From positions 788-64,787 of the IMG/VR virus record IMGVR_UViG_3300036945_000454: 64,000 nucleotides of DNA; one strand, written 5' to 3'. Of this stretch, positions 1 to 64,000 are shown in pieces (the stretch's first letter is position 1; every line of letters begins with the position of its first letter). The position numbers were made by a program, and so were the translations under genes. The notes under the pieces were generated by a model, which made no database searches, had not been told where the DNA came from, and saw only the letters and a list, made by a program, of their open reading frames with translations. Source of the DNA: a virus (taxonomy: Duplodnaviria > Caudoviricetes).

Positions 1-860
1 CATACGTTACCACGAGTAGCAACTGCATCAAATAAACCTTCAGTACCAGCAGCACCAGGTTGTACTTGAGAAGCAGCAACTGTCAAGTAAGCCAAAGCAC
101 CTGAACTAGCTTCTGCAGGAACACCTTCAACCATTGACATCTCTAAGTAATCTTCGAAACGTAAACGAGTCTCGTGCTCAGATTTGATGTACCATAAGTA
201 TCCTGTAGCACCATTCTCAGAAGTTACTTCAACCCATCCGATTTGAGCCATATCAGAACCAGATACTGAGTACTTGTCCTTGATGATGATAGGCTTGTTT
301 TCGAAGAAGATGTCTTCTGATTCTAATGAACCAACCATTCCAGTAGATCCTTTAGTGAATTCAGAACCGTAAACGAAAGCAGTAGAAGCTGTAGAAGCTG
401 CGATTGTTTGTCCACCACCTGCGTAGTAAGCTACAGTAAATGTATCATTAGCAGAGTTTACTGCAGTAATAACAGCTTTGTCAGATGCAGAACCAGCGTT
501 AGCTGATAAGAATACAGTTTGGTTAACACGGAAGTTAACAGTTACGTTAGAGTCGTTAACTGTCCAAGTAGCTGTGTCAGCTCCTGGAACTGCAGTTGTT
601 GTTACGTTAACGTACTTTGTGTGTAAACGTCCTTGCTCTGCCCACTTAATTAAGTCAGAGTTAGACGGCATCTCTGCTCCTACTAAACGTAAGAAAGATG
701 CAATAGAGCGATTACCATAACGCTCGAATTCTTTCTCGTAAGTATCTGGAAGATACTGATTCATGAAGTCGAAGTTGGTAATGTAGTTGGTAGGCAATGT
801 TGCCTTTACCGCTGAGGGTTGTAATTGAAAACCCGGGGAAGCTTGAACTGATCCAGCCAT
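1..860 (-). CDS. Major capsid protein (3' end runs off the window)
   Basis: Not in the ORF track; read by hand from ATG at 860: MAGSVQASPGFQLQPSAVKATLPTNYITNFDFMNQYLPDTYEKEFERYGNRSIASFLRLVGAEMPSNSDLIKWAEQGRLH..., open to base 1; resembles Bacteroidota podophage MCPs; follows portal and scaffold. Confidence 0.85.
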   Translation of the reverse strand, partial: MAGSVQASPGFQLQPSAVKATLPTNYITNFDFMNQYLPDTYEKEFERYGNRSIASFLRLVGAEMPSNSDLIKWAEQGRLHTKYVNVTTTAVPGADTATWTVNDSNVTVNFRVNQTVFLSANAGSASDKAVITAVNSANDTFTVAYYAGGGQTIAASTASTAFVYGSEFTKGSTGMVGSLESEDIFFENKPIIIKDKYSVSGSDMAQIGWVEVTSENGATGYLWYIKSEHETRLRFEDYLEMSMVEGVPAEASSGALAYLTVAASQVQPGAAGTEGLFDAVATRGNV

Positions 861-889
861 TGTTTAAAAAATTAGTTTTGGTTTTAAAA

Positions 890-2011
890 TTATTTAATCC
901 GGAGTCTATTACCGTGATCATTATCCAAAGCCGTTACCTTAAAACCTCCTTTATCAATTGGTTGTCCTGTTGTACGAACAGATCCCATGTCAATATTCTT
1001 GCTTTGTTTAGCAGATTGATCAATTGCATCAGATTTACCTTGTTCGTAAAAGAATTTTGCAAAAGAATCAGGGTTCATGGCTACAGCTATCGTCTTATGA
1101 TAAGCTTTAGCATCCTTGATATATCCTTTTTCATCGACAAAGTTGCCAAAGAATTTGGAGATATCCATTTGTTTGTTTTTTAAGTCCTCAGCATTCGATG
1201 GCTTCCAAGACACATCCTTATCTCCAATACCGAATTTGAAACCTTCAAATTCATTAGAGAATAATTCATTAGTCTTTTGCACAAAGAATTCAGATTTCTT
1301 TGATTGCTCCTGCTGTTGAGCAGAAGCGTTACTCATATATTCCTTATAAGATCTCAAAGCCTCTTGGTCTTCGGAAGAGACAGATGATATACCATTCGAC
1401 TCGAGTGGTGCTCTGTACTTTTCTTTTTGTTCCTCGAAATACTTTGTTGCCTTAGTAAGTTCTTTTTTAAATGCAAGTTTTTTCTTTTTGATGTCACGTT
1501 CGTCATCTAAATCCTCATCGTACCCAAAACGATCTGACATTTCATATTGAATATCTTCATCGTCTAACTCTGGGCTTATCTCCTTAAGGTATGTAGCTAA
1601 TAAACGCTCAGGCTTCTCGTTTGAGAAATCCTGGTTAACACGATAGAAGTCTTCTAGTCCACGACCTGTTTCTCTCTTGAAACGATAAAAAGCTTCAACG
1701 TCATCAGGAAGTAATTCCTTCTGAGGCTCAACAGGTGTAAACAAATCATCTAAAGAGTTAGCCTCTCTATTATACTTGCTTTTCAAATATGAAAGAACGT
1801 CTTCATCGCCAAATGATGACTGAGGAGTTGATTGCTCTTCTCCCGATCCTAATGCTGTGTCGGGTTCAGCAGATAGATCAACTTTAACTTCTTCAGATGT
1901 TTCGAACTGCTCGACACCTGTTTTTTCCTCATGTACTTTAAGCAGAGTCTCTTCTACTTCTTGGACAGACTTCTCTTCAAAGTCTACCAGTTTTACTTGA
2001 AAATTTTCCAT
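890..2011 (-). CDS. Acidic capsid scaffold/assembly protein
   Basis: 373 aa, very acidic and helical, between portal and MCP. Confidence 0.6.
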   Translation of the reverse strand: MENFQVKLVDFEEKSVQEVEETLLKVHEEKTGVEQFETSEEVKVDLSAEPDTALGSGEEQSTPQSSFGDEDVLSYLKSKYNREANSLDDLFTPVEPQKELLPDDVEAFYRFKRETGRGLEDFYRVNQDFSNEKPERLLATYLKEISPELDDEDIQYEMSDRFGYDEDLDDERDIKKKKLAFKKELTKATKYFEEQKEKYRAPLESNGISSVSSEDQEALRSYKEYMSNASAQQQEQSKKSEFFVQKTNELFSNEFEGFKFGIGDKDVSWKPSNAEDLKNKQMDISKFFGNFVDEKGYIKDAKAYHKTIAVAMNPDSFAKFFYEQGKSDAIDQSAKQSKNIDMGSVRTTGQPIDKGGFKVTALDNDHGNRLRIK

Positions 2012-2032
2012 TATTATTTAATTTAATTTGCA

Positions 2033-2040
2033 CAAAAGTA
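2033..2040 (-). promoter_or_regulatory. Bacteroidota sigma-A -7 element TACTTTTG for scaffold/MCP
   Basis: Matches TAnnTTTG about 20 nt upstream of the 2011 start. Confidence 0.55.
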
Positions 2041-2050
2041 GTAATAAATT

Positions 2051-4480
2051 TTATCTTGGATTAAACTGCTCTAAACTGAAGCCATCAAGTGAATCTTCCT
2101 CAGACTCAAAGCTCATTGCAGGTAAGTCTTTTTGACGTTGTTCAATCAATTTAGATTGCTGTGTTGCCTGTAACTTTGTTCTTTCATCCTTAGCTTTTTC
2201 TTTATCCATATCAAGCTGCTTAATCTTCTCAACCTCCATGCCTTTAAGTTGCATGTTGTAATTAAACTCAACGCTCATTAACTGCTCTTTAATTTGAGCC
2301 TCTGCCTGCATACGCTGAATATCAAACTGCATCTGAGCTTGAGCCAATTGAGCCTTTGCCTGAGATTCTGCTTGTACTTTTTGTAATGCCGCTTGAGCAG
2401 ATGCTTGAGATGATTGAATGTTTCCTTGAGTTTGCATTTGTATTTTAGCTTGCTCATTCTTCATGTCATCTTGTTGCTTCTTCTTCCGCTTTAATTTAAG
2501 CAATTCGTTAGCTAACTTAAGATTCTTCATCTGACGAATATCAATAGCATCTTCTAGACTAATTTGATCCCGTTGCATAGCAACTTGGATATTAGCCTCT
2601 AACTGAGCCTTCTCTTCTTCATCAGGGGCAACCTCAATAAATACACCAAAATCGTGTAAGTACAAGTCTTTGATTTCATCTAATACACCAACTGCATATT
2701 TACCAATTTGCATTACAAACTCTTCTTTAAAATCAGAGTACTCTAAAATGTCTGCAATTCGGCAAGATAGGGCTTCCGATAAACGCTTAGTAATAAACAA
2801 GCTGCCTTCTAAAATATGACGAGTTGCTGTATTTGAATTAAGAGCCGCAAGTTTCTGTACACCTACCAATGCATCAGGGTTTGGAGTTGATGCATCTCTA
2901 GCTTCATTTAACCCGGTAACATCCCTGATCATTGATAGGTACTGATTGTATGCATTAATTAATGCAGTGATTTTTCCTTGTCCGCTATTACTATTAAGTT
3001 CTTGAATTGGTATTCTGCCATTATTGAAATCTCCATCAACAGTTGAGCTTCTACCAATAACACTACCTGTTTGGAAGTATAATCGTAAAGCATCTTCTGG
3101 ATTGTATGCAGCTCCTGTTCCCAAGTCAACTTCGTTAATACCATCGGCATCAATGTAAACACCATCAGGAACAACACGCTGTAATACTTGTTGTAGCTTC
3201 AAGTGTGTAAGTTGAATTAAGTCAGCAAAAGGAATCATTCTACGAGTCAATGACTCGATAACTCCTTTGTACATACGTGGAGCAACAGCAATATATTGAG
3301 GCAATGCATATTGAGATGCAGACTTAGGGCGAACCATGTTTTTAGCAAGTTCCCACTTAAGTAGGTAACTTGAGCCCATAACCATTACGCCTTCATACCA
3401 AACGTCAATACGTTTTTCAACACGCTCAAAACGCTCTTCCATTCCTTCCGGAACTTGGAAGTTCTGATCCTTCTCAATTACTTTTGATCCTCCGTTGTCG
3501 TTGTACTTCTTTTTGTAAACATACGTTTTGTCTGTTTTATAATTGAAATACATAAGAGTAACAACGTCACGATTGAATAAATCGCTACGATAAGGGCGAA
3601 GTACGCCATAGTAATTATACCAAGCCGTACCAAGCTGCTGAATTTCTGCCAATTCTTCATTAGTAATATTTGGCTTAATTTTTATAAGTTCGCTAATAGG
3701 TACTTGCTTTACCTCGCCAAAGTAGAAACAATCATCAAATGTAGGTGACTCTGTATAACTATATACCATGTTAGCAGGGTCAACATACTCAACTCTTACT
3801 CCCGATCCAGGAAAGAAAGAATGCTTGACCATACCAATTCCAATAGTAGCAATGTCATAATCAAATCTTTTGCGTGTATCGCTATAATGGTTGACATCTA
3901 AAATTGTATTAATAGCTTCTTCTTCAGCAATCTCAATAGCAGGCTTATATCTAAGTTGCATATAAAGATTTAACTCTTGCTCATTTTCAGGTAAATCTTG
4001 AGGAGGTACATTAAATGCATCAATGCCAAAATCTTTTTGAGTTTGCAGTAAAAAATCTTTTGAGACCATATCAGCCTCAACCATTTCTTGAAATTGAGTT
4101 CTTCTCTCCATTGACATTGCATCTTGTGCATATGCCTTAACTTCAAATAAACGATCATTCATTCCGTTAACAACGATATCAACAAACTTTGGAATGATAG
4201 GTACAGGTGTCCAGTCTAAGTTAATATGCGACATATCGCCATCAACCTGGAATTGTTCTTTATATTTTGCAATTGATTGTTCACCACGAGCATATAACCT
4301 AATGCGATGAAAGTCAATCCATTGAGAATAGAAGCGACAGTTATTACCTGTCTTCGCAAACCATTCCCACATAATACTTTGTCCTACTTTTAATCCAAAC
4401 TCCTGAGATGCTTTCTCTGCATCCGTAGCCAACTGTGTTGGGAAGTTGGTCGGATTAATCATTATTAAAGGGTCGTTCAT
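2051..4480 (-). CDS. Portal protein
   Basis: 809 aa right after terminase; WTPVPIIPKFVDIVVNG and IRDVTGLNEARD motifs, Gln-rich coiled-coil tail. Confidence 0.85.
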   Translation of the reverse strand: MNDPLIMINPTNFPTQLATDAEKASQEFGLKVGQSIMWEWFAKTGNNCRFYSQWIDFHRIRLYARGEQSIAKYKEQFQVDGDMSHINLDWTPVPIIPKFVDIVVNGMNDRLFEVKAYAQDAMSMERRTQFQEMVEADMVSKDFLLQTQKDFGIDAFNVPPQDLPENEQELNLYMQLRYKPAIEIAEEEAINTILDVNHYSDTRKRFDYDIATIGIGMVKHSFFPGSGVRVEYVDPANMVYSYTESPTFDDCFYFGEVKQVPISELIKIKPNITNEELAEIQQLGTAWYNYYGVLRPYRSDLFNRDVVTLMYFNYKTDKTYVYKKKYNDNGGSKVIEKDQNFQVPEGMEERFERVEKRIDVWYEGVMVMGSSYLLKWELAKNMVRPKSASQYALPQYIAVAPRMYKGVIESLTRRMIPFADLIQLTHLKLQQVLQRVVPDGVYIDADGINEVDLGTGAAYNPEDALRLYFQTGSVIGRSSTVDGDFNNGRIPIQELNSNSGQGKITALINAYNQYLSMIRDVTGLNEARDASTPNPDALVGVQKLAALNSNTATRHILEGSLFITKRLSEALSCRIADILEYSDFKEEFVMQIGKYAVGVLDEIKDLYLHDFGVFIEVAPDEEEKAQLEANIQVAMQRDQISLEDAIDIRQMKNLKLANELLKLKRKKKQQDDMKNEQAKIQMQTQGNIQSSQASAQAALQKVQAESQAKAQLAQAQMQFDIQRMQAEAQIKEQLMSVEFNYNMQLKGMEVEKIKQLDMDKEKAKDERTKLQATQQSKLIEQRQKDLPAMSFESEEDSLDGFSLEQFNPR

Positions 4481-6690
4481 ATATTTTTCAGTCTACTCGC
4501 TGAACCGCTGTTATCGTATCTTGCAAATTTAATGCTAATTTTTGACTCTTTTTTCTCAGGCAGATAAATGTGTTTCTGATTAGCCATAATAGCCAAGCCA
4601 GAACTGATAGAAGCATCATACTTTGTTCTATCATTAACATTAAATTTAGACCAATCTTGGAGAGTTCTAGTGAAAGGCATATTGCCTATTTCGTCAGGAT
4701 TCCTGTAGGTACCTTCTAGGTCATAGCCTACATACTTCTCAATGTAAGTACCAATTCCTGCAGCGTGTGCTTGTTTCATATCCTCGCTTGACGATGGTAT
4801 GCCACCAATCTCAATCTCAGTAAATGATAACTTGGCTTTATGCTTGTCAGGTCTGTTCATTGAAAACCCACGATAGCCTCTATTCTTAAAGTGATAAAGA
4901 AGACGGGCTTTGTTATTTTCCGCAAGTATTGGCATGCCATAAAAAACGCAAGCCATTAGCACCTCCTCAAAGAATATCTCAGCTGTCTGTGGACGAGCAA
5001 TGTACTCTAAGAAGAATGCATTTGACGGAGCATTCGCCATATTGAACTTAGTAAGACCGTGAAGAGAGCCATTCGACCCACCAAAAGTAGCACCCGAAAT
5101 ATCATAAGGGTCACATCCAAAGACCCCGATGTGTTCGTTGAGAGGATAACGTGTTCCATTTTTAGTTATAAACTTATTGCGTAATGCTATTTCAGGTATC
5201 CAAGATACTAAAAATCTTCCTGCCTTATCAGGAGTCCAAACAACCTCTGTGTCTTTCTCTCCGTTTTTCCAATGAAAGAATCCACGAGTTAATACGTGAT
5301 CCTGTATTAGGCCATCATTGTAATCTATCTGCTGATAGATTTTAGTTAGGTTATAAATAGATGACTTGGTCTCATCACGGAATGCGTGAGACTCTGTTCT
5401 AGGGAACTGACGATAGAATTCGTTAAGTGCATCCGGGTTGGACTTTAATGAGGACACCTCATTATTCCAATACTCAATAACACCTTGAGTTATCCATGTG
5501 CCTTCGGCCGACTTAACTGGTTTAGCAGGAGTCTCTAATACTGCGTGACCATATTCATCAATGTATCCCTCAAAGTTATACTCCATCGGAATAAAGAGCG
5601 AATAAAGACCCGATAGAGTCTGACCATTCTTGTTTCTTTTTGTGACATCTGAGTCATGATATAGTCTTTTATAATTTTCTCCACCTTTGTCAAGCGAGTT
5701 GGATGTTGAACCCATCATGCACTTACCAATAATCCTAGCACCTAAACGAAGACAAGTCTTACGAATACGCCAACCATTCTCGATGTTCATTGGCTTCTCT
5801 AACTTAGCAGCCTCGTCCTCAATTAGGAACCGAAGCTTCTCACCATCGTACGAGTTGTCTGCTGTATTACGCCAGTCAATCGATGTATCCAATCCGTCAA
5901 TATCTTCGTCTTGCTCCTGATCCATGTTCTTGCGTGTAATCTTAGATGCAGGAACACGGAAAGCAAGTTCAGTCTTTGGTGTGGTCATACCATCACGCAC
6001 AGGCTGAAAAAAGAATGGGTAGTTGTTAGCAATAGGCACAACCTTATCCGTAAACATTTTTTTCGCATCAGGTCCTGTTTTCGAAACCATCCCAATACGA
6101 GCATCTTTTGCTAATGTAGCAATATCTACGGAAACAGAGGATGCCATAAAAGAAAAACCTGAACGTCTATTTTTTAGATAGCACATACCAAAGCACCTAG
6201 TGTCTGCTTTGCAAGCTTCAAAGAAAAGAAAGAATATTCTATTTGATTCACGGAAGTCAGGGTGTCCAACATCGGTCTTTGACCAAGTGAGATACATATA
6301 ATGATGACCTGAGATATAAGTCTTTACGCCTTTGTTGGTAAACCAATAGCCGTACTCTCTTCGATCAAACTCCTCCTCGATAAAATCTACCCATTGTGTT
6401 TTAAATGAATTGTCACGTCTATTCCAATCAAATATTGTTTTGATCCGAGATAATTCCTTTGGCAATATAATTGGTTCCCACTTGTCAGCCTTGTAAGATA
6501 ATTTTTCGGGAGTCTTTGGTAATCCTACTCTAAGATTTTGAATATCGTATATATCACCCAAAGTTCCATCTTTAGATATAATGACAATATCAAACTCTGG
6601 ATTATATCCATACTCCCATTCTTTCTTGGCGTTCTTTTTGTCAAGTACTTTCTTGGGAACAACATTATCTATTATTTTATATAAACTCAT
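4477..6690 (-). CDS. terL: Terminase large subunit
   Basis: Walker A-like KNRRSGFS, Walker B LIEDEAAK, GSTSN coupling motif, RNase H-like GCDPYD. Confidence 0.9.
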   Translation of the reverse strand: MSLYKIIDNVVPKKVLDKKNAKKEWEYGYNPEFDIVIISKDGTLGDIYDIQNLRVGLPKTPEKLSYKADKWEPIILPKELSRIKTIFDWNRRDNSFKTQWVDFIEEEFDRREYGYWFTNKGVKTYISGHHYMYLTWSKTDVGHPDFRESNRIFFLFFEACKADTRCFGMCYLKNRRSGFSFMASSVSVDIATLAKDARIGMVSKTGPDAKKMFTDKVVPIANNYPFFFQPVRDGMTTPKTELAFRVPASKITRKNMDQEQDEDIDGLDTSIDWRNTADNSYDGEKLRFLIEDEAAKLEKPMNIENGWRIRKTCLRLGARIIGKCMMGSTSNSLDKGGENYKRLYHDSDVTKRNKNGQTLSGLYSLFIPMEYNFEGYIDEYGHAVLETPAKPVKSAEGTWITQGVIEYWNNEVSSLKSNPDALNEFYRQFPRTESHAFRDETKSSIYNLTKIYQQIDYNDGLIQDHVLTRGFFHWKNGEKDTEVVWTPDKAGRFLVSWIPEIALRNKFITKNGTRYPLNEHIGVFGCDPYDISGATFGGSNGSLHGLTKFNMANAPSNAFFLEYIARPQTAEIFFEEVLMACVFYGMPILAENNKARLLYHFKNRGYRGFSMNRPDKHKAKLSFTEIEIGGIPSSSEDMKQAHAAGIGTYIEKYVGYDLEGTYRNPDEIGNMPFTRTLQDWSKFNVNDRTKYDASISSGLAIMANQKHIYLPEKKESKISIKFARYDNSGSASRLKNI

Positions 6691-6968
6691 TTTGCTTTCG
6701 CTCTAGATTCAGCAAACCCACGATTAGTATTAACCTGATTATTAACAACACCATCAATGATGTTATTCTCTTCTTCTATACGCTTAAGAATCTCGAACGC
6801 ATCCATGATGGCTAACTTTTTAGCCTGAGCTGCATTCTTAAGTTTATCTGCACTCAAGTCATCCTCAGCGTGCGTAACAATTCTTTCTTCAGCAACCTTA
6901 ATTAACTCTTCAACAGCTTTGTATCCGGAGTCAATGATTCGCTTTTTTAATTCTGTTATACGACTCAT
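6687..6968 (-). CDS. Putative terminase small subunit
   Basis: 93 aa helical protein overlapping the terL start. Confidence 0.45.
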   Translation of the reverse strand: MSRITELKKRIIDSGYKAVEELIKVAEERIVTHAEDDLSADKLKNAAQAKKLAIMDAFEILKRIEEENNIIDGVVNNQVNTNRGFAESRAKAK

Positions 6969-7513
6969 AGTTTAATGGTTAGGTTCTTTGTGTACATCCT
7001 GTAAACCTTCTCTCCGTCAATCCAAAAAGGATACTCTGATTCAGGCTCAAAGATGACCATATCGCCCACTTTAAGACCAAGGTCTAGTACTTCATCGTTC
7101 GCATACTTTATCGTGCCAACAAGGGGCTTTTCTACATCAATGGTGGTGATGCCAGTATGGTCGTTATCAACAGGAGAAACAAACACATACCGGCCGATTC
7201 CTTTCCATGTATCACACTCATGCTTATATGCGTATGGATCATCGATAAAAAATAAATCATCACGGAAATAATTCCACGATGACTTCTCACGACCACGCAT
7301 ATCGTAGTAATACTTAAATGTGTTATGATGCACGATAACTATATCGCCAACTTGAACAGGCCCTTGGTAACCGATAGGAGTTTCAATTACAACAGCCTCA
7401 CGAGTGGAGGCTTTGTAATCTTCCTTAGACGTAGATATAATGATGCCATTACGCTCATCATCATATCGCTTACCATCTTTTGGCTTTACGATAAAATAAA
7501 ATGGAGACTTCAT
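6965..7513 (-). CDS. GroES-like (tandem Cpn10-fold) protein
   Basis: FIVKP...GIII...AVVIETP...VQVGDIVIVH plus a second LKVGDMVIF...IDGEKVY repeat. Confidence 0.55.
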   Translation of the reverse strand: MKSPFYFIVKPKDGKRYDDERNGIIISTSKEDYKASTREAVVIETPIGYQGPVQVGDIVIVHHNTFKYYYDMRGREKSSWNYFRDDLFFIDDPYAYKHECDTWKGIGRYVFVSPVDNDHTGITTIDVEKPLVGTIKYANDEVLDLGLKVGDMVIFEPESEYPFWIDGEKVYRMYTKNLTIKL

Positions 7514-7731
7514 TAGAACTCGATATTATACTCGAGGACAAATGGCGTGGTTGATGTAATTAATTTCCAAAGAACTATTTCAGCATTCTTCTCAATAAAA
7601 ATACTAACCGAGCCATCATCCTTTTGTGTGATTAAATGAATACGATATGACTTATCAAGGACTTCCTGTCCATGAGTATAGTTCATAGCGTTCTTATAAT
7701 CGGGGCCGATAGATATCTTACGAATCAGCAT
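7513..7731 (-). CDS. Conserved hypothetical phage protein
   Basis: 72 aa ORF coupled to its neighbours. Confidence 0.6.
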   Translation of the reverse strand: MLIRKISIGPDYKNAMNYTHGQEVLDKSYRIHLITQKDDGSVSIFIEKNAEIVLWKLITSTTPFVLEYNIEF

Positions 7732-7972
7732 TTTGTTCTTTGATTTCTCCAGTTACGGTGTCGATCAATACGTTGCCATATTTCTGATGCATTTCCTCCT
7801 GGATGTTATTTAATTCTTCTGCGAATTTCTCAGCATTAAATAATACTGATTGCTTTTGAGTCTTTAATCGATTTAAAGAAATCTCAATATCAGCGATTGT
7901 TGTGCGTGCCTCACGAAGACCTTTTGTCGTTTCGTTCAAGCGAGCTAATTCTTCTTCTTCTAATTTTTTCAT
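7718..7972 (-). CDS. Coiled-coil hypothetical protein
   Basis: 84 aa heptad pattern; TAAATTTG promoter at 7996-8003 (-). Confidence 0.6.
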   Translation of the reverse strand: MKKLEEEELARLNETTKGLREARTTIADIEISLNRLKTQKQSVLFNAEKFAEELNNIQEEMHQKYGNVLIDTVTGEIKEQNADS

Positions 7973-8047
7973 TGTTATTTTATTAAAGTAATATGCAAAT
8001 TTAGCATTTTTCCTTTTATATTTACTGCTAATCTAATTAATTCAAAA

Positions 8048-10096
8048 ATGAAATCCAAGATTTTATACTTAGCCCCTCACTTATCGACAGGAGGGATGCC
8101 ATCTTTTCTTCTCAAGCAGGTACAATTACTAAACAAAATGTACGACATACATGTAGTAGAATATCAGTTCTACACAGCTGATTTCGTAGTGCATCGTAAT
8201 GCGATAAAAGAAATACTTGGTAACAAAGTATATACTCTTGGTGATACCAAATCAGAACTACTTGACATAGTAGCAAATATTAAACCTGACATCATTCACC
8301 TACATGATGTGGCTGAGAGATTTGATCACGAGGTGATGTCTGAGTTATACACTCCAACAAGATCACACAGGATTATTGAGACTTGTCACGATGTATTTTT
8401 TAATCCGGATAAAGAAAGAAAGTTTCATCCTGATGCATATGCATTCTGCTCTAGTTATCATAAAGAGGTTACATTTAAGAATATGCCTACAAAGGTAAAG
8501 TATGTTATTGAATTCCCTATCGATCCTAAACAATCCGAAAAACAAGAAGACACAAAGTATGTAGTTAATGTTGGGTTGTGGACACCAGGAAAGAATCAAG
8601 CTGAAGGAATTGAGATTGCGAGAAAGAATCCTGATTGGACATTTTATTTTATTGGTAATCAAGCTGGTAACTTCCAAGATTATTGGAAACCTTTAATGAA
8701 TGATTTGCCACCAAATGTTAGAGTACTAGGAGAGCGTGATGATGTGGACTCATTTTTAAAGGAGGCTAACGTATTTATGTTTAATAGCACAATTGAATGT
8801 AATCCACTTGCATTGCGTGAGGCTATTGCATACAACTTGCCAATCATTGCTCATAACCTACCGCAGTACCACGGAAGATATGCGGCTTACATACAACCAA
8901 TCGATACAGACTTAAATACAATCAAGGCAAATTATGTGACTATTAAAGATCAGACATCTGATTTATTCAAAACAAAACTATCAAAGTTTTACACAAAAGT
9001 AATGGCAAGTGATATCGAAGATCAGGATGTTCAGATAATAGAACACAATGTTAACGGCCCTTATTTTGAGATAAAATCTGCTGTCAAATCTTGGTTCCAC
9101 CTAGTATGGAAAACAGGTACAGGTGAAACTGTTTATGAGAACACAATTCAGTCTAATTCGTGGGCTAGATTAAACAGACAATACTACGAGAATTGGTCGC
9201 TTGAAGTGTACGAGAAAGGAGAGAAGTTTTATGAAAAAACACTTAATTTAAAAGGAAAGCGTGTTTTGATTTGCATCGATAGTAAATCACTTGGAGATAA
9301 TATTGCTTGGGCTCCGTATGCTTTAGAGTTTCAAAAGAAGCACGATTGCAAAGTTATTTTGTCCAGTTTTTTTGCAAATATACTGGACTATCCTGAGATA
9401 GAAATAGTAGAGCCTGGATCGAATGTTGAGAACATCCATGCACAATATAATATTGGTTGGTACTATGACTCAAACAAAGAGCCGGTACTTCCAAATACTA
9501 TTCCATTACAACAAGCTGCTACTAATATTCTTGGATTAGAATTCGAAGAGATTAAGCCAAGGCTGAAATGGAAGTCAAGTAAAGGTAAATTATATTTAAA
9601 AAAGACAGTTACTATTGCAACAAACTCAACAGCCGGGTGTAAGTTTTGGACCAAAGAAGGATGGCAAGGAGTTATTAATTACTTACACGAGAAAGGATAC
9701 AAAGTTATTAATGTTTCCTTAGAAGAAAACCCATTTGACAATTGCGAACAGATTATTAATCACAACATAGAAGACACCATGGGATTAATAAACATGAGTG
9801 AATTCACCATTGCTTTAGGTAGTGGGATTTCGTGGTTATCTTGGGGGTTAGGCAAAAAAGTTATAATGATTGCAAACTTCTCTGAGCCATGGCATGAGTT
9901 TGTTAGTAACTGCATAAGAATTACTGATAAGAGCCTATGCAATGGATGCTGGAACGACCCTGAAGAGAAGTTTGATAAAGGAGATTGGAACTGGTGTCCA
10001 GTCCATAAGGGGACTGATAGAATGTTTGAATGTCAGACATCCATTACGGCACAAAAAGTAATAGATGCAATAAACAAGAAGATATTGATTCGCTAG
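8048..10096 (+). CDS. Two-domain glycosyltransferase: GT4-like domain plus Aah/TibC-like protein O-heptosyltransferase domain
   Basis: N-terminal HLSTGGMP and ECNPLALREA (GT-B); C-terminal SLGDNIAW, SGISWLSW and Cys cluster CNGCWN...CPVH...FEC. Confidence 0.75.
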   Translation: MKSKILYLAPHLSTGGMPSFLLKQVQLLNKMYDIHVVEYQFYTADFVVHRNAIKEILGNKVYTLGDTKSELLDIVANIKPDIIHLHDVAERFDHEVMSELYTPTRSHRIIETCHDVFFNPDKERKFHPDAYAFCSSYHKEVTFKNMPTKVKYVIEFPIDPKQSEKQEDTKYVVNVGLWTPGKNQAEGIEIARKNPDWTFYFIGNQAGNFQDYWKPLMNDLPPNVRVLGERDDVDSFLKEANVFMFNSTIECNPLALREAIAYNLPIIAHNLPQYHGRYAAYIQPIDTDLNTIKANYVTIKDQTSDLFKTKLSKFYTKVMASDIEDQDVQIIEHNVNGPYFEIKSAVKSWFHLVWKTGTGETVYENTIQSNSWARLNRQYYENWSLEVYEKGEKFYEKTLNLKGKRVLICIDSKSLGDNIAWAPYALEFQKKHDCKVILSSFFANILDYPEIEIVEPGSNVENIHAQYNIGWYYDSNKEPVLPNTIPLQQAATNILGLEFEEIKPRLKWKSSKGKLYLKKTVTIATNSTAGCKFWTKEGWQGVINYLHEKGYKVINVSLEENPFDNCEQIINHNIEDTMGLINMSEFTIALGSGISWLSWGLGKKVIMIANFSEPWHEFVSNCIRITDKSLCNGCWNDPEEKFDKGDWNWCPVHKGTDRMFECQTSITAQKVIDAINKKILIR

Positions 10097-10460
10097 TATT
10101 AATCTCTAAACAGTTTATTGGATCCTCAAAGTCCTCAACTTGTAGTTGGGGATTTTTTCTTTGCTCATCTGTTTTAAGCCAGCACCATTTGACATCGCTA
10201 TGCAATGCATTTAAATAATCTCTAGCTTCTTGATAAGGATAAATTAAAGATAGTACAACGGTCTTTTCTCTACTAAGATAGTGGGCTATGTCACTAGCTC
10301 TGTTTAGATTTTTTAATCTACCTTCTCTACTATAATCCTTGTTATTAAATAATTCACGAAGATCATCTCCATCGATGTGATGATAATCTCTACGCTTTAA
10401 TAATTCTTTAGCAAGTGTAGTCTTACCTGCCCCAGGTTGTCCGATCAAAGCTATTATCAT
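10044..10460 (-). CDS. cysC: Adenylyl-sulfate (APS) kinase-like P-loop kinase
   Basis: Likely start MIIALIGQPGAGKTT at 10460; IDGDDLR, DYSREGRLKN and DFEDP motifs typical of CysC. Confidence 0.7.
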   Translation of the reverse strand: MIIALIGQPGAGKTTLAKELLKRRDYHHIDGDDLRELFNNKDYSREGRLKNLNRASDIAHYLSREKTVVLSLIYPYQEARDYLNALHSDVKWCWLKTDEQRKNPQLQVEDFEDPINCLEINTSESISSCLLHLLLFVP

Positions 10461-11274
10461 GAGTATAATTAAATTTATTAAAATACCAGTTATGCTTATT
10501 GTATATATAATTACAAACATCTTTACCCAAAATATCTTCAGCACTAGAAGAAACTTTTTCTAATTTGCGTTGTATTTTATGGTCACCAAATGGTCCGTAC
10601 AAAGAATCATCCTCTTGTGTAATCTGTTCGATATTATCAAAATCGTGTTGGTAATATGGTATATCAAAGAATTGATATATCTTACTCATCTCTAATGATG
10701 GATCATTACACAAGTCTTCGTATTTTAAGAAGTGAATATTATTGTTTAGGCCCATTCTAAAAACCTCACTAAGGCTATCCAATGAAACTCCTAAGGGCAT
10801 AGTCTTTTCCCAAAGTTCAACACGCTTTTGTGTTGTCGTTCCTTCTAGGTTATGCCAATTAACTATAGGGTTATGCATCTCAGGATATTGACGATACTTC
10901 TTTTCAAGTGATGCAAATATATCACGCAAGTCTCTTACAATACAAATAATCTTTGGATTGTCTTGAATCTTATTTATAAACTCATAAGAAAGACCCCACC
11001 CTCGACATTTGTCTATCACATACTTTTTATCTGTAATTGGAGTATAAAAGTTTTCTATTCCTCCTCTACAGAAAGATAAGAAAGCTTTGTTCATTAAGTT
11101 TGCATCCTGTGCTAAAAATTCTCTAGATGTGCTATAAGTGAACTTTGCTGATTGAAGTAAATCAAATACGCCACTTGTTGGTGTGGCGTATATATCGGGA
11201 TTTTGAGCCAAGATATTTTGTAGAACAGTACTACCTGCTCTTGGCATTGAGCTCTGAAAAAAAAGTCTTTCCAT
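10423..11274 (-). CDS. Sulfotransferase family protein
   Basis: 5'-PSB motif SMPRAGST, 3'-PB motif VRDLRDIFAS, LKYEDL. Confidence 0.8.
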   Translation of the reverse strand: MERLFFQSSMPRAGSTVLQNILAQNPDIYATPTSGVFDLLQSAKFTYSTSREFLAQDANLMNKAFLSFCRGGIENFYTPITDKKYVIDKCRGWGLSYEFINKIQDNPKIICIVRDLRDIFASLEKKYRQYPEMHNPIVNWHNLEGTTTQKRVELWEKTMPLGVSLDSLSEVFRMGLNNNIHFLKYEDLCNDPSLEMSKIYQFFDIPYYQHDFDNIEQITQEDDSLYGPFGDHKIQRKLEKVSSSAEDILGKDVCNYIYNKHNWYFNKFNYTHDNSFDRTTWGR

Positions 11275-11283
11275 TGGATTTTA

Positions 11284-11616
11284 TTACCAAGGCAAAGGTT
11301 TAGTTATTGGGTCTTGGCTAGACAAAATTAAATCAATTCTATCATTTAACCTAGTATAAACACCTTCTGTAAATTCAGGTCCAAGAACTGTCTGACACCA
11401 ACCAATAACAATCTCATTAGTTAAATCATCATATGCAATGTAATCTGTGCCTGATGATGGCTGTGGAAGAAATACATTAAAGTCTTTAGAATAAATTTTT
11501 ATTCCATCCTTTTCAGCATTGACAATAAAATCTACATTATATACAACATTAAGCAATGAGTCAATATCAAGCAAAACTTGCATTTTTGTAACTGTCCAAG
11601 TATATATCGGATACAT
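11284..11616 (-). CDS. Tail-fibre-associated protein, paralogue of 12596-12913
   Basis: YTW-V, YDDLTNEIVIGW, C-terminal LPW. Confidence 0.55.
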   Translation of the reverse strand: MYPIYTWTVTKMQVLLDIDSLLNVVYNVDFIVNAEKDGIKIYSKDFNVFLPQPSSGTDYIAYDDLTNEIVIGWCQTVLGPEFTEGVYTRLNDRIDLILSSQDPITKPLPW

Positions 11617-11627
11617 ATTTTTATTTT

Positions 11628-12167
11628 TTAATTACCTACTGTTCTAACTGTAGAACTCCAGTTTGCACCGTTCATGTCAAATGAATTTGAGTTAACAACT
11701 ACATCACCAGCTCCAGATCCATTACCTAATGAAGAGAATGCATATAAACCAAGTCCGTTAGTGTTTGTATTTGTTGGGAAATATACTGCCCCTTTGTCAT
11801 AGTTACTAAACCCACTATTAGCAATTGGACGCCAAAGAAAAGAACCTGATGCCCATCTACTTGATCCTACAATCTTAACACTTACAATGTATGTAGTATC
11901 AACACTTAAAATACCAATAGGAACAACTCTAATACCTTGTGCACCTGCAGTATATCCTGTTCCCGAGTTAGTGTAAAATATGGTTGCTCCTGCACCATTT
12001 ATACCTGATGTTCCTGAGGTACCATTGGCACCATTTACGCCTGACGTGCCATTAACACCTGACGTACCATTAATGCCAGATGTACCACTTGTACCACTAG
12101 TATTAGATGTAATAGGGAATCCACTATCAGACAGTATGTTATTTGTTATTAAAGCTATATTGGGCAT
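11628..12167 (-). CDS. Short fibre protein with GTSG repeats
   Basis: SGTSGTSGINGTSGVNG repeat followed by a beta-rich domain. Confidence 0.55.
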   Translation of the reverse strand: MPNIALITNNILSDSGFPITSNTSGTSGTSGINGTSGVNGTSGVNGANGTSGTSGINGAGATIFYTNSGTGYTAGAQGIRVVPIGILSVDTTYIVSVKIVGSSRWASGSFLWRPIANSGFSNYDKGAVYFPTNTNTNGLGLYAFSSLGNGSGAGDVVVNSNSFDMNGANWSSTVRTVGN

Positions 12168-12178
12168 AGTAAATATTT

Positions 12179-12577
12179 TTATTCTTTCTTAAGCAACTTA
12201 TCTAGTAAGATAGGCCAATATTCAGAAGTTTCAATGTTTAATAAATCTTGTAAATCAATATCAGGTACAGGTATTTCAACTTCAATAGATCCAATCTCAT
12301 TTTGGCGATTTAAAAACTCTTGATAGTTTTCTCCTTTGATGACAATTTGATCACCTTCTTGCTCACCAAGTTCTTTATAAACCTCCATTAATTCGGCCTC
12401 CATTGACTCTAATTCTTTTTTAAGTTTAGAGTTTAATTCGTTCTGAATTAAATACTTGACACGGATCGGTAGTTTGTTGGTAAGCAATCCACCTTCTCTT
12501 TCTTTTGTTGCTTGATCTACAATTTTTCCGTTTATTTCATTAAACAAAGCGGTTACTTCAAATAAATTTAATTTCAT
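12179..12577 (-). CDS. Hypothetical protein, possible fibre chaperone
   Basis: 132 aa acidic helical ORF inside the fibre module. Confidence 0.5.
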   Translation of the reverse strand: MKLNLFEVTALFNEINGKIVDQATKEREGGLLTNKLPIRVKYLIQNELNSKLKKELESMEAELMEVYKELGEQEGDQIVIKGENYQEFLNRQNEIGSIEVEIPVPDIDLQDLLNIETSEYWPILLDKLLKKE

Positions 12578-12595
12578 GTTTTTATTGTTTTATTA

Positions 12596-12913
12596 TTATT
12601 CCCACGGCAAAGGTAATACAATGAGTGGAGGATTTTTTAGATTTTCAATATTTTCATTTAATTGAGCATCAATAGCCTCTACATCTAATCCTTGATCTAG
12701 CCAAGAATCTACTTGTTGCTCAGTCAAATCTGGGTAGGCTGTAAAATCTGTATCAGATGGAGTTGCACATCCCATGGCTCCATATATATCAGTAAAATAA
12801 GTTCCATCTGTTGCTGTTCTTCGGTAATGAACCGTAGTTACTACATCTGTTAATCCATCAATAGATGGGATTGTGTCAAGTTGACTAATCACCCAACTGT
12901 ACGTTATTTCCAT
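12596..12913 (-). CDS. Tail-fibre-associated protein
   Basis: YSWVI, YPDLTEQQVDSW, C-terminal LPWE; directly downstream of the fibre. Confidence 0.55.
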   Translation of the reverse strand: MEITYSWVISQLDTIPSIDGLTDVVTTVHYRRTATDGTYFTDIYGAMGCATPSDTDFTAYPDLTEQQVDSWLDQGLDVEAIDAQLNENIENLKNPPLIVLPLPWE

Positions 12914-12931
12914 ATTATTTGTTGTTTAAAA

Positions 12932-15900
12932 TCAAAGCATTGTTAGGGAATGCCAAGCGGCAGATGCGTATAAATATAAACCTATTGTTCCGTCAGTTTG
13001 GAATACTATTAATCCCTCAGCTGGAGATGTTATTGCATTCTTTTGTGTACTTGTCATTCGAGGAGGCAAGAATCCTTGTGTAGTTGAATTAACTACAAGT
13101 CTTGCTGATGGTATATCAGTAAATGTTCCTCCGTTTTGTAGGGTAAGGTTACCCGATGTAAACATATTTCCAAATGTTGTACTACCTTGGGGCTTAAAAA
13201 CTATTCCAGTTGTTGCAAATAATTCTAAGCTACTACCAAAAACAATTTGAGTAGCTGCTTGGTCCCCTCTTATTGATGAATTTGCATTTTGGAATCTTAT
13301 ATTACCTGCAAGTCTTAAAGCAGTATTCGTTACCCCTGTAAACGCACCATTCGTAAATGTTGGAGCAATATCCAAACCTACTAACACATCATTATTCGCT
13401 GAAGCTACTAATGTTGGATTAATTAATTGCCCTCTTGCAATAGCTGATGATGCAGTTTCTGTTCCTCCAACGGTTAGTTTAGTTGAAGTGCCTAAAGTAG
13501 TTGAACCAATACCTGTATCTCCTGCTAAGTAGTTGGATGCAGTACCATCCATAAAGATGTTCCAACGGTTAGCACCTGATGCAATTTCGCCTTTAAATCC
13601 GTAATTATTTGTTGCTCCTATTAAATTAGATTCTGCTCTATAACCTACTTGATTGGTTATTGAAGAACCTGCCCCTATTGTACCTTGTGCTGCACTATAA
13701 TGAAATAGCGAACCTAATGTAAATGAAGCAGTTTGAGTATTTAAAATTGTTTTATATCCATTAGCACTTGCGGTAACATCTGAATTTATAGTTGAGCCAA
13801 TTTGCATACCAATGACACTTGTGCTACCTGTCAAGGCTTTACTAACTCGTATAATATAACCTGTTAGGGATGTACTACCAATACCCAAAGAACCAGCTAA
13901 GTAGTTATCAGCAGTACCTTGTGCATAAATATTAAATTTACCTGTTCCTGCCGATAAATTTAATTCTATACCTCTTGATAATGAAGTTCCAGTAAAATCA
14001 TTTATTTGTATACCTTTATAATTAGTGACATTATTTTGCGGAGTAAAATTCATTGAGATACCAGTATAGTTAGTATAACTATTGGTATTATTAAAAGGTC
14101 CAGCCCCTCCTATTCTATATCCTGTCCAAGAACCAAAATTACCTGTTCCACCAGATTGAGATGTATATCCATCAGCACTTTGTGTTGCAGTTCCATTATT
14201 ATTAAAAATTACATTACAAACTAAATAACCATTAGCAGATGTAGTACTTCTATTAATTAAAACTCTTATATCATTAGCTGTAAATCCACCAAAAGTAAAA
14301 GCATCATCATTAATATTCCAAGTGCTTCTATTAATAATACCCCACCCATTTGCACTTCCTGTAATATTGATTGTTTGTCCTAAAAATGTATTTCCAGTAG
14401 GCAAAACTTGTGTTAATGACCCACTAATAAATCCGTTGATTGCAGTATTAGAACCTAATGTAATTAACGTTCCTGTGTCTGTAATATTACTATCGCCAAG
14501 TGCTGTAATCGCTGTAAACTTAGGAATAGTATTAACAGTACCAATAACAACCGAACCGCCTGATGTTCCACTAGTTCCATTTATACCCGATGTTCCTGCT
14601 GATCCACTTGTTCCAGTAAGTCCCGAAGTACCACTTGTTCCAGTAAGTCCCGAAGTACCACTTGTTCCTGAAGTGCCTGCAACAACACCAATAGAAGTAA
14701 TAACGTACGAATAATCGCCATTCTCTGTATACCAAACTACAGTTCTATTTACGCCATCTAGGTTATTTAAATACAATTTTACTATAAATCTATCCGTAGG
14801 ATCTATTACAGTTGTAGGAAATACAACATCAACTTCTGTTTCATATGGATTGCTGTCATTATATTGTATTTTCACATCAGAAGTCTGAATGATTGTACCA
14901 TAACCTGTTCCTGAACTATTAGCTAACTCTAGTGTAACATATGTTTCAATATCTGCAGCCGAAGGGTTAATTTCGTAATATAACTGAAAACGCTGAACTC
15001 CAGAAGGTATTAAAGAAAAACCAAGTTCATCTGTTATAAACTGTTGAACTAAAACATTCTGTTGATTTCCAGTTAATGTCTTTGAAACAGTTTGTTGCGT
15101 TATCATTGTCGGATTTTCCGATAAAATTTTATATCCGCTTACGTCACTTGACTGAGACTCATTAAAATAATAAGTTCTACCAGAAGATATTCCATTCTGT
15201 CCCGATGTTCCACTTGATCCATTAACACCACTAGTTCCATTAACACCACTAGTACCATTTACACCACTAGTGCCACTCGAACCATTAAATCCTGATGTAC
15301 CATTTGTTCCATTAATACCACTAGTTCCGCTTATTCCTGAAGAACCACTAGTACCTGTTGTACCTGATGTACCTGACGATCCATCACCACCACTTGCACC
15401 ATCTAGGTTAATTGACCATGAACTGTATGTGCCCGATCCAACTGTACGAGTAGGTGCGGCAAATGTTAATAACCCCGTTCCAGAATCATAACTTATAACC
15501 TCGCACTCTTGTAAATTATTAGCGTTATAAACAATAATAATAGATTGAGCAGCTGTATATGACAATCCTGTTTGAGTTGTAATTGCACCTGCATTTCCTA
15601 ATGTAAATGTTGTCGTAGATGTACCACGATATTTATCACCCGAATATCCACTAGTTCCTGCTGTTCCGCTTGTTCCTGTAGTACCTGAAGTGCCTGATGT
15701 TCCATTAGTTCCGGATACACCCTGAAAAAGACCAAAAGCAACAGGTGTGTTAGCTAAAATATTTCCTGTTGTCGCTTGCTGTAAATCAGTAGTTAAATAA
15801 TAAAAATCACCAACTAATGAAATATTTGTAATTTTATACAGACCATATGCACTAGGCGAATTAGGGATATGTATAAGAATAATTTTATTTATCCATTGCT

Positions 15901-16225
15901 CAGCAATAAAAGTTCCTGGAGTAGTATTAGCAAGAGTTAAGAAAGATACCTTTAAGATACCTTCTAATTGGTTAACATTAATATACGTGTTTGTATAACC
16001 AACTAAAGAGAAAGTTTTATCTGACTGAACAGTAGTTGTTGAATACGGAACAAAGTTCCAAGAGAACTGACCTGTGTCAATAGCACTTGAATTATTAAAG
16101 TAAGCAGCGACAGAGTCAGCTGTGAAGTTCTTTGTAGTTTTATATTCCGTATTCCAATCGGACCCAATCCACCGATCAGCACCGATTACATTGTTGTCTA
16201 CTGGGTATGTACTAATTCTTGCCAT
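12932..16225 (-). CDS. Tail fibre protein with three Gly-Thr-Ser repeat linkers
   Basis: 1097 aa; MARISTY anchor, (GTS)n tracts, C-terminal QGFLPPRMT...EGLIVFQTDG typical of Bacteroidota fibres. Confidence 0.75.
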   Translation of the reverse strand: MARISTYPVDNNVIGADRWIGSDWNTEYKTTKNFTADSVAAYFNNSSAIDTGQFSWNFVPYSTTTVQSDKTFSLVGYTNTYINVNQLEGILKVSFLTLANTTPGTFIAEQWINKIILIHIPNSPSAYGLYKITNISLVGDFYYLTTDLQQATTGNILANTPVAFGLFQGVSGTNGTSGTSGTTGTSGTAGTSGYSGDKYRGTSTTTFTLGNAGAITTQTGLSYTAAQSIIIVYNANNLQECEVISYDSGTGLLTFAAPTRTVGSGTYSSWSINLDGASGGDGSSGTSGTTGTSGSSGISGTSGINGTNGTSGFNGSSGTSGVNGTSGVNGTSGVNGSSGTSGQNGISSGRTYYFNESQSSDVSGYKILSENPTMITQQTVSKTLTGNQQNVLVQQFITDELGFSLIPSGVQRFQLYYEINPSAADIETYVTLELANSSGTGYGTIIQTSDVKIQYNDSNPYETEVDVVFPTTVIDPTDRFIVKLYLNNLDGVNRTVVWYTENGDYSYVITSIGVVAGTSGTSGTSGLTGTSGTSGLTGTSGSAGTSGINGTSGTSGGSVVIGTVNTIPKFTAITALGDSNITDTGTLITLGSNTAINGFISGSLTQVLPTGNTFLGQTINITGSANGWGIINRSTWNINDDAFTFGGFTANDIRVLINRSTTSANGYLVCNVIFNNNGTATQSADGYTSQSGGTGNFGSWTGYRIGGAGPFNNTNSYTNYTGISMNFTPQNNVTNYKGIQINDFTGTSLSRGIELNLSAGTGKFNIYAQGTADNYLAGSLGIGSTSLTGYIIRVSKALTGSTSVIGMQIGSTINSDVTASANGYKTILNTQTASFTLGSLFHYSAAQGTIGAGSSITNQVGYRAESNLIGATNNYGFKGEIASGANRWNIFMDGTASNYLAGDTGIGSTTLGTSTKLTVGGTETASSAIARGQLINPTLVASANNDVLVGLDIAPTFTNGAFTGVTNTALRLAGNIRFQNANSSIRGDQAATQIVFGSSLELFATTGIVFKPQGSTTFGNMFTSGNLTLQNGGTFTDIPSARLVVNSTTQGFLPPRMTSTQKNAITSPAEGLIVFQTDGTIGLYLYASAAWHSLTML
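15190..15400. repeat. Coding 9/18-bp degenerate repeats (GTSGxN); similar tracts at ~14560-14680, ~15645-15720 and ~11990-12105
   Basis: ccattaacaccactagt-type units repeated in tandem. Confidence 0.8.
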
Positions 16226-16243
16226 CGGCTTTCTGTTTGCTAG

Positions 16244-16693
16244 TTATTTTACAAAAATACTAACTTTCTCTCTAACATATAAAAATGAAAGAATACTCGT
16301 TATAGCCATAAACCATATAGCCCATTTAGGAATTTCATTTGTACGTACAACTTTTTCTTTTTTATACGTATTCTTATCCATAGTCGATTTATACTTATCA
16401 CGGTATACTGACTCAATAGAATCAATGTCAACTATGGCCTGAATCTTGCCTTGTGACGAGCGAACTACAACCTTTCCTTGTGGTACCCTTATCTTGCTGT
16501 AGAAAGTTGTTAGAATGCCAGAAGAATCGCACGGGTTATCGATAGTCAACGTGTCGTGTACCGATTGAAATTTTGTAATTGTTTTGTAGTCTATCAAAGT
16601 ATCTGTTTTGACTACTTCTTTGTAAAGCGTTACATTTTGTAACGGCTTGCAAGAGACTGCAAAGATTAATAGTAAAAAGATTAAATTTTTCAT
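16244..16693 (-). CDS. Spanin-like lipoprotein (unimolecular type)
   Basis: N-terminal lipobox AVSC and C-terminal TM WAIWFMAITSILSFLYV, next to the endolysin. Confidence 0.6.
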   Translation of the reverse strand: MKNLIFLLLIFAVSCKPLQNVTLYKEVVKTDTLIDYKTITKFQSVHDTLTIDNPCDSSGILTTFYSKIRVPQGKVVVRSSQGKIQAIVDIDSIESVYRDKYKSTMDKNTYKKEKVVRTNEIPKWAIWFMAITSILSFLYVREKVSIFVK

Positions 16694-17136
16694 TTATGTG
16701 TAATGTATTTAGTTGCCTTACCTTCTTTTATTGCATCCAATACTTGTTTGGCCTGCTTACCATCCGTGTTGTATGACACGTGTATCCAATCGTAACCAAA
16801 CTCATTAATCAACTGATCGAACTCTAAATTATTTTTGATAAAATCAAAAATCTCCATATTTTCCTTTCGATTTCCTTGATCTATATCAATCGCTTGGCCC
16901 TTTGTGTGCTGTGAGTTTTTTGCTCCACCTATTGCTGTATTTAGTTGCTTACTTCTATAGCCACTTGAGATACGAATAGGTTTATTAAAGTGTTTTCTAA
17001 TTGGCTCAAATATTTTATTAGCCAATTCAATTAAGTTTTCAGTATGCTCTGGGTTTGGCATGTTATTAATACCATTTCTTTTAGCATACTCAGATCTCGT
17101 CACTTCCACTAGATCTAGATGTTCTGATAGTTTCAT
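16690..17136 (-). CDS. Endolysin, peptidase M15A family
   Basis: ISSGYRS..LN..IGGA..SQH..GQAID, WIHVSY. Confidence 0.9.
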   Translation of the reverse strand: MKLSEHLDLVEVTRSEYAKRNGINNMPNPEHTENLIELANKIFEPIRKHFNKPIRISSGYRSKQLNTAIGGAKNSQHTKGQAIDIDQGNRKENMEIFDFIKNNLEFDQLINEFGYDWIHVSYNTDGKQAKQVLDAIKEGKATKYITHK

Positions 17137-17332
17137 TTTTTGAAAATTTAGATGCTGTTGCGTTGATTAGTGATCCTGATATAACAATAGCCATTAAATC
17201 CTGCAATCCATCATTTGATGGATCAGATAAGAAAGCCCCAAAAACAACAAGAGACCCAATTATAGAAATGAGTCTCGTGTGTGAATATTCGCCTTTGTGT
17301 TTTAAGAAGTCACTAATCTTGTACTTTGTCAT
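17090..17332 (-). CDS. Holin-like membrane protein
   Basis: SHTRL followed by two hydrophobic segments; overlaps the endolysin start. Confidence 0.5.
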   Translation of the reverse strand: MTKYKISDFLKHKGEYSHTRLISIIGSLVVFGAFLSDPSNDGLQDLMAIVISGSLINATASKFSKNETIRTSRSSGSDEI

Positions 17333-17486
17333 TTTTCTTTCCTTTTACCAACATTACCCATTTGGTAATCGTGTAACCAATGGTTACAGCCAACAAAATA
17401 ACCTTGAACCATGATTCAAGAGTTGAGAATGACAAGAGAAATGTCATAAAGTTTATTACGGCTATCTTCAAGTCTTCGTCAGTCAT
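17313..17486 (-). CDS. Holin-like 57-aa membrane protein
   Basis: Hand-translated MTDEDLKIAVINFMTFLLSFSTLESWFKVILLAVTIGYTITKWVMLVKGKKNDKVQD; two TM segments, basic tail. Confidence 0.6.
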   Translation of the reverse strand: MTDEDLKIAVINFMTFLLSFSTLESWFKVILLAVTIGYTITKWVMLVKGKKNDKVQD

Positions 17487-17750
17487 TTACCAAAGAGCCA
17501 CGATATTAGTAGCAGTCGTATCTGTTGAAAATACTTTTGTAACTTTTACTTGTAGTGTTGTACCTACTGGTACAGCAAAGAAAGTCACATCATCTCCTCC
17601 AATTGTTAGAACACGTAGATTTCCTGCTCCTCCAATGTAAAGAATACATCCTTCGCCATCTGGACCACCTGAAACACTAGGGATAAGAGCTGTGTCTGAT
17701 TTGGTAACAGTAGCTGCACGCCCAGATTGTGTATAGTTTAAAACTCCCAT
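17487..17750 (-). CDS. Small virion protein
   Basis: LYIGGAGNLRV...VPVGTTLQVKVTKVFSTDTTATNIVALW beta-rich family common in phages. Confidence 0.55.
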   Translation of the reverse strand: MGVLNYTQSGRAATVTKSDTALIPSVSGGPDGEGCILYIGGAGNLRVLTIGGDDVTFFAVPVGTTLQVKVTKVFSTDTTATNIVALW

Positions 17751-17751
17751 C

Positions 17752-17883
17752 TTATTTCTTTTTAGCCATTTTTTTCTTGCCAGGGATAACTCCTTTAGCT
17801 ATTAAAACATCTTTTCCTGTAACCTTTCCATCTTTGTTCATGTCAGGAAACCCTTTACCACTTTTTTTAGCTTGCTTTTGCAT
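17752..17883 (-). CDS. 43-aa basic protein with EF-hand-like DxNxDG loop
   Basis: Hand-translated MQKQAKKSGKGFPDMNKDGKVTGKDVLIAKGVIPGKKKMAKKK; TATCTTTG promoter at 17902-17909 (-). Confidence 0.6.
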   Translation of the reverse strand: MQKQAKKSGKGFPDMNKDGKVTGKDVLIAKGVIPGKKKMAKKK

Positions 17884-17909
17884 TTTTAGTTATTTATGTT
17901 ACAAAGATA

Positions 17910-18047
17910 TTACTTTTTTTTCTCTTGCTTTTTAATCTTCTTCTCTTGCTTAAGCATTTCTTTAGTTGGCTTTTTGCCTGATCCTTTGCTCGCACGGATG
18001 TTATTCCACAAAGAGTTTTCTACGCCTAATTTATTTAACTTTTTCAT
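17910..18047 (-). CDS. Small basic protein
   Basis: Likely start MKKLNK at 18047; SLWNNIRA motif. Confidence 0.55.
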   Translation of the reverse strand: MKKLNKLGVENSLWNNIRASKGSGKKPTKEMLKQEKKIKKQEKKK

Positions 18048-18048
18048 A

Positions 18049-18354
18049 TTATGATCCTTTAACCCATTTTTTAGATGGAGATGCTGTCTTGCTTGGAGAC
18101 CACTTAACTTTATCGGCCCAATAAGCTGCTGACATCTTGCCTTTTGAAATATTCTTTGCATGACGAGACTTAAAAGCCTCACGCTGACCAACAGTTTGAT
18201 TAGTCTTTACACCTGCTTGACCAAAACGGATCAACTTAACTTGGTCTCCTTCTTTTGCAAGCACTACGTGTGACTTGCCACCTGACGTTTGGCGTTTAGG
18301 CTTGTTAACACCAGACAAACCATATCGGTCCAACATATTCTTAATATCAGCCAT
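18049..18354 (-). CDS. Basic conserved phage protein
   Basis: KLIRFGQ, FKSRHAKNI, SAAYWADKVKW. Confidence 0.65.
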   Translation of the reverse strand: MADIKNMLDRYGLSGVNKPKRQTSGGKSHVVLAKEGDQVKLIRFGQAGVKTNQTVGQREAFKSRHAKNISKGKMSAAYWADKVKWSPSKTASPSKKWVKGS

Positions 18355-18635
18355 TACTTTTTCTTTTTAGTTCCACGAGCACGTACGTCACCAGCAGAAT
18401 TACTTTTTGAGCCTCTATTTTTACTAGCAGACTCCTCCACAACTCGCCCGTTCTTTTTGTGGCTCATATCCTTGCCATCCTTGTCAGCATACTGCCCACG
18501 ATCACGGTTGATTTTATTCAACTCGATACGCTTCTTTAACTGCTCAGGTCGCTTGTTATACTCAGCTTGATATTCTAAGCGTTTTTTGCGAGCATCCGGA
18601 TTTGATGCGTAGTATTGGGCTGTTTTACCTTTCAT
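18354..18635 (-). CDS. Basic protein with degenerate HNH-like motif
   Basis: DGKDMSHKK...SKNRG. Confidence 0.55.
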   Translation of the reverse strand: MKGKTAQYYASNPDARKKRLEYQAEYNKRPEQLKKRIELNKINRDRGQYADKDGKDMSHKKNGRVVEESASKNRGSKSNSAGDVRARGTKKKK

Positions 18636-18807
18636 TAATTTTATCTTGATAATATTGATCTTTTGGCGAATTAAACGGAAAAAGATCGTTCAGCTTTTGT
18701 TGGCGTTCTGCACATCCACAATTACCATTAGGGAATGCGGCATCTACAACTTTCTTAATGCCGGTAGCCTCAGTTACCTTTGCAACCAAATCTCCTAAGC
18801 CTTCCAT
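18625..18807 (-). CDS. Conserved small phage protein (GLGD...CGC..R)
   Basis: MEGLGDLVAKVTEATGIKK...CGCAERQQKLN. Confidence 0.65.
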   Translation of the reverse strand: MEGLGDLVAKVTEATGIKKVVDAAFPNGNCGCAERQQKLNDLFPFNSPKDQYYQDKINER

Positions 18808-18808
18808 A

Positions 18809-18949
18809 TTAACGCATTTTTTTAGCCATCTTTTTAGTAGCCACTTGCTTTACCAAGTCAACCATTTTAGATGCTGCGACAATCTTGCTAATGCCCATCA
18901 TCTGAGGAGGCATCTTACGTGTCATTGGTGTATTTTCTTGCTTTCCCAT
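18809..18949 (-). CDS. 46-aa basic protein
   Basis: Hand-translated MGKQENTPMTRKMPPQMMGISKIVAASKMVDLVKQVATKKMAKKMR; fills the operon gap. Confidence 0.5.
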   Translation of the reverse strand: MGKQENTPMTRKMPPQMMGISKIVAASKMVDLVKQVATKKMAKKMR

Positions 18950-19314
18950 TATTTAAATAGTTCTGATATCTTGTTAGTAATTGTACTGATAATTCCGTCA
19001 GATGAAGGAAGTGGTTTGTCACGGCCTGCTGTTGCTTTATCTGCTAATGCTCTAAATCTTACAGCTTTTGCTGAATCGGCAGATGCTTGTTTTTTAAATT
19101 TATCGGCAATTTTTAGTCTATCATTACCGCTTAAGGTGCTACCAAAATTATCTACCAAAACTTGTACGTTACCCTTCCCATTTCTAACAGCACCTTGCCC
19201 CATACTTTTTTGTTCATATGCGGTTTGTTTTTTTCTATTAGATAAATCCATTAACGAATCAGCCATTTGGCGAATTCGTGATACTGGTACCTTTGCTGCT
19301 TTTTGCTTTCCCAT
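18949..19314 (-). CDS. Basic hypothetical protein
   Basis: 121 aa; KATAGRDKPLP motif shared with neighbours. Confidence 0.6.
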   Translation of the reverse strand: MGKQKAAKVPVSRIRQMADSLMDLSNRKKQTAYEQKSMGQGAVRNGKGNVQVLVDNFGSTLSGNDRLKIADKFKKQASADSAKAVRFRALADKATAGRDKPLPSSDGIISTITNKISELFK

Positions 19315-19418
19315 TATTTCTTAGTTATTTTCTTAACATTCCCTTTTAAAAACTTCATCGCCCCATCTAAAGATTTTTTAGACTCAAACTTTGCAGCTTT
19401 CTTTATAATCTTCTTCAT
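19314..19418 (-). CDS. 34-aa basic protein
   Basis: Hand-translated MKKIIKKAAKFESKKSLDGAMKFLKGNVKKITKK; abuts both neighbours. Confidence 0.5.
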   Translation of the reverse strand: MKKIIKKAAKFESKKSLDGAMKFLKGNVKKITKK

Positions 19419-19667
19419 CTAGCTATTAAACTCAGTTGGAGGCAATGGAATATCACGGCCTTTTGTTGCTTTATTTATTGCGGTAATCGCTTTGTCTCTG
19501 TAACGAGTAGCATTTGATCCCTGAACATCAGATAGTTTAAAGTATCCATCAGCTGCTCTACTAAAACCTGCCTTATCTAATATAGAACTATATGCTTTAT
19601 TTGCCTTAGAGGTTTTCTCTAGATTGTTAGCATATTTCCACAATTTTTTAGCATTTACTTTTGCCAT
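19419..19667 (-). CDS. Basic hypothetical protein
   Basis: 82 aa; KATKGRDIPLPPTEF. Confidence 0.6.
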   Translation of the reverse strand: MAKVNAKKLWKYANNLEKTSKANKAYSSILDKAGFSRAADGYFKLSDVQGSNATRYRDKAITAINKATKGRDIPLPPTEFNS

Positions 19668-19679
19668 AATTATAAATTT

Positions 19680-20102
19680 TTAGTCTGGGAATTGAGTTGG
19701 TGCTAAAGGAATAGAAGAGTCACGAACTGTGGCTTTCTTATTAAGATCACCAGAAAAACTGCGTCCCCAAGCCTCCATAGCTCCTGCATTATAAGATGGA
19801 GAATTATACCAATTACCTGCAGATGAATTCATGTTAGCTCTTCCTTCTTTTTTATATTTACCAATACTTTCACGAAAACCTTTATTATACGATAATGTGT
19901 CAGATTTAGTCATTTTCTTTTTACCTGATTCGTACTTTGCTTCACCCATATGTGAATAATCAGGTTTATCACCAACTAATTCAGAAGATACTCGTTTACG
20001 AGCAACATTTGTGCTATCTTTTTTAGCAGTAGTAGGTTTATCTACTTTTTTTGTAGATATGTATTTGGCAGCAGCTTTTGCTAATTCACTTTTAGTTGGC
20101 AT
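19680..20102 (-). CDS. Basic hypothetical protein
   Basis: Likely start MPTKSEL at 20102; ends KATVRDSSIPLAPTQFPD. Confidence 0.6.
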   Translation of the reverse strand: MPTKSELAKAAAKYISTKKVDKPTTAKKDSTNVARKRVSSELVGDKPDYSHMGEAKYESGKKKMTKSDTLSYNKGFRESIGKYKKEGRANMNSSAGNWYNSPSYNAGAMEAWGRSFSGDLNKKATVRDSSIPLAPTQFPD

Positions 20103-20124
20103 ATTAGTATTATTAAAAATCAAA

Positions 20125-20141
20125 CAAAGATAGTAAATTTG
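20125..20141. promoter_or_regulatory. Back-to-back divergent promoters (TATCTTTG minus, TAAATTTG plus)
   Basis: caaagata-g-taaatttg between divergent genes. Confidence 0.6.
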
Positions 20142-20156
20142 TTAAAATAAAATCAA

Positions 20157-20639
20157 ATGAAAACATACATGGTACCAAAAGTGTACCGCCCAAAGAAATA
20201 CCCACCCGTTACACGCATGGCAATTGAGCACGACTTCCTAAAATACATAGGGCTCGTGCAGAAATATGTCCTACGCCACTACGGACTATCGGCCCCTTAC
20301 TTCCAAATGCTCTGTTTTCTGCACTCAGAAGGCATATTTAACGTAAAGTCCATCGAGAAGTACAACCAAATCCTCGGATTTGCCCCAAAAAAGCGTAAAG
20401 ATATGATTGACATGGGTCTCATCAGCCTTTTTAGACCAGGATCGTACCGAACTGTGCCCATGTATGAGCTTTCTGCCAAAGGTAGAGCCATTATGCGTGA
20501 TGTTTACGCTAGACTTTTAGGAGAAAAGCCAATTACAGAAATAAAAAGGCCCACTAAGTACTCCGAACGTCAGTTCAATAGAGTAGCAAAGAGGGCCAAT
20601 GAGGATTTTAAAGCACAACAACAACGTCCTGAACTCTGA
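20157..20639 (+). CDS. MarR-like winged-helix regulator
   Basis: GLS...QMLCFL, YELSAKGR wing motif; lone plus-strand gene. Confidence 0.55.
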   Translation: MKTYMVPKVYRPKKYPPVTRMAIEHDFLKYIGLVQKYVLRHYGLSAPYFQMLCFLHSEGIFNVKSIEKYNQILGFAPKKRKDMIDMGLISLFRPGSYRTVPMYELSAKGRAIMRDVYARLLGEKPITEIKRPTKYSERQFNRVAKRANEDFKAQQQRPEL

Positions 20640-20865
20640 TGACCGTGTACATGTCATCGTTTACTCGGATCCCGTGACCTGCCGCTTTATCAAAATAGAT
20701 AAAGTTACCTGGCATGATCCCTTCGACCGCATTGCCAACGGCTGCCACAGTTGCCTTCTTGTATCGTAGCTCTTTTGTGTCAGATGCTGACATCAATAGA
20801 CCCCCCTTTGTTTTTGTCTCCTCCTCTTGAGGGACAATGAGGATATTTTGGCCAATTATTTTCAT
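20608..20865 (-). CDS. groES: Co-chaperonin GroES
   Basis: EEETKTKGGLLM mobile loop, ATVAAVG, DVVVVL. Confidence 0.85.
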   Translation of the reverse strand: MKIIGQNILIVPQEEETKTKGGLLMSASDTKELRYKKATVAAVGNAVEGIMPGNFIYFDKAAGHGIRVNDDMYTVIRVQDVVVVL

Positions 20866-21365
20866 ACGTATTTGTTTTTTATATTATTATTTAATTCAAA
20901 ATTTATCCTTGCTTGATATGCTTTTTCTTCAGTTTCATGAAAACCTAAATGTTTCTTTTTATTATTAAAAAAAATACATGAAGACCACTTTCTATTAGCT
21001 TTAAAATAAGAGACACCTACATATTTGCTAGAGTGTTTTGATTTATAACTTCTGTGTGAATGATTTTCAATATGTGACACCCATTCAAGATTTTCAACTT
21101 TATTATCTGATGTTATTTTATTTATATGATTTACTTGATTTTGATATTCTTCTTTATTTAAAAATGCTGTAGCAACAATTCTATGAACTAGGTATTTTTT
21201 TTGATTTGAAAAGTTATCACACAAAACAACCCTTTCATATTTGCCTAAATTTTTATTACAAGGCTTTAGAAATGCTTCTTTTTTTCTTTTTAAACTCTTT
21301 ACTCTTCCTAGATTACTTATTTCATATAAGCCTTCATAGTCCTTAATTGGTTTCCAGATTTCCAT
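20862..21365 (-). CDS. NUMOD4-HNH-AP2-like homing endonuclease
   Basis: EIWKPIKDYEGLYEISNLGRVKS, VHRIVA, VNHIN...DN...NLEW, SSKYVGV. Confidence 0.9.
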   Translation of the reverse strand: MEIWKPIKDYEGLYEISNLGRVKSLKRKKEAFLKPCNKNLGKYERVVLCDNFSNQKKYLVHRIVATAFLNKEEYQNQVNHINKITSDNKVENLEWVSHIENHSHRSYKSKHSSKYVGVSYFKANRKWSSCIFFNNKKKHLGFHETEEKAYQARINFELNNNIKNKYV

Positions 21366-21460
21366 AAAACAAAACCCCCAACGATTGCAGCGAAGGGGGC
21401 GGTCAAGTTTCCTTGATAATCCGAATTAGTAAGCTGCAATATTACCAACTCGGATTTGTA
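21366..21460 (-). ncRNA. Candidate kissing-loop leader RNA A
   Basis: Promoter TATATTTG 21465-21472; 15-bp hairpin with loop UAUUGCAGC; UCAAG-GAAA-CUUGA hairpin; CCCCC/GGGGG hairpin containing GCUGCAAU; U-tract then ATG. Confidence 0.65.
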
Positions 21461-21488
21461 TATGCAAATATAATTAATATAAATTAAA

Positions 21489-23027
21489 TTATGCCCTAAT
21501 ATTAGTAATAACTGTATCAGTAGAAAGTAATGTAGTTGCTACGCTGACCGCATTTCGCACGGCCTCCTTTGTCACCTTTGTCGGGTCGATTATCCCACTC
21601 TCCATCATGTTAGCCATCTCCATGCTCACCACGTTGACACCCACCCCTTTGCCACATGACTTTATAATATTATTGTCACCACCAGCATTCTCAATGATCT
21701 TAGCCATTGGTGAGTTTAATGCGTTGCATAAAATGCTCGCACCTTTCTTGACCGTCTGAACATCTCTCGCCACGTCCTTTAGTGCCACGCCACCACCTGG
21801 CAGGATGCCCTCCTCTAGTGCAGCTCTGACAGCACACACCGCATCGTCCACCCTGTCCTTCTTCTCCTTCTGCTCAATGTCTGACTGAGCCCCAACGTAT
21901 ATCACCGCTACGCCACCACCTAAATTAGCAATTCGCTCCTTCAGGAACTCCTTCTCCACGCCATTGCCCTCCACGTTTAATTGCTCTTGTAGCTCTGCCG
22001 TACGCTCATCCACCAAGCCACCCGGCTCACGAATTAATGTAGTGAACCGCCCACTAATTACTTTCTTGGCACGACCTAGGTCATCGATGCTCACCATCGC
22101 TAAGTTGTCACCTGTCTGCTCACTAAAATACTTAGCCCCAACAGATGTCGCTATGTCCTGCATCAACTGATGCTTTTTGTAGCCAAACTGCGGTGGCATA
22201 ATTGTGCACACTTTAAGCTTCGCCTTAATCTTATTTGCGTTTAGCGTGTTCAAAGCATTCTCCTCAAGCTCTCCAATAATTAATAGTGACCTATTGCCCT
22301 CTAATATAAACTCAAGGATTGGGAAGATGTCATTAATATGACTAATAGGTTGGTCAGTCACCAAGATGTATGGATCGTCAAGCACGCACTCTTGCTTCTT
22401 ATGGTCAGTCACAAAATACTTGCTAGTGAACCCCCTGTCTATCTTCATACCACTAATAATATCTGAGTATGTCAACGCATCCTTTGACGGCTCAACTGTC
22501 ACCACACCCGTCAGCCCCACCTTACTGTACGCATCAGCAATTATTGCCCCCGTGTCCGTGTCACCATTAGCAGAGATTGTAGCAACTGAGTTTAACTTGT
22601 CATCAGTAATCTCGACCGACATCTCGTCAAGTTTAGCCAGCACCTCAACACTCGCATCCTGGATATCTCTTAGCACCTGCGTTAAGTTATCGCTCGGCTC
22701 AATCTGAGCCATGGCCTCATGGATGATCGCCTGTGCCAGCACCATACTTGTCGTTGTCCCATCGCCTGCAGAGTTAGCCGTCTTCTCCGATGCCTCTCGC
22801 ATGATCATAACCGCCAGGTTCTCAGCCGGGTCCATTAAGTTAATTGACTTGGCCAATGTAACTCCATCCTTCGTTACGGTGATACCACCAACATGTTGCT
22901 CTGATTCAATTAAAGCAGTTCTTCCTCTAGCACCAAGAGTAGATCCTACTGCATTAGCAATTTTATCTACACCAGAAATTAACTTTCTTCTACCTTCTTC
23001 ACCAAAAATAATTTCTTTGACAATCAT
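21489..23027 (-). CDS. groEL: Chaperonin GroEL
   Basis: TLGARGR, VTKDGVT, AGDGTTT, EEGILPGGG, GIIDPTKV. Confidence 0.95.
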   Translation of the reverse strand: MIVKEIIFGEEGRRKLISGVDKIANAVGSTLGARGRTALIESEQHVGGITVTKDGVTLAKSINLMDPAENLAVMIMREASEKTANSAGDGTTTSMVLAQAIIHEAMAQIEPSDNLTQVLRDIQDASVEVLAKLDEMSVEITDDKLNSVATISANGDTDTGAIIADAYSKVGLTGVVTVEPSKDALTYSDIISGMKIDRGFTSKYFVTDHKKQECVLDDPYILVTDQPISHINDIFPILEFILEGNRSLLIIGELEENALNTLNANKIKAKLKVCTIMPPQFGYKKHQLMQDIATSVGAKYFSEQTGDNLAMVSIDDLGRAKKVISGRFTTLIREPGGLVDERTAELQEQLNVEGNGVEKEFLKERIANLGGGVAVIYVGAQSDIEQKEKKDRVDDAVCAVRAALEEGILPGGGVALKDVARDVQTVKKGASILCNALNSPMAKIIENAGGDNNIIKSCGKGVGVNVVSMEMANMMESGIIDPTKVTKEAVRNAVSVATTLLSTDTVITNIRA

Positions 23028-23545
23028 ATGTATTTATTTAAAATGTTATTTAATTCAAAATATTTTTTTCTTGCTTCGTATGCTTCTTCGGGAGTCTTAT
23101 GATATCCTAAAAAAACTTTTTTACCATCAACATGAGCGTGTGCTAAATATTTATCATATTTTTTCAGCTTGAACACTCCAACTGGCGTGCCAGTATTAAC
23201 ACCTCTGTAATAATGGCATGAATTTTCACGTGAAGATACCCATTCCAAATTGCTTATGCAATTATTTAATTTGTTTCCATCAATGTGATTTACAACTCTT
23301 TTGTTTTCCGGATTAGGTAAAAATGATTTTGCTACTATTCTATGCAAAGGAATTGTTTTCTTAATCTTGTTTTTACTAAGCAAAACAGAATGATATCCAT
23401 CTCTTTTTAGATGAAACTTATTAAACTTTTCCTTAACATTTCTTTGACTATTCTCAACAGGTCTGCTGAGACTTTTAATTCGGCCCATATTACTAACCTC
23501 GTAGTAAGCTTCGTAGCCTTCAATTGGCAACCATAATTCTTGCAT
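23024..23545 (-). CDS. NUMOD4-HNH-AP2-like homing endonuclease
   Basis: Likely start MQELWLPIEGY at 23545; LHRIVA, VNHIDGNKLNN..SNLEW. Confidence 0.9.
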   Translation of the reverse strand: MQELWLPIEGYEAYYEVSNMGRIKSLSRPVENSQRNVKEKFNKFHLKRDGYHSVLLSKNKIKKTIPLHRIVAKSFLPNPENKRVVNHIDGNKLNNCISNLEWVSSRENSCHYYRGVNTGTPVGVFKLKKYDKYLAHAHVDGKKVFLGYHKTPEEAYEARKKYFELNNILNKYI

Positions 23546-23632
23546 AAAAAAATACCTCAGCAATCCGAGGTGGAAGACTCTTCATGCCGAGGCTTTACTT
23601 TAAGTTCTTGTTTGCAGCTTCCACTCTGCGTT
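23546..23632 (-). ncRNA. Candidate kissing-loop leader RNA B
   Basis: Promoter TATCTTTG 23634-23641; GCAG-AGUGGAAG-CUGC, then CCUCGGCA-UGAA-GAG-U-CUUCCAC-CUC-GGAU-UGCUGAGG, U-tract, ATG. Confidence 0.7.
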
Positions 23633-23680
23633 ACAAAGATAATAATTTCATTTTAGTCTTACAGCTTCTATGCCAAACAA

Positions 23681-23995
23681 CTATTGTTCGTCAAACTCCG
23701 TGTCATAACCAAAGTGAGCAAGGATTAACTTCTTTATCATACTTGGACTCGGACCAAAAAAACTAAAGCTACCCGATAACCCATTCTTAGAGTTCTCCCA
23801 TTCACGACATTGAATTGTTGTCTTACTCTCATATGGATTTTCTCCAGTAAGAACAATATCATCAATATACTTCATTAACTCTTGAGAGCATTGTAGCAAA
23901 TCACATTGCTCGAACATCATGTGCTCAGTATCGTGACCTTCCTGTGAAATGTTGACCCTGATTAACTTTTTGGGTCTTGAAAAATAAGGCTTCAT
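23681..23995 (-). CDS. Hypothetical protein
   Basis: 104 aa ORF with TATATTTG promoter at 24019-24026 (-). Confidence 0.6.
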   Translation of the reverse strand: MKPYFSRPKKLIRVNISQEGHDTEHMMFEQCDLLQCSQELMKYIDDIVLTGENPYESKTTIQCREWENSKNGLSGSFSFFGPSPSMIKKLILAHFGYDTEFDEQ

Positions 23996-24049
23996 ATTAT
24001 ATTTATTTATTGTTTGTACAAATATAACAAAAACAATCTAAATATACAA

Positions 24050-24285
24050 CATGCAGACATGCAAACTTTTTTGCCGTATTACTACTATATATAAATTATT
24101 ATTGGGTGGTTAAATAGTTTTTTGCTTTTTTCCTTTATATTTTCTACATTTTGTACATTAAAGAAATAAATATAGTTATAACTAACTATAAATCAATAAG
24201 TTAAGTAGTTTGTATAAATAGACTTTTGTACATTTTTTGTACACTAAATCTACACAATAGTGTACGAAAGTCTAAATGTACACAA
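24050..24285. repeat. Origin-like AT-rich element, copy 1 (TGTACA repeats, IHF-like site)
   Basis: Colinear similarity to 34224-34425. Confidence 0.65.
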
Positions 24286-24314
24286 AAAAAGACCTGGCAT
24301 AAAGCCAAGTCCTC
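24284..24314 (-). terminator. Intrinsic terminator
   Basis: GACTTGGC-TTTAT-GCCAGGTC followed by T7 on the minus strand. Confidence 0.65.
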
Positions 24315-24340
24315 TTAAAACAACAAGAAAAGTGTAAGAA

Positions 24341-24490
24341 TTATTTCTTCTTCATCTTAGGGAACACACCCTTTTTCTCCATCTTCTCTACCTTCTTACC
24401 CTCCATTTTCTCATGCTTTTTCATAGCAGCCTTAGAAGCGTACTTCTCTTTACCACCGTACTCTGATACCATTTTCTTAGCCATTGCCAT
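24341..24490 (-). CDS. Small Lys/Met-rich protein
   Basis: Likely start MAMAKKMVSEYGGKEKY at 24490; TAACTTTG promoter at 24514-24521 (-). Confidence 0.6.
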   Translation of the reverse strand: MAMAKKMVSEYGGKEKYASKAAMKKHEKMEGKKVEKMEKKGVFPKMKKK

Positions 24491-25124
24491 ATTCGTGTTT
24501 TTAAATTGTTTAGCAAAGTTAAAAATTTTGTTAGAAATATAGGGGTGTTGGGTATCCCCATCAAAATACACCGGCGGCCCCGATCCCGAAACCGATCGAT
24601 CTTGACCTGGGGGGGTCTGATTTGGAAAAATTGCTGTGGACTTTTTGGCTTTTTCTTATTTAGCCATTTGGCTAATTAGCCTACTTGCTAATTAGATGCT
24701 TGACTAACTATCTATATATTACGTTTAGGCATTTGGCTAATTAACTAATAAACCGATCCAATTAGTTTATACTTTTGCCGATCCAATATGCTACAGATCT
24801 ACAGCCGTTTCCATTACAAAAATCCGATCCGATCTACAGCTAATTTTTTGATCCGATCCGATCAACAAAAAACCAAAAATATTTGGCGTTAAAACGCTCG
24901 AGGTTTACGGCTTGCAATCCCTTAATTTTTTCTACTTTTTCAATCCTTTTTTCCTTTTTTCCCATGATCACAAAAAAAGTTTTCAACATATTTTTATTGT
25001 ATTTTTCCTAGATTTTTACGGCCAAAACAGCCCTGGCTTTCTTGAATCGCAATTTTTTTTAGTACAAAATCAAGATATTCCAGTACAAGTGCATATTTTT
25101 TTTTAACATTTTTTATACAAAATA

Positions 25125-25156
25125 TTTGCACAATTAAAAACGATCCTATAGTATTG
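25125..25156 (+). promoter_or_regulatory. Early promoter TTTG-N20-TAGTATTG
   Basis: Bacteroidota -33/-7 spacing, one mismatch in the -7 box, before the first plus-strand gene. Confidence 0.55.
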
Positions 25157-25206
25157 CATATCGATTAACAAAACGAAAAACATTTTAACCTTTAAAAAAT
25201 ACGATC

Positions 25207-25494
25207 ATGCAAACAGCAATTAAAAACAAAATTAACGAAATCAATTCATTGATCCCTTTAGTAGATCAATTAGAAAGCTTTGTATATACATATGCGGGCG
25301 GTACGTGGCCTTATATGATTGATATCAACCCGATCCAAATAGACGGGGACAAAGTAATTATAACAGCTAAAGCGATCGGCAAAAATGATTTTATATCGGA
25401 TCAATCCTATAGCACTAAAGACTATTTTAGTTTAGATGAATTAAAATACGATCTAGCTACAATATTAAAAGCATTTAAAAAAGCATTAAAATAA
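25207..25494 (+). CDS. Early hypothetical protein
   Basis: 95 aa ORF with A-rich initiation region. Confidence 0.65.
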   Translation: MQTAIKNKINEINSLIPLVDQLESFVYTYAGGTWPYMIDINPIQIDGDKVIITAKAIGKNDFISDQSYSTKDYFSLDELKYDLATILKAFKKALK

Positions 25495-25519
25495 TTTTCA
25501 ACCTTAAAATATTACTATC

Positions 25520-26236
25520 ATGTCAAACACAAAATTAATCTCTAAAGGATCAAATAACGCTAAAACAGTTAAAAACAGTTTAGAAACCCATATTTTGTAT
25601 ATGCTACCATATAATCAAAATTCAAAAGGGATCAATATTTGCACAAAAGCCTCAAAAGGCTGTATTAAAGGCTGTTTAGTTAATGCGGGCCTAGCTTCCG
25701 TATATGCTACGATTAATGAAGCTAGATCGCGTAGAACTGAATTATATATTACAGATCGTACGGCATTTTGTGCAAAAATTTATCATGAATTGTTTTTATT
25801 AAACAAAAAAGCAATTAAGAAAAACGGCAAAATTGAAGTGCGTTTAAATGGAACGTCCGATCTAGATTTTATTGCGATCATTAAAAACAGATTAGGCAAA
25901 GATATTTTGGTAGATTTTCCTAGCTTAATTTTTTACGACTATACAAAAGTTTTGGGCAAAGTAATGAAGTACAAAGGGCAAAATTATGTCCTAACATTTA
26001 GCCGATCGGAAACAAACGAGGCCGATTGCAAAAAAGCTTTGTCTGTTGGTGCAAATGTTTCAGTCGTATTTGATCACAAAAAACCAATGCCTAAAACCTA
26101 TCTAGGTGCTGAAGTAATTGACGGCGACAAAGCCGACGATCTTATGCTTGAATTATCGGGAAAAATCCTAGGCTTAAAAGCTAAAGGCACAAATGCGAAA
26201 GCTGATACAAGTGGCTTTGTAGTTAGAAATTATTAA
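25520..26236 (+). CDS. Gp88-like Cys-cluster protein
   Basis: C..AS.GC..GCL...G, VRLNGTSD, FYDYTK, GLKAKG...SGFVV. Confidence 0.7.
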   Translation: MSNTKLISKGSNNAKTVKNSLETHILYMLPYNQNSKGINICTKASKGCIKGCLVNAGLASVYATINEARSRRTELYITDRTAFCAKIYHELFLLNKKAIKKNGKIEVRLNGTSDLDFIAIIKNRLGKDILVDFPSLIFYDYTKVLGKVMKYKGQNYVLTFSRSETNEADCKKALSVGANVSVVFDHKKPMPKTYLGAEVIDGDKADDLMLELSGKILGLKAKGTNAKADTSGFVVRNY

Positions 26237-26260
26237 TCAACCTTTTAAAAATAAACGATC

Positions 26261-26479
26261 ATGCAAAATTACATCTTACAAGAAAATGTTTTAACTGATA
26301 ACATACTAATGCTATGCGATCAAAACGAAATATTCAAAGGCCGATACATAGCCATATTAAAAGAGTATAGATATGCCACGCCATGGACTGATAAGGAAAC
26401 AATAAAGCGATTTAGAAAACGTGAAACGCTGTATAAATACTTAAATAAAAATTATCCTAAAATTGAAATATTTAATTAA
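26261..26479 (+). CDS. Early hypothetical protein
   Basis: 72 aa ORF. Confidence 0.6.
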   Translation: MQNYILQENVLTDNILMLCDQNEIFKGRYIAILKEYRYATPWTDKETIKRFRKRETLYKYLNKNYPKIEIFN

Positions 26480-26529
26480 TCAACCTTTCAGCCCTCGAGC
26501 CGTGGCAATAATAACGGCTCAATTTTAAA

Positions 26530-27084
26530 ATGGAAAATTCAAATAACATTACAATTGATTTGCGTGAATTATCTAATGATATTTTAAACAGCGGATTTTT
26601 AACAGATGACAAATTACAAAGTGAGTGTGATTATAAAGGATGGGAATTTGGAAGTGATCGGCATACAGATGCAAGCTATTTTGTTGATCCTAGAACGGGT
26701 CTAGAATTATATTGCTCGCCATGCTTCGAAAATGATTGGGGTACGATCTACTTTAGTGTAAATGATATTTACGGAAATGGTGGATTTGGCGATATCCTAG
26801 GCGAAGTGATCGAAGTAGATATCAAGCCCTATTTTGGGGACATTGAAAAACAGCGTGAAATTTGGCGGAAACAAGTTTATGAGATCATTGATAATATAGA
26901 AACGCTGATACCTACATATAGCGATATTGTTGCAGAACATAAGGTAAGCGAAATGGTTTATCAGATTTACGAAAATAAAGAATTTGTCGAAACAATGAAA
27001 AACGACAAAGCTACATATGAGCGGATCGAATATCTAAAGGAGTGCTTGATCGCTGAATTTAAAAAGGTAAAAAATAAAAAATAG
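26530..27084 (+). CDS. Early hypothetical protein
   Basis: 184 aa acidic ORF; weak similarity (LYCSPCFE vs LWASPQFE) to 27282-27674. Confidence 0.65.
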   Translation: MENSNNITIDLRELSNDILNSGFLTDDKLQSECDYKGWEFGSDRHTDASYFVDPRTGLELYCSPCFENDWGTIYFSVNDIYGNGGFGDILGEVIEVDIKPYFGDIEKQREIWRKQVYEIIDNIETLIPTYSDIVAEHKVSEMVYQIYENKEFVETMKNDKATYERIEYLKECLIAEFKKVKNKK

Positions 27085-27100
27085 GCAAATACTGGAAATT

Positions 27101-27280
27101 ATGAAAAACGAAAATTTGAGTAAAATTCATGCGAAATTTCTACGGCATATATTAAATGCTACGGCTATAGGTGTAGATAATTTTATAGATGTGGTAGATA
27201 ATTTTACCGACTGCTTTGCAGATGAATTCGGATGTGATCCGATTGAACTAAAAAAATACTTAATAAATAAATTCAAATAA
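27101..27280 (+). CDS. 59-aa hypothetical protein
   Basis: Hand-translated MKNENLSKIHAKFLRHIL...; fills the gap between ORFs. Confidence 0.5.
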   Translation: MKNENLSKIHAKFLRHILNATAIGVDNFIDVVDNFTDCFADEFGCDPIELKKYLINKFK

Positions 27281-27281
27281 A

Positions 27282-27674
27282 ATGGGAAAGTATATTAATT
27301 ACAAAAATGTAGATTTTGGAATTACTAAAATAGGAAATTTCAATCTAGAAAGGGACATCCAAACGGGTGCTATATGTTGGTCAAATGGTGATCTTAAATT
27401 GTGGGCATCACCTCAATTTGAGGGCGAAGAAAATTTGGTAGATGTGCAGATCCAATATTTTGACGATAACGGAACGGAATATAATTCTGATGGGGATTTT
27501 TTCGAATTAAGGAATGAGTGTGACTTTGATGCACAAAAGCTTCAATACATTTATGTGATCACTAAATTTCTGTGGATCTTAGACAGCATCGAATTTTATA
27601 CGGAATACCATAAAAATATGGATGGTGCGATAAGTAAAAAAGAGTGGGATCAAATTGTAAATAAATTAATATGA
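27282..27674 (+). CDS. Early hypothetical protein
   Basis: 130 aa ORF. Confidence 0.65.
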   Translation: MGKYINYKNVDFGITKIGNFNLERDIQTGAICWSNGDLKLWASPQFEGEENLVDVQIQYFDDNGTEYNSDGDFFELRNECDFDAQKLQYIYVITKFLWILDSIEFYTEYHKNMDGAISKKEWDQIVNKLI

Positions 27675-27829
27675 AAAGATCGATCGCAAATTTAGTGGCT
27701 ATTTTAATGTTGTTCATTGAAGTAGATCGGCCAAACGGATTTTGGACATATTTATCTGTAGGCATATTATTAATAAACTTTATTCATTTTTTAAAACTAG
27801 AATTCAGCCATGAGCAAAAAAATAATTAA
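27671..27829 (+). CDS. 52-aa membrane protein
   Basis: Hand-translated MKRSIANLVAILMLFIEVDRPNGFWTYLSVGILLINFIHFLK...; ATGA overlap. Confidence 0.5.
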   Translation: MKRSIANLVAILMLFIEVDRPNGFWTYLSVGILLINFIHFLKLEFSHEQKNN

Positions 27830-28019
27830 GGCGGGCTATTACTCGCTTCATATCATAACCTCAATTAGTGGTGTGATCATTATAAAAGTATACAATCGGG
27901 AGACAAATGAGCAGATTGAAAATTCAATTTTTACGGAAGTTAGCGATAGCCTTGAAATTTATCTAGGGCAGTATACAAGTAAAGTAGAACCAATTTTAAA
28001 CTATTTAAACCAAAATTAA
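27810..28019 (+). CDS. Hypothetical protein
   Basis: 69 aa ORF. Confidence 0.55.
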   Translation: MSKKIIKAGYYSLHIITSISGVIIIKVYNRETNEQIENSIFTEVSDSLEIYLGQYTSKVEPILNYLNQN

Positions 28020-28020
28020 G

Positions 28021-28530
28021 ATGGAAAATTTAACCCAAAACCAAAACCAAATTATTTCAAATTTAGTAAAAGAGTTTGCGAAAATTAATGATCATTCAAT
28101 TGGATCAGCTGATAATATCTTTGCTCATTTATGTGATGAGGTAAATAAAGATGAAATTCGTATTCGAGAAATAGGTGCAAGTAATATTGCGATCAGAGAG
28201 GCAATGAATTTGCAAATAGCCGATGATAATAAGAAGTATGGCGATATGCTTCGTGAAATTGGGCTTGAAATTTTGCCGTATAAAGAGTGGGATAATTTTT
28301 TCCAAATAAGACATCAAAACGGAAGTTGTGTAGGAAATGGCTATTACGATGGGAATGCACTTTATTGGGGATATGAAATTCATACTGAATATCAAACCAT
28401 ATTAGGGAGTAGCTATTTAAAATTAAAATGTTTTAAAGTAGTTTATAGAGGGGCTACTTATAACAATGTAAGCGAAGTATTTGATGAGTATACATTCAAA
28501 AGAGATTTAAAAACTTTATTATCAAAATAA
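28021..28530 (+). CDS. Hypothetical protein
   Basis: 169 aa ORF. Confidence 0.65.
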   Translation: MENLTQNQNQIISNLVKEFAKINDHSIGSADNIFAHLCDEVNKDEIRIREIGASNIAIREAMNLQIADDNKKYGDMLREIGLEILPYKEWDNFFQIRHQNGSCVGNGYYDGNALYWGYEIHTEYQTILGSSYLKLKCFKVVYRGATYNNVSEVFDEYTFKRDLKTLLSK

Positions 28531-28547
28531 TTTAAACCAAAAATAAA

Positions 28548-28889
28548 ATGGGATTTCATTCATTCATAACTAACGACACCAATAAAAGCGTGTCAAATGT
28601 ACACTCGGTTCGTGGATCGTTCGATGTGTACCTAAAAGATAACCAAGGCAATGTGTGGCATGAGCCATTGTACGATGGCTACGGAAAGTTTGATGACAAA
28701 GACTTTTATGAGTTGCTTGCTGAAATGAACGGCCTTGGATCAGATCGAAGTGCGGGTATTTATTTGGCACATTCTACTGAAAATAGATCTGACATTATTT
28801 GGCCAAACATTGATGAAGATCCAAGTATTGAATGGCGAAATGAAGAGCCAAAGCAATGTGATGAACAAGGATTTTTTTACGGATATTAA
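28548..28889 (+). CDS. Conserved hypothetical phage protein
   Basis: MGFHSF...YDGYGKF...DFYELLAEMN...QGFFY. Confidence 0.65.
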   Translation: MGFHSFITNDTNKSVSNVHSVRGSFDVYLKDNQGNVWHEPLYDGYGKFDDKDFYELLAEMNGLGSDRSAGIYLAHSTENRSDIIWPNIDEDPSIEWRNEEPKQCDEQGFFYGY

Positions 28890-28902
28890 AATAAAATTTA
28901 AA

Positions 28903-29583
28903 ATGGCAAAAGTATTAATAGCTTGCGAGGAAAGTCAAGCGATAACAAAAGAGTTTAGGGCCTTAGGTCATGAGGCATTTAGTTGCGACATATTGCCATG
29001 CTCGGGAGGACATCCCGAGTGGCATATACAAGGCGATGTATTTGGTGTGATTGATCAGAACTGGGATCTTATGATCGCTCACCCACCTTGCACATTTTTA
29101 TCGTCTAGTGGTGCTTCTTGGTACTACCATCCCGACGATAAGCACTTGCCGACAATTGAGCGTAGACCTCACCCACGATATCCAAATCGTGATTGTGAAC
29201 GGCAGTCAGCGATTGAGTTTGTGATAAAACTTTATGAGTCAAATATTCCTCGGATCGCAATTGAAAATCCGATTGGATCATTGTCAACTGCATGGCGTAA
29301 ACCCGATCAGATTATTCAGCCTTGGATGTTTGGTGATTCAGCCAATAAGTCTACTTGCTTGTGGCTTAAAAATCTACCATTGATCACGCCTACAGATATT
29401 GTTGACAAAGGCGAATTTTTTGAATGGATTGATGGTAAGAGTGGGAAGGTAAAGCGACAGCCGATGTGGTATTACAAGGCTTTAAGTCAAGCCAAAACTC
29501 CTGCAGAGCGTAGAACTTTGAGAAGCAAAACATTCCAAGGCATGGCCAAGGCGATCGCAAATCAATGGAGCAAGGTCTTGTAA
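28903..29583 (+). CDS. DNA cytosine methyltransferase-like protein
   Basis: Likely start MAKVLIACEES at 28903; HPPC catalytic motif, ENP, RSKTF.G.A.A.A.QW. Confidence 0.75.
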   Translation: MAKVLIACEESQAITKEFRALGHEAFSCDILPCSGGHPEWHIQGDVFGVIDQNWDLMIAHPPCTFLSSSGASWYYHPDDKHLPTIERRPHPRYPNRDCERQSAIEFVIKLYESNIPRIAIENPIGSLSTAWRKPDQIIQPWMFGDSANKSTCLWLKNLPLITPTDIVDKGEFFEWIDGKSGKVKRQPMWYYKALSQAKTPAERRTLRSKTFQGMAKAIANQWSKVL

Positions 29584-29632
29584 ATGCGAGATTATTCAAC
29601 TAACTTTCAACCCAATTTAAACAACCTTAAAA

Positions 29633-30040
29633 ATGAATAAAGAAGAATTCTTAATCGATTGTGGTAATTTTATCATCAATGAGATTCGATGTGGCCACAT
29701 TAAAGAGTATCGTGATGAGTCTATTTGCGATGCGATTTCAGACTTTTGTGTTGACTACTCCGACAAACATAACTACAGTTATCGTAAGCTTTGCTTATTG
29801 GCTGAGGACAAATTAAACTTTCGTGAATTCCAGAATGAGTTTGTTCAGGAGGTAGAATTTAATATCGTGTATGCACCACAAAAATGGCACGACAATTTAG
29901 AGTTTCAATTATCAATCGCTAAACAAAAATTATATGAGACAAGCCCTCGAACCTTTTCGCAACTTAATTCTTTCGGGCAAAAAGAAGGGAAAACTTATAC
30001 TGCCATTGAGCAACTGGAGTCAACTACAGCTAAGCTTTGA
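29633..30040 (+). CDS. Hypothetical protein
   Basis: 135 aa ORF. Confidence 0.55.
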   Translation: MNKEEFLIDCGNFIINEIRCGHIKEYRDESICDAISDFCVDYSDKHNYSYRKLCLLAEDKLNFREFQNEFVQEVEFNIVYAPQKWHDNLEFQLSIAKQKLYETSPRTFSQLNSFGQKEGKTYTAIEQLESTTAKL

Positions 30041-30179
30041 TCGTGACCCGATCACAAAGAAGTATATGTTGCAAGCATACGAGAATGCCACATGGCTATT
30101 CACGGCATACGAGAATGAGAGTTCTCGATTGGTAAAAGACTTTGACGATCTAATGAGCAATTACTTATGTATAGACTAA
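29934..30179 (+). CDS. Hypothetical protein
   Basis: 81 aa ORF with A-rich leader, overlaps the previous ORF. Confidence 0.5.
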   Translation: MRQALEPFRNLILSGKKKGKLILPLSNWSQLQLSFDRDPITKKYMLQAYENATWLFTAYENESSRLVKDFDDLMSNYLCID

Positions 30180-30469
30180 TGAATTTATCTTTTGCTTTGA
30201 TATTTGGTACAATAATTTGTGCTGATAGTAACTTGATATGGGCAAGTATATCATTTTTAATTGCTAGTATTTTAATATTAATCTTAATTTATCATGGGAG
30301 AAAAAAATAGAATTATGTTGGCCGTAGGGATATGGTTGGTATTGAGTGTACTTGTTTTTTGTTTGGCACATTTTATTTATAAGGTATGAGCGATAAGCAA
30401 GCTGGTGGCGTGTTCACCTTAATAACATGGGTAGTTTTTATTTTATTAGTAATAATCTTTTGCAGATGA
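30179..30469 (+). CDS. Three overlapping micro membrane ORFs (30179-30310, 30294-30389, 30386-30469)
   Basis: Hand-translated 43, 31 and 27 aa hydrophobic peptides with overlapping start/stop codons. Confidence 0.5.
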
Positions 30470-30828
30470 TAACAAATGTAGAGTTGATCGATGAGATCGC
30501 AAAGAAAATCATATATCGCCATCGTATCAAGAAGCTTGATATGTTTAGGAATACTAAAGTGTTCCCGGTAGTGAACGCTCGCCACCACTTTTATTACCTG
30601 TGCAAGGATGCAGGTATAAAGGTGTGCGAGATTCAGAGGTACTGCGAGAGGTATGGGTATCCCATAGATCACGCATCGGTTTTGTATGGAATTAAAAAAT
30701 TTAAATCAAATGAGAAAAATGTTGCTAATTATAACAAGCTTGGGGGTATTATTAATCGTGATTGGCTCGAAGCCAGGCTCGACAAAACCCTCACTAAGAA
30801 TCGTGAGAGTGAACCCGAATTGGGATGA
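30466..30828 (+). CDS. DnaA domain IV-like HTH protein
   Basis: Likely start MITNVE at 30466; VNARHHFYYLC...DHASVLYGIKK resembles the DnaA C-terminal DHTTV motif. Confidence 0.6.
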   Translation: MITNVELIDEIAKKIIYRHRIKKLDMFRNTKVFPVVNARHHFYYLCKDAGIKVCEIQRYCERYGYPIDHASVLYGIKKFKSNEKNVANYNKLGGIINRDWLEARLDKTLTKNRESEPELG

Positions 30829-31158
30829 GTCGTTTGACTCTACCTATGTGGATCGATTGGGAATAATTAATTATACTAAAACTAAAGCGTCTTATGAATC
30901 GGAGTTACATCGCCACGGCTACTAACCTTTTATTTTTTATTACCTCGGCCATCGTGGCAGTTGTATTTATAATGCCATTAGTATTATTGGCATCAATCTT
31001 TATAATTCCAAAATATGAGAATTAGCATAATGATTTTGTTTATCGCAGTTGGCTTGTTGTCATGCGACCGTGGTTGCTACATGAAACCCGACAAGAAGTC
31101 TAAGGACACTAAGCACTACATACATCGTAGGTATCCAACTTATAAACCTTATAAATAA
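30710..31158 (+). CDS. Three small membrane/lipoprotein ORFs (30710-30925, 30894-31025, 31015-31158)
   Basis: N-terminal TM segments; the last has lipobox LLSC. Confidence 0.5.
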
Positions 31159-31604
31159 TGGGGATAACGATTAGAGAGAATGTATTAGACTGCCCACATT
31201 GTGGCCACAAGTCGGACCTAGACTATGCGATTAACATTTTTGATCGTACCGAGGATGAGCAAGAGAGAGCCAACGGCAAGTGTGATGGGTGCGAGCGAAG
31301 GCTCGTGTTCAGGCGAACGGCTAAAGGCTTTATCAAAGTGTACAAGGCCAAGTCAACCGATCCTGAGTATGGTGAGGAGAGGGTCCGGTCTGGGTTCATC
31401 GAGCACAGGCTTGACTGCCCTAAGTGTGGAATCACTAACAACGCAGATGACTTGGATAAGTTGTTCAGCAGGTCTAAAAACATTGATTGTATACTCACAC
31501 AATGTGATGGGTGTAACGACAAGTTAATTGTCAGGCGAAACGCCAACGGGTTTTATAATTTGTATGTGTATTACTATAACTATAACGTAAAAAAAAGAAG
31601 ATGA
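31158..31604 (+). CDS. Tandem zinc-ribbon protein
   Basis: Two copies of LDCP.CG...CDGC...L..RR.A.GF. Confidence 0.7.
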   Translation: MGITIRENVLDCPHCGHKSDLDYAINIFDRTEDEQERANGKCDGCERRLVFRRTAKGFIKVYKAKSTDPEYGEERVRSGFIEHRLDCPKCGITNNADDLDKLFSRSKNIDCILTQCDGCNDKLIVRRNANGFYNLYVYYYNYNVKKRR

Positions 31605-31783
31605 CAGGCTCAAAGAACCAAGCACAAAAGCTAGTTGATGACATCATGTTTTGTACATCATTACAGCACCTTGATGAAGTAAAAGCGGTGGCTAAATTAT
31701 TCATCAAAGAGATTAAGTTGAATTGTGTTGATTCAGCATTACCATTTTGGAACGAAACCGAAAAACAATTAGACAGATTATGA
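31601..31783 (+). CDS. Hypothetical protein
   Basis: 60 aa, ATGA-coupled. Confidence 0.55.
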   Translation: MTGSKNQAQKLVDDIMFCTSLQHLDEVKAVAKLFIKEIKLNCVDSALPFWNETEKQLDRL

Positions 31784-32094
31784 CACAAGAAGAATTTAAT
31801 CGAACAGTTAATTATCTAATGGAATCAGGCGATGAAATTAGATCGGCCAAGCAACCTGAGTACACGCTTGAGAATGTGGATGTGCTTAATAATTTTAAGC
31901 AGTCAGCCATCAGAGCTGGCGTGTCACCTATGCAGGTGTGGTCAATATTTTTTGACAAGCAATTGTCTAGCATTCAGGCTCACATTAAGAATCCAAACTT
32001 AGTCCAGGCCGAACCTTTAGATAGCCGATGGGCTGATTTATACAATTATTTATTACTTGGTTTTGCACTATATAAAGAAGGTGTTGAACAATAA
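31780..32094 (+). CDS. Nucleotide-modification-associated (DUF1599-like) protein
   Basis: Likely start MTQEEF; K..EY...NF...A and RWADLYNYLLL. Confidence 0.55.
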   Translation: MTQEEFNRTVNYLMESGDEIRSAKQPEYTLENVDVLNNFKQSAIRAGVSPMQVWSIFFDKQLSSIQAHIKNPNLVQAEPLDSRWADLYNYLLLGFALYKEGVEQ

Positions 32095-32127
32095 AAAGAA
32101 CTTTGTTGTATATGTGAAATTTACTTT

Positions 32128-32135
32128 TATCTTTG
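32128..32135 (+). promoter_or_regulatory. Promoter -7 TATCTTTG of the recombination/replication operon
   Basis: Consensus match with TTG about 19 nt upstream. Confidence 0.6.
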
Positions 32136-32159
32136 TCGAACATTTAATCCAATTTATTT

Positions 32160-32759
32160 ATGTCAAACAAATCAGTATTCGAGCAACTCAGCTCGCTCAA
32201 CCTCTCGTCTAAAACGGAAAAGAGAGGCAACCTAACTTACCTTTCTTGGGCTCACGCCTGGGCCGAATGCAAGAAGTTATTCCCGGATATGACTCGCACA
32301 GTTTATGAGAGTGATACCTACATGAACTACTTCACGGATGGCTCAACTGCGTGGGTCAAAGTTGGCGTGACCATTCAGGGTCAAGAGCATATTGACTACT
32401 TGCCTGTGATGGATATGCGTAATCAATCGGTGCCATTGGCTAACATCACATCGATGCAAGTCAATAAGACTATCCAACGATCTACGGTGAAGGCTTTGGC
32501 CTTACACGGCTTGGCGTTAAACATCTACGCTAAGGAGGACTTCCCATCTGAATCAGATTCAAGTATGCAACCTGTGAAGGCTCAGCCTAAGGCTACATCT
32601 AAGGTGGCGTTGGTAGAAGGCGATGCTAATTGGCAGAAGGTGTCCAATTTTGTGATTGACAATATGGGACTAAGCACTGATGAGGTGATCAAAAAGTTGT
32701 CAGTTAAGTACGACATCTCAGAGGCAACAAAGAAAGCAATCACTAAACTACGCAAGTAA
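32160..32759 (+). CDS. Sak/Rad52-like single-strand annealing protein (DUF1071)
   Basis: LTYLSWAHAW, LPVMD.RN, VNKTIQR...KALALHGL.L.IY. Confidence 0.85.
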   Translation: MSNKSVFEQLSSLNLSSKTEKRGNLTYLSWAHAWAECKKLFPDMTRTVYESDTYMNYFTDGSTAWVKVGVTIQGQEHIDYLPVMDMRNQSVPLANITSMQVNKTIQRSTVKALALHGLALNIYAKEDFPSESDSSMQPVKAQPKATSKVALVEGDANWQKVSNFVIDNMGLSTDEVIKKLSVKYDISEATKKAITKLRK

Positions 32760-33172
32760 TGAAACAGATATTTAAAGCAGGTGATAAAGTCTTTGATATT
32801 AGATATGGATGGGGATTGGTTGTTAGCGTTAATATGCTAACTGATTATTGGCCAGTTGAAGTTTTATTTGATGGCAAAGAAGAATTACTTGAGGAGTATA
32901 CTTTTGATGGTAGGGCTTATATTAATTACGAACCTATCCTATCCTTCACCGAATACACACTTGAAGGATTCTCACAAGAACGCCTTGAAGAATTACCAAA
33001 GAAGGGTGATATTGTTTGGGTAAGGGATGTTTTTCCAAGTGAATGGATAATTGGATATTTTTTCAAGAAAGAAGGAGATAATTATTTCAGTTCACCGCAT
33101 CCAAAACCAACTGGATGGACATATTCAGGTATTGAAATCAGAACAACTAACCCTTACAAAAATGAGCAATAA
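32759..33172 (+). CDS. Hypothetical protein (FK.GDKV, SH3-like repeats)
   Basis: 137 aa ORF. Confidence 0.6.
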   Translation: MKQIFKAGDKVFDIRYGWGLVVSVNMLTDYWPVEVLFDGKEELLEEYTFDGRAYINYEPILSFTEYTLEGFSQERLEELPKKGDIVWVRDVFPSEWIIGYFFKKEGDNYFSSPHPKPTGWTYSGIEIRTTNPYKNEQ

Positions 33173-33896
33173 CATTATCGAAACCCTACGCAACGACACC
33201 GAGTATTACTCGGGTGTTGGCAAGAACTACTTATCGAACTCAGACATTGGTGCCTTGTTATACAATCCGATGCAGTTTGGTAAGGACAAAGAAAAGACTC
33301 CGGCTATGCTTGCTGGGTCTTATTTCCACGCATCAATCTTGGAGCCTGAGAAGGTGGTTAACTTTCCCAAGGTAGAGGCATCGACACGCACGACTAACAT
33401 CTACAAGGAGGCTATCGCAGCACATGGTGTGGATATGTTAATGCTTCAGAAGGAGGCAGATGACATCGATCGAATGGTCAAGGCTTTGCTTGGTAACTTC
33501 ACGTTCTACGACATGATTCGTGATGCTGATAACGAGTACGAGGTACCGGCTATTGGTGAGATTGGTGGCGTGCAATGGAAAGGCAAGTCGGATATAGTCG
33601 GTAGCGAATTACTGATTGACCTGAAGACAACTGGAAATCTAGATGACTTCAAGTTCTCAGCACGCAAATATAATTATGACAGTCAGGCGTACATCTACAA
33701 TCAATTGTTCGGTAAGCCTATGGTATTCATAGCTGTTGAAAAAGAAACCTGTCGGACAGGTCTATTTGAATGTTCAGATGAGTTTATGGATCGTGGCAGG
33801 GAGAAAGTGTACAAGGCCATCGAGGTCTATCAAAAGTTCTTCGGGGCAAATGCTACCGATGACATCACTCAGTTTTTTACAACTCAAATTTTATAA
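33162..33896 (+). CDS. PD-(D/E)xK exonuclease (RecE/DUF3799-like)
   Basis: Likely start MSNNII; LSNSDI, KGKSD, IDLKTT, Y..QAYIY. Confidence 0.85.
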   Translation: MSNNIIETLRNDTEYYSGVGKNYLSNSDIGALLYNPMQFGKDKEKTPAMLAGSYFHASILEPEKVVNFPKVEASTRTTNIYKEAIAAHGVDMLMLQKEADDIDRMVKALLGNFTFYDMIRDADNEYEVPAIGEIGGVQWKGKSDIVGSELLIDLKTTGNLDDFKFSARKYNYDSQAYIYNQLFGKPMVFIAVEKETCRTGLFECSDEFMDRGREKVYKAIEVYQKFFGANATDDITQFFTTQIL

Positions 33897-33909
33897 ACAA
33901 AAAACAATT

Positions 33910-34221
33910 ATGGCACAATTAATTTCAGCATCTATTGATGTATCAAAAATCTCCAAGGACAAGTTAGTTAAAGGAGCAAAGGGTAACTACCTTAACATTA
34001 CTATCTCGGTTAACGATGAGATCGATCAGTATGGCAACCAAGTAGGTATCTACGAGTCACAGTCTAAGGAGGATCGTGAGGCTAAGGAGAAGAAGAACTA
34101 CCTTGGTAATGGCAAGATTGCTTGGACATCTGAAGGTGGCTCAACTGCACCTAAGCAAGCACCTGCTAAGCCTGCAGCACAAGCACCTGTAGTTGAAGAG
34201 GGCGAAGACCTTCCGTTCTAG
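33910..34221 (+). CDS. Putative ssDNA-binding protein
   Basis: Likely start MAQLIS at 33910; acidic C-terminal EDLPF tail. Confidence 0.7.
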   Translation: MAQLISASIDVSKISKDKLVKGAKGNYLNITISVNDEIDQYGNQVGIYESQSKEDREAKEKKNYLGNGKIAWTSEGGSTAPKQAPAKPAAQAPVVEEGEDLPF

Positions 34222-34223
34222 TC

Positions 34224-34425
34224 CATGCAAAGATGTACAAAATAGGAGGGACTTACGTCTATATATAAATTACTATCCTACTAGTAAATTTATTTTTTCC
34301 GTTTTTCTCTCTTATTTTATACATTTTGTACACTAAAGAATATAAATAACTAATAATCAATTAGTTATCTATACCAACTTTAATTTATTTTGTACACTTT
34401 TTGTACACTAAAATGTACAAAATAA
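34224..34425. repeat. Origin-like AT-rich element, copy 2
   Basis: Five TGTACA sites and AATCAATTAGTTA, directly upstream of primase-helicase. Confidence 0.65.
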
Positions 34426-34456
34426 TAAATAATCCAATTGACCTTAGAATAATACA

Positions 34457-36829
34457 ATGGAAGTTACAATATTTAGAAACGTAAAAGATACTTCTGTTCC
34501 TTTCCACAAAAATGTGATTGACATTCTTGTTCGCATCAAGGATGGTAAGTCAAAGGACCTTGTTCGCAAGATCAGGTTGGAGAAGGACAAGGAGATGAGG
34601 AATAAACTCAAGTTAGAGTTGCCTGCGATTTGTTTCTCAGGTACATTCTCCAAGCGTGATGACGGCTCATTGCTTAAGCATAGTGGGCTTATTTGTTTAG
34701 ACTTTGATAATTTCCCTAGCCACGCAGAGATGTTGGCTAAGAAAGAGGAATTGTCAGCTGACCAATATACATACTCAGTATTTGTTTCCCCATCAGGTAA
34801 TGGCCTGAAGGTATTGGTTAAGATACCTGAGAATCCTGACAAGCACAAGGCATACTTCAATGCACTTGAGCTGTACTACAATTGCCCTGAATTTGATAAG
34901 ACATCTAAGAATATCTCACGGGTGTGCTATGAGTCTTATGACCCGACAATCTTTGTCAACGTAAACTCCCACATTTGGAATCAGATTGAGGAGGGTGAGA
35001 TAGATCACGTGACCAAGGACCAACGTCCTACTATTCCTATTGACGATGAGGATGAGATTATCGCTCGCCTTGCTAAGTGGTGGGAGAGTAAGTACGGCTT
35101 CGTTAGTGGCTCCAGGAACAACAATCTTTTCATCTTGGCATCAGCGTTCAATCAGTACGGAGTAACTAAGTCAGAGGCGATGTTTCGCTTTGCAGGATTT
35201 GTGTCTGAGGACTTTCGCCAGTCAGAGGTCAAGTCAATTGTGGAGTCGGCATACAAGCTAACTGATCAACACGCAACCAAGTACTTCGAGGACACGCAAA
35301 GGGTTGGCGAGGTAAAGGTGCAGTTAAATCGTGGTGTGCCAAAAAAAGAAATCCGTTCTCAATTGAAAGCCTCCGGGATGGAGGACGGAGCTATTGATTC
35401 AGTCTTAACAAAGATTGAAGAGGAGGAGAGTAAGAATATATTCTGGACCAAGAGTGATAAGGGTGTGGTGACATTGGTGCACTACGATCTTAAGAGATTC
35501 TTGGAAGAGCATGGGTATCGCAAGTATGTGCCTGAGGGTAACAAAGGATTTATCTTTGTTCGGATCAATCAGAACTTAATTGAGATGTGTACTGAGGATG
35601 ACATAAAAGACTTTGTGCTTAACCATATCCTTACAAACTTTCAAGACCTGAGTGTTTATAATTACTTCGCTGACAAGACTCGGTTCTTTCGTGAGGACTT
35701 CCTGTCGATGCTCGACTCGGTTAATATTTACTTTGTCGAGGACACAAAAGATGAGGCTTACCTGTACTACAAAAATGGTGTGGTGAAGGTCACAAAAGAT
35801 GCAACTGTTCTATTAAATTATGAGGACCTCGGTGGATACATTTGGGCTGACCAAGTGATCCAACGGGACTTCATTTTCTGCCCATCTGATGATTGTGATT
35901 ACAAGCAGTTTATACGCAACATCGGTGGCAATGATGACAAACGCATCGCATCGATTGAGTCAACGATTGGATTTTTGTTGCACGCATTTAAGAATGGTGG
36001 GTATTGCCCGGCTGTTATTATTAATGATGAGGTGATATCTGAGAACCCTGAGGGCGGTACCGGTAAGGGCTTGTTCATGAACGGTGTTAGTCGGATGAAG
36101 AAGTTGGTGACCATTGATGGTAAGTCATTCTCTTTTGACAAGTCATTCTCCTATCAATTAGTAACTACTGACACCCAAGTGCTAGTGTTCGATGACGTGA
36201 AGAAGAACTTTGACTTTGAGCGATTGTTCTCAGTTATTACTGAGGGTATCACGATCGAGCGTAAGAACAAGGATGCTATTAAGATTCCATTCCATAAGTC
36301 ACCCAAGGTTGTTATCACAACCAACTATGCTATTCAGGGTAAGGGTAACTCATTCGAGAGACGTAAGTGGGAGATGGAGTTTAAGCAGTTCTACACCAAA
36401 GACTTCACGCCACAGGATGAGTTTGGTAGGTTACTATTCAACGATTGGGGTGCTGATGATTGGTGTGCGTTTGATAACTACATGATGAAGTTACTTCAGA
36501 GTTATTTGCATACAGGTTTGGTACGTTGTGAGTTTGTTAACCTTAAGGAGCGTAAGTTCAGGGCTGAGACCAACTCTGAGTTTGTTGAGTGGATCGCTGA
36601 GTTTGGTGCATCGGTTGTGCCGTTCAACGAGAAGTTCAGACCTGACAAGGCGTTCGATAAGTTTATCATAGACAACAACGGGATGTTTAGAATGCTTTCC
36701 AAGCAACGATTTAACTCGTGGCTACGCACGTATGCTCTGCATAAGACAAAAAATAACCCCGAAGAGGGGCGTGATGCAGCTGGAAAATGGATGTTAATTC
36801 AATACAAAGAACAATTAGAATTATTATAA
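34457..36829 (+). CDS. Primase-helicase (BT4734/VirE-N-like, PriCT, P-loop)
   Basis: ICLDFD, SPSGNGLK, GSRNN, EGGTGKG Walker A, FDDV, ITTNY. Confidence 0.85.
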   Translation: MEVTIFRNVKDTSVPFHKNVIDILVRIKDGKSKDLVRKIRLEKDKEMRNKLKLELPAICFSGTFSKRDDGSLLKHSGLICLDFDNFPSHAEMLAKKEELSADQYTYSVFVSPSGNGLKVLVKIPENPDKHKAYFNALELYYNCPEFDKTSKNISRVCYESYDPTIFVNVNSHIWNQIEEGEIDHVTKDQRPTIPIDDEDEIIARLAKWWESKYGFVSGSRNNNLFILASAFNQYGVTKSEAMFRFAGFVSEDFRQSEVKSIVESAYKLTDQHATKYFEDTQRVGEVKVQLNRGVPKKEIRSQLKASGMEDGAIDSVLTKIEEEESKNIFWTKSDKGVVTLVHYDLKRFLEEHGYRKYVPEGNKGFIFVRINQNLIEMCTEDDIKDFVLNHILTNFQDLSVYNYFADKTRFFREDFLSMLDSVNIYFVEDTKDEAYLYYKNGVVKVTKDATVLLNYEDLGGYIWADQVIQRDFIFCPSDDCDYKQFIRNIGGNDDKRIASIESTIGFLLHAFKNGGYCPAVIINDEVISENPEGGTGKGLFMNGVSRMKKLVTIDGKSFSFDKSFSYQLVTTDTQVLVFDDVKKNFDFERLFSVITEGITIERKNKDAIKIPFHKSPKVVITTNYAIQGKGNSFERRKWEMEFKQFYTKDFTPQDEFGRLLFNDWGADDWCAFDNYMMKLLQSYLHTGLVRCEFVNLKERKFRAETNSEFVEWIAEFGASVVPFNEKFRPDKAFDKFIIDNNGMFRMLSKQRFNSWLRTYALHKTKNNPEEGRDAAGKWMLIQYKEQLELL

Positions 36830-36830
36830 A

Positions 36831-37058
36831 ATGAAACTATATACAGAAGACGAAGTAAGAAGAGTTATCAAGATTGCTTTTTGGCAAGATTTTGAGAATG
36901 GTACCACCGAAGATGATATAATAGGTTTTGCTCATTCAATAAATTTGCCAAGTGAGGAGGAGATAAATAAAGAAAGTGATGAACGTTGGGTGCCTATTGC
37001 TTTTAGAGTAGCTGTCAAATGGGTAATAGAACATATTAAACAACAGGTTATATCCTGA
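36831..37058 (+). CDS. Hypothetical protein
   Basis: 75 aa ORF. Confidence 0.55.
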   Translation: MKLYTEDEVRRVIKIAFWQDFENGTTEDDIIGFAHSINLPSEEEINKESDERWVPIAFRVAVKWVIEHIKQQVIS

Positions 37059-37069
37059 TTTATTAATGG

Positions 37070-37116
37070 ATATTACCTTACTTTTTTGTATATTTGTTAA
37101 AAAAATAAGGTAATAT
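37070..37116. promoter_or_regulatory. Inverted repeat enclosing promoter TATATTTG (putative operator)
   Basis: ATATTACCTTA-c-T6...A7-TAAGGTAATAT; the right arm overlaps the ATG at 37115. Confidence 0.6.
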
Positions 37117-37606
37117 GATATATTTTATTAAACACACAGATTTTATAAAGATTGGCTATACTGACGATATATATAGACGATTTAGTCAGTTGCAGGTAAG
37201 TTCTCCAAAAAAGCTAGAAGTTCTTGGTTTAGTTGAAGGGACTTTTGAAGATGAAAAAAAATACCATAAACAATTTAATGAATTTTATAGTCACGGAGAA
37301 TGGTTCTATTATTCTCAAGAACTTAATGATTGCATTTCTATGTTAAATAAAGATTTAATGTGGAAGTATGGTTATGAAAAAAACGAATTTAATGTTTTGG
37401 GATTAATTAAATCTTGCAGATTAGAACAAAATTTATCTTTGGCAGAGCTTGGAGAAAGACTAGGAATTACAGCCCAATCAGTAAAAGAAATGGAAACAAG
37501 GGAGATTCACGGTCAAATATCAATTGGTAATTTGATAAAAGCATTATCTAATCTAGGATATAAATATGAGTCTAGGGCAGTTAAACAACAAGACAATGGA
37601 AAATAA
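37115..37606 (+). CDS. T5orf172/GIY-YIG-like nuclease fused to XRE HTH
   Basis: IYFI...IKIGYT...R..QLQ...E...H..F...GEWF; C-terminal LSLAELGERLGITAQSV. Confidence 0.8.
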   Translation: MIYFIKHTDFIKIGYTDDIYRRFSQLQVSSPKKLEVLGLVEGTFEDEKKYHKQFNEFYSHGEWFYYSQELNDCISMLNKDLMWKYGYEKNEFNVLGLIKSCRLEQNLSLAELGERLGITAQSVKEMETREIHGQISIGNLIKALSNLGYKYESRAVKQQDNGK

Positions 37607-37826
37607 ATCAGATAAGCCTGAGTTGTATAGCATTCAGGCAACATTCACCCAAGAAGGTAGCTGTATTGATGGAGGATTCGAAGAGATCGTTATCCAACTA
37701 AGAGCTGACTTGGGTTTGGATTATATGAAAAGCGGATTCTTTACAATTAAAACTGAATCTTGGTCAGTAGATAGCGTTCAAGAGTTAGAAGAATTATTTA
37801 ATAGACTTAAAAAAACGATACAATAA
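37596..37826 (+). CDS. Hypothetical protein
   Basis: Likely start MENKSDK. Confidence 0.55.
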   Translation: MENKSDKPELYSIQATFTQEGSCIDGGFEEIVIQLRADLGLDYMKSGFFTIKTESWSVDSVQELEELFNRLKKTIQ

Positions 37827-37835
37827 ATAAACAAT

Positions 37836-38474
37836 ATGCCATACTTAAATCATAATATACCAACGATTACTTGTCTCATTAAGAATGAGTTCTTGTTTAA
37901 TCAAATTAAGGGTCACGGAGAGTTTACTTTGTGTGACGTGCACTCAGTAGCATCAATGGAGAAGAGGGTGCCATTGTTCGAGGCTTTCTTAGAGAATGGT
38001 GTCAATTGGACAAGAAGGCCCATCAACGCATTCTGCTGGAAGCAAGATGCTGAGGAGATACCGCTAACCGAGTATATGTATTGGGACTGCTTTAGTTCAT
38101 ACGTTGACGTTCAGGTGCGAGCTCGTATGTCAGGTCTTAGGGCTGACCTGCTATCAATATCAGGCGTAAAGAGACAAGGCTTTTATTTGTTCACCCTTGA
38201 TTGGGCATTTGAGAATAAGGGTATGCTAGACACTAACTTCTCTGAGACACCTGAGCACAAGTGTGGTCATCTGTTTAAGATGGATAATGGTAACTTCTTT
38301 ATCTATCCCAACAACAGAATCATTTGGATGGACAATGCTTGGACATACAATCGCATCAAAGGCAATCCTGGTTATCAGATTGACATGACAGTTTATTCGA
38401 TTGAGAATAAAACTAATTATGAGACTGATTATAATTACTTCACGGAATTTAAAAAAGAAGAAGATGGCAAGTAG
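37836..38474 (+). CDS. Conserved hypothetical phage protein
   Basis: MPYLNHNIP...YLFTLDW...EHKCGH...YPNNRI. Confidence 0.7.
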   Translation: MPYLNHNIPTITCLIKNEFLFNQIKGHGEFTLCDVHSVASMEKRVPLFEAFLENGVNWTRRPINAFCWKQDAEEIPLTEYMYWDCFSSYVDVQVRARMSGLRADLLSISGVKRQGFYLFTLDWAFENKGMLDTNFSETPEHKCGHLFKMDNGNFFIYPNNRIIWMDNAWTYNRIKGNPGYQIDMTVYSIENKTNYETDYNYFTEFKKEEDGK

Positions 38475-38751
38475 AATAACACAATCCTTTATCGATAGGG
38501 TTCGGAAGTATTTGCGAGACAATGACCTTCCATTTATTAACGTGAATGATTCCAAGAATATTATGGTTCTCAGGTCAGCAGGATCGTATCATTATTTAGT
38601 TATCCAATTTTTTAATATGCCTGAGGAGTGGATGTATGATCGCAGACATTTTAAGATTAAGACGGCTTATGCCTTAGACTACAAACAATTAACTAACGCT
38701 ATAGAAAGATACCTTGATGGAACTAAGAGATTACCAAAAGAAAATAGTTAA
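38464..38751 (+). CDS. Hypothetical protein
   Basis: Likely start MASRIT. Confidence 0.55.
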   Translation: MASRITQSFIDRVRKYLRDNDLPFINVNDSKNIMVLRSAGSYHYLVIQFFNMPEEWMYDRRHFKIKTAYALDYKQLTNAIERYLDGTKRLPKENS

Positions 38752-39949
38752 ACAAGGGCTTGGCATTATTAGCCAACAAGGTTTACTATATCTTGCTATG
38801 GAGGTGAGAACAGGTAAGACCCTGACATCATTGGCTATATGCGATGAGTTAAAATGTAAGGATGTTTTGTTTATCACTAAACTTAAGGTTGTGCCAGGTA
38901 TACATAAGGATCATCAGATGCTTGGCTCTCAATTTAAACTTACATGTTTAAATTATGAGTCATTACATAAACTTGAAGGTTTAAACTTTGATGTTATTAT
39001 CTGCGATGAGGCTCACACTTTAGGGGCATTCCCTAAACCTAGCAAGCGTGCTAAACAGGTCAAAGACTTAGTCAAGAAGTATAAGTCAAAAGTTATATTC
39101 TTATCAGGCACTCCTACCCCGGAGTCGCATAGTCAGATATACCATCAACTTTATGTGCATCCTAACAATCCTTTTAAAGAGCATATAAACTTTTACCGGT
39201 GGGCTAATGACTATGTCAAGCTAAAGATTAAGTATATCGGTGCCATGAAGGTCAATGATTATTCAGGTGCATTGAAGGATAAGATTACAGCTAAGGTTGA
39301 TCCGTTGATGATTACATACACGCAAGAGGCTGCAGGATTTGAGTCAAAGATAAACGAAATTGTTTACACGATTCCAATGGCAGCTTCGACCTATGCACTA
39401 TGCGAAAGACTAAAGAAGGACTTAGTCATTCAGGGTAAGGACGATGTGATCCTGGCTGACACAGGTGCAAAACTTATGAATAAGTTGCATCAGATGTATA
39501 GCGGAACTATTATCCTTGAGTCAGGTAAAAGACAGATACTCGATGACTCAAAGGCTCAGTTTATTATTAACACTTTCCGTGGTAAGAAGATTGGCATCTT
39601 CTATAAGTTTAAGGCTGAATGGGATTTGCTTAAGGATGTTTATGAAGATAAGCTGACTGATGATCTTGAGGTATTTAATTCTACTGATAAGAACATAGCC
39701 CTACAAATTGTTTCCGGCAGGGAAGGTGTTAGTCTTAAAAATGCAGATGCTTTAGTGTATTTTAATATTGATTATAGTGCAACTAGTTATTGGCAGAGTC
39801 GAGATAGAATGACTACTATTGATCGTAAATTCAATAATGTATACTGGATATTCTCTAAAGGAGGTATTGAGAAAAAAATTTATGAAACAGTTTTAAATAA
39901 AAAATCTTACACACTTGATTATTTTAAAAAAGATTTTATAAATTTGTAA
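38717..39949 (+). CDS. SNF2-like/SF2 helicase
   Basis: LRDYQ, EVRTGKT, DEAH, LSGTP, QSRDR. Confidence 0.85.
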   Translation: MELRDYQKKIVKQGLGIISQQGLLYLAMEVRTGKTLTSLAICDELKCKDVLFITKLKVVPGIHKDHQMLGSQFKLTCLNYESLHKLEGLNFDVIICDEAHTLGAFPKPSKRAKQVKDLVKKYKSKVIFLSGTPTPESHSQIYHQLYVHPNNPFKEHINFYRWANDYVKLKIKYIGAMKVNDYSGALKDKITAKVDPLMITYTQEAAGFESKINEIVYTIPMAASTYALCERLKKDLVIQGKDDVILADTGAKLMNKLHQMYSGTIILESGKRQILDDSKAQFIINTFRGKKIGIFYKFKAEWDLLKDVYEDKLTDDLEVFNSTDKNIALQIVSGREGVSLKNADALVYFNIDYSATSYWQSRDRMTTIDRKFNNVYWIFSKGGIEKKIYETVLNKKSYTLDYFKKDFINL

Positions 39950-40038
39950 TGAATCGGAGTCGCAGCCGAAACAAGAACTTAAAAAAAGATTCCCGACATG
40001 AAGAGACTGCGACCTCAGATTGTCGGGTTTTCTAATTT
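39950..40038 (+). ncRNA. Candidate kissing-loop leader RNA C
   Basis: Promoter TAAATTTG 39939-39946; UCGG-AGUCGCAG-CCGA, then CCCGACA-UGAA-GAG-A-CUGCGAC-CUC-AGAU-UGUCGGG, U-tract, ATG. Confidence 0.7.
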
Positions 40039-40536
40039 ATGGAAGAGATTATTTTAATTGACATCATTGGATATGAAGGCTTATATATGGCAAGGAATGA
40101 TGGAAAAATCATTAACAAAAATACAGGGAGAATTCTAAAGCCATCTATTACTAACGGATATGAAAGACTCTCATTGTACAAAAACAAAAAACCTAAAAAT
40201 TTTTTAGTTCATAGATTGATTGCAGAAAGCTTTATGGGTAAGCTAAAAGATAAAGAAATTATCAATCATATAAATGGCAATAAATTAGACAACAATTATA
40301 CGAATCTTGAAATATGTTCGCATTTAGAAAATAGTTGTCATGCTTCAAAGTTTAAAACCAAATCAAGCAAATATATAGGCGTTTGTTTTGACAAAGGTGA
40401 AAATAAGTGGGTGGCACAAATAAATATAGGTAGAATCAATAAAAAATTAGGTAGGTTTGAAAATGAAATTGATGCATATTTGTGTCGATTTAATTACGAA
40501 AAAGATAATAACATAAAAAATAAATATTTATGTTAG
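40039..40536 (+). CDS. NUMOD4-HNH-AP2-like homing endonuclease
   Basis: GYEGLY, LVHRLIA, INHINGNKLDN..TNLE, SSKYIGV. Confidence 0.9.
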   Translation: MEEIILIDIIGYEGLYMARNDGKIINKNTGRILKPSITNGYERLSLYKNKKPKNFLVHRLIAESFMGKLKDKEIINHINGNKLDNNYTNLEICSHLENSCHASKFKTKSSKYIGVCFDKGENKWVAQINIGRINKKLGRFENEIDAYLCRFNYEKDNNIKNKYLC

Positions 40537-40784
40537 AGTCTAAAAGAAAAGCAAAGGTTAGAAACAAGTTGAAAAAAGAAGGATATTTCGTTGTTCAACT
40601 AATAAAGACTTCGCCCAATGGAATGCCTGATACAATGGCACTCAAGGGTGGCAAACTAATGTTTATCGAAATGAAACAGCCCCATGGGATTGTTTCACCA
40701 TTGCAAAGGGTTACGCATAAGATGCTTAAAGACCAAGGGTTTGAAGTAAAGATATGGACAGACTATAATATAGACTATGAATAA
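40530..40784 (+). CDS. VRR-NUC nuclease
   Basis: GMPD, FIEMK, SPLQ. Confidence 0.8.
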   Translation: MLESKRKAKVRNKLKKEGYFVVQLIKTSPNGMPDTMALKGGKLMFIEMKQPHGIVSPLQRVTHKMLKDQGFEVKIWTDYNIDYE

Positions 40785-41157
40785 CGAAATAGGAATGAAG
40801 TTCTTAGAGGAGACAGAGTTAGTAGCTATCCCTTCTAGTTTATTTAAATGGATTGAATCGTTCGATGATGATAAGATGGACCAAATTATGGATGCGTTAA
40901 TTCACTTTGACAATCCGTTTGAAGAAGAGACCACCATTGTATTTGCTACTATAGGTAATGATCCCGAGTATTATATGATGGAGGTTGGCCGTGGGTCAAT
41001 TGAGATTGATGATGTGGGTGGCGAAAGAGATATGCTTGTTATTGATACACTATCTAAGATTGAAATTGATGAATTCCTAGATAATGTTATAGCTGGGAAT
41101 AAAATTGTAAACAATCAAGAATTAAAAAGAATTTTACTTAACTATAGCTTATTATGA
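40777..41157 (+). CDS. Hypothetical protein
   Basis: 126 aa acidic ORF. Confidence 0.6.
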   Translation: MNNEIGMKFLEETELVAIPSSLFKWIESFDDDKMDQIMDALIHFDNPFEEETTIVFATIGNDPEYYMMEVGRGSIEIDDVGGERDMLVIDTLSKIEIDEFLDNVIAGNKIVNNQELKRILLNYSLL

Positions 41158-41170
41158 AAACTGAAAAATT

Positions 41171-41524
41171 ATGTTAACCAAAACTGAGAAAGAAAAGTCG
41201 CTTATGTTCCTAGCATTACTTCAGGTAACATATGAGATGGCCGATGACCTTGACTTCAAGGCTCGACCATTTGATAAGCCTATTATCAAAGAGAGAACGT
41301 GGGAGCTTACACGCACAATAAATAAGCAGATATCTAAGATACTCCCTATGGAGGACTGCGATAAGCCAGATTGGGACAACGCTGTCAATCAGCACGTTGA
41401 GGCCGCTGAGAGAATGATGGAGTTCTTTAAGATTGGACTAAAGCTACAGGAGTTAGATCCGGTTAAGGTACAAGGATTCGACACGCAACTAAATATTCTA
41501 CTTAAAACCTACGAAATAGAATGA
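41171..41524 (+). CDS. Hypothetical protein
   Basis: 117 aa ORF. Confidence 0.6.
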   Translation: MLTKTEKEKSLMFLALLQVTYEMADDLDFKARPFDKPIIKERTWELTRTINKQISKILPMEDCDKPDWDNAVNQHVEAAERMMEFFKIGLKLQELDPVKVQGFDTQLNILLKTYEIE

Positions 41525-41805
41525 TCGGTAAAAAAGAAATAGAAGAGCAGGATCTGATAGACCTTGGCTTCAAGTTAGTAGTAGTTAGCAAGGAGGAGCA
41601 TGGAGGAGAGAACGACTTTTATTACTACGTTATTAATCTGTTTGATGGCGATGGGCCATGCTTAATCTCTAATGCTAATGATGAGGTTATTAATTCTAAA
41701 TGGAAGGTAGAGTTATTTGACTATGACAGGTTCTACTTTGATGACGTTAAATCATTAACTGAGTTTATGCTCTCTGCTAAAAATGTCAAAACGAAAAAAG
41801 AATAG
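41521..41805 (+). CDS. Hypothetical protein
   Basis: 94 aa ORF. Confidence 0.6.
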   Translation: MIGKKEIEEQDLIDLGFKLVVVSKEEHGGENDFYYYVINLFDGDGPCLISNANDEVINSKWKVELFDYDRFYFDDVKSLTEFMLSAKNVKTKKE

Positions 41806-41923
41806 TATTTACTTTCGTGTAGTTCACGAGAATGGGTACGTGACTGAGTTCGATATACTAACTGACGGCATGAGCATTGATAAGATAATTGAGACGTTAG
41901 ATTTTATAGTAAGCATTCAGTAA
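41783..41923 (+). CDS. 46-aa hypothetical protein
   Basis: Hand-translated MSKRKKNSIYFRVVHENGYVTEFDIL... Confidence 0.45.
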   Translation: MSKRKKNSIYFRVVHENGYVTEFDILTDGMSIDKIIETLDFIVSIQ

Positions 41924-42174
41924 AAAGTCCCCCGAAATCTTTGAGATGTACTGGGCTGACAGCTGGAAAGACAGCATTTTTTACCCTAACTTTATAACAA
42001 ATAATGATGTAAATTACCCTCACTACGTTACACTTTTCAAGTTAATGGTGGAAAATTCCGCCATTTTTATACCTTAATGAGTATTAAAAGTTACAAAAAT
42101 TACAAGTTTTGATATTAAAAGCATACAACCTATTGTTTTATTTATTAAATTTATCTGGGTTAAATGCGATTAGT

Positions 42175-42216
42175 TAGGGGGACTGGTTTTTTCGTTTGCA
42201 GTCTCCCTATTTTTTT
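42175..42216 (+). terminator. Intrinsic terminator
   Basis: TAGGGGGACTG...CAGTCTCCCTA followed by T7. Confidence 0.6.
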
Positions 42217-42221
42217 AGCTA

Positions 42222-42431
42222 ATGAAAGATAAAGAACATATAGATTTTACAAATAAAACAATGAGTTTCATCAACAAACTGACTGATGAAATTTATGAAT
42301 CTCTAATCGACAAAGAGTACGAGGATCTCTACGACTCTACCCAAATCCTAATCGAATATTTAACCAAACTCCAAAATGACAGATTACATCAAGTACGCTC
42401 TAGAGTTGTACCAAGAAGGGACATTATCTAA
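42222..42431 (+). CDS. Hypothetical protein
   Basis: 69 aa ORF. Confidence 0.5.
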   Translation: MKDKEHIDFTNKTMSFINKLTDEIYESLIDKEYEDLYDSTQILIEYLTKLQNDRLHQVRSRVVPRRDII

Positions 42432-43572
42432 AGCCCAAATCGCAAGAGAGGTCAAAGTTAAATTCAACCTTGATTCAGACATTGAAACTTTACGTAAAAG
42501 AATATCAAGAAAAATTATTGAATCAGAGCACTCTGGATTAAAAGATGAGTGTGATACAATCGGAGCCCCGATCACAGGCGTAACACGTTATTGGGTTAAA
42601 ACGAAAACCCATTCAACATTAGTTGACATCCCCAAAGAAGAGTACGCAAAATCAATTTTAGATGCGGTTAGTGACATCGTCAGCAACTATAATCCTGATA
42701 AGCTACGTTCTATCACAAAATTTAAAACAGACTCTCCTGTGTCAATTAAAGCGACCGTGTCAGATATGCACGTTGGCTTAGAACCTAACCCGGGCGGTAC
42801 ATCACTATTTGCATATGAGTATAATGAGGCCATTTTTAAACAAAACCTTGATAAAGTATTTAACTCTATCTGTAAGGAACATGATAATCATGGAAGATTT
42901 GATATACTTGTTATTGATGATCTTGGCGATGGTCTTGACGGTTGGAACGGCCATACTACTCGAGGCGGTCATCCTTTAGATCAAAATATGTCAAATGAAG
43001 AAATGTTTAGAGTTTTTGTTGAAGGCAAACTCGCTCTTATCGAGAATTGCATACGAGCTGGTATTGCTAATGAGGTTATTGTTCGCAATGTAGCAAATGA
43101 CAATCACAGCGGATCGTTCGCATCGATTGCGAATATGACGATACAGATGCTACTTAATCGTACGTATTCACAGGAAGACGTTAAATTCCACATCCTTAAC
43201 CGGTTCATGGAGCACTTCCAATATGGTGACCACACGTTTATATTAACGCACGGCAAGGATGCAAAGCACATGTTCAAAGGCTTGCCTTATAACTTAAACG
43301 ACAAGGCTACGTCATTCATTAATGATTATATCGATCATTATAACATTAACACAAAATACATCCACGTCGAGAAGGGTGACCTGCATAGAATTGGTTATGA
43401 TAGGACAAAGAAATTTGACTACCGAAACTACATGACCTTTGCTCCTCCATCTGCCTGGGTATCTCATAATTTTGGGGACTGCTATAGTGGATATTCTATT
43501 CAGACTATTCCAAAATTTAGCGGAGAGATATCCCATACTGATTATTATTTTGATTTAAAAAAGAAATTGTAA
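42376..43572 (+). CDS. Calcineurin-like metallophosphoesterase with N-terminal HTH
   Basis: SDMHVG, LGDGLDG, NDNH, THG, GDLH; LSKAQIAREV. Confidence 0.8.
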   Translation: MTDYIKYALELYQEGTLSKAQIAREVKVKFNLDSDIETLRKRISRKIIESEHSGLKDECDTIGAPITGVTRYWVKTKTHSTLVDIPKEEYAKSILDAVSDIVSNYNPDKLRSITKFKTDSPVSIKATVSDMHVGLEPNPGGTSLFAYEYNEAIFKQNLDKVFNSICKEHDNHGRFDILVIDDLGDGLDGWNGHTTRGGHPLDQNMSNEEMFRVFVEGKLALIENCIRAGIANEVIVRNVANDNHSGSFASIANMTIQMLLNRTYSQEDVKFHILNRFMEHFQYGDHTFILTHGKDAKHMFKGLPYNLNDKATSFINDYIDHYNINTKYIHVEKGDLHRIGYDRTKKFDYRNYMTFAPPSAWVSHNFGDCYSGYSIQTIPKFSGEISHTDYYFDLKKKL

Positions 43573-43581
43573 ATTTGTAAT

Positions 43582-43800
43582 ATGAAAACAAGAATAGGAC
43601 ATCTGAATTACATCAACAACAAAAATAAGAAATCCTCTGAGTTAGAGAATTATCATTTTGTGTGGGTGAAAAGCTTAGTATCAGGAGAAAACATCCCATT
43701 GATGCTATCTAATGTTGAATTGAACAATGCTATCGTTCGTGCTGATAAAAACAAGGAGGATATTATTGAGCAAAGTTTTATCTCTAAATTAATAGATTAG
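43582..43800 (+). CDS. Hypothetical protein
   Basis: 72 aa ORF with TAAATTTG promoter at 43570-43577. Confidence 0.6.
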   Translation: MKTRIGHLNYINNKNKKSSELENYHFVWVKSLVSGENIPLMLSNVELNNAIVRADKNKEDIIEQSFISKLID

Positions 43801-43843
43801 TAGATTGTATTTTTCATAATAGGTTTAAGGTTGATAATTAATT

Positions 43844-43875
43844 AAAAAGGGGACTTCTGGTCCCCATTTTTATTT
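43844..43875. terminator. Bidirectional terminator at the strand convergence
   Basis: AAAAA-GGGGAC-TTCTG-GTCCCC-ATTTTT. Confidence 0.75.
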
Positions 43876-46800
43876 TAGAATCTAGTCTTTCTTTTAGTAC
43901 TATCTTTCTTGGCTTTTGCATCCTCTTTGGCCTTTATGTTTACAGCCTTGACGATATTGTTTGATATAGTTAAGAATTCACGTGGAGCAATATTCATTGC
44001 CACCATAGCTCTAGGAATCAGAGATTGCTTAAGAACTTTCTTTTGTTCGTCTGAATATTCAAATGTGTTGCCATACTTATCTGTGAACGATCCATCAAAA
44101 GCCTCGTCAGCACGATAGCCCATATCAAGAATTGCCTCGATACCAACACTAGGCACACCTCCAACGATGTCACCAACTACCTGGGTAACAGGTAACTCAT
44201 CTTTTGCAAAGAATCTAAATGGTTGATCCATTTTCTCTTTTAGGGCTTCAGCTTTCTTATCTACAACAGGAGCACCAAAAGCTTTTTTTCTTCTTTTAGC
44301 CTTGCGACCAAACAAATTTTTCTCTTGTTTTTCTTCTTCTTTCTTAGCCTTTAATTGTTCTTTCGGAGATCCACCCTGGACATAATCCATTAGGTTATTT
44401 AATCCAATCAAAGTAACATATTCAAGCTGATTAGGAATTGGTGCTACAAATTCAAATATGCTTTTACCTACAAATATAGAGTCAGTCCATTTCTCACTAG
44501 CAGATTTTGATCGCATAAATGGCATAGCTTTAGCGATTGCATCCAAGATGCCATCTGTCTTCTCTTCTTCCGGCTTTTCGTATCCCAAGGCATAATATGC
44601 TGCACTTAACAATAACCCTCCTATCAAGGCTTGAATAGTTTGAAATGTATAGGCTTCAATAAGTCCAGCTGTTAAAGATTGAACGGCTTTAACTTTCTCT
44701 TGGGCACTAGATGTTTTAGAAGTAAGCAACGTAATGTTCCTGTTGTTCTTGTCTTTTAAGTTAAACTGGTAAGAAGCAAAAGGGAAAAATAACTGACGGA
44801 TGATTTTAGTCGTAGCATCTTTAGATGCTAGTAACTTACCACCCAATTCGGATATGTTCATATTCTGCTGATCCTGTACCATAAACTCAGCATAGTCAGC
44901 TGCCTCCTCGTTAATCTCGTGATTTTTCCAATCAAAGTTTGTCATATCAACACCCATTGATTTTAGTTTACTTCTGTAGTATCCAAGCCATGCTATGTTA
45001 GCAACAGTAACGTCAGGGTCCTTTAAGAACTTCTCAATATACTTATCACCCAAATAAGATAAAGCTTCGGTAAATTTACCAACCTTTCCTTTATTTGCTC
45101 GCTCAATTAATTTCTCAGCGAAGTCAATAGATGTTTGAGATTCAGCACCACGTAATGAAATTCCATAGCCTGATTTATCTAAAAATTCCATAGCATCCTT
45201 ATCAAAAAAGTCAGCAAAACTCATACCAAAACTACCTAGGTCATCAATCATATTGATGGCAGTATTAGCTATCATTGGTATAGATTGCTTAGGTGCTGAT
45301 GACAATGATCCTAATCCAATACGAGTACCATATTTACTTAGTGAAGTAACAACCTTATTAACTATCTTAGCTTCTTTAGATGAGTATGTGTCTTGACGTT
45401 CACGCAATGCGTTGATGTTAAAGTTTAAACGCTTAAGCACCATTTGTCTGTCATCAAAGTCAGGGAATATTTCTATAAATGACTCAGAGTTTGTGTATCC
45501 CATAAACTGCTGAACAAAAGGAGTAGTTCTTACATCAACAAGTGTTTTCTCTAAAGCAGAAATGTTATTAAAGTCAAAGTCATAGTCTCTAACACGATTT
45601 ACTTCTTTTGTTTTATCATTTTTAGGTAACCCGTCAATCTTTTGGTTCTTCTTTAATGTACCTACCTTCTCTGTGCTAACAACGTCAAATGCCATTTTAA
45701 ATGCACCTTTTACAAGCAAGTCATCAGAAACATTTTCCATTAACTTCTCGTACATATCAGGTACGTAATTAGCATCTTCATCCAATACTATATTGTAGTA
45801 ATCAGCAGCCATTCTTTTAAACTCAGGATAATATTTTCTCCACATATCCTGTACTTCTCCTACTGCAGCTTGATTAATAGGATCGATATTCTTCTTAACA
45901 TCATTGATATCTTTAGCATCCTTAATCTTCTGATAAATAGAATCATATAAATCTGCCTTATCAATTAATTCTTGCTTACCAGTTTTGCGAAGAGCTTCTA
46001 TAGTTAATTTTAACTGCTTCATCTTACGATCAAATTCTTTCTTAACTTGCTCAGGAGTTCCGTTTAGAATCGTTCTAGATAAGTCAGCAAAAATACCACG
46101 CTCAAATATATTCAATGCAGACTTAAAATCCATTCCGTTAGGCTTTGATCCATCAAACTTGTCAGAATATTTTTTAGCAAAGTCGTTAGCAATTTTCTTG
46201 CCCTCAACAAATCCACGAACAATACCTGCAAAACCAGAATTCTTTAAGAATTTAATTCCTGTGTATGTGCTACGGAATAAACCTGCAATTAATGAATCTG
46301 TCTTTGAAATATAAATTGCTTCTAAATTATTGTACAAATCACCTACAGATGCAATGCCACCTAGTATGTTGCCAATTAATCCTTTGTTAGTTATTTTCTT
46401 TAAATAAGCTAATCTACCAATTAGTCCATAAGACAATGGCCGAGCCTTCATTCCTCCTTCAGCGTCCTTTGCTGAATTAGTATTACCAGTATACGTTTGC
46501 AATATAGCACCCATTCTACTAGTTGTACCGTTGACAATAAAGTTTTCTAAAGATTCTACAGCACGTAATTGTTGCTCTAAAGGAAGAGCTTCAATATCCA
46601 TATTTATAAAATCATTAATCATTTTAAAATCAACATCCTGCTCATCATATTCACCTTCCTCAAGCATCTCTTTTGCTGTCTGTGCAAATCCGGCAAAAGC
46701 TTCTTTGGTATACTCTCTAACTATATCTGACTTTGTTGAGTCTGCTGAGTTTGGATTATTTTCTACAGAATTAATGTAATCATTGATTTCATCAAATGAC

Positions 46801-49800
46801 ATATCACCTGAGATTAATCCTGCATCTACTAGATATTGATATTCATCTAATAGCATATTTTTATTAATCTCATCTTGCTTTGCATTTTGTTCAGCTGCAT
46901 ATGCATTAATGTTAGCCAATACAGCAGCACGCTTTCCTAATGCCTTGCCATCTTTAACCTGTACATTCCGTATAGCATCAAATATTTCTGTTGCATAATC
47001 CATGTACTCGTCAAGATCTTCAAGCATTTTAGGGTCAAGCTTTAAGAAGTTACGGACAGCCTGTTCAACTTCGGCAATTTCTTTACCTGTCTTTAAAGTC
47101 TTACGTAATCTACCTCTTAATTTTTGAGCCTCAAGTACTTGTTCTGCATATGCTGCGTTATTAAGAACTTTTCTTGCACTTGCCAAGAATTTCTCACGCA
47201 CAGTTGGGTTCATTAAATTCTTTGCCATGCCATTAAGCAACAATCTTACTTGGGCAGGCTTAAGTTTATTCTTAACTCCCATTGCTTTTATTGTAGCAAC
47301 AACAGACTTAATTTGATCCTGTACAGCCTTAGCACCTAACTTAGATCCTTTCTCCATAGACTTAAGCATACGACCCAAAGCATCAAGTTCTTTGATTGCA
47401 ATTTTACCTTCAGATGCTTGTAAGATTCCAGTAATCTTATCAATCATTTTCTTCTTATTCTCAGCCGTATCAAGCTTACCCTCCATAGCACGGAAAATAG
47501 CTTTTTGATCAGCAGGGGATAGGGCACCTTGCACATTATTTTTAATGTATGTAGCAACTAACTTTCTTGCTGCTTCAGCAAAATCGTAAGCAGTCTTAGC
47601 TGCTTTAGCTTGAAGTTTAAGTTGCCCCTTTAAAGATGCCATCTCATCTACTGTAACTTTCTTAGATTTAATTCCAAGTATTTTTTTTGCAGATGGTGAT
47701 TTTTTTTGTTTGGTTACTTTAGCAGTTACTTGAGGTTCTGTTTTTAAAGATTTTTTAGCATCAAGAACTAATATATTTTTAATTCCAGATTTTAATGTTT
47801 TTTGATCAATATCAGTATACTCAACTGCTTCAAATCCCCTCTCTTTTAATAAATTAAAAACTCTATTAATGTCTTCCTCAGAAAATGCCTCGTCAAATCT
47901 AGGGTCTATTAGTTCAAAGAAGTTTCCATCTGAGTCTAACCCTAATTCTTCCATTATAGCGAAAGCATCTTCTTCACTAGCTATTTTATTTTTGTCTAAA
48001 AAGAATTTTGACACTTCTCCACCAGACATCTTTGCATACTCGTTCGCTTGACTAGCATCTTCTGATACATATAAAGGTCTACCTTCTTCTAATGAAGGCA
48101 AATCTCCACCATGAAATACTTCAATTGTTTCAGTAGGTCTTACTACTTCTTCGGTAGGCTCAACAACTTCAGTCGGTCCTTCGGCTGTAGTTTCTCCAGT
48201 TCCTGTTTGAGTTGTTGTAGTTTCTGTAGCCTGGTTGATGGCATTGTCGATTTGCTCGTCTGTTGCATTATTCTCAAAATTTTGTAGTGTATATTGATAA
48301 GCAATAGACTCAGCACGCTTACCTCTAAAGTAACGGCTTTGCCCATTCTCGGTTTCTAATCTTACTGATTTAACATTGCCATCTTCGTCAAATGTAATCG
48401 CATCCATAGGAGCATCGGCAACATTGACATATTTCTTTCCTGCAACCTCGATCGATCCATCTTCGCCAATCTCAATAGGTATCGGGGCTTTGGGTTCTAT
48501 TCCAAAGTCCTTAAGATCCGATTCGCTTAAGTCAGAAATGTTTCCAAGTTCTACAATCTCTTCTCCTGACTCAAATAATACTTGTCCATTGTCATCAACA
48601 AAAAGGTTACCCTCATTGCCACGCATAGTAAATGTATTATCGGCATCTAAGGCTTGTCCTATTTTTTCGACTTTACCTTCTTGGGTAGGGACTTGAGGTT
48701 CTGCTTGGGGTTCTCCTTCCGCCACTTGGAGGCCACCTCCGGCTTCTGGCTGTACAGGTACTTCACTTGTTGTTTGCTTTTGAATGGCATCTCTTTGTTG
48801 TTTTAATGGTTCAAATTCTTGTTTAAGTTTTTGAAATAATAATTTCTTGGCATCGTCTGTTAAATTAGGATCGTTCTTAATTGCTTCAGCACGTGTTCTT
48901 ATTTCATCAATTTTATCATCAATATTAAATAAATCCCGAGCCTCTTCTTCAGTCAATCCTTCGATTGTATCATCATACTTAGTAGCAATTTGAGCATACT
49001 CTGCTTCTAGGTCGCTTAACTTTTCGTCAATAACTTCATTAACAATAGGGTCATTATCATCTGCTTTTTGCGTAGACAAATCCTGTACTGTATCTCTAAT
49101 CTCCTCAAGTCTCTTCTTGTCCTCAGCCGTGATTAATGCACCAGTCAATAAGTTCTTTCCTGCAGCTGATTGTTTTACTTTTTTAAATGAACTAGAAATA
49201 GCACCAGCACCTGCTGTTAATCCTCCACCAATTGTACCTCCAATTAAATAACTTTCACCAATTTTACGAGCAAGCTTTACAAGATCAATCGGTTCTCCTT
49301 TGTTAATCTTATCTTGAGTCTCTTGAAATAATGTAGTTAATCCTTCAGAAATACCTTCTTCATTAAAGTCTTTTGCGATTTCCTTAAATAGACTTTCTGT
49401 TAAATCCTTAGTAGCTTTTGGGTTGCCAAAAATCTTAGCACCTGCTCTTTTTAAAATCTCATTTGTCTTGCCCTCAAAGAAAGCTTCAGCCCCACCATGA
49501 ATTGCAGATGTTAAGGCATATCCAAGTCCAGCTTTACCATCCTCGTCTATGTCTTCCATTCTTTTACTAGCGGCAGATGTAACACCCATAAGGAACAATC
49601 CCCCGGGCATCATGCCCTGTGCCATATATGGTATGGCATCTGCTAATCCAGAAGTAGCTCTACGAATAACATTACCTGCATTCTCTAAAGATGGCTTAGA
49701 TGCGAACTTGGCAATATCGTCAAACGTATCGCCTTCTTGCTCAATAGTTTTTTCAAGAATTTTTTCTGATAAATTATTCCAATAGTCATAGGCTATTTGT

Positions 49801-50663
49801 GATCCTCTATAACCAGGATTGGCATTGCCCAATACAATATTTCTAACTTCTTGTTTTGCCGCAGCAGGTAGCTTATTAAACTCGTCTGTTTTTCCGTAAG
49901 ATGCTAGTTGTACATCTAGTGCTAAATTGGTTGCATATGCAGGAAGAGCATCAAAAGCTGCAATTGTTTTTGCACCTGCTGATTTCAATCTATTCCAAAC
50001 ATTTTCTAATTCACCAATTGTTGCATTCTTATCTTTAATAGTTTGAGATACAACAGCATCGCTTTTTTCTAATGCATCTTTTTGAAACTTAAATGCATCC
50101 AAGCGAGCATTAAGTTTTTCTTGATCCTTTATTAATTGTTTTTGTTTTGTTATTAAGTTAGGATTACTTTTATCAGCATCATATTCAGCATTAAATTGAT
50201 TAATACTTTGCTCAAATTTTATTCTATCTTTTTCTAATTTACTCGCAGAATAATTTAAATCTTTTGCTTGAGTTTGTTGTAACTCACGTTGACGATTGAC
50301 ATTAGTTGAAATGTCTGTATCAAGATTCTTCCATCCTTTATTTAGTACGTCAAATCTACCTGCAACATCTAACCCTTGTTTGGTCTTAGATGGTTGCAAC
50401 AAAGTCCCCTCACTTTGAGTGACAGGCTTTGCTACTTCTTTCTTTTTAGTTGGTGCGGCTGATAATGATGCCGAAGGTCCAGTTACTACTTGACCGCTTA
50501 AAACCGAAGAAGGCTTCGTAGTTTTTGAAGTAGATGGTAAAGCCGTAGGAATTTTTTTTTTTACAGGTTCGCCAAAATCAGGTAATTCATCTAATGTAGC
50601 CATCTCAAAATCAGGTAATTCATCCAATGTTGCTACTTTCTGTTTAATAGGTTGTTTTTCCAT
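43875..50663 (-). CDS. Large internal virion/ejection (polyvalent-type) protein
   Basis: 2262 aa helical protein; EGISEGLT membrane-type motif; last of three ejection-like genes. Confidence 0.65.
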   Translation of the reverse strand: MEKQPIKQKVATLDELPDFEMATLDELPDFGEPVKKKIPTALPSTSKTTKPSSVLSGQVVTGPSASLSAAPTKKKEVAKPVTQSEGTLLQPSKTKQGLDVAGRFDVLNKGWKNLDTDISTNVNRQRELQQTQAKDLNYSASKLEKDRIKFEQSINQFNAEYDADKSNPNLITKQKQLIKDQEKLNARLDAFKFQKDALEKSDAVVSQTIKDKNATIGELENVWNRLKSAGAKTIAAFDALPAYATNLALDVQLASYGKTDEFNKLPAAAKQEVRNIVLGNANPGYRGSQIAYDYWNNLSEKILEKTIEQEGDTFDDIAKFASKPSLENAGNVIRRATSGLADAIPYMAQGMMPGGLFLMGVTSAASKRMEDIDEDGKAGLGYALTSAIHGGAEAFFEGKTNEILKRAGAKIFGNPKATKDLTESLFKEIAKDFNEEGISEGLTTLFQETQDKINKGEPIDLVKLARKIGESYLIGGTIGGGLTAGAGAISSSFKKVKQSAAGKNLLTGALITAEDKKRLEEIRDTVQDLSTQKADDNDPIVNEVIDEKLSDLEAEYAQIATKYDDTIEGLTEEEARDLFNIDDKIDEIRTRAEAIKNDPNLTDDAKKLLFQKLKQEFEPLKQQRDAIQKQTTSEVPVQPEAGGGLQVAEGEPQAEPQVPTQEGKVEKIGQALDADNTFTMRGNEGNLFVDDNGQVLFESGEEIVELGNISDLSESDLKDFGIEPKAPIPIEIGEDGSIEVAGKKYVNVADAPMDAITFDEDGNVKSVRLETENGQSRYFRGKRAESIAYQYTLQNFENNATDEQIDNAINQATETTTTQTGTGETTAEGPTEVVEPTEEVVRPTETIEVFHGGDLPSLEEGRPLYVSEDASQANEYAKMSGGEVSKFFLDKNKIASEEDAFAIMEELGLDSDGNFFELIDPRFDEAFSEEDINRVFNLLKERGFEAVEYTDIDQKTLKSGIKNILVLDAKKSLKTEPQVTAKVTKQKKSPSAKKILGIKSKKVTVDEMASLKGQLKLQAKAAKTAYDFAEAARKLVATYIKNNVQGALSPADQKAIFRAMEGKLDTAENKKKMIDKITGILQASEGKIAIKELDALGRMLKSMEKGSKLGAKAVQDQIKSVVATIKAMGVKNKLKPAQVRLLLNGMAKNLMNPTVREKFLASARKVLNNAAYAEQVLEAQKLRGRLRKTLKTGKEIAEVEQAVRNFLKLDPKMLEDLDEYMDYATEIFDAIRNVQVKDGKALGKRAAVLANINAYAAEQNAKQDEINKNMLLDEYQYLVDAGLISGDMSFDEINDYINSVENNPNSADSTKSDIVREYTKEAFAGFAQTAKEMLEEGEYDEQDVDFKMINDFINMDIEALPLEQQLRAVESLENFIVNGTTSRMGAILQTYTGNTNSAKDAEGGMKARPLSYGLIGRLAYLKKITNKGLIGNILGGIASVGDLYNNLEAIYISKTDSLIAGLFRSTYTGIKFLKNSGFAGIVRGFVEGKKIANDFAKKYSDKFDGSKPNGMDFKSALNIFERGIFADLSRTILNGTPEQVKKEFDRKMKQLKLTIEALRKTGKQELIDKADLYDSIYQKIKDAKDINDVKKNIDPINQAAVGEVQDMWRKYYPEFKRMAADYYNIVLDEDANYVPDMYEKLMENVSDDLLVKGAFKMAFDVVSTEKVGTLKKNQKIDGLPKNDKTKEVNRVRDYDFDFNNISALEKTLVDVRTTPFVQQFMGYTNSESFIEIFPDFDDRQMVLKRLNFNINALRERQDTYSSKEAKIVNKVVTSLSKYGTRIGLGSLSSAPKQSIPMIANTAINMIDDLGSFGMSFADFFDKDAMEFLDKSGYGISLRGAESQTSIDFAEKLIERANKGKVGKFTEALSYLGDKYIEKFLKDPDVTVANIAWLGYYRSKLKSMGVDMTNFDWKNHEINEEAADYAEFMVQDQQNMNISELGGKLLASKDATTKIIRQLFFPFASYQFNLKDKNNRNITLLTSKTSSAQEKVKAVQSLTAGLIEAYTFQTIQALIGGLLLSAAYYALGYEKPEEEKTDGILDAIAKAMPFMRSKSASEKWTDSIFVGKSIFEFVAPIPNQLEYVTLIGLNNLMDYVQGGSPKEQLKAKKEEEKQEKNLFGRKAKRRKKAFGAPVVDKKAEALKEKMDQPFRFFAKDELPVTQVVGDIVGGVPSVGIEAILDMGYRADEAFDGSFTDKYGNTFEYSDEQKKVLKQSLIPRAMVAMNIAPREFLTISNNIVKAVNIKAKEDAKAKKDSTKRKTRF

Positions 50664-50666
50664 GTT

Positions 50667-52286
50667 TTACTTTCCTTCTACTTTAAATTTACCACCTGAT
50701 TCAAGTTGTTTTATATATGCATCAATTTTTGACTGAGTTGCATCTTTACCCAACTTTTGTTTTATCGTATTTAATGAAACTATTTTAACATCACCACTTT
50801 GTTTAGGAGCTAGCTTTGCTTGAGGTACTGCTTTTGATATAGGAGCTGGTGCAGGAGCTTTCCCTCGCTGACTAGTATACCCCATTGCACCTTGACTAAG
50901 TTGTTGATATTTTCCCCACTCAGCTCTAGATGATAATGCATCTCCACCTCCTAATATTGAGTATAATTCTTGAGGTGACTTCACACTCAAGACTACTGCG
51001 TATGGTGAGTTTGCATCAGCCTTATCAATTACATCAACGCCACCATTTTTATTTTTTCTTAGTGTAGCGGCTGGAGTTAAAGCCCCACTTGTACCAAAAC
51101 CTACCCCCATATCATAAGCCGCATTTAATATATCTCTTTTATATTGAGTATTATCTCCTCGCAATGCAATATCATCCATTATCTCCATGACCTGATCTCC
51201 TTTTGCCAATATAGTTTCTTCTCCTTGAGTATATTTCTCAGGTCTATTAGATCTACCACCTCCAGATGACCTTGGTGTTTTAGGTGCAAATGGTTTAGTT
51301 AATGACTCTTTACCACCTACGCCTACCTCAATCTGGTTACGAACAAAATCTTTCGCTACCTTCTCCTGTGCTTCAGTCAAAATTGGCTCAGCAATACCAT
51401 TCTTTCGCTGTACCTGGATTAATTTATCTACAGGTGTACCTTTTGATATTAACTCTTTTTTCTGAGCCTCAGACTCAAAGAATTGATAGTCTCCAACATA
51501 GTCAGTTAAAATGCTAGTTGTTGACCGAGGAGTAGCAGTTACCGCATTTATTTGAGCATCAAGTGCCGATTTAAATGCAGGGTTATTTCTTGCTGACTCA
51601 TCAACCTCAATAACACCATTGCCTAAATTTTTAGCAACACCTACCTTTTCTAAACGCTTTAAGAAAGGGTCAATTTGATCATCTAAATTAACTTTTAAAT
51701 CTACCAAATTCCCTGGATTAATCATAGCGGATGGGCTATAAACATCATTGGGTGATGCAATCTTTCCTGTAGCAGGATCGATATTTGTACGATATACACG
51801 ACCTGTCTGTGGATTAACCATTATCTTGGCTGTCTTCAAATCACCTAACTTAGCAAAGTTTAATGAGTTGTATTGGCCAAGGCCAGACATCTTGCCTTCT
51901 GTGATAAGTTTTTGGCTTTCTCCAATAGTAGCTCCAAATCCTTTAACAGCTTTATTTAAACTAGACCAATCAGACATAGCTGTATTTTTATACAGTTTAT
52001 AATCAGCCATAGTAATAGCACCCTTCTTAAGCAAATCGTATTGAGTCTTAATGCCATTACGCACCTCGTCTACACCTTTATAAATAAACTCATTTAGATC
52101 CTGGTCCGTTGTCTGTTCGTACTCACCAATCTTAGAAAACGATTCTGCATAGTCATCGTCAATCTTTTCTTTTTCCTCTTTTCTTTTTTGAGTTTCCTTA
52201 TCAATTTGGTCTAAGAGGTTACTACCAATCTTACCCCAATCAGTTGGGGGATATTGATTACCTATATATCCTGCAAATTCTGCCAT
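50667..52286 (-). CDS. Internal virion protein
   Basis: 539 aa, ejection-gene position. Confidence 0.55.
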   Translation of the reverse strand: MAEFAGYIGNQYPPTDWGKIGSNLLDQIDKETQKRKEEKEKIDDDYAESFSKIGEYEQTTDQDLNEFIYKGVDEVRNGIKTQYDLLKKGAITMADYKLYKNTAMSDWSSLNKAVKGFGATIGESQKLITEGKMSGLGQYNSLNFAKLGDLKTAKIMVNPQTGRVYRTNIDPATGKIASPNDVYSPSAMINPGNLVDLKVNLDDQIDPFLKRLEKVGVAKNLGNGVIEVDESARNNPAFKSALDAQINAVTATPRSTTSILTDYVGDYQFFESEAQKKELISKGTPVDKLIQVQRKNGIAEPILTEAQEKVAKDFVRNQIEVGVGGKESLTKPFAPKTPRSSGGGRSNRPEKYTQGEETILAKGDQVMEIMDDIALRGDNTQYKRDILNAAYDMGVGFGTSGALTPAATLRKNKNGGVDVIDKADANSPYAVVLSVKSPQELYSILGGGDALSSRAEWGKYQQLSQGAMGYTSQRGKAPAPAPISKAVPQAKLAPKQSGDVKIVSLNTIKQKLGKDATQSKIDAYIKQLESGGKFKVEGK

Positions 52287-52296
52287 TCGTTATAAA

Positions 52297-53136
52297 TTAA
52301 TAAGGTGCATTTTGAATCCATTGATTGTTATAAGGATCCCATGTATATTGTGAGTCAAAATTTTCTTGTGGTGCCCTGAGACCAGCTAATTGACTTGCCT
52401 CGTATTGCGATTGAGCTCCACGTAAACCTGTCATGTAATTTGCTTGTAATTGGGGAGCTGCACTAGTGGCAGGTACGTTAGGTCTCATTGATGCAATTTG
52501 AGGAGCAAATGCTTTTTGTGCATTTACAGCTGCTTGTTGTGGAGTAACTGTTCCATTGGAGTTTAATCCTTTATTAGTATCTGTATCATACAATGGTGAC
52601 CCCTTTAATGATGCCAAAGCAAATTGACCACCTATTTGCCCTAACCCGGCAATACCTGCCTGAGTCATACCTTCAGCTTGTGCTGATCTTGTTTGTGCAC
52701 CTTGTAATCTAGCAGATGCTAAAGCCCCTTCACGCTGTGCTCTATTCTGCTCAATTTGTTGTGCATTTTGAGCCAACATAGCATCTCTTTGATATTGCAT
52801 TTCATCAACTTGTCCTGCTAATTGCAAATCTTGTGCACGTGATTGTTGCTCAAGTGCAGTTAGTCCACCTAAAACTGTGGCAGCTCCACCTTCCTGTAGA
52901 CCTTGAAGTTGTTGTGCTTGTCTAGCTTGAATATTTTGTTGTGCTAACTCAGTACCTAAAGTGGGAACTTGAAGGCTTTTGAATTTATCTGCTTCCTGAA
53001 TACGTGCTAATTGATTAGCTGCGGTTGTTGCAGCTTGATCCGCTTGTGACTTTGCATTAGCACCTTGGATAATTTGACTTGCAGATCCTGCCGCAGATAT
53101 ACCTAAACCAATTGCCGTTGCTGTTGCTATTGCCAT
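52297..53136 (-). CDS. Internal virion (pilot-like) protein
   Basis: Ala/Gly/Gln-rich with hydrophobic N-terminus. Confidence 0.55.
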   Translation of the reverse strand: MAIATATAIGLGISAAGSASQIIQGANAKSQADQAATTAANQLARIQEADKFKSLQVPTLGTELAQQNIQARQAQQLQGLQEGGAATVLGGLTALEQQSRAQDLQLAGQVDEMQYQRDAMLAQNAQQIEQNRAQREGALASARLQGAQTRSAQAEGMTQAGIAGLGQIGGQFALASLKGSPLYDTDTNKGLNSNGTVTPQQAAVNAQKAFAPQIASMRPNVPATSAAPQLQANYMTGLRGAQSQYEASQLAGLRAPQENFDSQYTWDPYNNQWIQNAPY

Positions 53137-53137
53137 A

Positions 53138-53545
53138 TTATAAAAATTTTATCATCTCTGTTGCACCTTCTTGTGTTTTAACAAACCCACAATTTTGGTA
53201 CTTATTAATCAAATTTTGATGTGAAACGCTAGTAAATATAACTTTATACCCTGCATTCTCACAAGATTTTGACAAAGAATTTATCAAGTATTCTATAGCT
53301 TGATTGCGATCCTTATCCTTGTATTCTTTATTGGAAACAATAAACTCACACCAAGCAATATTAGAATTAGTAAAATATGCAAATCCTGCACAAATATCTA
53401 TTTCTCCTTTGGATACCATAAATCCACCTGTACCATTTAATGGTAACGATTCTTTAGGAGGTGCCATCCATTTCCAATCACTCCACCATTTAACTAGCGT
53501 GTTATCATAGTCGCTGTCGTTTAGCAACCTAATATTAAATTCCAT
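53138..53545 (-). CDS. GNAT-like acetyltransferase-fold protein
   Basis: IRLL, ICAGFAY, LINKYQNCGF; between tail and ejection genes as in other podoviruses. Confidence 0.6.
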   Translation of the reverse strand: MEFNIRLLNDSDYDNTLVKWWSDWKWMAPPKESLPLNGTGGFMVSKGEIDICAGFAYFTNSNIAWCEFIVSNKEYKDKDRNQAIEYLINSLSKSCENAGYKVIFTSVSHQNLINKYQNCGFVKTQEGATEMIKFL

Positions 53546-53562
53546 TTACAAAGATAGTTATA

Positions 53563-54288
53563 TTAAGAATATGATTTGAATACCTCTGAGCTAACCATAA
53601 ACATTTCTGTGTAGGCTGTGTCTGAGTTTGTAAACTCTACTTCTAAGTATGTTCCTCGTGTTGGAGTTGATTCTGCAATACTACTTTTTACATACAATAT
53701 AAAGCTACCATTTGCAGGTGCAACACCTGTTTGGTTTATTGTAATCGAGTTATAGGTATGGCTAGTTACAACGCCAGCAAAGGTTAGTGTATTACCATTC
53801 ATCCAAAAAACTCTATCTCCAACGCTTACTATAAAGCCAATATTGAAATTAAAGTTCAATACACTTGATGCATACAAAGTAACATTACCTACGCCTTGGG
53901 CTGAAATAAATGACAAGTCATTGTCATTAGCATTTCTTCTTATGTAAGCATAGAAGGTACCCTCTTTTAAAGCATAGTAATCAGCATTAACATAACCAGA
54001 ACCCTGATCACTTGTAACAATAGTACTCCACGCTGTAGTGGAGTTAGTTGCGATAGTTTTAAATTGTTTTGTTTGAGAAGGTTCATTGTTGAATATGGTT
54101 GTTATTTTAGATGGATATAATGTACCGTAATAGCTATTTCTAACTTGATTAGCATTATGCTTATACAAATTACCATCTTTAAAGGTATAAAGATTATTGT
54201 TCATTGACACCATCCAGTCAGGATAATATGAATGGTACGAAGTCCATCCATTTTGATTTGGTGAATATGTAATAGTATAGTTAGCCAT
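53563..54288 (-). CDS. Tail nozzle/stabilisation protein, C-terminal part
   Basis: GWTSYHSY.PDWM...LYTFKDG.LYKHN, KEG.FYA, TRGTY. Confidence 0.6.
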   Translation of the reverse strand: MANYTITYSPNQNGWTSYHSYYPDWMVSMNNNLYTFKDGNLYKHNANQVRNSYYGTLYPSKITTIFNNEPSQTKQFKTIATNSTTAWSTIVTSDQGSGYVNADYYALKEGTFYAYIRRNANDNDLSFISAQGVGNVTLYASSVLNFNFNIGFIVSVGDRVFWMNGNTLTFAGVVTSHTYNSITINQTGVAPANGSFILYVKSSIAESTPTRGTYLEVEFTNSDTAYTEMFMVSSEVFKSYS

Positions 54289-54300
54289 ATATTTACAAAT

Positions 54301-56055
54301 TTACATATTATCTTTTAATAAATGCATTGAAATATATTTTTCAAATAAATGATTATTAAAGATATTTTTATTGTTTATAAAGAAGTCGTAATACTTTGAA
54401 TACTCACGCTCAAGATCACTATTGCTTATTGGAGTTAATGGACCGGTAGCATAATCTGTACAATTTAACTTATGATTATCAAAGTTATTAACATCATCAA
54501 TGTGACCACTTTGCTTATGACCGCCAATCTCTTGCGGATCAGACCAATTAAAACAATATGATGGCACGTAGTATGTATCTTGCTCATTAAGTTGACCTTC
54601 TGAGGCTAACTTCATGTACCACGATAATCCTTCGTATCCTGTTATATCATTTCTAAATCCAATCTCCCGGATCCTGTCCATCTTAACAATAACAGATGCT
54701 TCCATTACATTCTTAGATATCTCAAGATGATTGATGTTTGCATAGAAACTTTTCTCTGGCTTCCAAGCATCTTTGTTATTTAGAATTATTCCATTTACGG
54801 CCTGCTCCATATGCCAAGGCAAATAGATGTCATCGTCATCAGCAAGCATAAAGTAATCACCTGTAGCATATACAATTGCATCTCTGCATATATCACCTCT
54901 ATTAGTGTATGGCTTACTTGTAATAAAGTCTATGTTATTATTTACTACAACTATTGTTGGGTCTTCTATACCTAAAATGTATGGATGATCGACATCCGTA
55001 TTAAATATAATTAGTTCCTTGTTCTTGTGTGTTTGTGCGTGATACTGTGCAACAATTCTTCTTACGCAATTAAACCTTCCGTAGGTCGTGCATATAAAAG
55101 ATACTTTATCTTCCGATTTATTATTTATCATAGGTGATTTTGATCCAGCTTCTTGAACTTGCAACCAATAGTAATAGGATGCTTTGCTTTGGTTTATTTT
55201 TAAATCTTCTTTGTATGGCAATTTAGATAAATAGTCTGTCTTAAAAAATAGCCCATCATTGCTACTTAGCACACCTGAGTTGTGTAAGATGCAATACTTA
55301 TCTACATCGCTAATTGGATTGGTACTCCACCCAAAATCTAATCTACTATCTACCTTTGTCTCATGGCCATGTAGCCACGAATTCCAAAGTATAGCCCACA
55401 TACCTGCCGTCCATTTTTGTATTGGGTAGTCATGGTCATTCTTTTGTATATGCAGGTGTTCAGTAGCACAGAAATGATTGTACAGTTTAAGAGAGTCTTT
55501 TTCTACCTTATCCCAAAATTCAGGCGTAGTATTCTTTACGATATATTGTGCACCGCCTGAGTTAGAGTTCATTAACTTAGGTATCAACTTATCAATACCT
55601 ATAATGTCACACATTTCCTCGTATACATGATTTCCTTTTTGCTGGATGTAATTATAGTTTATGTAGCTATTTGTGTCGCTCATATACCAAATGTCATCAT
55701 CAACCATACTAGAAAACTCTACTCTTTTTGTGAACACGATATCGCTATCATGCAAGAATAATGCCGTATTGGTTAAATCATTTGACTCAACATACTTCTT
55801 AAGTAGGTAAAAATAAACACCAGGCAGATATGATTTATCTTCCCGGGTATCATTGTAGAAAAAGAAATTTACATTACTATAGTGATTTCTTAATGTAACC
55901 CAATCGCTTGAGATGTTGTCATCTGTAATAGAAAGAAGTATGTCTATGTTACTTGGATGTACACCGTTTTTTAGGAAATTATTAATTACTGTCTCAACCT
56001 GCCATATGTAAAAAGTGGTGGCAGGTTGAGCACAAACAAACTTCAATCTTCTCAT
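54301..56055 (-). CDS. Two-domain glycosyltransferase (GT-A domain plus GT2 domain)
   Basis: HDSDIVF, GGAQY, WTAGMW; second domain ICTTYGR, ADDDDIY. Confidence 0.75.
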   Translation of the reverse strand: MRRLKFVCAQPATTFYIWQVETVINNFLKNGVHPSNIDILLSITDDNISSDWVTLRNHYSNVNFFFYNDTREDKSYLPGVYFYLLKKYVESNDLTNTALFLHDSDIVFTKRVEFSSMVDDDIWYMSDTNSYINYNYIQQKGNHVYEEMCDIIGIDKLIPKLMNSNSGGAQYIVKNTTPEFWDKVEKDSLKLYNHFCATEHLHIQKNDHDYPIQKWTAGMWAILWNSWLHGHETKVDSRLDFGWSTNPISDVDKYCILHNSGVLSSNDGLFFKTDYLSKLPYKEDLKINQSKASYYYWLQVQEAGSKSPMINNKSEDKVSFICTTYGRFNCVRRIVAQYHAQTHKNKELIIFNTDVDHPYILGIEDPTIVVVNNNIDFITSKPYTNRGDICRDAIVYATGDYFMLADDDDIYLPWHMEQAVNGIILNNKDAWKPEKSFYANINHLEISKNVMEASVIVKMDRIREIGFRNDITGYEGLSWYMKLASEGQLNEQDTYYVPSYCFNWSDPQEIGGHKQSGHIDDVNNFDNHKLNCTDYATGPLTPISNSDLEREYSKYYDFFINNKNIFNNHLFEKYISMHLLKDNM

Positions 56056-56069
56056 TATTATATTTCATT

Positions 56070-59000
56070 TTATGTACAAGATGTTATTGGTCCATCTATT
56101 ATTATTCCGTCAGGAGAGAATGGGAAAGTACCATCTGCTACACAAAACTGAGGTGATGTAAATGGATCAATAAATACAGATGTTTCAGTCGAGCTTCCGC
56201 ATGGAACAAAATAAACAACTCCTCCAATTCCTGTATCATCTGTAAACTCATACAAACTACAAGTCACAGGAGGCACCGTAGTTGTTGGTGCTATCGTAGT
56301 AGTTGGTGCTATCGTAGTAGTCGGTGCAACTGTAGTCGTAGGAGTTATACACGAGATTGATATACCTGGTGTACTTGTTCCATTGCCTAAGCTATCTCTA
56401 ACAGCTACTGTATACGTACCATTGCCTAATCCTATCAACTGATTACTAGCAGGGTAGTTATACCAGATACCCGGTGTTGGTTGTATGCTAAACTGATAAC
56501 CTGTACCTGTTCCTCCTGATATACCTGTAATTGTAATTACACCTGTACCTTCTCCACCTGCACATGATGTTGCATATGTGAAACTAACAGGAGATAGCGT
56601 AGTTGTTGGAGCTGGTGTAGTTGGTAGTGTTGTAGTCGCAGGACATCCAACAAAACCTGTACCAACCATAGCAACTTGACTTCCACCCGGATTAGAGTAT
56701 AACTCTTCTTGTACTACGAAGAATGCCCCACCAAATGTTAGTCTATCATTAATAGTAAACGATCCGATTGTTCTCTGAGTTGTGTATACAGTTGATCCAT
56801 CAACACAAGCCGTTGTTCTATACCATACAGGCTGTAAAGTAGTTGTTGGAGGAATCGTTGTCGTTGGTGCTATTGTGGTAGTAGGCACAGAGCAATTTAT
56901 TACTATTCCTGTGATACTTGATCCGTTACCTAAGCTATCTCTAACAGCCACATTGTATGTGTTGTTTGCTAACCCTGTCAATTGATTTGTAGCAGGGTAA
57001 TCATACCATACACCTGGAGTAGGCTGTAAGCTATACTGATAGCCTGTGCCAGTTCCACCCGTAATGCTCGTAATTGTAATTATTCCCGTACCAGCACCAC
57101 CTGCACATGACGTAGTATATGTAAATGTTACAGGAGCCAATGTCGTAGTAGGTGCTACCGTAGTAGTCGTAGCAGGACATCCTGTTAAACCTGTGCTTGT
57201 CATGGCAATTAATGGTCCTCCAGGAAGAATGTATAATTCCTCTTGTACCACAAAGAATGATCCACCAAATGTTAATCTATCATTAACCGCAAATGTCCCA
57301 ATAGTTCTCTGTGTTGTAAACACAGTTGCTCCATCAATGCAAGAAGTTGTTCTGTACCATACAGGTTGCAACGTGGTAGTTGGTCCAATAGTAGTAGTTG
57401 GCCCAATAGTAGTAGTTGGTGCTATAGTAGTAGTTGGAGCTATTGTAGTTGTTGGCAATGAACTAGATTGCGTAAACGTAACATTATGTGAATTACCTGA
57501 ACATCCATTAACTGCAACAACAACACTTCTTGTTACACCTGCATTAGCTGTAGCACTAAAATTAATAAGTTTGCTAGTGTTGCCATACAATGTATCTAAT
57601 GTAAGCCAATCATTAGTAGGCACATTTATATACCACTCGTTATTAGATTCAATGCTGAATGCAAATTGATTATTTATAGCCACACTAGAAAAACTTACAG
57701 CATCTTCTGATACTTCAAATAAACAATAATTTACTTTAGTGTCATTGTTAGCCAATACATAATGCTCAAAATAAGGATCAAACATACCTAACTTTTGAGT
57801 AGAAGTATTAAGGTTAGCCTTAAACCAGTTCTTCATACCATTAGATGATATTTCAAACAATCCATTTTCAGCTAATTGTAATACAGCTCCACGTCTAGTA
57901 TCAGTAAAATACAAGTTATTGCCCCAAATAGCAAAGCTTTCAGGATTCTCACTAATACCATATTCGCCAACATATGCTATTTGAGTTCCAAGAACTTCTG
58001 GTATCGAAGCAATAGTTCCCCCACCTACAGAATCACTTAATAAGTTTTTGCCGTAAAGAACTTTAGTTACTTTATTTTCTTGAAATACAACTAAATCTGT
58101 ATCACGTGCATACAACTTTTGAATAGATCCAAAGAATCTATCTAAGTATTTAAAGTTGCCTAGTGACAAGTTAAACTCATTAAGTCTATTGATGGCTGTA
58201 GTCTGCTGATACACGCCACTATATGTCAACGCTTGAACAAGTGTTTGCTCGGCAAATCCTTCAATGGTTGAGTTAGCACGTGGGCTAAAGTCCATTCTAG
58301 CCGCATTAAAGTCATCTCTTATTCTAAAGCTTTCTACACCATTACTCCAAGCAAATGCATTAAAGTCATAGTTAGTGTAAAGTAAATTATCTTCTTTCTT
58401 TAAATATGCAATACCATTTTGTCCAGCGACACCAGGTCCTGGTAGTATTTGATTTTGCCCATTTGTATAATGATTGTTATTTATAATTGGATAAGTATTA
58501 GTTAACTCATAATAAATATCTTGATTTGTATCAGTAGGGACTGTTTCAAATAAAATAGGCTCTTCAGATTGAGTAAAATTAAATGTTACAGAAATTGTTG
58601 ATGATCCACTATTTCTGTAGCCATTTATATACATATATATAGGGTAATTTAAAGCAGGACCAGAAATAGTTCCACCTTGCGAAACAGTATATATAGTATT
58701 ATTGCCACTAGTACCAGGTACAATTGACAAATTAAATCCTCTCCTAAATGTAACAGGTGCGGCAAATACATTTGTTGTCTGATAAAATTGTATCCACTTT
58801 AAATACACACCATCTTCAATAAACCATTCTTCTATATTTACATATTCATTTGTTGATACAAATGTTTGAATAGATTCGGTGTTTCCGTTTTCAGGTTCTT
58901 TTATTTTAAATGTTAAAATAGCACCTGCTTTTATTGGTCGATCCTCTGTGTAAGCACCATTTACATTCCAATCCGTGTTCATTAGCAAAGTTGCTGGAAT

Positions 59001-61067
59001 ACTATTTGATATGGAATAATTAAATCCACCAAATATATTGTAACTAGCATTTGCAACTATTACTCCATTTCTGCAATTGATAACCCAATAGTCACCAACA
59101 TTTAAATTTGACACAGACGTAAATTTAAATTTAAATGAATATGGATTAGTTGTACTAGGAGCAGTATAACTAATAGTTACATCAGTACCAACAACAATTG
59201 TTTGATTGCTAAGTATTTGAGTTTTGGGTCTTCCGTTCTCAATAACATATACTCTGTATTTATTAGTAGCCCCTACAGAATCTATTTCTACATAAAACCT
59301 AGAATCATTGTCTCCTGAATAAATATTACTATCAGTTACTTCTAGTGCTGAAGCAGTCCCTATTCCATAAAATATAGCTTTTTCTGCTACATTAAACTTA
59401 TTTGAAACAGGTTGATAACTAACAGCAGCAGAACCAAAATTATATCTATTGTAAACATATACATTTGGTAATGCAGATTCATCTAATTTTACTTTAAAAT
59501 AAACACCAGCTGGCTGACCTTGATTATTCGAATTAAGAAAATTTGCAGATTTAGATTGAATATCTAATACTTTTATTTGAACGCTACTATTACTTCCAAT
59601 ATTCTTTAAATACAAATATGATCCAATAGATATCTTATCAACGTCAGGTTGATTAATTAAAAACCATTTAAATTGACCCTCTGAAAAATAAGTTAATGGA
59701 AATACATTATAATATTCCTGCTTATTTTGTTTTAAAACAAAACGATAATAAGTAGCAAATGCAGGAGGTGCATAACTCTTATCTATTGTTACCACTAAAC
59801 CATTTGAGTAGTTAGCTCTATTTGCTGGAACAAAAGTTGTATTAGTATTTAGCGTTGGAACAATAACGGTAGTTGAACGACCGTAATTATCTAAGTAAAC
59901 AATACCAACTTCGTAGTCACGATTACTTTTAAATGTGGCATGAGGCAAGTTATCGGTAATTTGACTTCCATCAAATGATAATGAAAATTTAGGATTAATT
60001 GGCTGACCTGCATAGTCTACCAAATTAAAGAATTGAGTATAGTTACCATAAACTAATCTACTTCCAATTAGGTCTTGAGACTTTGCCTTTAAAGGCACAT
60101 TATCAAATAGTCTATTTATTTGATCGGCAGGAAGTACGGTGTATACTTTATTATTTTGAAATCTAAAAGTCTTATCTTGATTGTCTCCAAATCCATTAGC
60201 CTTTTTATTAATATTATCAATTACATATGCATTTGTGCTTAATGTATCAATAAATATTAATTGAACCTCTTTCACATTTTTCTCACCTGTATTGTATTTT
60301 ATATCTACAGCATTCTTACTATTGACCATTGATATATTCTCAGATACACCATAGTCATAAGCAAAAGGCTTTGGCAAAAAAGCTACAGGAGAAAATGGGG
60401 ATAATGAACTATATTCATCATCAATATACTTGTATCTATATGAGAAGTATAAAAACTTGTTCTCTAAGTTGTTTGGATTAGGATCAACTACAGATGGAAA
60501 TGATATCTTAGGTGATGAAAGAGGAGGCTTGACAATAACATTAATATCTGCTTCTGTTACCGTAGCAAAGTTATTAATAGCATAGTTCTTACATCTTTCA
60601 ATGTTTATCTTTCTTGGAGGATTGTAATTATCAGTCCAAAATAATAAACCATTAATGTAGTTAATTCCTGTTACGTAAAATGACTTATTGAAATTAAGTA
60701 ACGATGGTGTCGTTGGCGTAGTTTTAGTAGCTTTTAATACGACAGTAGTTAAATTTAATGTTTCATTGTATTCAAATATGGCATCTGCATTATCTCCAGC
60801 TACTAACCAATAAATTAAATTTGATTCATCGTATGCTAATGATCCTATACACTTGGCATTTGTTAGCCCTAAAGAGCTATTCATCAATCTATTACCTAGA
60901 TAGTTTTGTACAGAACCATTGTTAGATCCTTCAGTAGAAATAAATTGTCCATCTGAATCTCCAACAATAATATTTAATGCATCACGATATTGACCATCAG
61001 GGAGAAAATGAGGATCTAAATCCTTGTTCATTATCCCCTGTAGGAAATTTCTTTGTAATTCTGCCAT
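56070..61067 (-). CDS. Tail nozzle/stabilisation protein with mucin-like and duplicated adhesin-like C-terminal extension
   Basis: MNKDLD..LPDGQYRDALN, LFWTDNYNPPRKIN, GEYGISENPES, FDPY; then (PTTTIA)n tracts. Confidence 0.75.
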   Translation of the reverse strand: MAELQRNFLQGIMNKDLDPHFLPDGQYRDALNIIVGDSDGQFISTEGSNNGSVQNYLGNRLMNSSLGLTNAKCIGSLAYDESNLIYWLVAGDNADAIFEYNETLNLTTVVLKATKTTPTTPSLLNFNKSFYVTGINYINGLLFWTDNYNPPRKINIERCKNYAINNFATVTEADINVIVKPPLSSPKISFPSVVDPNPNNLENKFLYFSYRYKYIDDEYSSLSPFSPVAFLPKPFAYDYGVSENISMVNSKNAVDIKYNTGEKNVKEVQLIFIDTLSTNAYVIDNINKKANGFGDNQDKTFRFQNNKVYTVLPADQINRLFDNVPLKAKSQDLIGSRLVYGNYTQFFNLVDYAGQPINPKFSLSFDGSQITDNLPHATFKSNRDYEVGIVYLDNYGRSTTVIVPTLNTNTTFVPANRANYSNGLVVTIDKSYAPPAFATYYRFVLKQNKQEYYNVFPLTYFSEGQFKWFLINQPDVDKISIGSYLYLKNIGSNSSVQIKVLDIQSKSANFLNSNNQGQPAGVYFKVKLDESALPNVYVYNRYNFGSAAVSYQPVSNKFNVAEKAIFYGIGTASALEVTDSNIYSGDNDSRFYVEIDSVGATNKYRVYVIENGRPKTQILSNQTIVVGTDVTISYTAPSTTNPYSFKFKFTSVSNLNVGDYWVINCRNGVIVANASYNIFGGFNYSISNSIPATLLMNTDWNVNGAYTEDRPIKAGAILTFKIKEPENGNTESIQTFVSTNEYVNIEEWFIEDGVYLKWIQFYQTTNVFAAPVTFRRGFNLSIVPGTSGNNTIYTVSQGGTISGPALNYPIYMYINGYRNSGSSTISVTFNFTQSEEPILFETVPTDTNQDIYYELTNTYPIINNNHYTNGQNQILPGPGVAGQNGIAYLKKEDNLLYTNYDFNAFAWSNGVESFRIRDDFNAARMDFSPRANSTIEGFAEQTLVQALTYSGVYQQTTAINRLNEFNLSLGNFKYLDRFFGSIQKLYARDTDLVVFQENKVTKVLYGKNLLSDSVGGGTIASIPEVLGTQIAYVGEYGISENPESFAIWGNNLYFTDTRRGAVLQLAENGLFEISSNGMKNWFKANLNTSTQKLGMFDPYFEHYVLANNDTKVNYCLFEVSEDAVSFSSVAINNQFAFSIESNNEWYINVPTNDWLTLDTLYGNTSKLINFSATANAGVTRSVVVAVNGCSGNSHNVTFTQSSSLPTTTIAPTTTIAPTTTIGPTTTIGPTTTLQPVWYRTTSCIDGATVFTTQRTIGTFAVNDRLTFGGSFFVVQEELYILPGGPLIAMTSTGLTGCPATTTTVAPTTTLAPVTFTYTTSCAGGAGTGIITITSITGGTGTGYQYSLQPTPGVWYDYPATNQLTGLANNTYNVAVRDSLGNGSSITGIVINCSVPTTTIAPTTTIPPTTTLQPVWYRTTACVDGSTVYTTQRTIGSFTINDRLTFGGAFFVVQEELYSNPGGSQVAMVGTGFVGCPATTTLPTTPAPTTTLSPVSFTYATSCAGGEGTGVITITGISGGTGTGYQFSIQPTPGIWYNYPASNQLIGLGNGTYTVAVRDSLGNGTSTPGISISCITPTTTVAPTTTIAPTTTIAPTTTVPPVTCSLYEFTDDTGIGGVVYFVPCGSSTETSVFIDPFTSPQFCVADGTFPFSPDGIIIDGPITSCT
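56270..57460. repeat. 18-bp PTTT(I/L)x repeats and a ~540-bp internal duplication
   Basis: gtagtagttggtgctat-type units; QPVWYRTT...AVRDSLGNG block occurs twice. Confidence 0.85.
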
Positions 61068-61964
61068 TTATTTTATCCACTTAGATTGGCCTCTCATGTT
61101 CATTAACAAGCGACCAGGATGTAAATTACTTAATCTAATTTTAGCGTTTCTCCAATTAGAGGTTTTTTCTTTACGAGCTCTATTAATAATATACTCAGGT
61201 TGATTAGCTTTTGTATTTAAGATAGCCCATTTAATATAAGAGTATAAATACTCTTCAGCTAATTTAGGTACAGGGATTTGCTCATCAGTTAATCCATATA
61301 AGCCATCAGAGATATACTCTACTACAACTGATTGACGATGCACACCTGTGCTGAAGTTAATTACGCCTTCTGTCTTATTGATAGTAAACGTGGGGTTGGC
61401 TGTAGCAGCTTCAGTATTCAATCCGTAATACTGACCTCCTGGATAATTAAAATACCACAATCCATCCAAATACCAACCCCATTGGTCGTTCTGTTCACAG
61501 TAACATTGATCCAATCCATCCAAACGAGATGCATCTAATTTAGATGTAACAATTAATGCGTTACCATCTTCATCAAATGTAATAGCATAAGTATCGTCCT
61601 GCAAAAATTCTACCGCTGAGTTTGCTTGCAAGTTCTCATGCATAGGATATAATATACCTCCACAGAATAATGATATGCGAACCCAGTTAACATAATCAGG
61701 AGGCAATACAAACTTAAGGTCATCACCAACTTCTAATTGCAAAGCATTAACAACACGATTTCCATCGTACTGCAATTCTTGCAATCCACGCTTGGCATGA
61801 AATAAGATTTTATATCGATTGACGTTATTAAGCAAATCGCCATCGTCCATGTACATTAATTGGAAATTGTTAACAATCTCATTTAACGTAACATTTTGAT
61901 ATGTCCCCCAGTTTTTATCTTTTGGGGTGACCCCGTCATTGGTGTAATATTCTTCTTGAGTCAT
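61068..61964 (-). CDS. Tail/head-tail adaptor protein
   Basis: LPPDYVNWVRIS, VEYISDG; structural-module position. Confidence 0.6.
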   Translation of the reverse strand: MTQEEYYTNDGVTPKDKNWGTYQNVTLNEIVNNFQLMYMDDGDLLNNVNRYKILFHAKRGLQELQYDGNRVVNALQLEVGDDLKFVLPPDYVNWVRISLFCGGILYPMHENLQANSAVEFLQDDTYAITFDEDGNALIVTSKLDASRLDGLDQCYCEQNDQWGWYLDGLWYFNYPGGQYYGLNTEAATANPTFTINKTEGVINFSTGVHRQSVVVEYISDGLYGLTDEQIPVPKLAEEYLYSYIKWAILNTKANQPEYIINRARKEKTSNWRNAKIRLSNLHPGRLLMNMRGQSKWIK

Positions 61965-62656
61965 TATTGAGCCCTTTGATCCATGTACATTTCTTCTTGC
62001 TTGGCATTAGCCACAACCTCTTGTTCCCGAATACTTGTTCCTGCATATTCGCATATTTTAACAACTAGCTTCGGAAAGTCTTGCCCGGTTAATTCAAAGT
62101 CTTGATAATCGTTAGCACTTTGATTAAACAATGGACTACCGTTCACAACTGTATACGTCCACTTAGGATCGTATGGATACCGAACATAATATGTTTCAAC
62201 ATTGTTAACTATCGTCAACGGGTAAATAGTTATGCTATCTCCTTGCATAACATATGCAGGGTATAATGTATTTGGTGCTGTTAAGTTTGATTGCAATAAT
62301 TTATATACATTGCGTTGGTCAACGTGCTCAACTTCTTTTGAGTTATAATACAAAGCATTAAGCAAAAACCAATCAGTTGGCATTGCAAAAGTCTGACTTC
62401 CTGAACTGTAAGTCAATGGTACGTTTTTGGAAAAATAGTCAATGGTTTGATCCAATTGCTTTGTGATATCAGAATACCCAGATGTTTCTTGACCTTTAAA
62501 ATCAGAAAGTTTTGAATTCTTGAAATCAATAAAGTATTGATTGAAGATTTCTAACTGAGCTTGCTTGGCAAACGAGTTGAATTCTTCTGGAGTTATATAT
62601 CCATTATTATCCTTGTTAATAATAGACATCACAGTATTGCGGACAGAATTAATCAT
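61964..62656 (-). CDS. Head-tail connector (ring) protein
   Basis: INKDNNGYITPEEFN..AKQAQ, YVRYP.DP.W. Confidence 0.65.
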   Translation of the reverse strand: MINSVRNTVMSIINKDNNGYITPEEFNSFAKQAQLEIFNQYFIDFKNSKLSDFKGQETSGYSDITKQLDQTIDYFSKNVPLTYSSGSQTFAMPTDWFLLNALYYNSKEVEHVDQRNVYKLLQSNLTAPNTLYPAYVMQGDSITIYPLTIVNNVETYYVRYPYDPKWTYTVVNGSPLFNQSANDYQDFELTGQDFPKLVVKICEYAGTSIREQEVVANAKQEEMYMDQRAQ

Positions 62657-63156
62657 TGTATGTATTTATTTTCAATACCTTCATTATGCAAAAATAAGCA
62701 TAATTTTCGGTATGCTTTTTCTTCGTCATCAAAGATTCCAATATACTTTTGTTTGCCATTAATATATACTTGAGCCCTCCATTTATGGTGTCCTTTATCC
62801 CATGTTACATTAGGATATTTGCTGCTTTTTTTATACATAAGGCTTCGATGTGAATAATTCTCTCTAAATGAAACTATTTCTAAATTAGATAAATTATTAT
62901 TCAACTTATTGCCATCAATGTGATTTACAGACATGCCTTTATGTTTGCCCCAGAAACTTTCAGAAACAATCTTGTGGACCTTTTTAGCTAATCTGATGTA
63001 ATTTTTACACAATTGTAAATAAAGATATCCATCGTTTGTTTTTCTTGGCTTTAATACCCTTTTATTAAATTTAGATATATTTCTTATTCTACCCAAATTG
63101 CTTACTTCATGTGTTTCCTCATACCCTAATACAGGAACCCATAATTCATTTTCCAT
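62653..63156 (-). CDS. NUMOD4-HNH-AP2-like homing endonuclease
   Basis: Likely start MENELW at 63156; VSNLGRI, VHKIV, VNHIDGNKLNN, SSKYPNV. Confidence 0.9.
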   Translation of the reverse strand: MENELWVPVLGYEETHEVSNLGRIRNISKFNKRVLKPRKTNDGYLYLQLCKNYIRLAKKVHKIVSESFWGKHKGMSVNHIDGNKLNNNLSNLEIVSFRENYSHRSLMYKKSSKYPNVTWDKGHHKWRAQVYINGKQKYIGIFDDEEKAYRKLCLFLHNEGIENKYIQ

Positions 63157-63256
63157 AATAAAAATAGGTCTTACTAAATCCACCGCATCTCACCTCGGTT
63201 TCATTAATAAGACCATTTATGTTTTTAAGTTACGTATTGTGAGATGGTAACTACAT
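63157..63256 (-). ncRNA. Candidate kissing-loop leader RNA D
   Basis: Promoter TATCTTTG 63259-63266; AGUUAC-CAUCUCACAAUAC-GUAACU, then GGUCUUAUUAA-UGAA-ACCG-AGGUGAGAUG-CGGU-GGAU-UUAGUAAGACC, U-tract, ATG. Confidence 0.7.
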
Positions 63257-63267
63257 GACAAAGATAT

Positions 63268-63293
63268 AAAAAAAGGAGGACTTTTGTCCTCCC
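63268..63293 (-). terminator. Intrinsic terminator
   Basis: GGAGGAC-AAAA-GTCCTCC followed by T7 on the minus strand. Confidence 0.75.
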
Positions 63294-63299
63294 TTAGTT

Positions 63300-64000
63300 T
63301 TACTTCATTTTCTTTTCAATCATTTTATACAACTCGATACCATCATCACTTTGTAGATAAGACACAAGCAATTTAACTGGATCTTCACCAAAAGGAATAC
63401 CCATTAATTTTTTCTTATTTTCTGTGAAGTTAAAGTAGATATCTCTGTTATTATTCTTAATTAAGAATAATCCATCTTGCAATGCTTTAGCAGCAATGTT
63501 ACGTAAACGCAATTCAGGATCATCTAAGATGTCTAAGAATTCTTTCGCATTGTTACGAGCATACAATAAGATGTCTCTGTTTAATTCTTCGCTAGACAAT
63601 TTATCTACACGAGCACCAAGTAGAATACGACCGATAGCTTCTTTAGTAGCTAAGTCTAAATTACGAGCTGCGTTCAACGCATCCATTTGAACATAAATCC
63701 AATCGATTTGCTCAGATGCATCTTTCTTAGTATCAATCTCTTCATACAATACACCACTCTCTGGGTGATATGCTAAGAACCTTTGTAATACTTGATTGGT
63801 TTTTGGTACAGTTAGTAGGCCATCTTCAAAGATAATTGGCTCTAAGATAGCGTGGCCATCTTGCTCATCTTCAAATGGAGACTTTTGATTTATTGCGTAA
63901 CGCAATGGACGATTCTGTCCTGTTTGATCATCGAACCATAATAGTGGCTTACGAGAAGTATTTCTCGAAGACAACATAAAGGTCATTGGGAATGATTTTC
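63300..64000 (-). CDS. Conserved structural-module protein (start lies beyond the window)
   Basis: LRYAINQKSPFEDEQ, IIFEDG.L.V; frame open to the right edge. Confidence 0.7.
   Translation of the reverse strand, partial: KSFPMTFMLSSRNTSRKPLLWFDDQTGQNRPLRYAINQKSPFEDEQDGHAILEPIIFEDGLLTVPKTNQVLQRFLAYHPESGVLYEEIDTKKDASEQIDWIYVQMDALNAARNLDLATKEAIGRILLGARVDKLSSEELNRDILLYARNNAKEFLDILDDPELRLRNIAAKALQDGLFLIKNNNRDIYFNFTENKKKLMGIPFGEDPVKLLVSYLQSDDGIELYKMIEKKMK

Follow-up and report, generated by a model that had tools for sequence, protein, structure and literature searches.

A folded leader RNA with complementary hairpin loops precedes each of four HNH endonuclease genes in a 64.8-kb phage

The window analysed here, 64,000 nucleotides of a 64.8-kb phage, carries four NUMOD4-HNH genes (copies A–D), and the question they raise is what lies between the promoter of each gene and its start codon. 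Comparison of the ORF at 40039-40536 with the window by tblastn gave four strong matches (E 3e-108 to 4e-21) and three noise rows with E>1. An initial annotation had described the genes as NUMOD4-HNH-AP2; for the copy C protein, Pfam supports HNH_3 (5.4e-14) and NUMOD4 (2.4e-07), but the AP2 assignment stayed below threshold, at 19.6 bits against a cut-off of 33.3. The listed ORFs of copies B and D begin too early, and their likely starts are 23545 and 63156, respectively. Sequences and minimum free energy (MFE) folds bore out the upstream layout reported for all four copies: a TAnnTTTG box, which we take to be the Bacteroidota-type -7 promoter consensus, then hairpin 1 and, after a linker rich in A and U, a terminator-like final hairpin with a U-run between it and the ATG. 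In every copy the loops of the two hairpins are, as had been claimed, exact reverse complements over 7-8 nt, with letters that differ from copy to copy. The features are as follows.

39939..39946, plus strand: copy C putative promoter box TAAATTTG, of the Bacteroidota -7 type
39954..39969, plus strand: copy C hairpin 1, with stem P1 TCGG/CCGA pairing 39954-57 with 39966-69 (MFE fold)
39958-65, plus strand: copy C loop L1 AGTCGCAG, with the kissing 7-mer GTCGCAG at 39959-39965
39970..39991, plus strand: copy C linker, 22 nt, A/U-rich, containing AACAAGAACTTAAA, which is common to copy B
39992..40027, plus strand: copy C terminator-like hairpin, with stems P2 CCCGACA/TGTCGGG and P3 GAG/CTC (MFE fold and covariation) and, between them, a 4x4 internal loop TGAA/AGAT, a candidate tandem G.A
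40006-13, plus strand: copy C loop L2 ACTGCGAC, with the kissing 7-mer CTGCGAC at 40007-40013
40028..40038, plus strand: copy C TTTTCTAATTT, comprising the U-run and the short spacer before the ATG
40039..40536, plus strand: HNH-C, NUMOD4-HNH_3 endonuclease gene, 165 aa, its stop overlapping the VRR-NUC ATG (40530)
23543..23641, minus strand: copy B leader, from box to ATG (23545), with L1 7-mer GTGGAAG at 23618-23624 and L2 CTTCCAC at 23570-23576
23024-23545, minus strand: HNH-B, headed by leader B, its stop overlapping the groEL start
21363..21472, minus strand: copy A leader, with L1 ATTGCAGC at 21433-21440 and L2 GCTGCAAT at 21384-21391
20862-21365, minus strand: HNH-A, headed by leader A, between groEL and groES
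63154..63266, minus strand: copy D leader, with L1 CATCTCAC at 63239-63246 and L2 GTGAGATG at 63186-63193
62653-63156, minus strand: HNH-D, headed by leader D

The genes downstream of the HNH copies (groEL, groES, VRR-NUC and a virion protein gene) overlap the HNH stop codons. On the upstream side of copy C, the helicase stop TAA occupies 39947-39949, directly after the box. Leaders B and C share the 14-mer AACAAGAACTTAAA, which has no other exact occurrence in the window, and the stem covariation between these two copies is as the initial annotation stated. Copy A is a three-hairpin variant (fold z -4.6) in which P1 is long, a further hairpin carries a GAAA tetraloop and the terminator is C5/G5; a relative (L092) keeps this architecture with different letters. 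When copy D was compared with its relative L010/L091, the loop letters were kept while stem pairs had changed on both sides. Immediately before the copy D promoter box stands a canonical terminator (63272-63295); copy D thus has its own upstream terminator, and its leader is not needed for ending upstream transcripts. A tRNA/tmRNA scan found neither.

Chance is a poor explanation for the loop matches. A blind scan covered both strands in 8520 windows of 105 nt, taking loops from RNAfold MFE structures and scoring them by the longest Watson-Crick complement between two loops. It returned matches of at least 7 nt in 13 windows at six places: the four leaders, and two AT-only chance matches in coding sequence (~2206 and ~14236).

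The same contact is found far beyond this phage. Covariance model R1 encodes P1, P2 and P3 only and leaves out the loop-loop helix; with it we recovered 111 type-C/B leaders from viral contigs, leader B scoring 85.1 bits. All seven loop pairs were Watson-Crick in 110 of the 111 rows, in 14 letter codes, most rows stemming from a pattern that fixes three of the seven L1 letters, and since the rows include relatives their cells are not independent events. The loop helix was paired in 100% of cells in A5 (70/70 cells, 10 rows) and in A6 (46 distinct rows) and in 99.7% in A7 (44 distinct rows), with changes on both sides at 5/7, 4/7 and 3/7 pairs, respectively. Slid controls gave 23-52% loop pairing, and the observed pairing was reached by 0/500 shuffles. 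P1 was 100% paired, with three of its four pairs changed on both sides; P2 and P3 covary too, and G-U pairs occur in P2. An invariant A precedes the 7-mer, and G-C pairs close both ends of the loop helix. The proposal of a structured RNA on the sense strand is thereby supported, as is loop-loop covariation among homologues. A DNA cruciform or a protein operator was rejected on account of the G-U pairs in the stems.

A sequence pattern blind to L2 gave a complementary view: the exact L1 complement was present in 95 of 125 viral-contig matches, and in only 1 of 68 matches among 596 Gb of prokaryote contigs, that one being a true leader on a 7-kb contig. Among the 30 viral matches lacking the complement, ~19 are instances of a single recurrent element unrelated to the leader, L198 misses it by one mismatch, and the others look like chance. 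A B/C-specific DNA pattern gave four matches in viral contigs, all of them chance occurrences in coding sequence. We also compared 80 related loci, leaving out L032 (upstream sequence too short) and L051 (no start); the leaders of L012, L013, L016, L020, L026, L041, L060 and L066 were recognised only by eye, which is less rigorous than scanning. A scanner that accepted any 7-mer with its complement, so long as a 3-bp stem flanked both, was too permissive and was set aside.

Comparison with Rfam matched the leader to no family: Rfam 15 gave 0 matches in the whole window at the gathering threshold, and at E up to 5 the 13.3 kb around the four genes gave eight weak rows, none of them on a leader. 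In the literature the motif appears undescribed, and the candidate list of >10,000 viral RNAs in the supplements of PMC10690425 may hold it. Thus a folded RNA of ~90 bases, real and uncatalogued, lies between the promoter and each nuclease gene.

Its spacing is narrow. From the box to the first P1 pair the distance is 3-7 nt in 92/92 distinct leaders (5 nt in 73), although most of this set was chosen by a pattern containing TATATTTG; only 22 of the 92 have a -33 TTG. The linker measures 19-22 nt in 84/87 distinct leaders and is 57% A and 35% U, and the distance from stem to ATG is 10-12 nt in 80/87, the ATG being unpaired in the folds. In most leaders a G+C-rich lower stem runs directly into U5-6, so that the hairpin has the two features of an intrinsic terminator, a G+C-rich stem and an immediate U-run on the transcribed strand. 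A simple terminator scan flagged only an alternative short hairpin in B and passed over the four leader hairpins, since it accepts no loop above 8 nt. A sigma-70 promoter scan (71 sites, against 68.7 in shuffles) was uninformative for this host type.

The most likely function of the leader, by inference, is that of a self-contained, promoter-proximal attenuator in which the 5' hairpin would lock the terminator hairpin. Of the roles named by the initial annotation, "attenuator or translational switch" appears to be the best. Transcription would start at or beside the small hairpin P1 and continue through the A-rich linker of ~20 nt into the long hairpin and U-run, which carry terminator features, the stem lying 10-12 nt from the ATG. 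In the terminator hairpin an 8-nt apical loop pairs with the P1 loop through seven strict Watson-Crick base pairs, giving an intramolecular kissing complex (pseudoknot). This kissing helix would form once L2 is made and would support the weak upper stem P3, of 3-4 bp; P2 would then close fast, and a fixed share of polymerases would stop ahead of the ORF. The module would therefore dose the following gene, and genes coupled to it, wherever it lies. Such dosing would suit a free-standing homing-endonuclease cassette inserted after one stop codon and ahead of the following start codon. That the leader is a self-contained module of this kind, in which a host-type promoter, a ~90-nt leader and an A/U-rich start are combined with a kissing-locked terminator that sets a fixed dose, is a proposition we consider evenly balanced. 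Because the leader heads nuclease genes and other early genes, it probably sets the output of the gene that follows; since the downstream genes overlap the HNH stops, the sign of the effect could be the reverse.

A fairly unlikely alternative is that the leader is a regulated switch, in which the kissing complex is the read-through (antiterminator) state, as in guanidine-IV, or is a mark recognised by a phage or host factor (N/Q-, put- or Rop-like), so that read-through of the promoter-proximal terminator would be confined to a particular time in infection. According to PMC11611296, the guanidine-IV riboswitch (mepA motif) has a 5' hairpin joined by a linker to another hairpin, which forms the upper part of an intrinsic terminator, and the kissing of their apical loops hinders the terminator stem from being completed. 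The phage leader has its elements in the same order, with a kissing loop likewise joining a 5' hairpin to a hairpin embedded in a terminator, and the likeness is one of architecture only. In guanidine-IV conserved loop letters bind guanidine, whereas those of the phage leader vary freely, with at least 14 codes; its short linker makes the kissing loop compete with the terminator, whereas the phage linker of 19-22 nt looks, by geometric estimate, sufficient for the kissing loop and the full stem together; and it serves exporter genes, whereas the phage leader heads HNH, GIY-YIG, helicase, primase-like and DUF6291 genes with no ligand logic. Neither the conserved ligand-site loops nor the guanidine export and detoxification genes of that class were found here. 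A switch would account for features that exceed a plain attenuator (the invariant A, the G-C helix ends, the tandem G.A-type loop and the narrow linker length), for clients that are early and replication genes as well as homing endonucleases, and for the need of essential downstream genes for read-through. Against it, all five helices covary together, no conserved ligand-type pocket was seen, and the gene set lacks metabolic logic; a riboswitch as such was rejected because the loops vary and the genes are mixed. Inspection by eye for a second conserved antiterminator pairing found that P1 of copy C (UCGG/CCGA) matches P2, a match not kept in B or L078.

Another promoter-proximal terminator provides a useful comparison. 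In the lambdoid PR' - 6S RNA - tR' unit, which is opened by Q, a promoter and a short non-coding leader likewise lead to an intrinsic terminator ahead of genes. The unit occurs once per genome, has no kissing loop and needs promoter-bound Q for read-through, whereas several of the present leaders share a genome, their loop letters differing from one to the next, and we know of no Q-like factor for them.

It is conceivable, though unlikely, that the loop letters are a natural set of orthogonal address codes, every transcription unit or selfish cassette having a kissing pair of its own, and that termination is gated unit by unit, either in trans by leaders with a matching code or by a factor able to read the kissing complex. 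If true, these codes would be an undescribed, RNA-only, programmable layer of gene timing in Bacteroidota phages. The suggestion that distinct codes prevent cross-talk between copies finds only suggestive support: in 11 of 11 independent two-leader loci the two leaders differ in code, an outcome expected by chance with a probability of ~0.09.

The leader could instead serve RNA stability or insulation. Its 5' hairpin, locked to the 3' hairpin, would then form a compact, nuclease-resistant leader that guards the 5' end of the mRNA and keeps the A/U-rich start from pairing with the flanks of the cassette, the U-run being mainly a ribosome landing site in a host without Shine-Dalgarno sequences. 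P1 at the predicted 5' end, the constant spacing from hairpin to ATG before unrelated genes, and the shuffling of the module among gene families would all fit. Yet the G+C-rich stem with its direct U-run is a canonical terminator signature kept in every variant seen, and protection alone needs no terminator loop as partner, so we regard this role as quite unlikely. Ribosome occlusion by an upstream stop beside P1 was rejected, the stop being 5 nt from P1 in copy C and ~50 nt away in A.

The genes that follow the leader bear on whether it works as an RNA in its own right. Among the 95 pattern-found leaders nine had no ORF call; of the other 86, 48 head HNH and 11 head GIY-YIG genes, and the remainder head DUF6291/DUF7833, BT4734-like primase-like, ResIII/DEAD and SNF2 helicase, Lin1244_N and unknown ORFs. 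Replication genes, including replication-initiator genes, are also headed by it, as are other early genes in related Flavobacterium-type phages. This mixture, with at least seven named protein families, argues against both an RNA antitoxin and a nuclease-bound RNA, which the initial annotation had offered. More broadly, it is very unlikely that terminated leaders of ~90 nt act elsewhere as small RNAs, whether as type-III-like antitoxins or cofactors, as code-specific regulators like P1 C4, or as multimers like phi29 pRNA. In ToxIN, a type III toxin-antitoxin system, a promoter and a structured RNA are followed by a terminator, which sets the RNA:protein ratio, and by the gene of a toxic enzyme; the antitoxin consists of 36-nt repeats in tandem, which the toxin, an RNase, cleaves. 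The order of elements resembles that of the leader, and two-leader loci always carry different codes, with four codes each in the window and in a relative (G001). However, Tandem Repeats Finder returned 0 rows for 39800-40200, the enzymes here are DNases, many clients are not toxic, and the leader is not specific to one toxic family. Partners ~50 nt apart in one RNA should also favour self-pairing. The C4 antisense RNA of phages P1 and P7 has short loops that pair with a/b sites in the same operon transcript, with phage-specific letters that define specificity; but C4 is processed, acts on the ribosome-binding site and has an Rfam model, whereas the partner of the phage loop is a terminator loop.

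The claim that the leader is co-mobile with the nuclease held up. Leader and HNH gene form one indel unit, with empty sites in two relatives. In G001 sites C and A are empty, a single nucleotide separating the helicase stop from the VRR-NUC ATG; site C is also bridged by a contig of run X3, which joins 39883 to 40796 with 294 letters replacing 912. The HNH cassettes are therefore present or absent among otherwise syntenic relatives, as free-standing homing endonucleases are. According to PMC2988022, T-even phages limit such genes with terminators and hairpins that make insertion tolerated, as in the internal terminators of mobE/segF and the RBS-sequestering hairpins of I-TevI/II/III, segB and Aeh1 mobE. 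These hairpins are simple and hide the Shine-Dalgarno site, and seven T4 cassettes lack a promoter. The cassette described here, by contrast, has its own promoter, its leader is defined by a covarying tertiary loop-loop contact, and its unpaired ATG lies outside the hairpin, past the stem.

The leader is a widespread and sharply defined phage RNA fold, with >100 examples and near-perfect compensatory change in a tertiary contact. It indicates that homing-endonuclease cassettes can arrive with promoter, leader and start region of their own and be coupled to the gene that follows. The kissing pairs, orthogonal, 7 bp long and attached to a terminator, form a natural library directly useful for RNA engineering. 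Bacteroidota hosts lack Shine-Dalgarno initiation, and their gene-expression signals are poorly known. Searches of cultured phages gave no match to 38700-41800 (megablast) or to leader C (blastn), and relatives sought with HNH-C alone were not found. Cultured Flavobacterium phages do carry the leader, one of them (vB_FspS_mumin6-1, MN812220.1) having two with different codes, and its function is therefore testable now.

The virus record is 64,787 bp long with direct terminal repeats, and its bases 788-64787, which form the window, encode a portal protein, large terminase, tail fibre, primase/helicase, GroEL and GroES. The window also has four paralogous genes, each coding for 165-174 aa and containing NUMOD4 and HNH_3 domains (AP2 is below threshold); two of them adjoin the chaperonin genes:

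20862-21365, minus strand: HNH gene A; stop codon overlaps groES start
23024-23545, minus strand: HNH gene B; stop codon overlaps groEL start
40039-40536, plus strand: HNH gene C; stop codon overlaps VRR-NUC gene start
62653-63156, minus strand: HNH gene D; stop codon overlaps start of a virion protein gene
21489-23027, minus strand: phage groEL, preceded by cassette B
20608-20865, minus strand: phage groES; cassette A splits the groEL/groES pair

The phage's largest gene, a 2262-aa ORF (43875-50663, minus strand), had no PHROG match at E 1e-5. A 163-aa protein with MUG113/T5orf172 (GIY-YIG-like) and HTH_3 domains (37115-37606, plus strand) may represent another nuclease-type gene; no kissing-loop leader precedes it.

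The initial annotation had described one layout upstream of the HNH genes, with mutually complementary loops, and both features were confirmed. A TAnnTTTG box, hairpin, linker, second hairpin, U-run and ATG precede all four genes, and in 4/4 copies the two complementary words lie in hairpin loops of the RNAfold structure. The elements of copy C, the type copy, are as follows:

39939-39946, plus strand: promoter box
39954-39957 with 39966-39969, plus strand: stem P1
39958-39965, plus strand: loop L1, AGTCGCAG
39970-39991, plus strand: linker
39992-39998 with 40021-40027, plus strand: stem P2
within the second hairpin, plus strand: 4x4 internal loop, TGAA/AGAT
40003-40005 with 40014-40016, plus strand: stem P3
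40006-40013, plus strand: loop L2, ACTGCGAC
from 40028, plus strand: U-run
40039, plus strand: ATG

When 8520 windows from the two strands were scanned blind, loop-loop complements of at least 7 nt turned up at only six places, namely the leaders themselves and a pair of AT-only sites in coding sequence, in agreement with the claim that the matches exceed chance. The window has 107 TAnnTTTG boxes, of which just those of the four leaders head a kissing-loop module. In copy B (23554-23571, minus strand), an alternative partner for the 3' strand of P2 is the nearby CCUCGG, which comprises the P3 3' strand and internal loop; this pairing gives a short 7-bp terminator hairpin that would disrupt P3, and it was not seen in copy C.

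The same scan, applied to upstream regions from 78 of 80 HNH relatives in IMG/VR, detected complements of at least 7 nt in 7/78, and the relatives contributed new loop letters, for example GTGAGAG, GTCGAGG, GTGGACG and GGTCAAG. Inspection by eye added eight further leaders; in some of these the terminator loop pairs instead with 10-11 nt of unpaired 5' sequence (L060, L066), and in others the 5' domain is three-way (L013, L016). We trained a covariance model, R1, on copies C and B and loci L041, L064 and L078, encoding P1, P2 and P3 only. Searched over 479 kb, R1 recovered its training rows and new leaders: a B-like one in L009, one before a second HNH gene in L011, one before a GIY-YIG homing endonuclease (L078:4196-4287; Pfam 1e-6), one before a family-less 162-aa ORF upstream of groEL in the relative phage G001 (L097:3523-3616), and those in L086/L088 and L094. 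In the 10-row R1 alignment the loop helix, although absent from the model, was paired in 70/70 cells, with both-side changes at 5/7 pairs and no one-sided changes; sliding the partner by 1-3 columns gave an overall pairing of 33-42% versus 98.6% unslid.

A larger sample of at least 120 viral loci was collected with a degenerate pattern that used only positions outside L2. Among the matches listed, 95/125 were followed, 30-90 nt downstream, by a 7-nt word exactly complementary to their own L1. The same pattern found 68 matches in 596 Gb of prokaryote contigs, and only one had the complement; this is a true leader (L221), and the 7.1-kb contig that carries it, assigned to a Dehalococcoidales MAG, is probably a misbinned phage fragment. 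R1 identified 101 leaders in the 120 viral loci, among the matches listed. Of 111 model rows (among the matches listed), 110 had 7/7 Watson-Crick loop pairs and one had 6/7, with 14 loop codes (the L1 7-mers); because the pattern constrains the first two and last letters of this 7-mer and many rows are relatives, independent compensatory events are far fewer than cells. A different recurrent element (TATATTTGTATTGTGAGTAGTGGCGG...) matches the leader pattern in ~19 viral contigs, including L098, L110, L113 and L123, but carries no loop complement in them; it is conserved.

The C/B-type anatomy was measured on 87-92 distinct sequences among the matches listed. Box and P1 are 5 nt apart in 73/92 leaders, P1 has 4-5 bp with a G-C closing pair, and the linker (92% A+U) spans 19-22 nt in 84/87. 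P2 has ~7 bp and P3 3-4 bp, separated by an internal loop of the UGAN/NGAU kind. L1 consists of A + 7 nt and L2 of N + 7 nt, and the loop duplexes alone amount to -8.5 to -10.5 kcal/mol. The U-run is usually 5-6, and the stem lies 10-12 nt from the ATG in 80/87.

Rfam 15 contained no match to the leader, and the motif was not described in the literature searched; the main text of PMC10690425 does not mention HNH. A leader match (76.9% over 99 nt) occurs in 34 cultured Flavobacterium phage records. In MN812220.1, R1 scores 75.4 bits immediately before the NUMOD4 endonuclease gp034, and gp037 and the helicase are preceded by a second leader, a variant whose loops pair over 8 bp. The words endonuclease, terminator, hairpin and promoter are absent from the main text of these phages' genome paper.

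That leader and HNH gene move together, as proposed initially, is supported by empty sites in G001 and a bridging contig in sequencing run X3. G001 is a 68-kb relative whose helicase and GroEL are 68% and 71% identical to those of the window. At its site C, leader and HNH gene are both absent and the helicase stop and VRR-NUC ATG lie 1 nt apart; at site A, ~130 nt without either separates groEL from groES. The 1717-nt X3 contig connects 39883 with 40796 through 294 letters, versus 912 in the window. G001's own leaders precede 3/6 HNH-like genes, with different letters in each. Its groEL-groES gap contains repeated, operator-like GTAAC-N5-GTTAC palindromes. The 162-aa ORF (L097:3037-3525, minus strand) occupies the place of HNH-B behind its leader, matches no Pfam or PHROG family, and may be a mobile or nuclease gene that escaped recognition.

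Among the matches listed, 86 of 95 pattern leaders had a downstream ORF. HNH genes account for 48 of the 86 (39 clusters at 90% identity), GIY-YIG genes for 11, DUF6291/DUF7833 for 5, and BT4734-like primase-like and ResIII/DEAD helicase genes for 4 each; the remainder, SNF2 and Lin1244_N among them, form smaller groups or occur once. Since the leader also heads helicase, primase-like and other non-nuclease genes, we discarded the earlier suggestions of an RNA antitoxin and of a nuclease-bound or cofactor RNA. Codes are mixed across these families, GTGGAAG being most frequent before primase-like and helicase genes (among the matches listed). Two-leader loci bear two different codes in 11/11 independent cases (among the matches listed), and the window and G001 each hold four codes; the chance probability of distinct codes in two-leader loci, from code frequencies, is ~0.09, and non-random distinctness within a genome is suggestive only.

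The leader hairpin and U-run constitute a canonical terminator signature between promoter and ORF, and thus a share of transcripts is expected to terminate, leaving a ~90-nt RNA. P3 would be too weak alone, and the kissing helix, which could form ahead of synthesis of the P2 3' strand, should pre-organise the hairpin. We therefore infer that the loop contact aids termination and would free the fold from flanking sequence. The main rival is factor-driven timed release past the leader terminator. [quoted passage not shown] Copy D has a separate canonical terminator, a strong bidirectional terminator-like hairpin of 10 bp (63272-63295), directly upstream of its promoter box, and the purpose of the leader hairpin is therefore not to end the upstream operon.
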